This document shows, piece by piece, positions 1 through 64,000 of a stretch of DNA of 64,000 nucleotides. The stretch is from Podarcis muralis (Eukaryota): NCBI RefSeq assembly GCF_964188315.1, contig NC_135667.1, forward strand, positions 22,320,001 through 22,384,000, read 5' to 3'. Under the pieces are notes generated by a model, which saw nothing but the letters and a program-made list of their open reading frames with translations, had not been told where the DNA came from and did not search any database. Each line of letters opens with the position of its first letter. The stretch's first letter is position 1. Made by a program: the position numbers and the translations under genes.

Positions 1-278
1 ACCCTAGGCCAACCCCAACCTCTCTCACCACCAAAGGAACACAAATGAACAACACAAGCAACGCTGACACCAAACTCTACATACATTAAAAATAATAGAA
101 ACACCGCCACCCAACCCCACCCCATCCATCTTCCCTCTCTCCACCCCCTTTCTTTTTTCTATTTTTTCTTCTCCCCCTAATGCCTCAACAAATGAAACAG
201 ATTTGTAAAAATGTTACATGGGGTAAAAAAATTTGAGGCATTACACTTACTTCTTAAAATATATTTTTTTAAAAAATA
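1..278 (+). mobile_element. Probable 3' end of a LINE (family unassigned) in intron 2 of V2R-A
   Basis: Pyrimidine/A-rich UTR-like stretch ending in an A-rich tail. Homology to the paralogous B intron (near 9960, AACTAGGGATTTTT) starts only at about 277, so this is an A-specific insert. Confidence 0.4.
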
Positions 279-609
279 ACTAGGGATTTTTCTTTTAGTA
301 ATTTGAGAACATGCACAGAGATTTCACAACTTACATTTGACATTTATAGGAAGGAATGGCCATATTATTCTCTTTGTATACTAAAAAAAAGATAAAAAGG
401 GAAATGTGATGAAGTACTAAAACTGTATAAGTGCACATAGAACCAGTGCTTTTTTCTGGGGGTACTCAATGTTACATAGGTTAACCTTTCTCTCTCCAAA
501 TGTTAAAAGTGTGGCATTTCCTGTAACAATCTCATGGTGACCTTTTTTTCTTAAAAACAAAACAAAAAAAGCACTGTATAACACACACACAAAGAGAGAC
601 CCAGCATAC

Positions 610-901
610 CTGTGGAATCTTGTAAATATCCACAAGCGTTGCCACTTGCAGTGAAGTTGGGGGGTCCAGTCCCCCAATGACCCCAATCAGGTTCGTTTGG
701 ACATCACAGTTGTAATTTGGAACAAAACCTCCCAAGGTGTATATGAGTAGCATTGTAGCATGGTAGGTCCACTTGTCAGTGAAATAGCTGTCATAGATGT
801 GGAAGCCCAAGGTGACATTGTGTAAGAGCTGAGGGTTTTCATTGATCTCTTTTACTGCAAATGCCAAGGCCAGGATGTGCTGATAATTCTTAGGTACCAC
901 A
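610..901 (-). CDS. V2R-A exon 2 (gene continues off the left edge)
   Basis: 292 bp, ttctag acceptor and GTATGC donor; [20 protein letters not shown]...YKIPQ. Confidence 0.93.
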
Positions 902-1352
902 CTAGAAGGTAAGTTATATTCGGAATCATAAGGAACCATCAAATGTTGTAAAAAGTATTGCAAATTTTATAAAAATAATGTTTTCTGTATATAGTCTATT
1001 AATTATTATTATTCATATTTATATAGAAACTTTCCTGAGGTAACCTTACCTTTAGGTGGCCCATACAAATTTTGCAACAACAACAACCAAACATTACCAT
1101 TGTTCATCATAACATATATTATCCTATTGTTTATCAGTACAGTAGCAATTCAGAGCACGGTGTTCCAAAATAAACGGTATAATTTAAGATCTTCAGGATA
1201 TGATATTTCATACAAAAGTCAGAACACATCTATCTTTTTTTTTAAAAGAGTTGTTTCTCTGGATAGTTTATTACCTTTCAAAACAATTCATGGAATGACA
1301 ATTAAGACTGATAACGAATAATAGTTTGAAAATATTACAATGAAGCCCTTAC

Positions 1353-1570
1353 ACAAGCTCTTCAGGCAAAGGTGATGGGGGTTTTTCAATGAAACTGATA
1401 GCATTGGAGACGATGAAAGTGTGGGAAGCGATAGCTCCAATGATTAGGTCTCCTGACTGGTGGTACTCATGAAGTGGAGGATCTGGATCATCAACCATGC
1501 ACTTAATGATGTGCGCTTTGCTTACCATGTGAGGAAGCAGTACCAGAAGCAAGAGGAACAATAACAGCAT
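1353..1570 (-). CDS. V2R-A exon 1 (signal peptide and N-terminus)
   Basis: ATG at 1570, hydrophobic leader, GDLIIGAI motif, phase-2 GTAAGG donor; 218 bp. Confidence 0.92.
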
Positions 1571-3496
1571 TGTGGGCAGAAATGTTTTCTCTAGATGCAG
1601 ATTTCTTATTTTTATCTCAAAAAGCTCAGAAATCAGACTGACACATTCCTGTCTAATAGTCTTAAATCCTAACCTCAGTCCTAGATTTCTGGAGGGTATA
1701 TTTATACAATTATTCAGAACTATGCTATTTTTTTGCTGGAGTCCACAGCAAACTGCACTGTGGTGTTGGAAAGTATCTCAGTTGATTAGAGTCCTTGGAT
1801 AATTAAAGAGGGAAGCAGTCACCAATTCAACAAGATGCATTCCATGTGGAATTGCTGAAGACTTGTTTTTCATGTCTGATATTGACTTGTTCCTTTTTTC
1901 TATCCCTTAAGGATCTCAAGGGGCACCTGAATTGGCTGTGAGAAACAAGAAATTTGCCCAGAGCCAGGGAAAATGGGGTTGTTTGAGCATGAGATTGTCT
2001 TGCTGCAGAACAGGGGTACCCAAAGTGGTTAGACCCCCCCATCCCATCATAACTGATGACAGACCAGGCAGATGGGATTTTGAGTCCAAAAACCAATTGA
2101 GTACAAGACTTTGTCTATGCCTGTTTTAGGACACAATCAGTGGTTTGAAGTTGGTGCCCACTGGAACTGGTATGGCAGAGAGGCCAGCCATGGATGGAAA
2201 TAGAGCTAATGAAAAGCAGAGCCAAAGTTAGTGGTCAGCACCGTCAATTCTATTTGAATACAGAATCGGGGGAGGGGGGCAACAATAAAGGCAAGAGCTG
2301 AACACGCACAGCTAAATAACATCATATGAACTGCAAATCTGCCAACACAACATTTTCCTCTTTTGCATTGCCCAGGCAGGAATATAATGTGATCCATGAG
2401 AGCAGCAAATAACAAGATTGTACAATAGTGATGGGATTAAAGCAGGCCAAATCTTTATTGACAGCAGCAGGCAGGGTAAGAGTTGGCATGGCATTGTGTC
2501 CCAGAACCAGTCCATCATTCCACAAACCCTATTTGGATAGAGTGGGTCTGCCAAGTTTGGAGTGCCCCAAATCTGTTCCATGACAGTTGGCCAGTGTTGA
2601 GTTTTGCAGTGTTGCTAGCCATGAAAGTAAGTTCTCTCTGGGTGAACAGGAATGACTGAAAATTAGCCAGGGATGATTTCCAGTTTTAAATGAGCACAGA
2701 ATCAAAGTTAGTTTCATTGGACAATATGAAACCCCAAGTCCAACCACATGTAATGCAGGAATCTTTGCCCAATGAAGGGCTTGAACCCACAACCCACCTG
2801 TATTTCAGCAATGGGTCCAATGAATCTACCTTATGAATGAACCTCAGTGATAAAAACTGATACATTCAATATTTAGTAGAGGTATTTTCCTAGGGTTGCC
2901 ATACATCTGGAATTGTCAGGCGGCAGCCAGAAGCTCCTATGGGCAGCTCCCCAGAAATATACAAAGACAAGGACATGTTTCTCACCATCTGCTTTTTATT
3001 CAGTATTTACAGAGAGGGGTTTGGAACGCATTCTCATTATCCCAGGTAAATCTCCACACGCACACACCGTCTCTCCCTCTTCTTCATTCATTATCTCCAT
3101 GGGTGCTGACAAGTGCCCTCTGTGTCTGAGCTCTTCACTCTCCTACTTGCAAGGCTTGCCAGGTTCTGGGAGGGGTGTGTGTCCTAGAATGCTTTATAAA
3201 AGACACTGTTTCCATCAGCTCCCCCCCCCCCCGTGCTTCCTCCTCCTCCACCTCTGCCATTATTTCCCCACTTTTGCCCTCATCTACCTCTGAGGTGTGA
3301 CCTCCCTCAGACCCCTGTTGTAATTCTGAACTGTATTCCTCTTCTCTGGAAGGGTCAGGCTGGCGTGGTTGTCTCCACCATTCCTCCTCTGCCCAGTCCC
3401 TGAGATCATCCTTCTCTCCAGAGCCCTCCTCCTCCTCATTGGTTTTGGTTGGTTGGGGTAGCATTGGCAAAACCTATTTGGTGTTTCACAACTTTC

Positions 3497-4260
3497 TGAC
3501 TAGTTGCAGGACCTTAGCCAGACCTAGCAGAGTTCACGCAGAATCCACGGAAGCAATTGGCGACTTGGCTGCAGACAGGATAGACGAAGCAGGAACCAGG
3601 AACTTGTAGTTAGGTCTTTATTATATACAGTGGACTATTTACAGGAACAGAACACGGATCTTTAGCTAGCTCTCTCATACACGACTCACAACTCCCAACC
3701 TCCAACTCCTACACTGACACACAGAACTCTGAACCTCTGAACTCTGAAATAACACATTCCAGTTAGTAGGCCATTAATTATCACTCATTTGAGAGAGCTT
3801 GACCAATCAGGGAGCTGTCTCCATGTCTCTGTTATCACCAGGCAGACTTACTCCTTCACATGACCTTCTGGCTGTCTGCCAAACCTTAATTGACTCTGTG
3901 TGAGTAGCTGCACGTACACAGTTTCCCAACAGTATGGAACACCCTTTCCAAGTGTGGGGCATGGACATGCTCTGTGTACTCTCATGATCTTTCTTCAAGA
4001 CCATACTCCCTCCATGCAATCAAGTATCACAACTTCTTTCTTTGCATCCTGGAGTCTAGAATTAATTCTGCTTTGTACTCTTTCTCTCCTTCTACCAAGA
4101 CAGGAAGTGCAGGTGCATGTCTAGGTGCCTGATAAGGGTGTGTAGGCACGAGGGCTGATCTGTGGAAGACAGGGTGAATCTTCATAGTTACAGGCAATTG
4201 AAGCCTAAAAGTCATGTGGTTGATCATCATTCCAGCTATGTGCCACTCCTTTAAGGCCAT
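3497..4260 (-). mobile_element. Degenerate Gypsy (chromodomain-type) LTR retrotransposon 3' end: integrase C-terminus, chromodomain and LTR-like tail
   Basis: FRLQLPVTMKIHPVFHRSAL...EGEKEYKAELILDSR...YLIAW (with a stop) matches the chromovirus integrase/chromodomain pattern. LTR limits are approximate. Confidence 0.75.
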
Positions 4261-5384
4261 TCACTTTCAGTTGAACTCTTATATTGCCATTTTAGGTGGT
4301 TTGCACATTACCAACTTGATATACATATATATATATTAGCAACTCATTATAATTATCTATTTATGATAATTGCATTTATTTTCTCTATATGAACTATGTA
4401 TAAATGAATGGTTTGATTCTTCTATTTCTGTATCCTTATGATGCTTTGTGAGAACCTCTGAACTACTATATTCCTCACCTGTCTATATCTAAAGGACTGT
4501 TTGAATAGTTTGAGGGCACAACAAATCAGGTTCTTTAGGCTACATGCTCTACCTTCATTGAGATTCCCCAAATTGTAGGAAATGGTAAGAATAGTTAAGG
4601 ATGTTTCGGAGAACTGATTGTCAAGGAAGATGGACGATAGGTGGGTGAAGCATGATTTCAGAGACTCCAGAGTACTGGGTACACAAGATAATGAAGGAAA
4701 GGAGATAAGGCAGTGAAGCAAGACAGTTTGAACCCCTTGACCTGTGACTTTTCTTGATGCATGCATGAATGCTATGACTTAGTAATGTATTGTGTTTGCA
4801 AACCCCATAAAAGCTTCGTTTAAATGTGCCTTAGGGCAGTTCCCTTAACTGGCAATTCTCTGAACAACTGGTTTTGGGAGGCTCCCCTATTCCAATAGCT
4901 GCTTTAATAAACTGGGTCCCAACTGGATGCTGAGCTTCTATATCTCTCTTGGTTCTGTTTTTCTTTAAGGTGTTATATTCTCATCTGGGCATAAGCCATT
5001 AAGAGCTGGTTTAGGAATAAATACTTATCACAAACTCATCTCATCATAATTCTGACTGACTATTCTTCATGATATATCTGTGATGCATCACCTTCAACTA
5101 TAGCAGGATCTGCTTGTTTCATTTAATATATACTGTAGACACTGTAAATATCAAAAGGTGTCTTTAGATGAGGTTGCCTCTGTTGGCTCCATGTCCAAGG
5201 ATTGGGCATCTGGTAGTTCTAAAAAAATTCTAATTCTTGAATAGGCTACAATGGTATTCAAGAACTCAAACTGAAAAAGTCTCCCTTGTGGAGGTGGTTC
5301 ATTCAACAATTCCCCTGAGATTTCCCCTTCTTTTTCCTCTAAAGGTGCCATAATGTATTATTCTACGTATTTCAAAATGGACAA

Positions 5385-6295
5385 TTACATTCTTTGAGGT
5401 TTTCTCCTTATCAGCTGTTCCTTGTTGTTCAACTCAGGTCTCAAGACAATTATGTAACATTTTGGGGAAAAGATGCAACCCAGCAGTCCAGCACCGGAAG
5501 TTAAAATAGAGAAGATCTCCACTGCCACCATGTATTTTCCCTTTGTGCTCAGGTAGGAAGGAATAAATGATAACCAAACACTGCAAAAGACAAACATGCT
5601 GAAAGTGATGAACTTGGCTTCATTGAAACTCCCAGGTAACTTTCTGGCAAGGAAAGCCACAGTGAAGCTGACAAATGCCAGGAATCCCAGGTAGCCAAGT
5701 ACACAGTAGAACAAAATCACAGACCCCTCATTGCATTCTAACACAATTTCTGAAGTGAAGGAGTGCATGTCAACATCTGGGAATGGGGAAGAAGTTGCAA
5801 GCCAAACAGTACAAATAAGTGCTTGGAGGAGGGAGCAGGAAAGAACAATGCAGCTGGCCAGACTCTTTCCCACCCACTTCCTCATTTTGGATCCAGGTTT
5901 GGTGGCCATGAAAGCCAGAACTACCGTGATGGTTTTTGCCAGCACACAAGCCACAGCCAATGAGAAGATGATGCCAAAGGCACTTTGTCGGAAGAGACAC
6001 ATCACCATATGGGGTTCTCCAATAAACAGAAATGTACAAAGGAAGCAAAGCAGGAGTGAGATGAGGAGAGTATAGGTGAGATCCCGGTTGTTGGCTTTGA
6101 CAATGGGAGTATTGTGGTGTTTTATAAATGTTGCAAGCACTAGAGTTGTGATCATAGAAGATGAAAGAGCTAAAGAGGCTAAACAGAGGCCCAAAGGTTC
6201 TTCATAAGACAAGAAGCTGACATCCTTTGGAATACATTGGTCTTGTCTTTCGTTTGGATATTTTTCATCTGTGCATTTATAACAATCAATTGCAT
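5385..6295 (-). CDS. V2R-B exon 6 (end of cysteine-rich domain and 7TM domain)
   Basis: ttcag|AT acceptor, [31 protein letters not shown], then stop; 911 bp. The six exons total 2637 bp in frame. Confidence 0.95.
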
Positions 6296-7213
6296 CTGAA
6301 AAAAGGATAGAATCTTTGTGAAGCTAGAAATTACAGTCTCATGCAATAAACATATGGCTGTAATCTTTTAATGCCTTTGTAAATCAGACATTTGAGTATT
6401 GTAATGAGCTTAGCCTTGACTTTTGTTGTGGGTTTGGAGTGGAGGGGCATTAAAAGCAAAGGTACTTGTCACCACAGACATAAGATGGTTAGATTCACAG
6501 CACTGACTGCATCAACAGATCTCGTTTCTCCATGCTTCACAGCTTTGGATGTAGCACAAATCCAGCATGTCTTTGTCTCTCAGCTTCTCAGCCTTGTGCC
6601 TGTTTCCAACTCAGCTCTCACACACCACAAGGCTATGATTCTCTATCTACCTGCCAGGTGGGGTGGGGTGGGGGAAGGCCCATCCATTTGCCCAGAAGGA
6701 ACCATCACTTAGTTGAAGCTCTTGTAACCCAGATCATTATTTTAGGATGGGGGTCATAATGCCCAGCCACAGCCATTACCTAATTAAAGAGATCCTTATG
6801 AAGGTGCTTAAGTGACACACTAAGGACATTATCTTACCACTGCCCAGTTAGCAATGGAATCTTTCAATGCACCATCACCTCAAAACCTACAACAATATTC
6901 AAGGCTAAGCTCAAGTATATTACAATGCTTAAATGTCTGATTTAAGAAGACATTAAGACATTACAACCATATGTTTTTGAATATTGCTCTAGAAATTATC
7001 CACTGGTGCACAAATGAAAGCCATGGCAATCTATTTAAGGAAATTAAGCTCAACTCTGTTGACAGAGAGAAATGTCTGGTTTTGAAAGGCATGGAAAAGT
7101 GTTTCTTCAGCTGATATTCTGCTGCTCAAAAAGAAACCCAAGTCTCAATGTCCAATTATTAAAAGGAAGCTGAGCTACATCTGTCTGGTAATGCTGTATA
7201 TAACATTTTTTAC

Positions 7214-7340
7214 CTTTCTGGTCTGAAATCTTCCCTTCTGGGCATGGAATGCAATCATAGCAGCAAAATGCCTCGCCCTCCTTCACTTTCTTGCAAAAAC
7301 CAGGGTAACAACTCTCACTGCACACAGATAGAGGCTGTGC
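7214..7340 (-). CDS. V2R-B exon 5 (cysteine-rich domain)
   Basis: 127 bp, AG/GT; PLSVCSESCYPG...[14 protein letters not shown]. Confidence 0.94.
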
Positions 7341-7489
7341 CTAAAGTGTAAGTGAAAGGGGTTAATGATAATCTTGATGATAAGGATCTTGGAACCCATA
7401 AAATCTAGACTAATTCTCAAAAGTTACACACATTCACAAAATCCAGCATTTAATAGGGACAGTAGAGTATTATCCCAAACTGTCTCTAC

Positions 7490-7717
7490 CTGGTTAAATC
7501 CCCTGTGCCATCTTATAGCATCCTCATTGATTTTGAACGCTTGGTCTGGAGGAGCTTGGGGATCCAGCCTCCCAACTTTCACTCTATGAAAGGATTGGTT
7601 TGCGGCGAAAATCCAGTTCATGATATCAAAACCAGCTGCTAACTCCCCATTCTGGTCAAAGGAAACTTTCCCACCTGCACTGTTGTTAAATGAGACACCT
7701 TTCATAAACCGGTGTAG
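7490..7717 (-). CDS. V2R-B exon 4
   Basis: 228 bp, AG/GT; LHRFMKGVSFNNSAG...WHRGFNQ. Confidence 0.94.
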
Positions 7718-8059
7718 CTGATTTGAAAAGGAAAAAGCAAGAATTGGAAAATTCTGCAACTTGAGCTTGTATGTAAAGTGATAAATGTGAAATAGATTCC
7801 ATTTTTGCAAGGTTTCCCAAATAGAACATTTTATGAATGCTATTTTCATTAAAATTCACATTTTGGGGCTCACATTCCCCCCAATACATGTTCCTTTCTC
7901 GTTCACATTATTCGATTAGAGAACACCATTGTAAAATTAGAATAGTTTCCAATTTCAGAGGAAAGCTGCATTTAAATTTATGTATTAATTTGGGGAGTGT
8001 GTTTGTATACATTAAAATATACACAGAATGACTTTTCCTCTATCTCTAATATTCATTAC

Positions 8060-8920
8060 CTGCCAAAGGCATTGGCCCGGACATTTCTTCATACCTCTGT
8101 TCTTCATTCCACTGTGCTTGAGACTAGATGAGGACATAGCATGTAAAGCATGGGCCATAACATAGACAGCATTATGGATACTGTAGCTATGAGAGGTCAT
8201 GCTCATTTCAAAAAAAGATGGAGGGAGACTCTCCAGCTTTTCCTCCCCAGTGCAAATGTCTCCATCCACCTTGACCGCATCTGTATTTGGGAATACACAG
8301 CCAAAGGCCTGTTGCCAGAAGATCTTGATAAAACCATCTCCTGTGGCGCTGGATGGGTTTCTACTTCTAACAAATTCTTGAAATCCTGGTAGATCATTGG
8401 CATGAATTGTAAATGAGAGAGATCCATGGATTATTTCTGTATCCCAAGTCCTCTGATACACCATTGAAGTGAGGTCAGTCTGGGCTGTTATTATCCACAC
8501 TATACCTTTTGACTTCTTCTTTATATGTTCTTGTCCTGACAGGTATGGAAACCATCTCAACAACGCAATCCCATAGGATTCTCCATATGCCACCACTACA
8601 TGGGCTTTACTGTCTATGATTTTGTCATGTATTTTACCCCCCTTGTTAATCATGTCATGAATATCAGTGACAATGGTAAATGTTAGGCTTCTTTCTATGA
8701 AGGCAAAGCAGATACCACTCCGAGAAAAAGGCGGAACCACACTTTGCACAAATCTTTCTCCATTGTCATTATCCATAGTTAGGAGTCCAATCCAAGTCCA
8801 CCTGAAATGCAGAAGCAAAGAAAGAATCCCTGCAAACTGACTGTTTTCTCTGGGCACCATCTGGTAGAATGGGATGCCTGGTGTTTTGTCATTCATCACT
8901 GGAGCAGGGCCATAGATGAG
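8060..8920 (-). CDS. V2R-B exon 3 (Venus flytrap domain)
   Basis: 861 bp open frame, AG/GT; FYQMVP, HFRWTWIG, HNAVYVMAHALH. Confidence 0.95.
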
Positions 8921-8983
8921 CTAAAGAAAATAGTGGAGAGGAAAGAATGGGATTGTATTCTTATGAATTTGGAGGAGGAAGTA

Positions 8984-9539
8984 CGTTGTATGCTTACATA
9001 CATAAGACCCTTAGAAGGTTCTTAACGGCTAGAACCAGCAAATGTTTAAATCTAAGGAAGGATTCAAATGGTTAAATAACCAGACAGGCTTCTTGATAAC
9101 AGCCCTCAAGTATGGGTCGTTAACGTAACAAAGGAAGTGTCTCTGTGTATGATAACAAATGAGTGTGTGCCCTTCTCTCAACTCCTTGGCAGTTAGTTAG
9201 AAATGATCAGGACAAAGCTGAGTTCTGTTTGTGTGCAAGCTAGAAGCTGGAAATAGCAGGCTAGGAAGCCAGAGAGAGATAGCCATGCTTCATTTCTTCT
9301 TGAATCAGAGGCTGTGGCTATTGGAGAAGTAAGACTGCAGCCATGGGAGAAGCAAGAGCCTTTTGGTGTGTTAATGCTGTGAACCTCTCCATCATAGGCT
9401 CAGGGTGTATATATGCATAAGCAAACCATGTATCATAAAGACTATGCAGTCTCCACTGTACCGCATTTCAAGGGAAACACAAACCCTGGGTAAGTGCCTG
9501 GAACTTCAAATTGCTCTGAGATTGGGATGGTAGGCAACA
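8984..9539. mobile_element. Probable solo LTR in B intron 2
   Basis: (C)GTTG...CAACA termini. The sequence interrupts intron homology with gene G upstream of exon 3. TSD is unclear. Confidence 0.5.
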
Positions 9540-9639
9540 GTATGTTATGAAGTCCTAGTCAGAGTAGACCCATTGAAATGAATGAATCTCAATAATGCAT
9601 ATGCATTAACTTCAATGGTTTAATATGAGTAGGACCAGT

Positions 9640-9819
9640 CAGTGGCGTAGGGTGGGGGGTGCAGGGGGGGCCGGCCGCACCGGGCGCAACATCTGGGGTT
9701 AGGGCAAATCCATGGGTTAGGGGGCGCAAATCCACAGGTTAGGGGGCTCAAATCCACGGGTTAGGGGGCGCAAATTACTTGCCTTGCCCCGGGTGCTGAC
9801 AACCCACGCTACGCCACTG
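9640..9819. mobile_element. hAT-type MITE with internal 21-bp tandem repeats
   Basis: TIRs CAGTGGCGTAG/CTACGCCACTG; perfect 8-bp TSD GGACCAGT at 9632-9639 and 9820-9827. Confidence 0.88.
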
Positions 9820-10277
9820 GGACCAGTGTTGAATAGACAGAATGTTCGAAGAAAAATACACCCACATTTTGTCAATAATATTTTCAGTAAACTTGAAATG
9901 TTAGTGGCTTTTCCTTTCCTGTGGCTGAGCCAGTCAACTTCTCAGTAGCATAAATAACAACTAGGGATTTTTTTATTATTATTAATTTAAGAACATGCAC
10001 AGAGGTTTATTTCACAGATGAGATTTGACATTTATAGGAAGGAATGGCCATGAATTTATATTATTCTCTGTGTATACCAAAAAAAGAGGAAATGTGACAA
10101 AGTACTAAAATTGTAAAAGTACACATAGAACCAGTGCTTTTCCTGGGGGTACTCAATGGTACATAGGTAAATCTTTCTCTCTCCAAATGTTAACATTGTG
10201 GCTTTTTCTTTAACAACCTCATGGTGAGTAGTGGCACCTTTTTTTCCTCAAAAAAGAAAAAAAGCACCGTATAGAAC

Positions 10278-10280
<3 letters not shown>

Positions 10281-10310
<30 letters not shown>
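10281..10310. repeat. (CA)n microsatellite
   Basis: Direct reading. Confidence 0.9.
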
Positions 10311-10313
<3 letters not shown>

Positions 10314-10324
10314 ACCCATCATAC

Positions 10325-10616
10325 CTGTGGAATCTTGTAAATATCCACCAGTGTTGCCACTTGAAGTGAGGTTGGGGGGTCCAGTCCCCCAATGACCCCA
10401 ATCAGGTTAGTTTGGATATCACAGGTGTAATTTGGAACAAAACCTCCCAGGGTGTATATGAGTAGCATTGTAGCATGGTAGGTCCACTTGTCAGTGAAAT
10501 AGCTGTCATAGATGTGGAAGCCCAAAGTGACATTGTGTAAGAGCTGAGGGTTTTCATTGATCTCTTTTACTGCAAATGCCAAGGCCAGGATGTGCTGATA
10601 ATTCTTAGGTACTGCA
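10325..10616 (-). CDS. V2R-B exon 2
   Basis: 292 bp, AG/GT, near-identical to A exon 2. Confidence 0.95.
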
Positions 10617-11057
10617 CTAGAAGGTAAGTTGTATTCTGAATCATAAGGAACAATTACATGTTGTAAAAAGTATTGCAAATGTTATAAAAAAAATGTATTC
10701 TATATCTCATTATTCATATTCATCTAACAATTTTCTTGAGGTAACCTTACCTTTAGGTGGCCCATACAAATTTTAAATCAACAACAACCAAATGTTACCA
10801 TTGTTCATCAAAACATATGCTTTCCTATTCTTTATCAGTAAAGTAGCAATTCAGAGCAGGGTGTTCCAAAATGGTATAATTTAAGATCTTCAGGATATGA
10901 TATTTGATACAAATGACTGGGCATAGCTTTCCCTCTTTTTTTAAATAACAGTTGTTTCTTTGGATAGATTATTGCCTTTCAAACAAATACTTAATGGAAT
11001 GAAAATTAAGACTAATAACTAATATTAGTTTACAAAATATTATAGTTAAGCCCTTAC

Positions 11058-11275
11058 GCAAGCTCTTCAGGCAAAGGTGATGGGGGTTTTTCAATGAAGC
11101 TGATTGCATTGGAGATGATGAAAGTGTGGGAAGCGATAGCTCCAATGATTAGGTCTCCTGACTGGTGGTACTCATGAAGCGGAGGATCTGGATCATCAAC
11201 CATGCACTTAATGATGTGCGCTTTGCTTACCATTTGAGGAAGCAGTGCCAGAAGCAAGAGGAACAATAACATCAT
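11058..11275 (-). CDS. V2R-B exon 1
   Basis: ATG at 11275, signal peptide, GTAAGG donor; 218 bp. Confidence 0.93.
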
Positions 11276-11911
11276 TGTGGGCAGAAATGTTTTCTCTAGA
11301 TGCAGATTTCTTATTTTTATCTCTTAAAGCTCAGGACTAAAATATACAGTATAGGGTCAGAAATCAGACTGACACAATATTGTCTAATAGTCTTAATTCC
11401 TAAACCAGTCCTAGATTTCTGGAGGGTATATTTATACAATTATTCAGAACTGTGATATTAGTTTTGCTGGAGTACACAGTAAACTGCACTGTAGTGCTGA
11501 AAAGTAGCTTGTTAATTAGAGTACTTTGGATAATTAAAAAGGAAGAAGTCACCAATTCAACAAGGAGCATTCCATGTGGAATTACCGAGGACATGTTTTT
11601 CATGTCTGAAATTAACTTTTTACTTTTTACTTTTTCCAATCCATTAAGGAGCTCAAGGGGCAACTGAATTGGCTGTGAGAAACAAGAAATTTGTTCAGAG
11701 CCAGGGAAAAAGGGGGTGTTTGAGCATGAGATTGTCTTGCTGCAGAACAGGGGTACCCAAAGTGAATCCTCCAAAAGTTGTTAGACCCCCCCCCAACCCC
11801 ATCGTAACTGATGACAGACCAGGCAGATGGGATTTTGAGTCCAAAAACCTACTGAGTACAAGACTTTGTCTATGCCTGTTTTAGGACACAATCAGTGGTT
11901 TGAAGTGGTTC

Positions 11912-12500
11912 GTGCTGCCGAACACCCCCCCCCCCCCAATTTGGTGCTGCTCCATTGGCCTTGTTTTGGATCGGGTCGCCTGCTTTGGAGCAGGGGCTGG
12001 GTAGGAATTTTTCCATTTGGCAGCTTAGCTTCGTCCACTTGGTTTTCGCCTACCCCCTTAGCAATCATCACAACTTTGTAAAGTTTGGTGGTTAGGCATT
12101 GGTTTATAGAAATGTGTGGGAGGGGAGGTGTGGCCATTACCTGCCCCTCCAGAATTAGGGCATTCCATTAAAGTAATTTGTGGGTCCTGGATCTCGTCTG
12201 AAGTCTGCTTGAGGGGCTAGGGCCATTCCAAGACCACAGGAACACTGGGGTGAGCTTCAATCAATCTTCACCGATGTTGTTACCCTGGTTTGGTGCTTAC
12301 CCTTTCAGACTGCCAGCCAGAGAGGCAGGAGGCAATTATAGTCCCTGGCCAATGCCTAGGCCAATACCGCTCAATTTGTTTTGTAATCAATAAAGTTGTG
12401 GCCTAAATTTTGCCCAAAAACTTAAACTAAAATTATGTGTCTGTTTGCATTTATTTACTGGGAATGGGTTTGGGGGCCTCGGGGCACAAATCACAGTTAC
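11912..12500 (+). mobile_element. Non-coding structured repeat, copy 1 (DIRS/Ngaro-like terminal remnant, tentative)
   Basis: Absent from the A paralog. Aligns with 49680-50250 and shares CACAACTTTG and AATAAAGTTGTGGCC. The family assignment is inference. Confidence 0.55.
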
Positions 12501-12598
12501 ATCGGACAGGAGAGGAAGTGAGAACACAAACAGAATAAACCAGTAAAAGAAATACCAATAAATTTTTATTTTTATTATTTTCATGGTGGATGAAGTTA

Positions 12599-12848
12599 CA
12601 GTCGTACCTTGGTTTTCGAACAGCTTTGTTCTTGAATGTTTTGGCACCTGAACGCCGCAAACCTGGAAGTGTGTGTTCTGGTTTGCAAACTATTTTTGGA
12701 AGCCAAACGTCCAATGGGGCTTCCGTGGCTTTCAATTGGTTGCAGGAGCTTCTTGCATCCAATCAGAAGCTGTGGTTTGGTTTCTAAATGTTTTGGAAGT
12801 CAAACAGAATTCTGGAACGGATTCCATTTGACTTCCAAGGTACGGCTT
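12599..12848. mobile_element. Tc1/mariner-type MITE
   Basis: TIRs CAGTCGTACCTTGG / CCAAGGTACGGCTT flanked by TA on both sides. Confidence 0.8.
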
Positions 12849-13442
12849 TATATGATATGCAATTAAGTTGTACTCACAGTAGGCATATTGAAATTAATTA
12901 TCTTGGTGATGTCAGGTCCATTAATTCCAATAGATCTACTTTGAATAAAACTTCATTGAACGCCACTCATTATTTTTAGGATCTAAGCTGATATCCCTCT
13001 AAATATCAGTGGCGGGGAAACATGAGCAGGAAACAGTTATTGTGTTCAAATCCTGTTTGTGAGCTTCATATAGGTATCTGATTGGACATCCAAAGAGAAT
13101 ATGGACCTAGATGTATCTTTGTCTGCTCTGTTTGTGTTCTCTTTTCTTTGCTATTTTAAAATTTTTTTTGTTAAGTGATCGTTACTATTTATTTACTGTT
13201 ACTATTTATTTTTTGTTGTTGTTAAAAGAAATGTATTTTTCTCATATATAATAAACTTCAGAGGCATTACCATTCTGCATTTCCTGCTCATAAGTATATC
13301 ATTTTTCATTACATATTTTACAGGATCAGCAAATAGGGCAATGAAGAAATACATACATTAAACTCCGATAAAAGCAACTACTTTATGTTTTGAGAGATTT
13401 GTGGCATACTTTTGGGTCTGGTTACATCTATTCTTCTTTGAG

Positions 13443-13982
13443 ACATGAATGACTATTATAAATGCACCAGTAAAGATTATCCAAACTGGAAATAGAATGT
13501 GTGTATTCCCAAAGATTTGACATTCTTATTTTATGAACAACCTTTGGGAATCTGCTTAAGCTTCTCTACTCAACCCACCCTCCCCTGCAATTCCAGATGC
13601 TGATAGTAAGTCAGTTGTTGAAGAAATTGTATTACAATGTAATGAGGGGTGTGTTTTACGATGTCTTGTGCTACATGGGCTTCTTGGCCATTGCCAGTTT
13701 TTCTGTGACTTTCCCTGCCAGGAAATTACCAGTCAGTAAGTTCAAGATAAGTTGATCACTTTCAGCATGTTGGTCTTCTGCAGTATGTGGTTCTCCTTTG
13801 TTCCAACCTATCCAAGCTCCAAGCGAAGATTGATGGTTGCTGTGGATATTTTTTTTCTATCTTACCTACCAGGGCTGGCTTGCTGTGTTGCATCTTTTCT
13901 CCAAAATGTTATCTTTACCTACATTATTGTCTTGCGGCCGGAACTAAGCAATATGGAAAAGTTCATAAGAAGAATGAACTGA
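13443..13982 (+). pseudogene. Orphan V2R exon 6 relic with an internal deletion
   Basis: Exon 6 start (MND..KC..YPN) with a TAG at 13493. It jumps from PLGICL to the PPFPD-like region and has frameshifts, then [10 protein letters not shown]...LRPELS. No exons 1-5 are nearby on the plus strand. Confidence 0.88.
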
Positions 13983-15382
13983 AAAATGAGTCTCTGTTCC
14001 TTCAGTGGATCTTTTTGAGACACATTAATTGTTTTTAAGTTCTGAAATCTGATGGTAGCTATCTTAGAAGGAAACTCTCAGAGGCATTCTCATATACAAT
14101 AAAATTCACTTTTTGAATCAAAGTAGTAACAATTATTTCAGCAATTGGTCCAATGAATCTCTCCTATGAATGAACCTCAGTGATAGAAACTGATACCTTA
14201 AATATTTAGTAGAGGTATTTTCCTAGGATTGCCATATATCTTGAATACAACATGTGTCAGCAGTGTCCTGGTGGAAATTGCTCCCATCCCCCCCAAAAAA
14301 GTTCAGGAAAATGCAGCCAGCCCTTACTAAATTTTCAATTTCAACATTCTCTACATAAAGTATTTTCTGTATGTTTGATTCCTCCCTTCTCTGTATGTAT
14401 TTGGAATAAGCAATGACAATGCTCATGGGCGCTTTTGATTTACCCTAGTTTATTTATTAATTTATGCATGAACTCTTAAAAGCTATTAAATTGGTGGATT
14501 ATTTTCAAAAACTGCTTTCATTATTGTGAACAGTATCAGTTGCAATGGTGCTAAGAAACATAGCTGCACCAACCACACTCTAACAGTGAGTGGAGGACTG
14601 ACAACCCTCTGGAACAGAGGCTTAGACATTTTCTCTGCTCATTTTCCATGTCTCCCACTCTAAAGAAGATACTTGTAGAACATCTTCTAAGCCCTCTAGT
14701 TTAGTGCTGCTGCTACAGGATGCCCATAAATCACAATTGTGAGCAATATGTTTGCATTTGTGAATGAGAGTTTGCCATGACTCCCTCTCATTCAAGGAAC
14801 TGAAACACTCTTATTTTCAATCTTTCCATTTATAAAATCAATCAAAACCTAGTTTAAAAAACATGAATCTTCTATCTAGTCCCACACCTAAGACTCATTC
14901 TTTCCTTGCCATAGGCCAGTCCAAGCCCGCCACGATTATTTCTGTTCAAATAAGTTCAAAACTTCTGCTAACGCAGAAGAATTATTTTCTTCTTCAAATC
15001 CACAATTCCCTGACTTTGGCTTGGCAATTACTTCACCCATTAATTATCATAAAGAGTGTAATCAATTCTGCTGCTTGTAAAAAAAAAGAAGAAAAAAAAG
15101 CTCTAAGGCAAAGTTAAAATTAGAATCAAGAAATCATATTGTATGTGAAGGATGTCATAAATATACCTTCTTGCATTCAGAGAAAGGTTTAGGCACTAGA
15201 AACAGGAACATTAGTATGATTACTGATATTTGTGTTCAGGGATCTTGATTTCAGGTTTCTTAGAAAACTGTCTGAACATTCTGCTCAGGCCATTAAAATC
15301 ATATTCCTTATGCATAGCGTCATAGATAAAAAGAGAAGAACCTACAAATATAGTAGAATAACGAGCATTTCTGCTTAGCATA

Positions 15383-15597
15383 ATGGCATTAGTGGTTTTG
15401 CTGCTGGTACTGCTTCCCCATATAACATCTGAAACTCACATTCATATGTGCAGGGTCCAGCACCCACCTCAGCCTGTTCACAGATACTATCAGAATGGAG
15501 ACCTCATCATTGGTGTCATTGCTTCTCAGAGCTTCATTGTCTCTAGCTCAATAGACTTCACTGAACAGCCACCTCCAACACTGAATGAAGACTTAAT
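15383..15597 (+). CDS. V2R-C exon 1
   Basis: ATG, signal peptide, GDLIIG, phase-2 GTGAGG donor; 215 bp. Confidence 0.92.
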
Positions 15598-16671
15598 GTG
15601 AGGAAGTGCTGCCTTTTTTTATTAAAAAAAAATCTACTTCCTACCTTTCCTTTCCCCCCTTTCTTTTCTGCTCGGAGGTGAGGTATTGCAGTAAGATCAG
15701 TTTTTGGAGCATCAGGCTCCCAGTAGTGAATTATGGTGTTAGATTGTAAAAATGCTAATACAATTAAATCAATGCAAAAAAAAAGAGGGGGAGGAGATGC
15801 TGATTTCATTTTATATGGCCACAGAAGAAGTGACCTTATGGCTCATAATGATTGGGTCCATGGCACTGACTTTGGCCTTACATTAATGCTCAGTGGGGAG
15901 GATCCCATTAATCATTGGAATGGAGTAACTATCCTAGAACTTTTAAGCACTATCTTATCCTATTTTATCAATTCCTGCATGTCACCAAGTTCCTCCAATT
16001 CACTTACACATCATCCCATCTTACATCTTCCTCTCTCAATTTATGCATTCATCCTCTGTGAAAATTCCTTTCTATGCTGTAGAAGATAAAAGAGATTGCT
16101 TCAAAATTTGTTTCTTTAGTTTGATCAAAATAATAGGAATCTATCAGCCAATGAAAGTGTAATATTCTTAAATTGAATTATATTAGTTCCTCCATCCTCT
16201 GTTTTATTTCATCTTCTTGTACAATTCTGTTTCATTAAACTTTTTATTTTGTTATAAATATGTATAAATACCTATCTATGAAAGGTTAAATAAAAAGGGC
16301 AAAAATAAGACATTGGGTGATGAATGCTGATAGTGCAGAAAAAGGATGTTATCAGTAGAAAGCTTATTGTATTAGAACACAATGGCAAAGAGTGGATAGG
16401 TTTGAGACTGCCTTAAATCACATTTTCAAATTAATTTAAATCACATGGATCATTTTAGTGCATTCTACTGTAAATAGTACTTTACCAGAGATGTATCAGT
16501 GTTGCATTTTTAATGATAAACAGTGATATTGGCAGCTGTTTAATATTTTTGTAATTTGTATTTGAATAAGCCTCTATACTGAAACAATCCTGATGATGAA
16601 TAGGCAGATCAGAGTGGCATGTTCTTGTTCTTGTTATATCCTTCTGATACACAATGAAACTATCATTCTAG

Positions 16672-16963
16672 TATAGTACCTAATAATTACCAACACATCC
16701 TGGCCTTGGCCTTCTCAGTAAAGGAGATCAATGAAAACCCTCAGATCTTACCCAATATCACCCTGGGCTTCCACATTTATGACAGCTATTTCAATGCCAA
16801 GGCGACCTATCATGCCACTATACTACTTACTTCAACTCTGGAGAGATTTGTCCCCAATTACATATGCAATATCCAGAATAATCTAATAGCAGTCATTGGG
16901 GGACTGGACTCCGAAATTTCCCTTCATGTGGCAAATGCCTTGGATATTTACAAGATTCCACAG
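16672..16963 (+). CDS. V2R-C exon 2
   Basis: 292 bp, AG/GT; [20 protein letters not shown]...YKIPQ. Confidence 0.94.
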
Positions 16964-16994
16964 GTAGGATGTACACGTGTGTTGATATTATTGC

Positions 16995-17136
16995 CAGTGC
17001 TTTTTTTCTGGGGGGACGCAGGGGGGCGCATACCCCTAAACATTTTTTGAATCCAAGTTTGGCCTCATTGAAGGGCAGTTTTTCAATATGAATAGGAAAA
17101 TGAAAGTACCCCTAAACTTTTTTTTTTAAAGCACTG
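16995..17136. mobile_element. hAT-type MITE
   Basis: TIRs CAGTGCTTT/AAAGCACTG; 8-bp TSD ATTATTGC/ATTATTGT. Confidence 0.75.
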
Positions 17137-17707
17137 ATTATTGTTATTTTTATTAAGCTCCATTCATGTGCATGACACCTTAGTAAGAACAGATATGGAA
17201 GGTTCCCATCCCAAGGCACTTAACATATAACAAAATAGAGCAGGGAAGCAACAGAGCAAGTAGTGAAATGGTAGCATAGATAATAGGTAGAGGATTATTA
17301 TGTCAGTATTAGAGTACCACATACTTTGGTTTAGTTGCAGTAAGTAAATGGATTGGTCGCAGTGGTTCCAAGACACTGACAATTGCTATGGATCTTGGGA
17401 GACCACTTAATAGTTAGTCTTGTGCCAATTGTAATACGCTGTGTTGTATTATATTTAATTGTATTTTACAGACGCACCACCAAACCCCTGAATGCAGCTT
17501 ATGGCCACTTGGACTAAGGGATAGGTAGTTGAAAGGTTTATAACCAGACATGTCCAAATCAAGAGATTCAGGTTCAGGCAAAACATCTGAGAACGTCTTG
17601 TTGGGTAGCTACCCAACCCCTTCAAAAATGTACACCTAACTTATAGTTATGTTACTGCAGAAATATAAGCATCTTATTTTCCATTTCCACTTTCCATTTA
17701 TCTTTAG

Positions 17708-18568
17708 CTAACATACAGCCCTGCTCCAGTGATGAATGATAAAACTCCAGGTCTTCCCTTCTACCAGATGGTCCCTAATGAAGCCATTCAGTATACAGGA
17801 ATTCTTTCTTTACTTCTGCATTTTGGGTGGACATGGATTGGGCTTGTTGTTATGGATACCTCAGATGGAGAAAGATTTGTGCAAACTGTAGTTCCACTGT
17901 TTTCCCAGAATGGGGTCTGTTTTGCTTTCATAAAAAGAATTCCAATATTGACTTTTATTGCTGACGTTAAGAATGTGATAGAAGAGGGTGCAAAAATACA
18001 TGATGAAGTAATGGGCAGCAAAGCCAATGTATTGGTTGCCTATGGAGAATCGTATTCCTTGGCATTTTTTAGATTTCTTCCATATATATCACAACAAGAA
18101 CACAAGTCAGGTAAATCAAAAGGTAAAGTCTGGATAGGAACAGCGCAGGTGGAACATACTTCATTTGTTTTTCAAAAGTCATGGGATGATGAACTATTCT
18201 ACGGTGCTCTCGCCTTCAGAATTCACTCCAATGATGTCCCACAGTTTCATGAGTTTGTTGAGAGCATAAATCCATTTAACAGGACAGGAGATGGCTTTAT
18301 CAGGGACTTCTGGCAAAATGCCTTTGGCTGTGGATTTCCAATTCATGCTCTGGATGAGGAGAAGGGGGACTTTTGCACTGGGAACGAGAAACTGGAAAGC
18401 CTCCCTCATTCTTTTTTTGAAATGAGCATGACTGGCCATAGCTACAGCATCTACAATGCTGTCTATGTTGTTGCCAATGCTTTCCATAAAATGTCCTTCA
18501 CTAGACTCAAAAGAAGTGCAGTGGTGGAGGAAGAAGGACTGAAACATCAAAAACAACTTTCATCGCAG
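17708..18568 (+). CDS. V2R-C exon 3
   Basis: 861 bp open frame, AG/GT. Confidence 0.94.
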
Positions 18569-19166
18569 GTAAGGAAGTTAAAGTTCTCTTGTAGATGAGC
18601 AGAATACTTTGAGTGAAATAATAGGTCATAATGTGGAAACAAAATGTTTGCTAAATTCTTTATGATCTCACATTTTCATCTTAATTCTACTTACCACAAT
18701 CCAGAATGAAAGAAAAAAAGTTCAACTTTTATACAGCAATCTTGTTTCTTCTTCTTGGGGCCCAGGAGGTTAACATTAGCCCAGATCATACTGCTGCACT
18801 TTTGGCTCAAATTGAATCACCTCCTGTGTTGTTTAGTATAGTGATGGATAGGCTCCATCTTCCCACATCTTCCCAAAAATGAACTAGTGTTATCTCAATA
18901 GCTTAAATTGGTGAATGGGTTGGTGAAATATTTTCATGTGCACAGCTACTCAAACCAGCCCAAACAGTGCTTGTCTTCTGTTCATTCTGCACATACCATT
19001 ACTATTTTATCTGAAAGATTCCACTCCATCACTTTTGATCAGGAAAAAATGTTCAAGCATTAATGGGTTTAAACAACAACAAAGACTTTTGATTGTGACC
19101 TGCATTGTGAGGTTGCTTTATTTTGACAACTGCCACAAATTTTCTTTGGTATCCCTTTCAATGTAG

Positions 19167-19388
19167 CTCCATCATTCCCTGAGAAGTATCTCATTTAACA
19201 ACAGCGTGGGGGAAATGGTTTCCTTTGATAATAACAGACAGTTTGCAGCTGGATTTGATGTTACCAACTGGGTTAATTCTGGAGAAGAACCTGTAGTGAA
19301 AGTTGGGAAGATGGATCCCAAGGCTCACCCAGGCCAAGCATTCACCATCAATGAAGATGCCATAACATGGCACATTTGGTTTAACCAG
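19167..19388 (+). CDS. V2R-C exon 4
   Basis: 222 bp in frame; LHHSLRSISFNN...WFNQ; AG/GT. Confidence 0.93.
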
Positions 19389-19728
19389 GTAAGATTCACC
19401 AGCCAGCAATCTGGTAGCTATTCTTTAATACTTGTATGAGAAGAAAGTCACTGTCTTTGTGTGTGTGCATGTGTCTCTGTGTACTTTTAAAAATTTGATA
19501 AATAAGGGCAAACTCCAAAAAAGGTAATTAATGTGAATAGAAACACAATAAATGTATGGAAACATATATCAACTGACCATTCGAAAACTATTATTTGTTT
19601 TGAATATATGATGGGCCTCAGCTGTTTTATCCCACGAGTAGCACAGTATTATAGGATGAAACCATGGAATAGTGAATCCCATGGATGTCTGCACCCCCAG
19701 TAAAAGTCTTCTTCTTTTTCATGACTAG

Positions 19729-19855
19729 ACACAACCTCTTTCTCTGTGTACAGAGAGTTGCCATCCTGGTTCCAGCAAGAAAGTGAAGGAGGGGGAGCCA
19801 TTTTGCTGCTATGATTGCATCCCATGTCCAGAAGGGAAGATTTCAGACCAGGAAG
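19729..19855 (+). CDS. V2R-C exon 5
   Basis: 127 bp; [14 protein letters not shown]...[14 protein letters not shown]; AG/GT (translated by hand). Confidence 0.93.
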
Positions 19856-21183
19856 GTAAATAATAGACTGTACAAAGATTAGGTCCAACCCGACATAGCA
19901 TACAAAATTGTTTTTGTTTTCTTCTACTGGGACTGGATGTGAACCTGAAGAAGAATAAAAAATAATTTGTACTGTTTCTCTCTGGAGAATCATGTGCCCC
20001 TCCTTATACTACTCATATTCAAATAGTCATCATTCAGCCGGGATACATGAATGCAAAAACGTATATGGAGATAGGCATGTGTAATATCCCCGCCCCCAAA
20101 TATCACTAGCCACACCTCCTCCACTTCTGCCTTCTGTGTGATCAAAAGAAAAGTCTGAAGGAGCCTTGTCAGTGCATTTGCCTGAACATGTTTATAAGTC
20201 GCCTTGTGAAGATAAGGCCACATTCCTGATCAGGCCACATTCCTGATCATGACGATACTTGTAAGCATACCAGCAAATGCATGTACACATCACTAGAAAG
20301 GGATGAATTGAGTTCTCCCCATCTCATGTTGCTTTCTCAGATATGCAGTAATAGGTCTACAACTGTGCAAGTGATTCAGCTGAATCAAAGTTTTTATCCA
20401 CATTTGGCAGATTTGGGCTGTTCGAGGTGACACTCAACTTGGCTTGAGACAGCTTTGGATTGTTGAAGGTTGGTGACCCAGAATAATCTAGGGCTGCCGG
20501 AGGGAAAGCTATAAGGCAGAAAGGAAAGGCAGGAGTTAGGGGGAAAGAAGGAGATACTGCATAAATAAAGTAGGCCGAAGCTACTTGGCCATTCATGTAT
20601 TTCCCAGTGAAGGTAGGGATGGGGTGGGGTGGGGAAGCTGTTGGAATTTGGGATGCAGGCTTTCTCATTTAGCTTCTCTTTCCTGGCTATTATCTCCCTC
20701 TTCATGGTCACCACACCACCCCTTAATGCAATACCATGCAGGATGAAATCCTTCACTTAGCAGCTGGTAAGCAAGTGATTCCACCCTACAGGATTCAGGT
20801 TGCTCCTCCTTCCTACGAGTCATCCCTTCTGGGGAGGTACTTGTGCAAGAGGAATAATATGCTCCATGCAAATCAGATCCTTTACTAAGTATAAGATTCA
20901 ATCCTACCTGCTGCTCCTTCACTAGGGGCTTCTCTGTTGGGAGCGCCCTTGTTAAAAAGCTGAACACCACAGGATTGAACCTTCCTGCTCTCAGTGCGAT
21001 GATGTCTACTCCCTATATCTCTTTTACACACACAAACAATTTATTCTTTTGGCTGTAAGCTACCTCAATTCTTTTAAATATAAGTGTTAGGTATAAATAA
21101 TAAACTCATTATGAACTTGTATCTTGAAAAAGCTACACTTAGAAAACTGGGCTTCTATCATCTATCTTGTATCTATCGATCTA

Positions 21184-21784
21184 NNNNNNNNNNNNNNNNN
21201 NNNNNNNNNNNNNNNNNNNNNNNNNNNNNNNNNNNNNNNNNNNNNNNNNNNNNNNNNNNNNNNNNNNNNNNNNNNNNNNNNNNNNNNNNNNNNNNNNNNN
21301 NNNNNNNNNNNNNNNNNNNNNNNNNNNNNNNNNNNNNNNNNNNNNNNNNNNNNNNNNNNNNNNNNNNNNNNNNNNNNNNNNNNNNNNNNNNNNNNNNNNN
21401 NNNNNNNNNNNNNNNNNNNNNNNNNNNNNNNNNNNNNNNNNNNNNNNNNNNNNNNNNNNNNNNNNNNNNNNNNNNNNNNNNNNNNNNNNNNNNNNNNNNN
21501 NNNNNNNNNNNNNNNNNNNNNNNNNNNNNNNNNNNNNNNNNNNNNNNNNNNNNNNNNNNNNNNNNNNNNNNNNNNNNNNNNNNNNNNNNNNNNNNNNNNN
21601 NNNNNNNNNNNNNNNNNNNNNNNNNNNNNNNNNNNNNNNNNNNNNNNNNNNNNNNNNNNNNNNNNNNNNNNNNNNNNNNNNNNNNNNNNNNNNNNNNNNN
21701 NNNNNNNNNNNNNNNNNNNNNNNNNNNNNNNNNNNNNNNNNNNNNNNNNNNNNNNNNNNNNNNNNNNNNNNNNNNNNNNNNNNN
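21184..21784. other. Assembly gap (601 N)
   Basis: Run of N, preceded by a (TCTA)n-like repeat. Confidence 0.99.
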
Positions 21785-21846
21785 GAGATGTGTACCACTT
21801 ATCACTAAGGTAGTGATAGGTAAATCACTATTTTATTCTTTTCCAG

Positions 21847-22748
21847 ATTTGAATGATTGTTATGAATGCACAGATGAAAATTATCCAAACAAAAACAGAG
21901 ATTTGTGTATTCCCAAGAATGTAAGCTACCTGACATTTGAAGAGCCTTTGGGGCTCACTTTAGCCTGTTTGTCTCTGTCATTTTGTTTGATCACAGCTCT
22001 TGTCCTAGTGACCTTTATGAAGCACCATGACACCCCTATTGTCAAAGCCAACAACCGGGACCTCACCTACATTCTCCTCATCGCCCTCCTATTCTGCTTC
22101 ATTTGTGCATTGCTATTCATTGGCAAACCTTGGAAGGTGACATGTCTCCTCCGGCAAACTGCTTTTGGCATCATCTTCTCTGTGGCTGTTTCTTGTGTGC
22201 TGGCAAAAACCATCACAGTTGTCCTGGCTTTCATGGCCACTAAGCCAGGATCTAGGGTGAAGAAATGGATTGGGAGAAGCCTTGCCTACTCCATTGTCAT
22301 CTCCTGTTCTGTCATTCAAGCAGGCACCTGCCTTGTGTGGCTGGCAACTAATCCTCCATTTCCAGATGTTGACACACACTCTGTGTCTGATGAAATTATA
22401 CTAGAATGTAATGAGAGCTCTGTAACTATGTTTTACTGTGTTCTTGGCTACATGGGCTTCCTGGCTATTGTTAGTTTTACTGTAGCTTTCTTTGCCAGGA
22501 AGTTACCTGACAGTTTCAATGAAGCCAAGTTTATCACTTTCAGTATGCTGGTCTTCTGCAGTGTTTGGTTATCTTTTGTTCCAACTTACTTGAGCACTAA
22601 AGGGAAATACATGGTAGCAGTGGAGATCTTTTCTATCTTAACCTCTAGTGCTGGGCTGCTGGGCTGTATCTTTTCTCCAAAATGTTACATTATTTTGTTG
22701 AGGCCTGAGCTGAATGACAGGGGCCTCCTAATAAGAAGAAAGTCTTAA
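21847..22748 (+). CDS. V2R-C exon 6 (7TM); assignment to C crosses the gap
   Basis: ttccag|AT acceptor, intact 7TM frame to TAA; 902 bp. Confidence 0.9.
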
Positions 22749-24375
22749 AGAAAGTCCTTGTCTGTGTCTTGGTTATTGCCTATAATACAGTGGTGTTTGT
22801 TGCATTTATGTAATATATTTTCATGTGTCGCTGTAAGAAACAGCATTATGAATATATACCAACTCACTTTCCTCAAGACTCTTTTTCAAATTCTTCATGC
22901 ATTCCATAAATTCCATAGATTTCAGACATGTTTAGAAGTTTGGATTCACAGAAGTTTGGATTCAATGGACTGTCATAAAAGTCAGACATATGATAGCATA
23001 ATGCCCTAATCTAATATATGCATTTATTTATTTCTATACTGTTTGGTCATAAAAACCTCAAAGCTAGGGTTCTCACTCATCTGCCTGCTATGGCAACAGT
23101 AGTGCCTCCCAGCGTCTCCTGAACAAAACTGGGAGTAGTGGTTACCTCTGCCAGTGGAAGTTACACCAACCTAATTTATACCATATATATGCCAGCTCTC
23201 TTACAGAACTATCATAACTTTAGGAAGCCAGCATGAATTACCTCTAATCCAAGCTGTTTTTGACAGTGTGCCTGAGCCAGCCTAAGCTGGCATAGGGCAC
23301 AAGAAAGAAAAGTGGGAGGCATCTGAAGAAACTAGTGTGGCTGCATAAGGCTGAGGTTTAAGAAGGGCATGCATAAGTAATGGAAGAAAGGGGAAATCAT
23401 GAAGGAAGAGTATATATGTCTAGCCAACAGTTGAAGAGAGAAGGTCAACCAGGCCAAAACTCAGAATCAGCTCATGCTTGCAAGAGTGGTTAAAAATAAT
23501 ACTAAAAATTCTTCAGCTATATTTGAAGCAAGAGGAAGAACTAGCATGTCATTCAAGATGACCTTAACAGACTGGAGACGTGGACCCAAGCTAACACCAA
23601 GAATTTCAATAGGGACAAATGTAAAGTTCTACACGCAGGAAGGACCAGATGCACAAATATAAGATGGGGACATCCTATTGCAGATATTGTGCAGCATGAG
23701 GCAACTAGATGCAAAAAAACTGACTCCTTTTGGAATGAAACAATGTCCAGACCCATTAGATTGCTCTAAACTTCACTTGCAGAACTTTCTTCAAAACAAA
23801 ACAAAAACATCGAAGGTACATCCAAATAATTCCACACAAGAATTGTGCTGTCTAGCACAGGCTCAGCATCTTAGAAATAAAAGAATTTATAATCAGAGTT
23901 GACAAAAATAGCTCTGTCTCACATAAGCTCCATTAGCCTGCATTCCAACCCTTAAGGCTGTTGACCTCCCAGAGAGGCTTCTTATTCCCACAAAGCCTGA
24001 GAAAAAAAGACTCAGCCACCAGCATGATGGTGAATTTGCAGTTCAATAGCCTCCCATGTCATCTAAGGTTAATCTCCCATGAATTATCTACTAGAGAACA
24101 ACAGCATTTAATTATCAACCCATCAAGGAATTCAGAGACCACTTTGTATACTTCAATGGAATTTCTCCACATTAAAGCCATCAGTAATACACATTTAGGC
24201 ATTCCCCATTTCAATGTTAATTAAGCAATTATCCTTAACACATCTGGCTTGCCAGTAGTGCATGTGAAAAGGATCTAGGGGTCTTAGTAGACCACAAATT
24301 TCATATGACTCAACAGTGTGATGCAGCTGCAAAAAAAAAAAAAAAAAAAAAAAAAGCCTATTCTAGGCTGCATCA

Positions 24376-24733
24376 GGGACGCGGGTGGCGCTGTGGGTAA
24401 AAGCCTCAGCGCCTAGGGCTTGCCGATCGAAAGGTCGGCGGTTCGAATCCCCGCGGCGGGGTGCGCTCCCGTTACTTGGTCCCAGCGCCTGCCAACCTAG
24501 CAGTTCGTAAGCACCTCCGGGGTGCAAGTAGATAAATAGGGACCGCTTACTAGCGGGAAGGTAAACAGTGTTTCCGTGTGCGGCTCTGGCTCGCCAGAGC
24601 AGCGATGTCACGCTGGCCACGTGACCCGGAAGTGTCTTCGGACAGCGCTGGCCCCTGGCCTATAGAGTGAGATGGGCGCACAACCCTAAAGTCTGTCAAG
24701 ACTGGCCCGTACGGGCAGGGGTACCTTTACCTT
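24376..24733 (+). mobile_element. Sauria SINE (tRNA-derived), full length
   Basis: A/B boxes (GGTTCGAATCC), (ACCTTT)n tail, 12-bp TSD TAGGCTGCATCA at 24364-24375 and 24734-24745. Confidence 0.9.
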
Positions 24734-24784
24734 TAGGCTGCATCAACAAAAGTGTCCAGTTCAATGGAAGTAATAGTCCTGTTC

Positions 24785-25232
24785 CAGATTAGCAGAAATG
24801 ACAGGCAGAATCCGTGACCAGGGAGAAGAGTCGGCAGAAGAAGATTGGGGAAAATTTAAGGACAATTTACAGAAATATTGTAAAATTAAAGACTGTTGAA
24901 TGATGTTGGATGGAAATTAAGTGGTTTCTAGCTGTAATGGTATAAAGGAATATGAAAAAATGGTTTTTTACAAGTAAAAATTTAAGGTTATAATAACCCA
25001 AGATGTTGGTTAGAAAATAAGGCTGTAATGCTTTGAGATAAGGATTTGCTGAACAAATAATTCGAACTGGAAATACAAGAAGGGGAGGTATGAGGAGGTC
25101 AGGGAAACATGTTATTGAAAAATAAGTTGTGAAAGTTATGTGTTTTTAATATTTATCTTTTTTCTTTTTTGCCTTTTTCTCTTTGTTTGTATAAAAATTG
25201 AAAATTCTAATAAATATCTTTAAAAAAAAATA
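24785..25232 (+). mobile_element. 5'-truncated L1-like LINE 3' end
   Basis: ORF2-like C-terminus (AEMTGRIR...W.KF...L), AATAAA plus an A tail, 13-bp TSD AATAGTCCTGTTC at 24772-24784 and 25233-25245. Confidence 0.82.
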
Positions 25233-25799
25233 AATAGTCCTGTTCTATTCTGCCATAGTCAGTGCTATCAATGAATACATTAATTTCTTTTGTAGCTGTA
25301 GACTGAAGGCTTGTATGTCTAGTATTCATTCTTTGTTGTAGGTAATCCCAAGGCCAGAAATCATTTCCTATTAAACTACATGCAAAAGAAAAAATCCTGT
25401 TCAGATGTAGCAAACATGTATCCTTTAGGAATCCCATAGGGAATTTACAACTTTGAATTTCTGATTACTATCCTTTTATTACTATTATTGTTCAGACTAT
25501 AATTAACCACTGCTTGTGAACAACCCCTTTGTAATTTTAGTTCCATTATTAAAATTAACAACACTATGTGGCAATTGTCATATAAACCACCATATAACAC
25601 TTAGAGGGATTATTAGGGATTAGAAAGATGCATTTATTCACCAGCCTGCTTATGGGGGTCTTGCATTTGACATCGTTGGCCTGAGAACACTCTAAACATT
25701 CAATGCGCACCACTCTAATCAAGCAGACGGCTGTGGCAATGTTATAAACTTCAACAGGGAAATATTTATGTAGAAGGAATATTTGCATCCTTGTGCAGG

Positions 25800-26011
25800 A
25801 TGGTTCTAGTGCTACTGCTGATACTGCTTCCTCACATGCCATACAAGGCTCACACTGTGAAATGCAGGATCCAGTATCCACACTATCCTCTTCACAAGTA
25901 TCATCAGTTAGGAGACCTCATCATTGGAGGGATTGCTTCATATGGTGGCTTTATTGCCTATTCGATTGAATTCACTGAAGAACCTCCATCGCCACCTTTG
26001 GAGGATCTTAT
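25800..26011 (+). CDS. V2R-D exon 1
   Basis: ATG at 25800, signal peptide, GTAAGG donor; 212 bp. Confidence 0.91.
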
Positions 26012-27017
26012 GTAAGGATTTAACTCTTGCTTGTCTTAGTTCCATTTGTTTTGACAGTAGATTGGTCCGTGCTAGAGTCACAGCCTCTGAACTGTATCGT
26101 ATTAGCTGAGGCTGTTCAAATAAATTAAAGGATACCTTATATTTTGGGTACAAAAGGCTGCTTAATTCTATATTGTCAAACCAGATTTGCATGTAGGTCT
26201 GGTATGGATTGGGATCATCAAGATGGGGAAAGTGGTTTAACTTCTTTCAAAACTTCTTTTTTGCATTATGAATAGTCTCCCAGATTTATTTACTGATAAG
26301 GGAAAGTATTCACTTATCAACTCTACCATTCCTACACTGTAGCTGCTTTTCAAAAACTTCTTGTATTATATCTCTTTAGTGTTCATGTAATGCTTTAAGA
26401 AACTTGGTTTCACCAGAAGCGTGTGACATAATCAGTCCTTGATTAGATTTATGATACTGTGAGATTTCTCCCTCACCCTTAGAGCTTTACTGCCAGTTTC
26501 CATTCCTTCTGGTATTTCTGAGATTTACTGTAGTTTCATCTGTCAACAGTCCTGTTGACAGTCCTATTGACAATATATTCATAAGCAACTTGGTAAATAG
26601 TTAGAGTTGTGTCCAGCTAAGTCCTTTTCAGAATAGACTCATTGGAATTAACTAGCCTGAGTCCTGTCCATTGGGTTCAATAGGTCTTCTCTGAGTAGCT
26701 AACTTAGGATAAAATTCATAAAATGTGGAATACCAATATCATTATTGCTATTGAAGAAATTACTGTATAGGATTTATAAGAAGAAATGATCAGATTTTGA
26801 ATATGAATTCAAATATATGTAGGGCCTGCACATCTTGAATGAGAGTGAAGCATTGCAACCTGGAAGCATCCATTCTTTGTTGTGGGTCATCTCAAGTCCA
26901 GGAGTCATGGTTATTGTTATTGATTTAGTATTTATATATACTAAAGCTAATTATTTCCTTCATAGCAATTATGCTTGTGCAATATGCTTCTGATACAGAA
27001 TCTGACTTTCATTGTAG

Positions 27018-27309
27018 AGTATTGCCTAAGAATTACCAGAACATCCTGGCCTTGGCCTTTGCAGTAATGGAGATTAATGAAAACCCTCATATCTTACCCA
27101 ACATTACCTTGGGTTTCTGCATTTATGACAACTATTACTATGCTAAGTGGACCTATATTTCCACAATGTTGCTTACTTACACATTGGAAAGATTTTTTCC
27201 AAACTACAACTGTGATATACAGAATAAGCTAACTGCAGTAATTGGTGGACTGGACTCCCAAACATCTCTCGATATGGCAACTATTCTGGATGTCTACAAG
27301 GTTCCACAG
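27018..27309 (+). CDS. V2R-D exon 2
   Basis: 292 bp, AG/GT. Confidence 0.94.
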
Positions 27310-27599
27310 GTATGATATGTGAGTGGTGTAGGACAGATTAATTATTCATACATTTCCTTTGTCAGATAGCTCACTCTGTGAATTGATTAATAAGTTAACA
27401 GAACATTTTTGGAAGCTTCTTCTGTGGGCCTACATTTTATTCCTAGAAGTGTCTAGGAAGATTTTGTGCCATAAATAATTTGAGGAGTTTAAAAACTGGT
27501 TGTTTATTGACCATTAATGATTATACAGTTGCACAAAACTTGTGTGGAGGTTACATTACATTGGCTGTGCAATGAGCATTCATCCCAAAATATTTGCAT

Positions 27600-27830
27600 G
27601 CATTTATTTATTTATTTGTAAAAATCAGTGAGGTATACAATTAAAAATTAATTAAAACCCCTATAAATAATAATTAAAGTGACTAGCTGAACAGCGGCAA
27701 AGGCCTGTTGACATAAAAACGTTTTTGATGGGCACCTGAATGTCAAAAGTGCAGGTGTCTGCCAAATCTTTGCTGAAAACGTGCTCCACAGCATGGGACT
27801 TGTGATACTAACTGTCTGACTCAAGCTGAA
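27600..27830 (-). mobile_element. Degraded L2-like LINE 3' fragment
   Basis: Resembles squamate L2 3' regions as I recall them; not searched. Confidence 0.4.
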
Positions 27831-28087
27831 GTCAAACCTAACAAAGTTTATTGATTGCAAGTCCATCAAGACATTCTCATACACAAACAATTAAAACAAT
27901 AATATGCATACATGCAAATACATTTTGCTGTACTAGAATATGATTAAAATTATAGCATATCTGAAACTCATTGACAATGGCAGCTATGAGCTAAATAAAC
28001 ATATCTCAAATGCTTCGATCAACTGGAAGTGATAATTAAATGCTATTTTTATTTTCTAATCCATTTCACCTTCACATGTATCTTCAG

Positions 28088-28948
28088 CTAACATATAGCC
28101 CTGCTCCAGTGATACGTGATAAACACCCAGGCCTTTCCTTCTACCAGATGGTTCCCAAGGAAGAGCTTCAGTATGAGGGGATTCTCTCTTTGCTTCTGCA
28201 CTTCCGATGGTTTTGGATTGGGGTTGTTGTTATGGACACTGACGATGGAGAAAGATTTGTGCAAACCGTGCTTCCAATGTTTCCCCAGAAAGGTGTCTGT
28301 TTTGCCTTCATAGAAAGAGTCCCCACAACTGCTTTTATCTCTGACATTGCAAGTATGGTGAATCGGGGGAAAGAAATAAATTTTAAAGTGATGAACAGCA
28401 AAGCCAATGTAATTCTGGCTTATGGAGAATCCTTTTCTTTGTCCTATTTCAGGTGGTTGCCATATCTGTCAGATATAGAGCACCTGACAAAGAAACCAAA
28501 AGGCAAAATTTGGATAACTACAGCTCAGATGGAGCTCACATCTTTTTCCTATCAAAGGAATTGGGATACAGACAAATTCCATGATGTTATAGCCTTCTCA
28601 TATCAGTTCAAAGATCTGACAGGATTTCACCAGTTTGCAGAAGGTAGAAACCCTTACAGCATTTCTGGAGATGGTTTCATTAAGGACTTCTGGAAAAATG
28701 CCTTTGACTGTGTATTTCCAAATACAAATCAGGGTGAGACGGAGGGGAATATTTGCACAGGGAAAGAGAAGCTAAAGGACCTTCCTTTTTTCTATTTTGA
28801 AATGAGAATGACTGGCCATAGCTATAGTGTCTACAATGCTGTCTATGCTGTGGCTCATGCTTTACAGGCCATGTCCTCAACTATGCTAAAACACCGACCA
28901 ATGTTGGATGGAGTGGGTCTGAAGCTTCAGAATCAACAGTTTTGGAAG
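28088..28948 (+). CDS. V2R-D exon 3
   Basis: 861 bp open frame, AG/GT. Confidence 0.94.
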
Positions 28949-29395
28949 GTATTTATTTTGAATTTAACAGGGGCAATATTGTAAGTTCTGGATCTAACAG
29001 CAGTAATCTGAACAGAAAGCTTTCTCCACAGACACTTCCTATCCTTAAAGTTATGTCTTCCTTCTTCTTTCCACCAGTTAGAATTGTAAATCGTTTATTG
29101 ATCCCTCGCTACTTTCCTTTTTTGTCGTGGTTAACACTAAAAGGCTAACAGCCAGTACAGAAGTAAACATTGTATTCCAACGTCCTGGACATTCCTAGAA
29201 AATAAAGTAATAGCTGACACAAAGTTCTGAAGTTGCCTCTGCAAACAGATAGACAAACAAATGATGACATACATAACAAATATGAATGCACTTTTAGAAA
29301 CAAATAAATGCATGGATTGTGAAACAAATGAAGTTCCTTGCTCTGTTCTCACATATGTAGCATTTTCTAAACCTTTTATTATTATTTCAATATAG

Positions 29396-29617
29396 CTCCA
29401 TCACATTCTGAGATGTATCTCATTTAACAACAGTGCTGGAGACAAGATATCCTTGGATGAGAATGGGAAATTAGCAGCTGGATTTGATATTATCAACTAC
29501 ATTCTTTTACCAAATCAATCAAAAGTGAAGATTGGGAAGGTAGATCCACAAGCTCCTTTAGACAAAATGTTAACCATCAATGAGGATGCCATCACTTGGC
29601 ACTACTGGTTTAACCAG
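29396..29617 (+). CDS. V2R-D exon 4
   Basis: 222 bp in frame, AG/GT. Confidence 0.93.
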
Positions 29618-31255
29618 GTAGGCTCCAATACATACACAGTTTGGGTCATCTTTGACTCTTGCTTGTATACTAAATCTCAGTGTTTATAGTGATACTCGAG
29701 CAATTCAGTCTTGCTTCATTGTCACATCTTTTTGCTGACTATAGCATTAACTGGGAAGGGCATCAGAATTAGACAAATCCTGAAATCAAAGGCAAAGCAG
29801 GGTGCCTCATAGGAATACTGTGCTGGTCAGAGGTGAAGCAGAACCTGTATAAGGAGGCACAAATTGTAAGGGGAACTTGTGGAGTGCTCTGTGGTGTTTT
29901 GGCAATTCTAAAGTTAAAACAGTGCCATCATGCTAGGATGGAATGAAGGGGGGGGGGGAGAGCAAACACCATAAATTTCTGTGGTTATTGACATGTCAAC
30001 CTTGTAATCACAAAAAATCATTTTACTCAGAAAGCAAATCCCTTTGAGTTCTGCTCACTCAAAATCAATGTTAATGTTTATTAGTACAAAACCCCCTTGA
30101 CCTCTTTTTCTATGATTTTTTCTTGCCAGGGCATCCTTCTCATGACCGATTTTCAGACAATTGCTCACAAATCATTAATGGAGTTTAAGTTATGGCTTTT
30201 TTTATTCATACCAAAAAGGTAACAGCTGGCCTTGTGGAAAAATTGTCTTTCTGCAAGCTATAGTTCTGAAATTCTGGAGTATTGATGCTGTCAGATCTTG
30301 CTGGAAATGCCACCCAATTCCATAAAAAGGGAAAGTAAAAGAAAGGGGAGGAAGAAACAGTTTATATAAAAGCTTCTTAAACCATTTACCTATATTTTAT
30401 CAGGATTCATTCCCTCTTGGGGCACTAGTGTGCTTGCAAATTCCATGAACGTCTGTCTTGTCTTTCTTTTTTAAAAAATCCCAATATTGAATGGGTGTGA
30501 GGAATTGAAGCAGACTTGGATGCGCTTGGGTCAAGCGTTGTAGTTCCTCAGGCAACAATTGTGTAGAATCAGTCTGAACCTAATGCTGTTATTGGTGCAT
30601 TCACCTATTATGTATCTGCTTTAAATTTAGAAATATTACTTTCTTTTCTCCTGAGGTTGCTCAGAATAATAAACTGCCTGAAGAACAGTTTATTATCTAC
30701 ATATCAGCATTTTTTAAACAGTGGGTTTCTGCAAAGAAGACACTTATCTTTAGGTTACATTTGAGCTCCCTACACAAAACACACAATATAGTTGCTATGA
30801 AGGTCCGTGATACTTTTAGTACATGTTCACCCTACCATGTTAGAAATAAGGATTAACTATATTGACTTAATGAAACACTTTCCTAATAAATCCCTTTGAA
30901 CACTTGATTTTCTGCTCTGGAAACAGGGAAATAACAAATGAAATGTAGAACCAGTCATATTTTAAGCACTTCAGTTAAGAAAGCTAAGATATGAGTTCAG
31001 AAGTAACGTTAGTTTCTGGAGGAGCCAAAGAGAGTGAATAAACATACTAGAATTAAAATTATTGGCAAAATTGCAAAAAATGACATTTTTGAGCTATTTT
31101 TGAGGGAAATCGGCAAAAACGATACTGCCAACACGGGTTGCCATACGTCTGGATTTGCCCAGACATTTTTTTGCTGATCTCCAACTACAGTATTCCAGGT
31201 ATGTCTGGGTCATCATTGTCAAGATTTGTTTTCTCATCTTTCCTCTATGCATTAG

Positions 31256-31382
31256 ACACGACCTCTTTCGTTATGTAGTGAGACTTGCCATCCAGGTTCT
31301 AGGAAGAAAGTGAAAGAGGGGAAACCATTTTGCTGCTATGACTGCTTCCCATGTCCAGAAGGGAAGATCTCAAATGAGAAGG
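31256..31382 (+). CDS. V2R-D exon 5
   Basis: 127 bp, cysteine-rich, AG/GT. Confidence 0.93.
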
Positions 31383-31551
31383 GTAAGAACTATATTGTAG
31401 AAGTTAGTATTAAGATTGGCTGCAATCCAGAGGAACTGATATGTAAATATCATTTTACTTACTTGTTTATTAAGGATTTTTCTTCACCATATATTCACAT
31501 ATATACTCAGAATAAACTCACCATAAGCTAAAATAACAGCAGATAACATAA

Positions 31552-31735
31552 AATCATAGAATGGTAGAGTTGGAGGGAACTCCAAGGGTCATCTAGTCCA
31601 ACCTCAGCAATGCAGGAATCTCAACCAAAGCTTCCATGACAGATGGCCACGCAACCTCTGCATAAAAACCTCCAGTGAAGGAGAGTCTATTCCACTATTC
31701 AACACTCTTATTGTTGGAAAGTTCTTCCTGACATT
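31552..31735 (-). mobile_element. CR1-type LINE 3' end fragment
   Basis: Reverse complement of the GGACTAGATGACCC...CCAACTCTACCATTCTATGATT tail typical of CR1. Confidence 0.7.
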
Positions 31736-32646
31736 GGGAGGTTCAATTTTGAATGGGATGTACAGCTTTTCCTAGAGAGTCAGTAGAGACAGGGAGGGCA
31801 GGTTAAAGGATCTGACAACCACACCCTAATAAGCCAGGGGCAAGCTGTGTTTTCTTCTAAATCTTTTCACTGCACTTGTTCATTATTTTTCTGGTCATGA
31901 ACTGTTGAAACGCTGTATGAGCGAAGTAGAATGCATCCTCCTAGCTCAAATTTCATATAATAAATGCTTAAGTTGAGCTGCTGAAATTAACAGAAGAACC
32001 CAGTGTTATCAAATATCATAGCATCAATCAAAGCAGTGATATGAACAAACAATGGGGTGAAATGAAAGGCAGGGTAACCAAGAAAAATTTTACATTTTAC
32101 ATTTTATTCCAACTTAAGATCTGCGGTGTGTGGGGGTGTATGGAAAGCAATATCTTTGGTGGGAGACATGCTGTGCTCCTTCTGGGTAGTTTGTCCATCA
32201 CTTGTCCCCCCTGCTGTACTTGGCTCTCATTTGTGACTTCTAGAAGCTGTCAGCATCCTATAGTGTCCACACCCCGGGCACAGCTTCAACTGGCCAGCTA
32301 ACCAGGTGAAGGTAGCCAATGGATTTCAAAACTTCAGTGAGTTAGGGACTTGCCATTCAAGAGAAGACAGGCTTCACCAGACTGAATGGACAAGACCAAT
32401 AGTGGGTCCAATGATGAAGAAGATGGTTTCTGCACATGCTGCGGAGAGAAGTGAGGGGCAGATGGGACCATCAACCTGTGAAGGTTTCCTAATTTCATCT
32501 AGGAAAAGGAAAACTCAGATCCTAAACTTTCACTGCCTTGTGGCTATATTCATTTATGAGGAAATATTCAGGAGTAAACCCCAAGAACAATGGATACCCA
32601 CTGCCTTGAAAGGACATCTTTCAAAAGAATAAGCTGAGAAGTAAAT

Positions 32647-32782
32647 CAGGCATAGGCAAACTTGGCCCTCCAGATGTTTTGGGACTACAACTCCCATCAT
32701 CCCTAGCTAACAGGACCAGTGGTCAGGGATGATGGGAGTTGTAGTCCCAAAACATCTGGAGGGCCGAGTTTGCCTATGCCTG
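32647..32782. mobile_element. Palindromic hAT-type MITE (fold-back)
   Basis: Near-perfect 136-bp hairpin CAGGCATAGGCAAAC...GTTTGCCTATGCCTG; 8-bp TSD AAGTAAAT/AAGTAGAT. Confidence 0.87.
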
Positions 32783-33472
32783 AAGTAGATCATACTCAAA
32801 TCTAGAGCTGAGGCCCTAATGCACTTTAATGGTGTCTTCTTTGCCTCCTACCAGCAATTCCCACAGCCAAGCTGGTGCCAAATGTATTGCTTTCCTTTCT
32901 TATTGATCACATCAGTGAGGCCAAAAGAGGGTATTGTCATCTGGGCAGCCCAGGACCTCCATACACATGAACCAGGATTGCACCACAAAGTTAGGGAGAT
33001 CCTTGGGAGTGCCAGGTCAGGTTGATAAGCTATGAAATGTAGACCAAATTTATCCCCCATTACTGCCCTTGAGTCTAGGTTCTTTTGCTCTTTTCATTGA
33101 ACAGGATGTTGTTCTCTCAGTCTTGTAGGAATAATTGGACAAATGATAACAGTGCCCCTTAGAAATCTTAGAACAGCTTTTACTCTTACTTCAAGATTTA
33201 TAAATAGCTGCCTACTCAAAGGAAAATCAGGATTTTATAATCACTGTGATTTTAATGTAGCTGTCCTATTGCATCACTGTCCTTAATCATGGAATATAGC
33301 TGTTGTTTAGATGTACATATGGTGACTGTCACAAAACTGCCATGGACAAATCACTACTTCCAGTGTGTTAGGGTGGTAGGGCTACATATGCTTTAACTGT
33401 GCATGAGGAACATTTACATCTAGTTAGTAAGATTTGTGGAGTGAAGATTAACATCAGACTTTTCATTTTCAG

Positions 33473-34377
33473 ATATGAATGACTGTTTTAAATGTCCAGA
33501 TGAACACTATGCAACCCCCCAAAAAGATGCATGTGTTCCCAAGAAAGTAAGTTTCCTGTCTTATGAAGAACCTTTGGGGATCAGTTTAGCCTGTTTTTCT
33601 CTTTCTTCTTCTATGATGACAGCTCTGGTGCTAGGGACGTTTATAAAGCACCACAACACTCCCATTGTCAAAGCCAACAACCGGGACCTCACCTACACAC
33701 TCCTCATCTCCCTTCTACTCTGCTTCCTGTGTGCTTTTTTATTCATTGGCAAACCTTGGAAGGTGACATGTCTCCTCCGACAAACTGCTTTTGGCATCAT
33801 CTTCTCAGTGGCTGTTTCTTGTGTGCTGGCAAAAACTATCACAGTGGTTCTGGCTTTCATGGCTACCAAACCAGGATCAAGGGGGAGGAAATGGTTGGGG
33901 AAAAGACTGGCCAATTTTATTGTTCTTTCCTGTTCTCTTATTCAAGCAGGCACCTGTACTCTATGGCTTGCAACCTCCTCCCCATTCCCAGATGTTGATA
34001 TGCATTCTTTGACTTCAGAAATTGTATTAGAATGTAATGAGGGGTCTGTAACAATGTTCTACTCTGTTCTTGGCTACATGGGATTCCTAGCAATTGTTAG
34101 TTTCACTGTGGCTTTCCTTGCCAGAAAGTTACCTGACAGTTTCAATGAAGCCAAGTTTATCACTTTCAGTATGTTGGTCTTCTGCAGTGTTTGGATATCC
34201 TTTGTTCCTTCCTACCTGAGCACCAAAGGAAAATATATGGTTTCAGTGGAGATCTTCTGCATCTTATCCTCCAGTGCTGGGCTGCTGGGTTGCATCTTCC
34301 TTCCCAAATGTTATCTGATTGTGCTGAGGCCTGAGCTGAATAACAGGGAACATCTAATAAAGAGGAAGGCCAAATGA
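33473..34377 (+). CDS. V2R-D exon 6 (7TM)
   Basis: ttcag|ATATG acceptor, intact frame to TGA; the six exons total 2619 bp. Confidence 0.95.
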
Positions 34378-34728
34378 CTGTTTGGTACATTTTGCTATAA
34401 ATTGCATACCTGAGGGGTTTTTGTCTGCACTCAATATAAGCCTGAATGTTCCTCTTGCAGCACCTATCATGTTTACACTGCTACCTTTGTAATTTTCTGA
34501 ATGGTTCCCTTATTGTGGTTAGATTTTCCTTAAAGCTCTCCAAACACACTCTCTCAATCTATTACGAGATCGGCTCATGTTTATGCATCTGCATGTACAA
34601 AAGAAGCCATATCACTTGCCATTCAGGCAAAAGCTATTTTATTTTACTTATAATTATAAAAATATTCTGCTGCATAATAAAATATATCAAAGCAAAAAGA
34701 AATTAAAAACATTGCTTAGTGACCTCCA

Positions 34729-34810
34729 TCTATCTATCTATCATCTATCTATCATTTATCTATCATCTATCTATCCTCACTTGCGGAATGTTGCTATGGC
34801 GTATTGACAT

Positions 34811-34861
<51 letters not shown>

Positions 34862-34894
34862 TTTCCTCACTTGCGGAAGGTTACTATGGTGTAT
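34729..34894. repeat. Compound (ATCT)n / (ATTT)n microsatellite with a duplicated 31-bp unique unit
   Basis: TCCTCACTTGCGGAA.GTT.CTATGG.GTAT at 34774 and 34864. Confidence 0.85.
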
Positions 34895-36156
34895 GTAAAG
34901 TGAGTGCAAATTGTGGGCCCATTGAATTGCACTTATTACAGAGATTAAGTGCATGTAGGATGTTTATGCCTGCTTTTGCAACATTCTGTGTTGCCTGCTC
35001 TTTTTTCTGCCTCTTATTACCAGCTTCACTAGGTCCTAGATAGCTTACAATACAGCTGGAACCTGTGCACCTTTAACTGTTCACAGTGTCATAGAATGCA
35101 TTGTATCTTTCTCCCCAGAGCTTTGAGTGGTTCAGTTGTCTAGTGACACTGAGTTTAAAATACTTTGTCTCAGTGTTTACATATCATCAAGCCTCTGTGC
35201 ACTCTGGGAGCAGTGTATGGACCATGTTAGTTGCTCATTTAAGGAAAATTACAGAAGAATATCCAACTAGAATCAAAGCCAGAGAGGTGTTTGGGTCTTG
35301 CAACATTGAGGTGAACATTGGCCAATGGGCCATGGTGCACATGTGGTGTGTGTACACACACGCATATAGATCACATGGTAAGGTGAAAGGAGTTTCCTTG
35401 GACCTTGCTGTGAAAACACAGCATGTGACAGGCAACTGACTCAGGAGCTAGGAAAGTTGAAATCCTCCCATTAATCCACCTCACTGCCCGGACCACAATA
35501 GTTTTAATAAATATAACCTGTTACCCATCTTTCTTAGGTGTGTTGGCAAAGGCTCCCCCCCTTTTAAGTACAGAAGAAGTGTGTGAGGAAAATCAATTGA
35601 CCAGTTCACAAAGTTAACAAAAGTAATGCCTAACTTTCACCCAACTAAGTGAAAATTATAACTTCTGTTAAGATAGACAAACAAATTCAGTTTCACAATT
35701 CCTCAGAGAATTGATAGATTTCAGCTGGTGAACATGTTTCCTTTAATTATCATAAGTATAGTAATTCTCCAATTTCTCTATCCCCCCATGAACGTGGACA
35801 CCATCAAAGCTAATGAGACAGTCTGTAAAAGATAATATACACACATCTTCCCCCAAATGATGTCCTCCAACTGTTTTGGACTACAACTTCAATAGAACCA
35901 GCCAGTGGTGGATGCTGGAAATTGAAATTCAAAACATATGGAGTGTGCTCAAGAAGACTGGCAATCTCTAGTGATCACAGCTAGAATTAGGGAATGTGAA
36001 TAGACAAGGATCTTTCAGCATGATCAGGATTTTTTTTAAAAAAAGACAAAACGTTATCTTTCATTCTGTATTTTATACACATGAGACTAAATTGCCAATG
36101 TTTTTTTCTCAATGATACTGTCATAGTAAGAAATATGTTTTTCCAGTTTTAAGGCA

Positions 36157-36389
36157 ATGTTTATAGCAAGGATGGTGGCATTGTTGGTCTTGATGTTGAT
36201 GCTACTTCCTCATGTAATAGCCAAGACTCGCATTGTTAAATGCAATGTCCCTGATCCACAGCCTCCACTCCATCAGTATCATCAGAATGGAGACTTCATC
36301 GTTGGTGGAATCGCCTCTCACAGCATCATCATCTCCAACTCAATAGCCTTCAGCCAAGAACCCCCACCAGCATTACCTGAAGAGCTTAA
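36157..36389 (+). CDS. V2R-E exon 1 (alternative start at ATG 36172)
   Basis: Signal peptide, GDFIVGGI, phase-2 GTAAGG donor. Confidence 0.9.
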
Positions 36390-37566
36390 GTAAGGAATTA
36401 ATCATTTCAGGTTTCCACTTTGATTCATACTTTAATCCCTTATATACCATGGCAGGCAACTGGGTTCATTACACGTGGCGACATCTGCATAGGAGTTCAG
36501 TCCTTGGGAAAAAATTGATGCATATTATTTTCTAGACCCCTCAAATTAGAATGGAAAAAGAACAGTTGTCTCCTTGGTTTTTTAAAGTGGAGGGGTGGGA
36601 GACTCTGATTATTTTTGCTCAATTTGAACTCTTACTGGCAGCAGTTCCTCAAGGTCTGAGACAGAAATCTTTCTCAGCCCCATCCTCACATCCTGTATCT
36701 AAGATAAGTTGTTGGAGATTTAAGCTGCGTACAGGTTACTGTTTTAAAACACATCAAGATTATGCTTTTTCTTGATTTGGATTAAAGCTGGTTTGGGGGG
36801 AAATGCATCAAAACACTGTATTTTATAAGAGGACATGAAGGAGCACATACAGGATAGATATGGATTGCTGCTCATGTCATGTGTACACCATGTCTCAAAA
36901 CAACAGTGGGGGGCGGGGAGTACTGGTTGTAGAGTAATTGGGAGTATGGATACAGCCTTAATCTATATCTATATGTATATAAAATGTTGGCCACTTTCCA
37001 AGCTTTGGCATCGTGTCATACTTATCTCCTTTGGTCAAGGCTTCATGGCAATTTGGGAGCTGTAGTTTGCCCACCCCCCAATTTATTTTTTTTTAAAGGA
37101 CAGGCTACTTAGGTTGAAGCCATAAAAATTTATTCTTTGCAATGTAATTCTGAACTGATGCTCTGTTACCTCTGAGATTTCTCAGACACGGAGTAGAGTT
37201 CATTCATTTCATTTAGTAAACATTGCAGGCATTGCTATTTTTCTAGGAAAAGAGGTGCCAGAACTCAGCATGAATGCCACCAGTGTTCTCTTATAATGGC
37301 AATGGCACCCACCTAAGTGGTGCTAGCACTGAGTTCCGGCAAACTTTAGCTGAAAAAAGCCCTGGTTGTAGGAAATCTATCACTTGGTTTCTAAATGGTC
37401 AGTATTCCTCTCATGTGAAGACAGAATCACTCCTTTGAGGTCTGCCCCATGGGCAGCTGCCTAGTTGACCTAATGACAAGCACTGGAACTCAATGTAGAA
37501 CATAGCTGTGAAGCATTTACAAAGTGTGGCATACTTTTCTGATAAGGAATGCAACTCTCTTTCTAG

Positions 37567-37858
37567 TGTGGTGCCTAAGCATTACCAGAATATCCTGGCC
37601 TTGCAATTTGCAGTGAAGGAGATCAATGAAAATCCTCAGATTCTACCCAATGTCACTCTAGGCTTCCACATCTATGACAGCTATTTCAATGCCAAATGGA
37701 CCTATCATGCCACAATGTTACTCACATCCACACTGGAAACATTTGTCCCCAACTACATCTGTGACATCAAGCAAAACCTTTTAGCCATCATTGGGGGACT
37801 GGACTCCCAGACTTCCCTTCAAGTGGCAACAATATTGGATATCTATAAGGTTCCACAG
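37567..37858 (+). CDS. V2R-E exon 2
   Basis: 292 bp, AG/GT. Confidence 0.94.
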
Positions 37859-38545
37859 GTGGGATATTTCTCTCTTGGTATCCAGAATAGGGATTGACTC
37901 CATATATGTTGTATGATGTAGTTTGGAAAAACAAATCTGTGCATTCCAAATAACCAGAGGGACATATTTTTGCATGAATGTTGGATGGGAGATTTTTTTA
38001 AAATGCAGCCTACTCCTGAGGCAGAAGTTTTTATTTTTCATTTCAACCACTGCAATGACAATTTGGGGAGCATTCAGGGAACTTCTTATCTCTTGAAAAC
38101 TTTTGGCTCTGCTTCAGGATATATATACGTCATCTTTTTTACAATTATGTCTCTAAAGAGTGAGACTTTTGAGCCACGAAGTCCTCAGTATTGTTGCAAT
38201 TATCTGCTACACCTTGAATCTATTGGAAATCCTTACACATGACACTGTTCTCTCTGCTTCCGCCAGTGACACAAATATAGGTGGGTGTGAGCCGTTTCCT
38301 CACACCAAGCTGAGGAAACAACAATAAATAATTAAGGAATTATTGTGAAAATAAGAAATATTTAGGGGAACAACAAATGTTGTCCTTGCTCAGGGCACCG
38401 TATTACAAAAGTCTGCCCCTGCTTCCACTCTCTATCCATACCAGTTTTGTAGCACCGTTGGAAGAATTGTTGATATAACAACATGTTTCAGGTTAAAGTG
38501 GTTATCACTTCTGTCACTTCCTCCTATTCCCACATTTCTATTTAG

Positions 38546-39406
38546 CTCATATATGGATCTGCACCACTGATGAATGATAAAACTCCAGGACTTTATTTCT
38601 ACCAGATGAGCCCCAAGGAAGACCTCCAGTATCAGGGGATTCTCTATTTCCTTCTGCATTTCAGATGGACATGGATTGGGATCCTTACCAGCAATGATGA
38701 ATATGGAGATAGATTTGTACAAACTGTAGTTCCACTTTTCTCCCAGAGTGGTATTTGTTTTGCCTTCACTGAAAGAACTCAGAAATTCACTTTTATCACA
38801 GAAGTTAATGCTTTGTTTAACAAGGGGGCAAAAATTCATGATAATATAATTAACAGCAAAGCCAATGCAGTTGTGGTCTATGGGGAATCGTATGCTGTGC
38901 CTTTTTTCAGATGGTTGCCGTACCTGTCAGAACAAGAACAAATGTCAAGTAAGCCAAATGGTAAAGTGTGGATTATGACAGGCCAGATGGAGCTAACATC
39001 ATTTGTGTATCAAAGGACTTGGGATACAAACATACTCCATGGGGCTCTCTCCTTCACAGCTCATTCTTGTGATCTACCAGGATTTCACAAATTTGTTGAG
39101 AACAAAAACCCTTCTAGCTCAAAAGGAGATGGTTTTATCATGGACTTCTGGCAACAGGCATTTGGTTGTGTATTCACAAATCAAGTTACTGGCAATGTGA
39201 AGGGAGATATCTGCACCGGGAAAGAGAGATTGGAGAATCTTCCTGGTCCTTTTTTTGAAATGAGCATGACCAGCCACAGCTACAACATCTACAATGCTGT
39301 TTATGTTGTGGCCCAAGCTTTGCATGCCATGTCTACATCCCAAGTCAAACACAGATCAATGGCAGGCTGTGGAGAACTGAAGCTTCAGAATCAACAGCTG
39401 TGGCGG
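38546..39406 (+). CDS. V2R-E exon 3
   Basis: 861 bp open frame, AG/GT. Confidence 0.94.
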
Positions 39407-40378
39407 GTAAGGGACTTAGCATCCTCATCTGCATTATTTGCCCTGACTCTTCACTGTGTACCACCGAAGAGGGGATGTTTGAAAATTGAAGTAGAAATCT
39501 ACAGCGAAAATGAAAATATGAGTTTTATTCCAGCTGAGTTCTAGTCTGTATTTTTCATTACACCTTCATCAAGATGTTTTTTACAGTTTTTAAAATAAAT
39601 TTTCTTCTCCACATTCCTCAGATAATGTGGCTATATTTGTGAAAAACCTATGTTTGTGTTTTTTTGCAAATAGGTCTGACTAGTATATACATTTTCCCAA
39701 GCAATTTCATCTAAATATAATATATATTCTTTTCACAAATGAACTGCACCGCAAAATTCAGAGAAGTGTGAATTGAGCAGGAAATTGGTGTTTCAGTTCA
39801 CATATTTGTTCACAGTTCACAAATTGGTTATCAAGATGCAGACAAAATTATATTTTTCCTCCACGCTTTCTTGTTGGAATTGTAAAAAGATTTTGAAATG
39901 TATAATTCCTTACAGGTACTGTACACTATTGTCCTATTTGTGTATGCAAGTTCTATGTACTCAAACCCTCTCTTGTACATTCTGTTTTATTTTTGAAGTA
40001 AAATCATGTATTTCTATATAGAATGTTCCATGAAGTTGAGTTATATTCAATGCCCATTTACTACCTGAAAGGACCCACACAAAAAAATTGGTCTACATTC
40101 TTTATGGGTAATGGTGAGTTCAAGGACCTCAGGATTTGCTTAGATACTGGGGTGTATGAACATATGAATTATATTTATTTGCGTATTTATTTATTATGAT
40201 TAAATACCATGGCATTTCCGTTCTCCTACCTAGTTTTCCAGTTTTCCTCCCTAACAAACAGTAAGCATTCTTTGGCTGCTAAATGTTCTCAGTCCTCATT
40301 GGGATGTTTGGGGGTTTGTACCCTCCTCAGTGTTTCCTTCCCTAAAGTCTTCTTTTGTACCTCTGCAAATCTTCCTGT

Positions 40379-40710
40379 TGTTGTTTAGTCGTTTAGTCAT
40401 GTCCGACTCTTCGTGACGCCATGGACCACAGCACGCCACGCACTCTTGTCTTCCACTGCCTCCCACAGTTTGGTCAAACTCATGTTGGTAACTTTGAGAA
40501 CACTGTCCAACCATCTTGTTCTCAGTCGTCCCTTTCTCCTTTTGCCCTCAATCTTTCCCAACATCAGGGTCTTTCCCAGGGAGTCTTCTCTTCTCATGAG
40601 GTGGCCAAAGTATTGGAACCTCAGCTTCAGAATCTGTCCTTCCAGTGAGCACTCAGGGCTGATTTCCTGAAGAATGGATACGTTTGATCTTCTTGCAGTC
40701 CATGGGACTC
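40379..40710 (-). mobile_element. 5'-truncated BovB (RTE) 3' end
   Basis: EGQILKLRFQYFGHLMRREDSLGKTLMLGKIEG; (CAA)n-type tail; matches 57830-58180. Confidence 0.9.
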
Positions 40711-41119
40711 TTGAGGCTCCCCCAAACCTGCTCATACCATCCTTTTGCACGTGGATGATGGATAAGGATCCATATTTACCTCCGAACCTGCAGTATAGAA
40801 AGAATGATATGTAAACCCACAGTGTATATACCATGAAACCCATGGAGCCATCACTTTCAATAACCTATCAGTGCTTTTATGGTTGTTTGTGCATTTTTGA
40901 AACAGGATGCCATAATTATTGACAATCTGTATTTGAAAATGAACTTCAAAAAGTGATACATTTGTGGCTTCAAACTTATATTTAAAGTCTGTCGTTTTCT
41001 AAGGGGGAAAGAAAAGAAAAAAGATGGCTTCTATCCAGAATGGATATTTAGAATCTCCAGCCTTAAATATGCAATGCAACATTATTCCTTCCTGAACTGC
41101 CATTTCCTTTTCAATCTAG

Positions 41120-41347
41120 CTCCATCATTTTCTGAGGCGTATCTCATTTAACAACAGTGCTGGGGACAAGATTTCCTTTGACCAGAATGGGGCAATTGTA
41201 GCTGGATTTGATGTCACCAACTGGATTGTTTTCTCAAATCAATCCTTTCAAAGAGTGAAAGTTGGGAAGATTGATCCCCAGCTTCCTCCAGACCAAGCAC
41301 TTGCTATCAGTGAGGATATCATAACATGGCACAACTGGTTTAACCAG
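41120..41347 (+). CDS. V2R-E exon 4
   Basis: 228 bp, AG/GT; LHHFLRRISFNNSAG...WFNQ (translated by hand). Confidence 0.93.
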
Positions 41348-42187
41348 GTAGGAGGTAATCATCAGCCATTTCGGAAGATTCCAATATTGAGTGAACACTC
41401 CTGAATAATATACAAATGTTATTTTGCTTAGCATTTTTCAGCCCTTATTAAAACTGTTAGCTGTTGTTGGGATTGAAAATAGCAGAAGCGGTTCTGCTGA
41501 CAAACTGTCAGAAGCAGTTGTCAAGGGCAGGGCAGCAATAACTCACAAGGTGCCCATGAAGTTAACTCTTTATTCAAAGAAACAAGATAGCTCCAAAGGC
41601 CAGGCCTAGTGTGCACAGCAACTAGTCCTGTTGGATCTTGCCCCTACGAGGCAGTTGCAGGGACTGAAGATCCCTATCTTCCCACAGTTCCTCCCCCCCC
41701 CCCGGTCTTTCCCAAGCAATCTGATACTTCATCACCTTGCCTGTCTCTGCTCTGCTCTCTTCGTCCCTCTTTTGTTCTGAGACCAGGGGGGATGGGAGAT
41801 GATTGCAGCAAGACCCCGGATTCTTCAATAGCCTGCCTCATCTCTCCCTTACCACTGACTTAAGAATAAAAATACAACTGCTGAATGAAGCAAGCTGCTA
41901 CAATAAATGATCTTTCAAACAACCATGTTAAAAGAAGAGGCTACCTTCTTTTAAATGCTTTTCAGCGATTCCATCTATTTTACATGGCTACAGGCATCTT
42001 CACTTCGTTAACAAGTCAGGTTGATCAATAAGCATGGCAAAACAAATCATTTCTTCAACAAGGACATTTTCCAGAATGTGCAATGCAATTATAATGTGCA
42101 ATGCAATTATAATGGCAATGTTGATACCCGTGTGGCATTTCAAGTGCACTTAAGAAGTTCCAGAGAAATTATGATGATATAAGACAG

Positions 42188-42556
42188 GGGTCATGATAGC
42201 TCAGTTGGTTGAAGTATAGTGCTGAAAATGCCAAGGTTGCAGGTTCGATCCTTGTATGGGACAGCTGCATATTCCTGCATTGCAGGGAGTTGCACTAGAT
42301 CAGGCATGTCCAAAGTCCATTTTGGGGGCCTAATCCGGCTCACCAGTCAGTTTAATCTGGCCCCTGTGGTAGTTTATTTCCTTGGGTAAAATCCTTAAAA
42401 AAGCTGAACTTCATTCTTTGAAAAAGGTCAACAACTTTGGTTGGCCCTTTGGTCGGCCCCCATGGCCCTTCAAATCTGGCCCTCTTTGAAAAAAGTTTGG
42501 ACACCACTGCACTAGATGATCCCCTGGGTCCCTTCCAACTCTCCATTTCTATGATA
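42188..42556 (+). mobile_element. tRNA-head SINE with a CR1-like tail, split by a hAT MITE
   Basis: TAGCTCAG A box, GGTTCGATCC B box and GGTCCCTTCCAACTC tail. The MITE at 42301-42509 has an 8-bp TSD CACTAGAT. Confidence 0.8.
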
Positions 42557-42878
42557 TGCTAATTCGTTCATCTGCTAATGAGCAGGATCTTCTCCTGTAA
42601 CAATGCAGATTTCTTTCTCCCCCACTGTCTGCTTAAAAAGAAATGTGGAGATCCTGAACTGCTAAGAAAGAAGTATGCCTATTATCTTAAAGTGCTTGAC
42701 AAAAGCTCTCTTTGGAAAACCGTCTGCCGCTCCCACAACAAATATCACTCAGATGGGAGGCTCAATCATGAGTGCAGGAACTGTCCTTTGCTACTTCAAA
42801 AATGTCTCAGAAACTTGAGGATTATGGCTATTATTATGCTGAGAATCGCATTTTCTCTCTCTTTCATTTCTGAATTAG

Positions 42879-43005
42879 ACACTGCCTAAATCTGTATGCT
42901 CCGACAGTTGTCATCCTGGTTCTAGCAAGAAAGTGAAAGAGGGGGCGCCATTTTGCTGCTATGACTGCACCCCATGTCCAGAAGGGAAGATTACAACCCA
43001 GGAGG
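42879..43005 (+). CDS. V2R-E exon 5
   Basis: 127 bp, cysteine-rich, AG/GT (translated by hand). Confidence 0.93.
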
Positions 43006-43804
43006 GTAAGAAATATATCTACAAATTTATATATGGTTTCCTAAAACAAAGAAAAACATCCACAGGAAACAATATATTCACCAAGGTTCTTGTTTCCAGT
43101 TTTTGAAACTTGGTAGAAAGATTTGGGTGGCAATGGACCTAATCTTTTAGTAAACATATTTTTACACACAGCTTCATTAATTTGATTATTATGGTTTTTT
43201 TTAAAAAAATCCTCTTAAAAATGTATGTAAATCTGCATTTTCTCTCAATATGTGTTTAGCAGTATCTATCCAAGTTCTTTTCAATTGTGCATTTACATTC
43301 ATAAAACTTATTTAGATGTATATTTTAAAACTTTAAGCTTCAGGTAATCGAGTCATAATATTTTGAGAAATCCAGCAAAGAGCTAACTTCCAATCTGCAC
43401 ATACAGAGGTTTGCTAAGATTGAATTATTTTTAATTTACTGATTAATAAGAGTGGGTTACTAGACACATAAGTATACAGTGACACATTCCCTCTATTATG
43501 CTTTATTGAGGGGGCTACAGAATATTGACTGGAAACCCTTGGTTAGTTCTTGATAATGTGAAGTCAATCAGGAAGCATTTCCAACCCTTCTGCATTTTCA
43601 CTCAGTTAATTATGTACTTCTGATTGGCTGCCTAAGCAGGATGGACTCCATCATTCACAATTCTAAATTTTAATTGTATATTCATGAAACCATTTTTTGT
43701 CTTTGTTTTTTAAATGGAATAAGAAAAAGAAATGAAGGAAAAGTTACGGTATGTTGAGGAAGCATCGTATTTTTGAGATTAATACAAAATATTTTCTTTT
43801 TCAG

Positions 43805-44706
43805 ATATGATTGACTGTTATAAGTGTGAAGACAAAAAATATCCAAACAGAAATAGGAATTTATGTATTCCCAAGAGTACAAGTTTCTTGTCCTATGAAG
43901 ACCCTTTGGGTATCAGTTTAACCTCTTTTGCTCTTTCCTTTGCTTTCATTACAGCACTTGTGCTGGGTACATTTATGAAGCACCATCACACTCCCATTGT
44001 CAAAGCCAACAACTGGATCCTGACCTACACTCTCCTCATTTCCCTCCTTCTCTGTTTCATTTGTGCATTGCTATTTATTGGCCAGCCTCAGGTGGTGACG
44101 TGTCTGCTCCGACAGACTGTTTTTGGCATAATCTTCTCAGTGGCTGTTTCCTGTGTGTTAGCAAAAACCATCACAGTGGTTCTGGCTTTCATGGCTACCA
44201 AGCCTGGATCCAGGATGAGGAAGTGGGTGGGGAAAGGAATGGCAAACTCTGTTGTTCTTTCCTGCTCCGTAATTCAATCAGCCATTTGTGCTATGTGGCT
44301 GGTGATTTCTCCTCCTTTCCCTGATGTTGACTTGAACTCAGTGGCTGGAGAAATTGTATTAGAATGTAATGAGGGGTCTGTGGCTATGTTCTACTGTGTT
44401 TTGGGCTACATGGGCTTTCTGGCTCTTGTGAGCTTCACTGTGGCTTTCTTTGCCAGAAAATTGCCTGATAGTTTCAATGAGGCCAAGTTTATCACTTTCA
44501 GCATGTTGCTATTTTGCAGTGTTTGGCTTTCTTTTGTCCCAACCTACTTGAGCATGAAGGGAAAATATGTGGTGGCTGTGGAGGTCTTCTCTATCTTGGC
44601 CTCCAGTGCTGGGTTGCTGGGTTGCATCTTTGCTCCAAAATATTACATTATTGTTCTGAGGCCTGAGCTGAACAGCAGGGATCTGCTAATAAGAAGGAAA
44701 ACATGA
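43805..44706 (+). CDS. V2R-E exon 6 (7TM)
   Basis: ttcag|ATATG acceptor, intact frame to TGA; 902 bp. Confidence 0.94.
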
Positions 44707-45251
44707 AAATTGTACAGATCTCTGTCATTTTTTAATGATCTGCTGTATAAAGGTTTGTCTGCATCAGTCCTCCATCTTTGGAAGCCCCAGGCTAAAATGG
44801 GTTGTAGTATCTTCAGAGAGGTGTCCAAATTTTCAATGTTTCTGTCTGCTGTCTTCATTAATGCACATTTCACTTTAGAAAAAAAAATGTTTTAATGCAG
44901 TTTTCATTTTGGCTCTATATACAGCATTCAGGTGTGGGTATCACTGTTCTGATGGTTTAAAAAATAGAGTAAAATCTCCATTTTGGTAACCACTATACTA
45001 AATTGGGCAACAATATTTTCAAATTTTCAAATCCAAGCACTTTTGAACATTTTGGTCCGTCATCTTTATTCAAAATGCCTTCCAAAAGTATCCAAACATA
45101 GAGTCAACCCAACCCCTTAATCTCAATACTCATCATGTCAAATTGGGCAATGATAACTCCAGAAGTATCCAAAACAGTACAGTTTGGAATGGTTTGTCTA
45201 GCACCTTTATTCAAAATGGCATATGATGCTTTCCAATGATTCATGAAAACT

Positions 45252-45324
45252 AGCTCAATGTGGGGCTCAAACCCATGACCCTGAGATTAATAGTCTCATG
45301 CTCTACCGACTGAGCCATCTCCAC
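45252..45324 (-). pseudogene. tRNA-Lys(CTT)-derived pseudogene or SINE head
   Basis: Reverse complement matches vertebrate tRNA-Lys-CTT, but the anticodon reads ATT, the B box is mutated and the acceptor stem is broken. Confidence 0.75.
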
Positions 45325-45451
45325 ACTGTCCCTTGTTGTCTAACTAAATGATTGAGAAATGCTATTTTAATATAACAAACAGTGACCACTAGAATAACCA
45401 ATAGGATGATATAGATATAAACCATGCAGCATTCAAAGTTTGGTACTCAGA

Positions 45452-46078
45452 ATGATATCATTGCTGGCTACACTTCTTGTACTACTTCCACCCATGGTGT
45501 GCAAATCTCACATCATTAAGTGCATGGTTGATGATCCACACTATCCACTTCATGAGTATCATCAGAAGGGAGACCTAATCATTGGAGCAATTGCTTCTCA
45601 GACCTTCATCATCTCTGAATCAATAACATTCAATGAAGAACCCCCACCAACATTGTTTGAAGAGCTTGCGTGAGGAGCTATCTTTTTAAAAACAATCACA
45701 AATTGATGTATAATTTAATCACTATTGTAGTTGATCTTAGCAGTGTAGGTTGCTATGAGAACTGTGATTTTTGGCTGGTGTTGTATGTATACAAAATGTA
45801 AAGGCAAATTACATATCACTTGTGTATCCCTAAGAGTATAAGTTTCTTGTCTTATGAAGAATCTTTGGGTCTTAGTTTAGCCTCTTTAGTTCTTTCTTTT
45901 TCAGTGATCACAGCTCTAGTGCTAGGAATACTCATGAATCACCACAACACTCCCATTGTCAAAGCCAAGAACCGGGATCTCACCTACATTCTTCTCATCT
46001 CTCTCCTGCTCTGCTTCCTTTGTGCATTTCTGTTTACTGGACAACCCCATAAGGCAACATGTCTCCTCCGACAAACTG
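45452..46078 (+). pseudogene. V2R-F collapsed pseudogene: intact exon 1 (45452-45669) plus an exon 6 fragment (about 45821-46078)
   Basis: Exons 2-5 are missing. The exon 6 piece lacks its acceptor and stops after CLLRQT, where half of a hAT-like MITE begins. Confidence 0.88.
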
Positions 46079-48328
46079 GAAAAAAATATGAACGAATTCC
46101 TATGCCCCACAAATAACCCAGAGATGCATTTTAAATAAAAGGACACATTCTACCAATGTAAAAACACACTGATTCCCGGACTGTCCACGGATTTAGAAGG
46201 CGATTGGGCTGGATCCGGCCCCTGGGCCTTAGTTTGCCTACCCATGGTGTATTCCTTGCATCAATTATTAAGGTTACCAGATTAATATCAATGAATCCTT
46301 AGGATGAATTTTTGCAGTCCCTGCTCACTTAGAGCTCTGTGGGAGCAGCATTTGCTGTGCAGCAAGGCGGCTTTCGGAGCTGCCGTGGGGGACACATTTA
46401 TTGCTCCCCCTTCCAACTGTGAGGTGAAGGTTTGTCAGAAGGACCAATCCAGTTGCAGGGGAAGGGGCAGATCAGGCCCACCACTTGTCAGTACTTAAGA
46501 GGGCAACCTCGAGGACTTCAGCATAAAATTATCAAATGAGTTTCTTTTCAGAATTGATGGGGTGCACCTATCAGCTGCAGGGAATGAGTTCTGGTAACAG
46601 GGTGTGGATAGAGGACTCAGGTTGTAGCCTGGCAATGTGGGGGTCCAGCTCAGATGGCAGATAAGTCATTGGGTTAGATCTTTAGCTAACTGGGTACCCT
46701 GTTAAAGGGGTCCATGAAAGATGTCTCTGTCCAGGAGCCCACATGGGGGCTAATGGACCATAGCACCGTTCTCAATGGTGACCCAAGCAGGGTTGATGCA
46801 CCTGGTCCATGTCAGGGGCGACTCCCCAGTTATGTGTTAAACCCCATTGTATTTATCAACTAGCAGGTGGGCTGCTTGATACTGAATTCATACCCAGTGT
46901 CTTGGCCTAAAGCTACCTACATCTGTCATGTGGCCCATTTCAACCCAGTGCCAATCTCCTATGTTTATTCCTATGTTTTCTGGTCCCTACCAAGCTTCAG
47001 GCAGCCTGTGATTATAACAAAAGGGAAAGGATTCAAGATCTTACCAAATGGATAAGAAAATATCTGGCAATGCCAAAACCATACCTTGCATTGCAAAACC
47101 AAAGCCATAATTTACACTGACCCCACCACTGTCGCCTCTGAGTGAATATCCTGGCAGCTTCCACTAAAACAGCTCTGTAATCCTCTATATTGTCTTACCA
47201 TCCCAGCCAACTCAATGTATTGGGTAGTGTATAAAAGGAATTCATCAAGGAAAGGGAGAATCAAGGCATCAGGCTATATTTATATTAATGACTTTCTAAT
47301 TTAATTATTATTATTTTTAATTCAGAAATGTATTTATGGTATCTGTTCATTTTTAAAAAGGCTTTCTTACTGACAGCTAAAAAAAGAATTGGAATGGATT
47401 GCAGATTAATACAGAAGCAATACCATAAAACAAAACAAAACAAAACAAAATAATGATTGCTAGTATAGTGCACTGGAATAGCTCATTTGGCAGCGCATGA
47501 GACTCTTAATCGATGTCTGTGTCCTGATGTTGTCATGTTAGTGTTAGCTAGCATGATGATATGTATCTTTACTTCAAAGACTCGAATGCCTACATATAGT
47601 AGATAAGAGTATTTAGCTTTGTCTTGTATCTGGAGACAATAAATACTTTATTACTCTGAACTGTTTGGGAGAAGAGTTTTCCCCTTATCTTGGGACTCTG
47701 GAAGAAGCTGTCTGCTAGGAGCTGCAAATCTCTGAAGACTTGGCTGGGGCTCTGCATACACTGCTTAACCTTGGTTAAGGTGTGGTGAACCACCCACTAC
47801 TTTTCACAAGTCACCAACAGGTGACAGTCAGTACTACCTACTTAGAAAGGATGCAAGTAAGAAAGCGGGTAGGCAGGACATAACTGAGGGATGATTGAGG
47901 TTGGTGGGGCAATGTTTCATGGACCTGTTTTGAAACAGGGCATGCCTTTGATCAAAACATTTTATTTCCTCTCTGGATTTCTTATTCTTTTGTAATTTCC
48001 CCAGTGTGTCACAACCTATTCAGGTACCCCATGGTATCTAACTGAGTGAAATAAACCAGTTAATTTTTGATTTAACACAAATATAATATATATTTCTCAG
48101 CAATTCCATAGAGTATGCACAATTTTATACTCACTGCTTTCCTCTTTCACAATGACTATAATTAAATATTCCAGTTGCAGTGGCCACAAACAAAACTAAT
48201 AACAGCCTTTGAAGAAAATTTCATAAAGATTGTGATCAGACAAGGATATATCAGCCTCATCTCTGACACTTTGTATTTTAGTTCTGAGCTTTAAGAGATG
48301 AAAATAGTGCTGTTGCCTGGTGTTAACA

Positions 48329-48546
48329 ATGGTGTTATTGCTTGCCTTGATTTTGTTATTGTTTCCACACATGGTAAGCAAAGCTCACATCATTAAGTGC
48401 ATGGTTGATGATCCACATGCTCCACTTCATCAGTATCATCAGCCAGGAGACCTCATCATTGGAGCCATTGCTTCCCAGGCTTTCATAATCTCCACTCGAA
48501 TCAGCTTCACTGAAGAACCCCCGCCACCTTTGTTTGAAGAGCTTAA
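48329..48546 (+). CDS. V2R-G exon 1
   Basis: ATG, signal peptide, GTAAGA donor; 218 bp. Confidence 0.93.
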
Positions 48547-49501
48547 GTAAGAGTTTAACTTATTCCTTTTTTAAAATTTTGAATTTGTTTTTTCTTCTTC
48601 TTTTCTGAAGTGAAGGGTACTAAGAGAGCACTGAAGGGTAATAAGAACATGGGAATGTTGTAAATAAAATAATTATTTTCATATGGATTTGACTCTTCAT
48701 TTTCTCTGCCAAATTCTTTGATTTGCAAATGTAAAAGTACTGGAAGAAGAATCTCTTGTTGCTGTTTATGCTAACAAGACCCTAATGCCCCCCCCCCCAT
48801 TAAAATAAGTGGCTAAGTTTCATTTGAAATATTTGTTCTTACTGGGAGCCAGAGAACACCTCTGACTTTCTGACTCCCTTATCTAGCATGTTATAGAAAG
48901 TTTATTCATGGTTGCAACCTTTCATCTTCTGCCTTCTGCTTTGTCTTCTCTGCTGTACATCTCTTTCAGCATATATGCAATATGTCATCACCATTCTCAT
49001 TCTTAACAATAATTCAGACTATCCTTTTATTTTCTGAGAGAAAATAATGAGCACTCCAAGGCATTATAAATATGTTTATGCATCCTAATCTTCATTGTTT
49101 GATGTTTTGAGGCATATCCCAATTCAGTCCTCCTAATCTTATCAAAATTATTTTTGCTCTTCTTCAATATCCTAGAGGAAAAGTTCATGTAGGCAATTAC
49201 ATGGCATCATCTTTTACTGCATCAGATAGCAGGTCCAATTATGCCAGCTTTTCTACTTTTGGTAGCTGCTCTCCCTGAACTGTGACACATAACTTTCCTG
49301 GTCCTGTTATTCACAAGGGGTCTGTAACTGAAGATGCTGTGAATTGAATCAATGACCATCTGTAGACAGTATATAAACCCTGCCTTAAGTTACAGTTCTT
49401 CTGCAGTCCTTCTCTTGCAATTTCATACCCCAACTTTTGGACGTGATTGATGGCAGTCTTGGGGATAATGAATAAAACTCCAGTTTAATCAATTTCAGCA
49501 A

Positions 49502-50251
49502 ACAGGATTATCTTCAAGGATGGTTTTGGTTGTGGGCAGGCCCACTACAGTCCCGTCCCCCCCGGCGTGGGGGGAGTTATGGCCTTTACGCCAGGGTGGC
49601 ACCATGATCACCCCAGGCTTCTTTTGGCCAATCGTGATTGAGTGAGGTGATCGTGGGGGGCATAAAAGCAGCAGTGCTTCACACTGCCAAACACCCACCC
49701 ACCCTCCCTTTTGTTTTAGCTGCCCTCTGGCCTTTCTTTGGACTTTGGTTGGTTGCCTGTCTTGGGACGGGGGTGGGTAGGAATTTTTCGATTTGGCGGA
49801 TTGGAGCTGGCCACTTGGTTTTTGCCTACTTCTCAGCAATTGTCACAACTTTGTAAGGTTTGGTGATTAGGCATTGGCTTATTGATGGGGGGGGGGAGGT
49901 CAGCCATTGGCTGCCACTCCATGTTCAAGGGTATTCCATTAAAGGAATCTGGGGCCTGGATCCTGTCTAAAGTCCGCTTGAGGGGCTAGGGCCATGCCAG
50001 GCCTCTGGGAACACCGAGGAGAGCTGCAGGCGGGTTCCCCCAATGTGGCTCCCTCATTGGTGCTTTACCCTTCCTGATTCCCTGCAAGGTGGGCAGGGGT
50101 CAGAGTTTATTGCAAAGGCCTAAGCCAAAACTGCTCACATTTGCTGTAATCAATAAAGTTGTGGCCTAAATTTTGCCCATTAACCTTAAACCTAAATCTG
50201 TCTCTGTGTGAATTTATTTCCTCTGGGGGGCTGGCTTGGGGGCCTTGACAC
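49502..50251 (+). mobile_element. Non-coding structured repeat, copy 2 (DIRS/Ngaro-like or LTR-like), in G intron 1
   Basis: Absent at the paralogous H site (TTCAGCAATTCCTGG); GCAA duplicated at 49498-49501 and 50252-50255. Confidence 0.7.
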
Positions 50252-50548
50252 GCAATTCCTGGAGTTACTGCTATGTCCTGGAACTTTTAATTAATCTTTC
50301 CCAAGAAGATGAAAAACAATACCCCACCTTCTGAAATGGTATTCACACCTCCCACCGTCAAACTAATGGTGCAAGTGAAAAAAGGACGTAACATTTTCAA
50401 AGTTCCATGGAGATGGAAAAGTTTAATAATATTTTTAAACTGATAGTAGTTACTATGCTTCATTTTGATATAGTATACAATACTTTTCCAACATTTGCAA
50501 TATCAGTGTGAAGTTTCCTTATGATTCAGAATACAACTTGCTTTCTAG

Positions 50549-50840
50549 TTCAATACCTAAGAATTATCAGCACATCCTGGCCTTGGCTTTTGCAGTAAAA
50601 GAGATCAATGAAAACTTTCACCTCTTGCCCAATATCACCTTGGGTTTCCACATCTATGATAACTATTATACTGATAAGTGGACCTACCATGCTACAATGC
50701 TGCTTATATACACCCTGGGAAGATTTGTTCCAAATTACCAATGTGATGTCCAAACAAACCTGATTGGAGTCATTGGGGGACTGGACCCCCCAACCTCACT
50801 TCAAGTGGCAAGACTGGTGGACATTTTCAAAATTCCACAG
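50549..50840 (+). CDS. V2R-G exon 2
   Basis: 292 bp, AG/GT. Confidence 0.94.
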
Positions 50841-50862
50841 GTATGCAATGTGTGTATGTTTT

Positions 50863-51713
50863 TGCGTGGACAGGCGGAGTCCCCAGATCCCCCGCGGTCC
50901 CCCCGTCATGTGGAATAACGACTCGAGACAACGTGCTATGGGATTAAATTGGCCACAACTTTATTAAATTTCAAATGTGGGTAGACCTTGGCTCAGGCAT
51001 TGGGCGTTCTCCCTCCCCAGTCCCCAGCCAGGGACCTAGGGAGCATCAGGGTTATCCAGTGTGTGTGTGGGGGGGGGGGATGGGCCGGCTCTGGAGAACA
51101 TATGTTCAAGCAGAGATAGCCGCCGCCGCAGGGGAGAGCAATGACAACCTTTCGGCGCATGGCTAAAGCCTCCCGTCAGAAACCCCTTTAACGGGGAACC
51201 CTGGTATCGCCGCCGCAAAGAGGAAGATGGACTAAAGGATTCCGCCCAAGGCCTGATACCGCCAAAGTTGTGACGTTTTGCTACGGGAAAGGCGAAACCT
51301 GCCAATGCAGGGTAATTCCTTTCCGGCCCTTTAACAGCGACCTTAACGTAGCAGCGCCCGCATACCTGTGAAGAAAAGTTAACCTGCGAAACCTGTGAAG
51401 AAAAGTTAATCTGCAAAATAAGACATTAACTGAGGGTGGGTAGGGTGGGAGAAGCTCTGGAGCCAAGTGAGGATTCCCAGGTAAGATCCTCCCTCTATTG
51501 TGTGGGCAGGTAGTCCCTCCCCTACCTAGCCTGGTCTCCTTGGCAACGCTTCCCCCAGGTGGGATTGGGCAAATGACTGAGATAGGCGGAGACCTCCAGG
51601 TATCCCACCTGAGGGAAGGCAAGGCCAAGCCTATGCTGTTGGAGCCGCTCCAGATCTAGGGGCTGCACGCGTCCACGCAAAGGGCGCCCCCTGTTTTAAG
51701 CGGGGAGCAGTCA
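50863..51713 (-). mobile_element. Non-coding structured repeat, copy 3, in G intron 2 (CpG-rich, so probably young)
   Basis: Absent at the paralogous H site (near 62835-62850). On the minus strand it starts TGACTG and ends CCACGCA, and carries the family motifs. Confidence 0.7.
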
Positions 51714-52042
51714 TTGTGTGTTGTTCTATGTATAATTATAGTGCTTTACTACTTTTAAACATTTCCTTTTAAAATGTTATGTTTTTGGCATAGTCAGTGA
51801 ATAACATACATGCATGGCCATCACTTTGTGTATATGTCAAGCCTTGATTGTTAAATAAAGCCTGTGTGGGTCATTCTTAAATTAGAATCAAGAAGTGTAA
51901 CAACCTAAGCACTTCACCTCTTCCTTCTACTTTGAAATAAGCCAATTCTTTTAAGAAAAAAAAATGTTTTGTGACAATACTTCAGGAATATAAACATTAA
52001 GGGTCAGCTAAGCAGAACTCTGCCATATCACATACTGGGTTT

Positions 52043-52045
<3 letters not shown>

Positions 52046-52093
<48 letters not shown>
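52046..52093. repeat. (AAT)n microsatellite; the paralogous tract is near 63168-63220
   Basis: Direct reading; followed by a short L2-like tail remnant. Confidence 0.9.
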
Positions 52094-52096
<3 letters not shown>

Positions 52097-52902
52097 CAAT
52101 CATTTATACCCCGCCCATCTGGCTGGGTTGTTTGGGGGCATGAGCTGCATGCAGGACAAATTTACCTGGTGACACACAGCCCAGAGAGCAGAGTTGTGTT
52201 CCCCATTGTGCTCTAGAGACCCGAGGAAATCTCATGAGAAGAGGAAAGGGCCATGGCCTTTAAAGGTTTGGGGCATTTTGCCCTATGAGCTTCCCACTGA
52301 TCTGTTCCCGTGTCTGAGCCTCACTGGGTTTTTGCGACCACTCATTGCAAGTGGTGGAAAGTGGTGGCAAGTGGCGGAAGGGATTGACTAATGCACACTC
52401 TATACTCTGCCTATAGGACCTCTGCCTGGCTGGAATTTAGTCCCCATTATTATTATCCTCCCACAACACACCTATTTGTATGTAGGGAGGGGAGATCTTA
52501 TCTGCCACTGCTGACTGGATGAAAACTATTTCCTGCGGAAGCTAAGTTTCTGAGGAATACATTGTATTCATAGCAATACTTCATGAGTTCCCAGAGCAGT
52601 TTCTCTTCAGCTTTAAACCCACCTGGAAGCTTTAGGCCAACCAACACTCTCACCCTCAGCACCCAATTTGTTGCAAGGAAAATCCACTGACATTGCAGGT
52701 CTACTGAAAGTATAAGTGACAAAATGTGAGTATTGTTATTTGGACATTGTATCTATGGATGATATTCAACGCACGTTCTGCTCAAACTGCGTGGCAAGTT
52801 AATGGACATGAATAAATTAGGTTCATTAATTTCAGTGAGTCTACTCTGAGTAAAACCAATTTGGGTACAATCATATTCTCTGCTTTCCACACTTTCCTTT
52901 AG

Positions 52903-53763
52903 CTCATTTATGGCCCTGCTCCAGTGATGAATGACAAAACGCCAGGTATCCCATTCTACCAGATGGTGCCCAGAGAAGACAGTCAGTTTGCAGGGATTCT
53001 TTCTTTGCTTCTGCATTTCAGGTGGACATGGATTGGACTCCTAACTATGGATAATGACAATGGAGAAAGATTTGTGCAAAGTGTGGTTCCGCCTTTTTCT
53101 CAGAGTGGTATCTGCTTTGCCTTCATAGGAAGAAGCCCAACAGTTACCGTTGTCACTGATATTAATGACATGTTTAACAAGGGGGGTAATATACATGATA
53201 AAATCATGGATAGTAAAGCCAGTGTAGTGGTGGCATATGGAGAATCCTATGGGATTGTGTTGTTGAGATGGTTTCCATATCTGTCAGAACAAGAACATAT
53301 AAGTGAGAAGTCAAAAGGTATAGTGTGGATAATTACAGCCCAGGGGGAGTTCAGTTCAATGGTCTATCAGAGGACCTGGGATACAGAAATGTTCCATGGA
53401 TCTCTCTCATTTACAATTCATTCCAATGATCTACCAGGATTTCAAGAATTTGTTAGAAACAGAAACCCATCCAGCGCCACAGGAGATGGCTTTATCAAGG
53501 ACTTCTGGCAACAGGCCTTTGGCTGTGTATTCCCAAATACAGATGTCAGCAAGGCAGATGGGGACATTTGCACTAGGGAAGAGAAGCTGGAGAGTCTTTC
53601 TGAGTCTTTTTTTGAAATGAGCATGACCTCTCACAGCTACAGTGTCTACAATGCTGTCTATGTTATGGCACATGCTTTACATGCTATGTCCTCATCTAGA
53701 CTCAAGCACACTGCCATGAAGAACGGAGGCATGCAGAAATTTCAGGATCACCAGCACTGGAAG
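52903..53763 (+). CDS. V2R-G exon 3
   Basis: 861 bp open frame, AG/GT; closest to B exon 3. Confidence 0.95.
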
Positions 53764-53987
53764 GTAATGAATGTGAAAGAAGGGGGGGGGGGGGAGAATC
53801 ATCCAGTGTGTATTTTAAAGCAAACCAATTCACACCTCCCAAATGAAACTTTCTCTTTCATCTTCCTTCATCCCTTAAAAAGAGATAAAACTGACAGAAT
53901 ATTTTTGCCACTTTACCTCCTTATTTCCTGACCCTAACATATACACTACAGCATTTTCTAACTATTGTTTTTTCCATTTCAATTCAG

Positions 53988-54215
53988 CTCCATGAATTTT
54001 TGAAAAGGGTGTCATTTAACAATTGTGCTGGGGAGAGAGTCTCCTTTGACCAGAATGGGGAGTTTGCAGCTGGCTTTGATATTGATAACTGGATATTCCT
54101 GAAAAATGAATCCTTTCATAGAATAAAAGTTGGGAGGACCGATCCCCTGGCTTCTCCAGACCAAGTGTTCACCATCAATGAGAATGTCATAACATGGCAC
54201 AAGGGATTTAATCAG
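53988..54215 (+). CDS. V2R-G exon 4
   Basis: 228 bp, AG/GT. Confidence 0.94.
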
Positions 54216-54362
54216 GTAGAGATAGTTTAGAAAATATTATGCTCCTATAAAATCATATTTTTTTGTGATTGTTACATAACATATGCAAAGTCTCCTGGAT
54301 TTTATTGGTTCCTCAGTGATTATCTTCAATATCACCATTAATATTTTTCATTTACACATTAG

Positions 54363-54489
54363 ACACAACCTCTTTCTGTGTGTACTGAGAGTTGCCATCC
54401 TGGTTCTAGGAAAAAAGTGAAGGAGGGGGAGCCATCTTGCTGCTATGATTGTATCCCATGCCCAGGAGGGAAGATTTCAGATCAAACTG
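54363..54489 (+). CDS. V2R-G exon 5
   Basis: 127 bp, cysteine-rich, AG/GT (translated by hand). Confidence 0.93.
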
Positions 54490-54766
54490 GTAAAGTGTAT
54501 AATGTAATTGGACTTTTTCAACATCAGAACAGTAGCTGAAGAAACACCATTAATAACTTTTAAATAATTATCTCAATGGGGCTGAGTTTATATTCCTTAA
54601 ATGGGTTGTCAGTTTTGGCTCCTTTTTTAAACATCAGTGGATAATTGATTAAGAGGTTTTTTAAAAAAATAATAATTATGGCTGTAATCTCTTAATGCCT
54701 TTGTAAATCAAATATTTAGTTATAATAATATACATCAGCTAAACCTTGAATATCATTCAACCAGTA

Positions 54767-54806
<40 letters not shown>

Positions 54807-55282
54807 TGTTGAATTATGAAAACACTTTCTGCTTTCAAAATACCTCCCAGCTTAATACCAAAGTTAAGGCTATATTATATTACCTCAAGCTCCACAATGT
54901 TGGGAAATAGGAAGCTATGTCTGTAGCCATAAGTGACGTGCCACATGGATAATGATATTGTGCACTACCAAAAATTCTGCTTATTTACTAGTTATCCTCA
55001 CTGTATGGCATGCTGTTCCTTAGTCTTTCAGCTTCAAGGGAAGGTTGGGAGGTGGGGGGGAGGAGGAATCATTGGACCAGCAAAGGTGAATAGGACATGG
55101 GCATAAATCAACACACACAAAGATTAACCCAACAAGGCTCAGATGCTTTATTCCTGGACTGTGAGGACAAAGCATCTTTGCTCATACAAATCTAATCACA
55201 AGGAGAATAACATTTATTGCATGATGGGGAAATTTCTGGCCATATTTTCTACATAAAAATACCGTTGTTGTTGTTTTTTCAG

Positions 55283-56184
55283 ATATGAGTGATTGCCATA
55301 AATGCACAGATGAAAAATATGCAAACAAAAAGCAGGATTTATGTATTCCCAAGAATTTCAGCTTTCTGTCTTATGAAGAACCTTTGAGTCTCTGCTTAAC
55401 TACTTTAGCTCTTTCATTTTCTATGATGACAGCTTTAGTGCTAGGAATATTTATGAAGCACCACAACACTCCCATTGTCAAAGCTAACAACCGGGACCTC
55501 ACCTATACTCTCCTCATCTCCCTGTTCCTCTGCTTCCTTTGTGCATTTTTATTTATTGGACAACCCAAGAGGGTAACGTGTTTCCTTCGACAAACTACTT
55601 TCAGCATCATTTTCTCAGTGGCTGTTTCTTGTGTGCTGGCAAAAACCACCACAGTGGTTCTGGCTTTCATGGCCACCAAACCTGGATCCAAAATGAGGAA
55701 GTGGGTGGGGAAGAGTTTGGCCAACTCCATTGTTCTTTCCTGCTCCCTCATCCAAGCACTTATTTGTACTGTTTGGCTTGCAACCTCTCCCCCATTCCCA
55801 GATGTTGACATGCACTCCTTGACTTCAGAAATTGTATTAGAATGCAATGAGGGGTGTGTGACTATGTTCTACTGTGTTCTTGGCTACATGAGCTTCCTGG
55901 CAACTGTCAGTTTCACTGTGGCTTTCCTTTCCAGAAAGTTACCCGACAGTTTCAATGAAGCCAAGTTCATCACTTTCAGCATGTTGGTCTTTTGCAGTGT
56001 TTGGTTATCATTTATTCCCTCCTACCTGAGCACAAATGGAAAACACATGGTTGCAGTGGAGATTTTCTCTATTTTAGCCTCCAGTGCTGGACTGCTGGGT
56101 TGCATCTTTGCACCCAAATGTTACATTATTATGCTAAGGCCTGAATTGAACAGCAAGAAACATCTAATAAGTAGAAAGGATTGA
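55283..56184 (+). CDS. V2R-G exon 6 (7TM)
   Basis: ttcag|ATATG acceptor, intact frame to TGA; the six exons total 2628 bp. Confidence 0.95.
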
Positions 56185-57829
56185 ACAATATGTCCACATC
56201 CGCTATTGCAATGTGGAATCTAGCAAAGTATGTGTAGTGTGAATGCATCAGAATGTTTGCCTCCATTTAGCTGCCTTAGAAGAAAACTTACTCAAAATAT
56301 TCCAACACAAATTTCACTTCCTAAATTGTATATTCCCTGCCTTAATGATTATGGTTACCAGATTAATATCAATGAATCCTTAGGATAAATTCTTGCAATC
56401 CCTGCTCACTTAGCGCTCTGGGGGAGCAGCGTTTGCTGTGCAGAAAGGCCACAGCCCTGTTTGCACTGCCATAGGGGGGCACATTTAATGCTCCCCCTTC
56501 CAACTGTGAGGTGAAGGTTTGTCAGAAGGACCAATCCAGTTGCAGGGGAAGGGGCAGATCAGGCCCACCACTTGTCAGTACTTAAGAGGGCAACCTCAAG
56601 GACTTCAGCATAAAATTATCAAATGATAATTTTAGAGAATGGATGGGGTGCACCTATCAGCTGCAGGGAATGAGTTCTGCTAACAGGGTGTGGATAGGGG
56701 ACTCAGGTTGCAGCCTGGCAATGTGGGGGTCCATCTCAGATGGCAGATAAGGCATTGGGTTAGATCTTTAGCTAATTGGGTACCCTGTTAAAGGGGTCCA
56801 TGAAAGATGTCTCTGTCCAGGAGCCCACATGGGGGCTAACGGACAATAGCTCCCTTCTCAACGGTGACCCAAGCTGGGTTGATGCACCTGGTCCATGTCA
56901 GGGGCGACTCCCCAGTTATGTGTTAAACCCCATTGTATTTATCAACTAGCAGGTGGGCTGCTTGATACTGAATTCATACCCAGTGTCTTGGCCTAAAGCT
57001 ACCTACATCTGTCATGTGGCCCATTTCAACCCAGTGCCAATCTCCTATGTTTATTCCTATGTTTTCTGGTCCCTACCAAGCTTCAGGCAGTCTGTGATTA
57101 TAACAAAAGGGAAAGGATTCAAGATCTTACCAAATGGATAAGAAAATATCTGGCAATGCCAAAACCATACCTTGCATTGCAAAACCAAAGCCATAATTTA
57201 CACTGACCCCACCACTGTCGCCTCTGAGTGAATATCCTGGCAGCTTCCACTAAAACAGCTCTGTAATCCTCTATATTGTCTTACCATCCCAGCCAACTCA
57301 ATGTATTGGGTAGTGTATAAAAGGAATTCATCAAGGGAAGGGAGAATCAAGGCCCCAGGCTATGTTTATATTAACGACTTTCTAATTTTAATTTTTGTTA
57401 AAAAAATTCAGAATTGTATTTGTGGTATCTGTTCATTTAAAAAAAAAGGCATTCTTACTGACACTTCAGCTAAAAAAAGAATTGGAATGGATTACAGATT
57501 AATACAGAAGCAATACCATAAAACAAAACAAAATAAATAATGATTGCTAGTATAGTACACTGGAATAGCTCAGTTGGTAGCACATAAGACTCTTTATCGA
57601 TTTCTGTGTCCTGATGTTTTCATGTTAGTGTTAGCTAGCATGATGATACTGTTAGTGGATCTTTCTGTACATATGTATCTTTACTTCAAAGACTCGAATG
57701 CCTACATATAGTAGATAACAGTATTTAGCTTTGTCTTGTATCTGGAGACAATAAATACTTTATTACTCTGAACTAGGTGGGAGAAGAGTTTTCCCCTTAT
57801 CCTGGGACTCTGTAAGAAGCTGTCTGCTG

Positions 57830-60689
57830 CTGCTGCTGTTGTTTTGTTGTTTAGTCATTTATTCGTGTCCAACTCTTCGTGACCCCATGAACCAGAGCAC
57901 CCTTGGCACTCCTGTCTTCCACTGCCTCCGGCAGTTTGGTTAAACTCATGTTGGTAGCTTTGAGAACACTTTCCAACCATCTCATCCTCTGTTGTCCCCT
58001 TCTCCTTGTGCCCTCAATCTTTCCCAACATCAGCGTCTTTTCCAGGGAGTCTTCTCTTCTCATGAGGTGGCCAAAGTATTGGAGCCTCAGCCTTAGGATC
58101 TGTCCTTCCAGTGAGCGCTCAGGGCTGATTTCCTTCAGAATGGATAGGTTTGATCTTCTTGCAGTCCATGGGACTCTCAAGAGTCTCCTCCAGCACCATA
58201 ATTCCAAAGCATAAATTCTTCGGTGATCAGCCTTCTTTATGGTCCTGCTCTCATTTCCATACATCACTACTTGGAAAACCATAGCTTTAACTGTATGGAC
58301 CTTTGTCGGCAAGGTGATGTCTCCGCTTTTTAAGATGCTGTCTAGGTTTGTCACTGCTTTTCTCTCAAGAAACAGGTGTCTTTTAATTTTGTGACTGCTA
58401 TCACCATCTGCAGTGATCATGGAGCCAAAGAAAGTAAAATCTCATCAAAAGGTTCTTTAATTCCTCCTCACTTTCTGCCACCAAGGTTGTGTCATCTGCA
58501 TATCTGAGGTTGTTGATATTTCTTCTGGCAATCTTAATTCCGGCTTTGAATTCATCTAGTCCAGCCTTTCGCATGATGAATTCTGCATCTAAGTTAAATA
58601 AGCAGGGAGACAATATACAGCCTTGCCATACTCCTTTCCCAATTTTGAACCAATCAGTTATTCCATATCCAGTTCTAACTGTAGCTTCTTGTCCCACAGA
58701 GATTTCTCAGGAGACAGATGAGGTGATCAGGCACTCCCAATTCTTTAAGAACTTGCCATAGTTTGCTGTGGTCGACACAGTCAAAGGCTTTTGCGTAGTC
58801 AATGAAGCAGAAGTAGATGCTTTTCTGGAACTCTCTAGCTTTCTCCATAATCCAGCACATGTTTGCAATTTGGTCTCTGGTTCCTCTGCCCCTTCGAAAT
58901 CCAGCTTGTGCTTCTTGGAGTTCTCGGTCCACATACTGCTTGAGCCTTCCTTGTAGAATTTTAAGCATAACCTTGCTAGCATGTGAAATGAGCACAATTG
59001 TGCAGTAGTTGGAGCATTCTTTGGCACTGCCATTACCTCCATCTTATTCCCTGGCTAAAAAAGCATACAAACAGGCCCAGAAATCGGCCAAACGGGAGTG
59101 GCACTTAAATCGTTGGCAGACTATAATTTCTGCCTCAAAATCTCATAACTCCCGGAAATTTTGGTCCTTAATAAAGGGTAGAAACACGAAATATCCCTTA
59201 ATGATGATCCCAGCCCCTACATGGGAGCAGTTCCTGAGAAAATATTTCTCAGTGGCAAAAGCTCCGGCCACTCATTGGAGACCTTCTAATCCCCTTCCCG
59301 TCTGGCCTAATACCAACCCTGCTGAAATCATTTTGCTTGCCTTCTCTCCCCCGCTGTTTGCAAGGCCTCATTGGACAGCCACTTTGCTTTCTTGCATTTC
59401 CTTTTCATTGGGATGGTTTTCATTGCTGCCTCCTTTATCATATTACAAGCCTCCATCCATAGTTCTTCAGGCACTCTGTCCACCAAATCTAAATCCTTAA
59501 ACCTGTTCCTCACTTCCACTGTGTATTCATAAGGGATTTGATTTAGATTGTGTCTTACTGGCCAGTGGTTTTTCCTAGTTTCTTCAGTTTAAGCTTGAAT
59601 TTTGCTATAAGAAGCTGATGATCTGAGCCACAGTCAGTTCCAGGTCTTGTTTTTGCTGACTGTATAGAGCTTCTCCATCTTTGGCTGCAGAGAATATAAT
59701 CAATCTGATTTTCATGCTGCCCATCTGGTGATGTCCATGTGTAGAGTCGTCTCTTGTGTTGTTGGAAAAGAGTGTGATGACCAGCTTGTTCTCTTGACAG
59801 AACTCTATTAGCCTTTGCCCTGCTTTGTTTTGAACTCCAAGGCCAAACTTGCCAGTTGTTCCTTTTATCTCTTGACTTCCTTTAGCATTCCAATCCTCTA
59901 TAATGAGAAGAACATCCTTTGTTGGTGTCATTTCTAGAAGGTGTTGTAAGTCTTCATAGAATTGGTCAATTTCAGTTTCTACAGCACCGGTAGTTGGTGC
60001 ATAAACTTGGATTACTGTGATGTTAAAAGGTTTGCCTTGGATTCGTATCGAGATCATTCTGCCATTTTTAAGATTGTATCCCAGTACAGTTTTTGCCACT
60101 CTTTTGTTGACTATGAGGGCCACTCCATTTCTTTTACAGGATTCTTGCCCACAGTAGTAGATATGATGGTCATTCAAACTGAATTCGCCCATTCCTGTCC
60201 ATTTTAGTCCACTGATGCCGAGGATATCAATATTTATTCTTGCCATCTCATTTTTGACCACATCCAGCTTAACAAGGTTCATGGTTCTTACATTCCAGAT
60301 TCCTATGTAATATTTTTCTTTACAGCATTGGACTTTCCTTTCACTTCCAGGCATATCCGCAACTGAGTGACCTTTCAGTTTGGCCCAGCTGCTTCATCAG
60401 TTCTGAATCTACTTGTACTTGTCCTCTGCTCTTCCTCAGTAGCATGTTGGATGCCTTCCGACCTGAGGGGCTCATCTTCCAGCGTCATAATTTTTATATG
60501 CCTGTTGTCTTTGTCCATGGAGTTTTCATGGCAGGGATACTGGAGTGGCTTGCCATTTCTTGCTCCAGGTGGATCACGTTTAGTCAAAACTCTCCACTAT
60601 GACCTGTCCATCTTGGGTGGCCTTGCACAGCATAGCTCATAGCTTCTCTGAGTTATTCAAGCCCCTTTGCCATGACATGGCAGTGATCC
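57830..60689 (-). mobile_element. Near-full-length, frameshifted BovB (RTE-clade LINE)
   Basis: APE motifs (IGIWNVRTM, ITVIQVYAPT) and RT motifs (FIDYAKAFDCVDH, LRYADDTTL); (CAR)n tail; 15-bp TSD AGAAGCTGTCTGCTG at 57815-57829 and 60690-60704; empty site in the G copy near 47703-47717. Confidence 0.95.
59032..59330 (+). mobile_element. Fragment of a different LINE (EN-RT linker region, RTE-X-like, tentative) inverted inside BovB
   Basis: Open frame AKKAYKQAQKSAKREW...NSRKFWSLI...WEQFLRKYF...LPVWP...EI that is unlike BovB, on the opposite strand. Confidence 0.6.
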
Positions 60690-61323
60690 AGAAGCTGTCT
60701 GCTGGGAGCTACAAATCTCTGAAGACTCGGCTGGGGCTCTGCATACACTGCTTAACCCAGCTTAAGGTGTGGTGAACCACCCACTACCTTTCACAAGTCA
60801 CCAACAGGTGACAGTCAGTACTACCTACTGGACAGGATGCAAGTAAGAAAGCAGGTAGGCAGGACATAACTGAGGGAAGATTGAGGTTGGTGGGGCAATG
60901 TTTCATGGACTTGTTACTTATCCCTGTTCTGAAACAAGGCACACCTTTGATCAAAATATTTTATTTTCTCTCTGGACTTCTTATTCTTTGGTAATTTCCC
61001 CAGTGTGTCACAACCAATTCAGGTACCCATGATATCTAACTGAGTGAACGAAACCAGTTAATTTTTGATTTAACACAAATATAATAATTTCTCAACAATT
61101 CCATAGAGTATGCACAATTTTATACTCACTGCTTTCCTCTTTCAGAATGACTGTAATTAAATATTCCAGTTGCAGTGGCCACAAAGAAAGCTGATGACAG
61201 CCTTTGAAGAAAATTACATAAAGATTGTGATCAGACAAGGATATATCAGCCTCATCTCTGACACTTTGTATTTTAGTCCTTAGCTTTAAGAGATGAAAAT
61301 AGTGTCGTTGCCTGGTGTTAACA

Positions 61324-61541
61324 ATGGTGTTATTGCTTGCCTTGATTTTGTTAATGTTTCCTCACATGGTAAGCAAAGCTCACGTCATTAAGTGCATGGT
61401 TGATGATCCACATGCTCCACTTCATCAGTATCATCAGCCAGGAGACCTCATCATCGGAGCCATTGCTTCCCAGGCTTTCATAATCTCCAATCGAATCAGC
61501 TTCACTGAAGAACCCCCGCCACCTTTGTTTGAAGAGCTTGC
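61324..61541 (+). CDS. V2R-H exon 1
   Basis: ATG, signal peptide, GTAAGA donor; 218 bp; paralog of G. Confidence 0.93.
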
Positions 61542-62518
61542 GTAAGAGTTTAACTTATTCCTTTTTTTAAAAAAAGGATATCTTACTATGAATTTGCTTT
61601 TTCTTCTTCTTTTCTGAAGTGAATGGTATTTGTTCTTACTGGGAGCCAGAGAACACCTCTGACTTTCTGACTCCCTTATCTAGCATGTTATAGAAAGTTT
61701 ATTCATGGTTGCTACCTTTCATCTTCTGCCTTCAACTTTGTCATCTCTGCTGTACATCTCTTTCAGCATATATACAACATGTCATCATTCTCATTCTTAA
61801 CAATATCTGAGAAAAAATAACGAGCACTCCAAGGCATTATGAATCCATATATGCATCTTATCCCCCACCCCTTCATTGTTTTATGTTTTAAGGCATATCT
61901 AATTCAGTCCTCCGAATCTTATCAAAATTATTTTTGCTCCTCTTTAATATCCTAGAGGAAAAGTTGATCTAAGCAATTACATGGCATCTTCTTTTACTGC
62001 ATCAGATAGCAGGTCCAATTATGCCAGTTTTTCTACTTTTGGTAGCTGCTCTCCCTGAACTGTGACAGATGTCTTTCCTGGTCCTGTTATTCACAAGGGG
62101 TCTGCAACTGAAGATGCTGTGAATTGAATCAATGACGATCTGTAGACAGTATATAAACCCTGCCTTAAGTTACAGTTTTTCTGCATTCCTTCTCCTGCAA
62201 TTTTATACCCCAGCTTTGGGACATGATTGGTGGCAGTCTTGGGGATAAGGAATAAAACTCCAGTTTCAGCAATTCCTGGAGTTACTGCTATGTCTTGGAA
62301 CTTTTTATTAAGATGAAAAACAGTACCCCACCTTCTCAAATGGTATTCCCACCTCCCTGTCAAACTAATGGTGCAAGTGAAAAAAGGATGTAGCATTTTA
62401 AAAGTTCCAGGGAGATGGAATAGTTTAATAATATTTTTAAAGCGATACAATACTTTTCTAACAATTGCAATATCAGTGTGAAGTTTCCTTATGATTCAGA
62501 ATACAACTTACCTTCTAG

Positions 62519-62810
62519 TGCAATACCTAAGAATTATCAGCACATCCTGGCCTTGGCATTTGCAGTAAAAGAGATTAATGAAAACTTTCACCTCTTGCCC
62601 AATATCACCTTGGGTTTCCACATCTATGATAACTATTATACTGATAAGTGGACCTACCATGCTACAATACTACTTATATACACCCTGGGAAGATTTGTCC
62701 CAAATTACCAATGTGAGGTCCAAACAAACCTGATTGGAGTCATTGGGGGACTGGACCCCCCAACCTCACTTCAAGCAGCAAGATTTGTGGATATTTTCAA
62801 AATCCCACAG
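62519..62810 (+). CDS. V2R-H exon 2 (gene continues off the right edge)
   Basis: 292 bp, AG/GT. Confidence 0.93.
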
Positions 62811-63167
62811 GTATGCCATATGTTTCTATCAATGTGTGTATGTTTGTGTGTGTTGTTCTATGTATAATTATAGTTCTTTACTACTTTTAAACATTTCCTT
62901 TTAAAATGTTTTGTTTTTGGCATAGTCAGTGAATAACATACACGCATGGCCATCACTCTGTGTAAATGTCAAGCCTTGATTGTTAAATAAAGCCTCTGTG
63001 GGTCATTCTTAAATTAGAATCAAAAAGCGTAACAGCCTAAGCACTTCACCTTTTCCTCCTACTTTGAAATAAGCCAATACTTTTAAGAAAAAAAAGTTTT
63101 GTGGCAATACTTTAGGAATATAAACATAAGGGTCAGCTAAGCAGAACTCTGACATATTACATATATT

Positions 63168-63221
<54 letters not shown>

Positions 63222-64000
63222 TTATATTACGCCCATCTGGCTGGGTTGTTTGGGGGCATGAGCTGCATGCAGGACAACATTGCCTGGTGACACACAGCTC
63301 AGAGAGCAGAGTTGTGTTCCCCATTGTGCTCTAGAGAGATCCCAGGAAATCTCATGAGAAGAGGAAAGGGCCATGGCCTTTAAAGGTTTGGGGCATTTTG
63401 CCCTGTGAGATTCCCACTGATCTGTTCCAGTGTCTGAGCCTCGCTGGTCTTTTGGAACCACTCATTGCAAGTGGTGGAAAGGGCTTTTCCCCTCACAACC
63501 TAACTTAGGGTTGCAATACGTCTGGACACATCTGGGAATTGGATAGCATTTTGGCATCCGGGGGGATTTTCACAAAATCGGCAAAAATGCCCTGGAAAAC
63601 CCAGATGTATGGCAGGAGGTGGGGTGGTAAAAGTTCTACAACTTTGTCTGGATTTTCAGTTTTGGGAATATGGCAATACCAGGTTGTGGAGATCCTTTTT
63701 CCATTATTTGAGTGGAAATGGTGTTGAGCAGCATCAGTACAAGATAAGGATTGGAGACCTGAGGGGAGGATTGACTAATGCACACTCTAAACTCAAGGCT
63801 AGGACCTCTACCTGGCTGGAATTTCTTCCCCATTATTATTATCCTCCCACAACACACCAATTTGTATGTAGGGAGGGGAGGTCTTATCTGCCACTGCTGA
63901 CTGAATGAAAATCTATTACCTGTGGATGCTAAGTTTCTGAGGAATACATTGTATTCATGGCAATACTGCATGTGTTCCCAGAGCAGATTCTCTTCAGCTT

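Follow-up and report, generated by a model that had tools for sequence, protein, structure and literature searches.

Solo terminal-repeat units of Ngaro-like retrotransposons and their sense-strand fold in a lizard vomeronasal receptor array

Of all orders of retroelements, the tyrosine-recombinase retrotransposons are the least understood; their primer, the ends of their RNA and the way in which their termini are rebuilt are unresolved even for DIRS-1, and Ngaro replication has so far been described only as a paper model. As relayed in later accounts, Ngaro elements of the DIRS order carry gag-like, RT/RH and tyrosine recombinase ORFs in the arrangement A1-[ORFs]-B1-A2-B2 (Goodwin & Poulter 2004, via PMC9210276, PMC4157794 and PMC8547959), with B1A2B2 described as having no spacer; they have no methyltransferase domain, which sets them apart from DIRS1-like and PAT-like elements, and amphibian Ngaro elements have an extra ORF for an SGNH hydrolase (PMC9210276). 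Solo AB Ngaro repeats are scattered in the genome of Cafeteria burkhardae, where they are attributed to recombination between the 5' and 3' repeats in the manner of solo LTRs (PMC8547959). DIRS1-like elements have inverted terminal repeats, an internal complementary region and a 3-bp circular junction (PMC3266345, PMC7192593), and in the model proposed for the order a short junction sequence recombines with an identical target (PMC3266345).

Here we describe three non-coding inserts in a 64,000-nucleotide stretch of the Podarcis muralis genome (the window), for which an original prediction had proposed a shared, nested RNA architecture overlapping the AATAAA signal. The locus led us to young, intact copies of the parent element and to an exact map of the repeat boundaries relative to the promoter, the RNA helices and the poly(A) site. 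It also accounts for a repeat family of lacertid genomes, non-coding and 750-860 bp long, whose thousands of members could be mistaken for solo LTRs. Coordinates of the inserts and their parts are given in Table 1.

Table 1. Window inserts, related copies and their structural parts (window positions unless a locus is named).
Feature	Position	Strand	Remarks
Copy 1	11910-12489	+	5'-truncated solo unit; limits by homology to L008-L012
Copy 1 parts	A last ~15 nt; X ~11925-12085; B ~12086-12486; CAA 12487-12489	+	
Copy 1 hairpin H0	11974-11997	+	RNAalifold, MFE fold
Copy 1 stem (i) = H1	11999-12005/12049-12055	+	inner hairpin in 43-nt loop; RNAalifold, MFE fold
Copy 1 H2 5' strand (UCACAACUUUGU)	12067-12079	+	3' end of X; invariant in all units
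Copy 1 H3	12090-12104/12347-12362	+	closes B domain (span 12090-12362)
Copy 1 H4, AUUAAA loop	12162-12177	+	within the H3-closed B domain
Copy 1 poly(A) module	12389-12447	+	AAUAAA 12389-12394; H2 3' strand 12390-12401; GU-rich 12436-12447
Copy 1 predicted CA cleavage site	~20 nt past AAUAAA	+	
Copy 2	49502-50251 (with 3' core to 50255)	+	complete solo A-X-B
Copy 2 parts	A 49502-49693; X 49694-49860; B 49861-50251	+	
Copy 2 TATA-like CATAAAAG	49661-49668	+	in A
Copy 2 GCAA, both junctions	49498-49501, 50252-50255	+	
Copy 2 H1	49775-49781/49824-49830	+	
Copy 2 H2	49842-49854/50153-50165	+	
Copy 2 H3	49867-49878/50112-50123	+	
Copy 2 H4	49933-49948	+	
Copy 3	50865-51713	-	complete solo A-X-B; divergent, very high-copy subfamily
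Copy 3 parts	A 51713-51446; X 51445-~51262; B ~51261-50865	-	
Copy 3 CAA (TTG on + strand), both junctions	51714-51716, 50862-50864	-	
Copy 3 H1	51318-51324/51286-51292	-	
Copy 3 H2	51263-51274/50952-50963	-	
Copy 3 H3	51243-51256/50993-51006	-	
Copy 3 H4	51183-51196	-	
Copy 4	L004:3761-5129		full unit, GCAA flanks; inside hAT-like DUF659 ORF (L004:5088-5726 also concerned)
B-only/3'-terminal fragments	L010:15246-15647; L001:~6330-6457; L009:1962-2001		

Inserts in a receptor gene array and their parent elements

In the window, vomeronasal type-2 receptor (V2R) genes form a tandem and inverted array whose units measure about 10-11 kb, and the most similar proteins come from lacertid lizards. 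This repetition of the host DNA lets paralogous V2R units serve as empty sites; the site of copy 2 is empty in a window paralogue at 62269-62274 and that of copy 3 at 62823-62847, which fixes the edges of both inserts and identifies them as true insertions. Copy 1 is 5'-truncated and lies at a breakpoint of a V2R segmental duplication, where the alignment with the paralogue ends at 11909. The first ~12 kb of the array (1-11909) are inverted relative to the remainder (12500-64000), with inverted repeats of up to 915 nt at 90% identity, and the point at which the array switches orientation is the position of the truncated copy 1.

Copies 2 and 3 belong to different subfamilies and are independent of one another; they lie in opposite orientation about 600 bp apart, bracketing a V2R exon (ORF 50508-50918), and a 96%-identical paralogue contains neither of them. 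Outside this pair the density of units is about one per 100-165 kb, and the pair may reflect either a local hotspot or chance. Other V2R loci, spanning about 165 kb, contain one full copy (copy 4, in locus L004) and one fragment (in L001). Further features of the window are a LINE fragment at 57851-60393 (minus strand), with an endonuclease-like ORF (weak Exo_endo_phos matches) and adjoining RT-like ORFs; a tRNA-like Rfam match (36.6 bits; 45260-45317, minus strand) inside a repeat found in several V2R units, which is probably the head of a tRNA-derived SINE; and a run of 601 N at 21184-21784, either an assembly gap or a masked stretch.

Copies 1 and 2 are 76% identical, and copy 3 goes undetected by blastn when the other copies are used for comparison. 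The original prediction held that copy 3, although barely alignable, keeps the geometry of the other two, and this is what we observe: the complementary segments have the same order and spacing in all three inserts, and every segment that had been named lies where it was said to lie, including stem (i) (Table 1), the outer helix CACAACTTT/AAAGTTGTG (12069/12392, 49844/50155 and 51264/50954) and the inner helix (12093/12349, 49867/50118 and 51243-51256/50993-51006). Helix spacings in the inserts, copy 3 included, are 18-25, 249-260 and 33-35 nt, and the distance from CACAACTTTG to AATAAAG is 320, 308 and 307 nt in copies 1, 2 and 3 respectively. Within the window there are exactly three occurrences of the 15-mer AATAAAGTTGTGGCC.

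We examined contig depth across the copy 2/3 region (49400-51800) using contigs of two DNA runs from the same species. Summed depth is 15,000-100,000 across the whole of copy 3, and the unique flanks have 20-60. Two blocks of copy 2, and no others, reach the level of copy 3, one at 49805-49885 (the 3' strand of stem (i), CACAACTTTG and TTAGGCATTGG) and one at 50129-50209 (the AATAAAGTTGTGGCC region); the first 190 nt at the 5' end of copy 2 are low-copy. This profile indicates a family of thousands of members in which the blocks that form the helices are the conserved core. RNA-seq reads are few and fall on both strands; neither their starts nor their ends cluster, and some of them extend past the predicted cleavage site.

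Related loci were recovered from the P. muralis assembly GCA_964188315.1, and a P. raffonei V2R locus (L007) was found to contain a gag-like ORF, an RVT_1 ORF and a Phage_integrase ORF. The RT of L007 retrieved annotated P. muralis homologues, and the five of these loci that were analysed (L008-L012) are without exception full-length retrotransposons of 7.3-8.5 kb, arranged as A1-INT-B1-A2-X-B2 with B1 abutting A2 directly. Within each of the five elements A1 is 100% identical to A2 (209-227 nt) and B1 to B2 (366-427 nt), and X is a single-copy segment of 162-178 nt between A2 and B2 (e.g. L011:13639-13816). The ORFs of INT encode a gag-like protein with a CCCH finger, an RT, a tyrosine recombinase with a SAM-like domain, and a GDSL/SGNH hydrolase; Pfam scans of L011 and L010 place RVT_1 (E 1.7e-13) ahead of Phage_integrase with its SAM-like domain (E 1.6e-6 to 2e-4), the RT-then-recombinase order is the same in L007, and Pfam scans of the four ORFs gave no methyltransferase domain. 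The A2-X-B2 segments of L008-L012 align with copies 1-4 and share all motifs and helices with them. We conclude that the inserts are solo terminal-repeat A-X-B units of Ngaro-like tyrosine-recombinase retrotransposons, and the DIRS/Ngaro assignment of the original prediction is thus borne out by full-length copies with RT, tyrosine recombinase and split direct repeats that match the insert unit. A solo A-X-B unit is the expected remnant of recombination between A1 and A2.

No full-length copy of the copy 3 subfamily is present among the recovered loci. Scans of viral and metagenome contigs with patterns of the conserved motifs returned no matches, nor did two protein searches in which spurious ORFs of the inserts were used to harvest copies. 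The insertion of copy 4 keeps the reading frame of the hAT-like DUF659 ORF, with an inferred empty site of CTTGCAATACTT, and copy 4 is itself split at 4395-4975 by a 580-nt SINE with a (GTT)n/(AAC)n tail. Of the B-only or 3'-terminal fragments, the one in L010 starts exactly at the 5' boundary of B about 900 nt downstream of a complete element, and the one in L001 retains AATAAAGTTGCGGCC without the inner-helix strand.

The B|A junction reads ...ACG-CAA-..., and the flanks of the inserted elements share 2-4 nt with it: GCAA for copies 2 and 4, CAA for copy 3 and L012, CAAA for L009, AAA for L011 and AA for L010, with no shared core at the flanks of L008. Integration therefore involves a short core common to the B|A junction and the target, without an ordinary target duplication, and the pattern across the inserts and the L elements matches the recombination model for the DIRS order. 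Copy 3 also has a 29-nt subterminal inverted repeat, 79% complementary (TTTGCGTGGAC...; 50861-50889 and 51653-51681), with its first arm at the 3' end of the copy and its second set back 33 nt from the 5' end, and it carries a 33-nt extension. In a circular junction the CAA core would have an arm on either side, an arrangement suggestive of a possible binding site for the recombinase.

Two other routes of origin were considered and set aside. The inverted repeat and extension of copy 3 raised the possibility of a non-autonomous DIRS1-like element, but the parents have direct repeats, and neither an internal complementary region nor an internal copy of the ends was found in the inserts. Truncated copies, together with the (CAA)n-type SINE tail in copy 4, suggested LINE/SINE-type mobilisation through a CAA tail, but complete units have a fixed 5' end and their parents carry a recombinase. 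When the start of B (TGGCGG...) was compared with tRNAs as a candidate primer-binding site, there was no convincing complement to a tRNA 3' end.

A conserved sense-strand fold between the A|X boundary and the poly(A) site

The repeat boundaries fall at defined points of the promoter, the helices and the poly(A) site. We infer that A is the promoter part and that it ends at or just after the start of transcription, as A ends 32-47 nt past a TATA-like box, a spacing that predicts a start site 3-16 nt inside A. X begins with a C-rich run followed by H0 and by stem (i), here called H1, with its inner hairpin; it also contains CACAACTT, and UCACAACUU lies at its extreme end. The 5' boundary of B falls precisely at the 5' strand of inner helix H3; B continues through H4 (UUCC-GUUAAA-GGAA) and other hairpins, and then reaches the H3 3' strand CCAAUGCCUAAGCC, such that the domain closed by the 13-14 bp of H3 runs from the first nucleotides of B to a point about 33 nt ahead of AAUAAA. 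The 10-bp outer helix H2 pairs the end of X with B sequence that begins inside AAUAAA, at its last two A's. Because X is single and B is duplicated in the full-length element, H2 requires a strand that is present once, while its partner strand exists twice.

Nearly all units have UGUA at -7, AAUAAA, CA at +25/26 and a GU-rich block at +40 to +56, from which B is predicted to hold a canonical poly(A) site. The H4 loop, (G/A)UUAAA, is nearly invariant (e.g. 49938-49943, and 51187-51192 on the minus strand), and its stem varies from UUCC/GGAA to CCCC/GGGG; the self-complementary UUAA within it could conceivably let B copies, or RNAs, contact each other loop to loop.

We aligned nine units, the three from the window and six from the related loci, with copy 4 excluded from the RNAalifold alignment; the SINE bases within copy 4 were skipped for folding and alignment only. 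RNAalifold recovers H0, H1, H2, H3 and H4 together with minor helices, and compensatory changes are present among its pairs 26-50 (H0) and 51-114 (H1). For this structure, which was predicted from the same alignment of nine related units of one species (L009-L011 being close), 20 of the 64 pairs are doubly changed with pairing kept, compared with 7.1±1.8 in 1000 within-column shuffles, and the covariation score is 0.274 compared with 0.143±0.013; none of the 1000 shuffles reached either value. One pair in H3 occurs as five pair types (CG, UA, UG, GC and AU). Canonical cells make up 95% of the total, compared with 31-53% when the 3' partner is slid by 1-3 columns, and column identity is 85-100% in the helix strands versus 42-44% in the interiors.

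The nine-unit alignment contains G·U in 53 cells and A·C in one, an imbalance which indicates that the fold belongs to the sense strand, and the sense alignment folds with -56.5 kcal/mol compared with -38.9 for the antisense. Single-sequence predictions are less uniform: stem (i) is present in the MFE folds of all three copies, the outer helix in those of copies 2 and 3, and the inner helix in those of copies 1 and 3, and the folding z-scores are weak (-1.4 to -2.1 for copies 1-3). From these observations we conclude that a sense-strand fold is conserved between the A|X boundary and the poly(A) site, and it is likely that selection acts on this fold, most simply as RNA. This agrees with the original view of the fold as selected, for which the pairing controls, the covariation, the G·U to A·C ratio and the sense versus antisense folding all speak.

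Two of the original statements hold in part. Change of the stem sequences with pairing kept is seen in stem (i), in the inner helix and in further helices that had not been listed, whereas the outer helix H2 is invariant in 10 of 10 units; its pairing is thus unproven by covariation and is a matter of conservation rather than of co-variation, and conservation of the H2 3' strand may simply reflect its being part of the poly(A) site. The proposed overlap of the outer helix with AATAAA extends in all units to the last two A's, which are paired, but a longer overlap is lost in L009-L012. No insert matched an Rfam family at the gathering score, and at E<=5 there were only chance-level matches far below it.

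Proposed read-through of the internal poly(A) signal and competing readings

The arrangement of the full-length elements places constraints on their RNA. Since A (upstream of the predicted start site), X and the B tail (downstream of the predicted cleavage site) are again 100% identical in new copies, they must be present in the template RNA, and since all of them lie downstream of the B1 AAUAAA, we infer that this RNA has to read through B1 and to end in B2. The map thereby makes read-through of the internal poly(A) signal obligatory, and it supplies a candidate RNA element for this step. Upstream of the two poly(A) sites the sequence is the same over at least 366 nt, and X is their sole nearby difference. 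It is reasonable to suppose that a helix beside AAUAAA could gate polyadenylation, and the element architecture, as we model it, would require such gating.

In the mechanism that we propose, the template RNA would read through the B1 poly(A) signal and end in B2. The X strand of H2 would fold back on the sequence adjacent to AAUAAA, with a preference for the upstream B1 copy, and pairing between X and B1 would block cleavage at B1 and leave B2 free; in solo units and in short X-B transcripts the X strand would pair with the only B available. Constrained partition functions of short X-B and B1-A2-X-B2 RNAs give pair probabilities that bear on this. H2 has a probability of 0.61-0.91 in the short X-B RNA, and in the read-through RNA the X-B1 pairing has 0.57-0.96 in four of the five elements and the X-B2 pairing 1e-6 to 0.2; L012 shows neither pairing, with the proviso that equilibrium folding of 1.2-kb RNAs is unreliable. 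We favour the masking model because of these probabilities and because X is the sole nearby difference between the two sites. Duplex energies between INT and the AAUAAA region were unremarkable relative to other regions and gave no conserved alternative partner inside INT. X is transcribed about 470 nt after B1, so that masking would have to outrun cleavage in a kinetic race. That X acts as a single-copy RNA mask, with its 10-nt end strand reaching ~470 nt back onto B1 such that B2 is used, is put forward as a tentative possibility. If true, it would constitute a cis-acting poly(A) switch made of one strand and two identical partners, and it would explain why Ngaro elements have split rather than simple terminal repeats.

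Taken as one explanation, Ngaro-like identity, a conserved sense-strand fold and masking of the B1 poly(A) signal by X is the account that we think probable. The same identity and the same fold could instead serve reverse transcription or packaging rather than the choice of poly(A) site, and this we regard as unlikely, though far from negligible. The CCCH gag-like protein might recognise H0, H1 and H2 as a packaging signal, and X, being single-copy and downstream of B1, would then mark read-through (genomic) RNA only; alternatively, the structure beside the internal A end might guide minus-strand transfer and formation of the circular junction. The primer of DIRS-1 is unknown and intramolecular annealing of single-stranded cDNA has been proposed for it (PMC7192593), and the H4 loop GUUAAA includes the self-complementary UUAA, both of which are in keeping with such roles. 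However, neither a primer-binding nor a dimerisation site could be shown, and the 53:1 ratio of G·U to A·C fits sense RNA and not minus-strand cDNA.

This ratio also bears on a reading at the level of DNA, in which the arms are protein sites (CCAAT boxes in both orientations, or accessory sites for the recombinase) with no RNA role and the covariation is concerted change. The inner-helix arms are indeed CCAATGCCTAA and its exact complement, and the unit contains several more ATTGG/CCAAT motifs, but tolerance of G·U with avoidance of A·C is an asymmetry unexpected of duplex DNA sites, five separate helices keep their pairing, the stems of H1 and H4 have changed without involving a CCAAT motif, and the sense alignment folds far better than the antisense; we consider this reading improbable. 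Quite improbable, too, is recent common descent, by which a few palindromic motifs would simply have been inherited and the structure would be unselected. The units come from a single species, some are close relatives, H2 is invariant and the z-scores are weak, as common descent would have it; yet copy 3 is beyond blastn detection and keeps all helices with compensatory changes, interiors have drifted to 42-44% column identity with pairing still at 95%, and no shuffle in 1000 reached the observed covariation. We find it scarcely credible that the units are solo LTRs of an endogenous retrovirus or integrase-type element, or that the fold is a self-cleaving ribozyme or an IRES. The layout is LTR-like in having a promoter, a transcribed region and a poly(A) site, but the units lack TG...CA ends (copy 2 starts with ACAGG and copy 4 with ATCCG) and a 4-6 bp duplication (the flanking repeat is 2-4 nt and CAA-like), and the parents have a tyrosine recombinase and split repeats rather than LTR pairs; an LTR origin was rejected for these reasons. 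The ribozyme and IRES-like module raised by the original prediction fared no better, as no Rfam ribozyme, IRES or other family was matched at E up to 5 and no ORF follows the unit, and nothing points to an IRES because the unit is downstream of all ORFs or stands alone.

Comparison with known systems

Like the Ngaro elements described previously, the lizard elements have gag-like, RT and recombinase ORFs in that order, lack a methyltransferase, carry an SGNH ORF and identical split direct repeats, and integrate with no ordinary target-site duplication. They differ in the addition of the single-copy X (162-178 nt), which is absent from those parts of the published Ngaro descriptions that were compared, in the length of B (366-427 nt versus 152 bp in Xenopus DIRS-53_XT), and in the conserved RNA fold that spans X and B. 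The kind of element is therefore already known; what has no counterpart in Rfam or in the portions of published descriptions compared is X, the conserved fold and the exact way in which the repeat boundaries coincide with RNA helices. The solo AB repeats of Cafeteria are likewise isolated terminal-repeat units scattered in a genome, but the lizard solo units are A-X-B, are present in thousands of copies and contain a structured transcribed region.

With DIRS1-like elements the lizard elements share a junction trinucleotide that recombines with an identical target, and internal copies of the ends that restore termini missing from the RNA. In contrast to DIRS1-like elements, their repeats are direct, there is no internal complementary region and no methyltransferase, and the core is CAA-like rather than NTT.

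The HIV-1 poly(A) hairpin occludes AAUAAA, and the Rex-responsive element of HTLV-1 folds between AAUAAA and the cleavage site. Retroviral R regions and the lizard elements have in common a repeated poly(A) signal of which one copy has to be ignored and the other used, and an RNA helix that involves the signal. The lizard helix, however, is long-range (~300 nt) with a single-copy partner strand and is not a local hairpin, and it belongs to a recombinase retrotransposon with permuted repeats that has no sequence or Rfam relation to these viruses. The putative masking of B1 thus resembles the HIV-1 poly(A) hairpin by analogy, in its logic and not through descent or membership.
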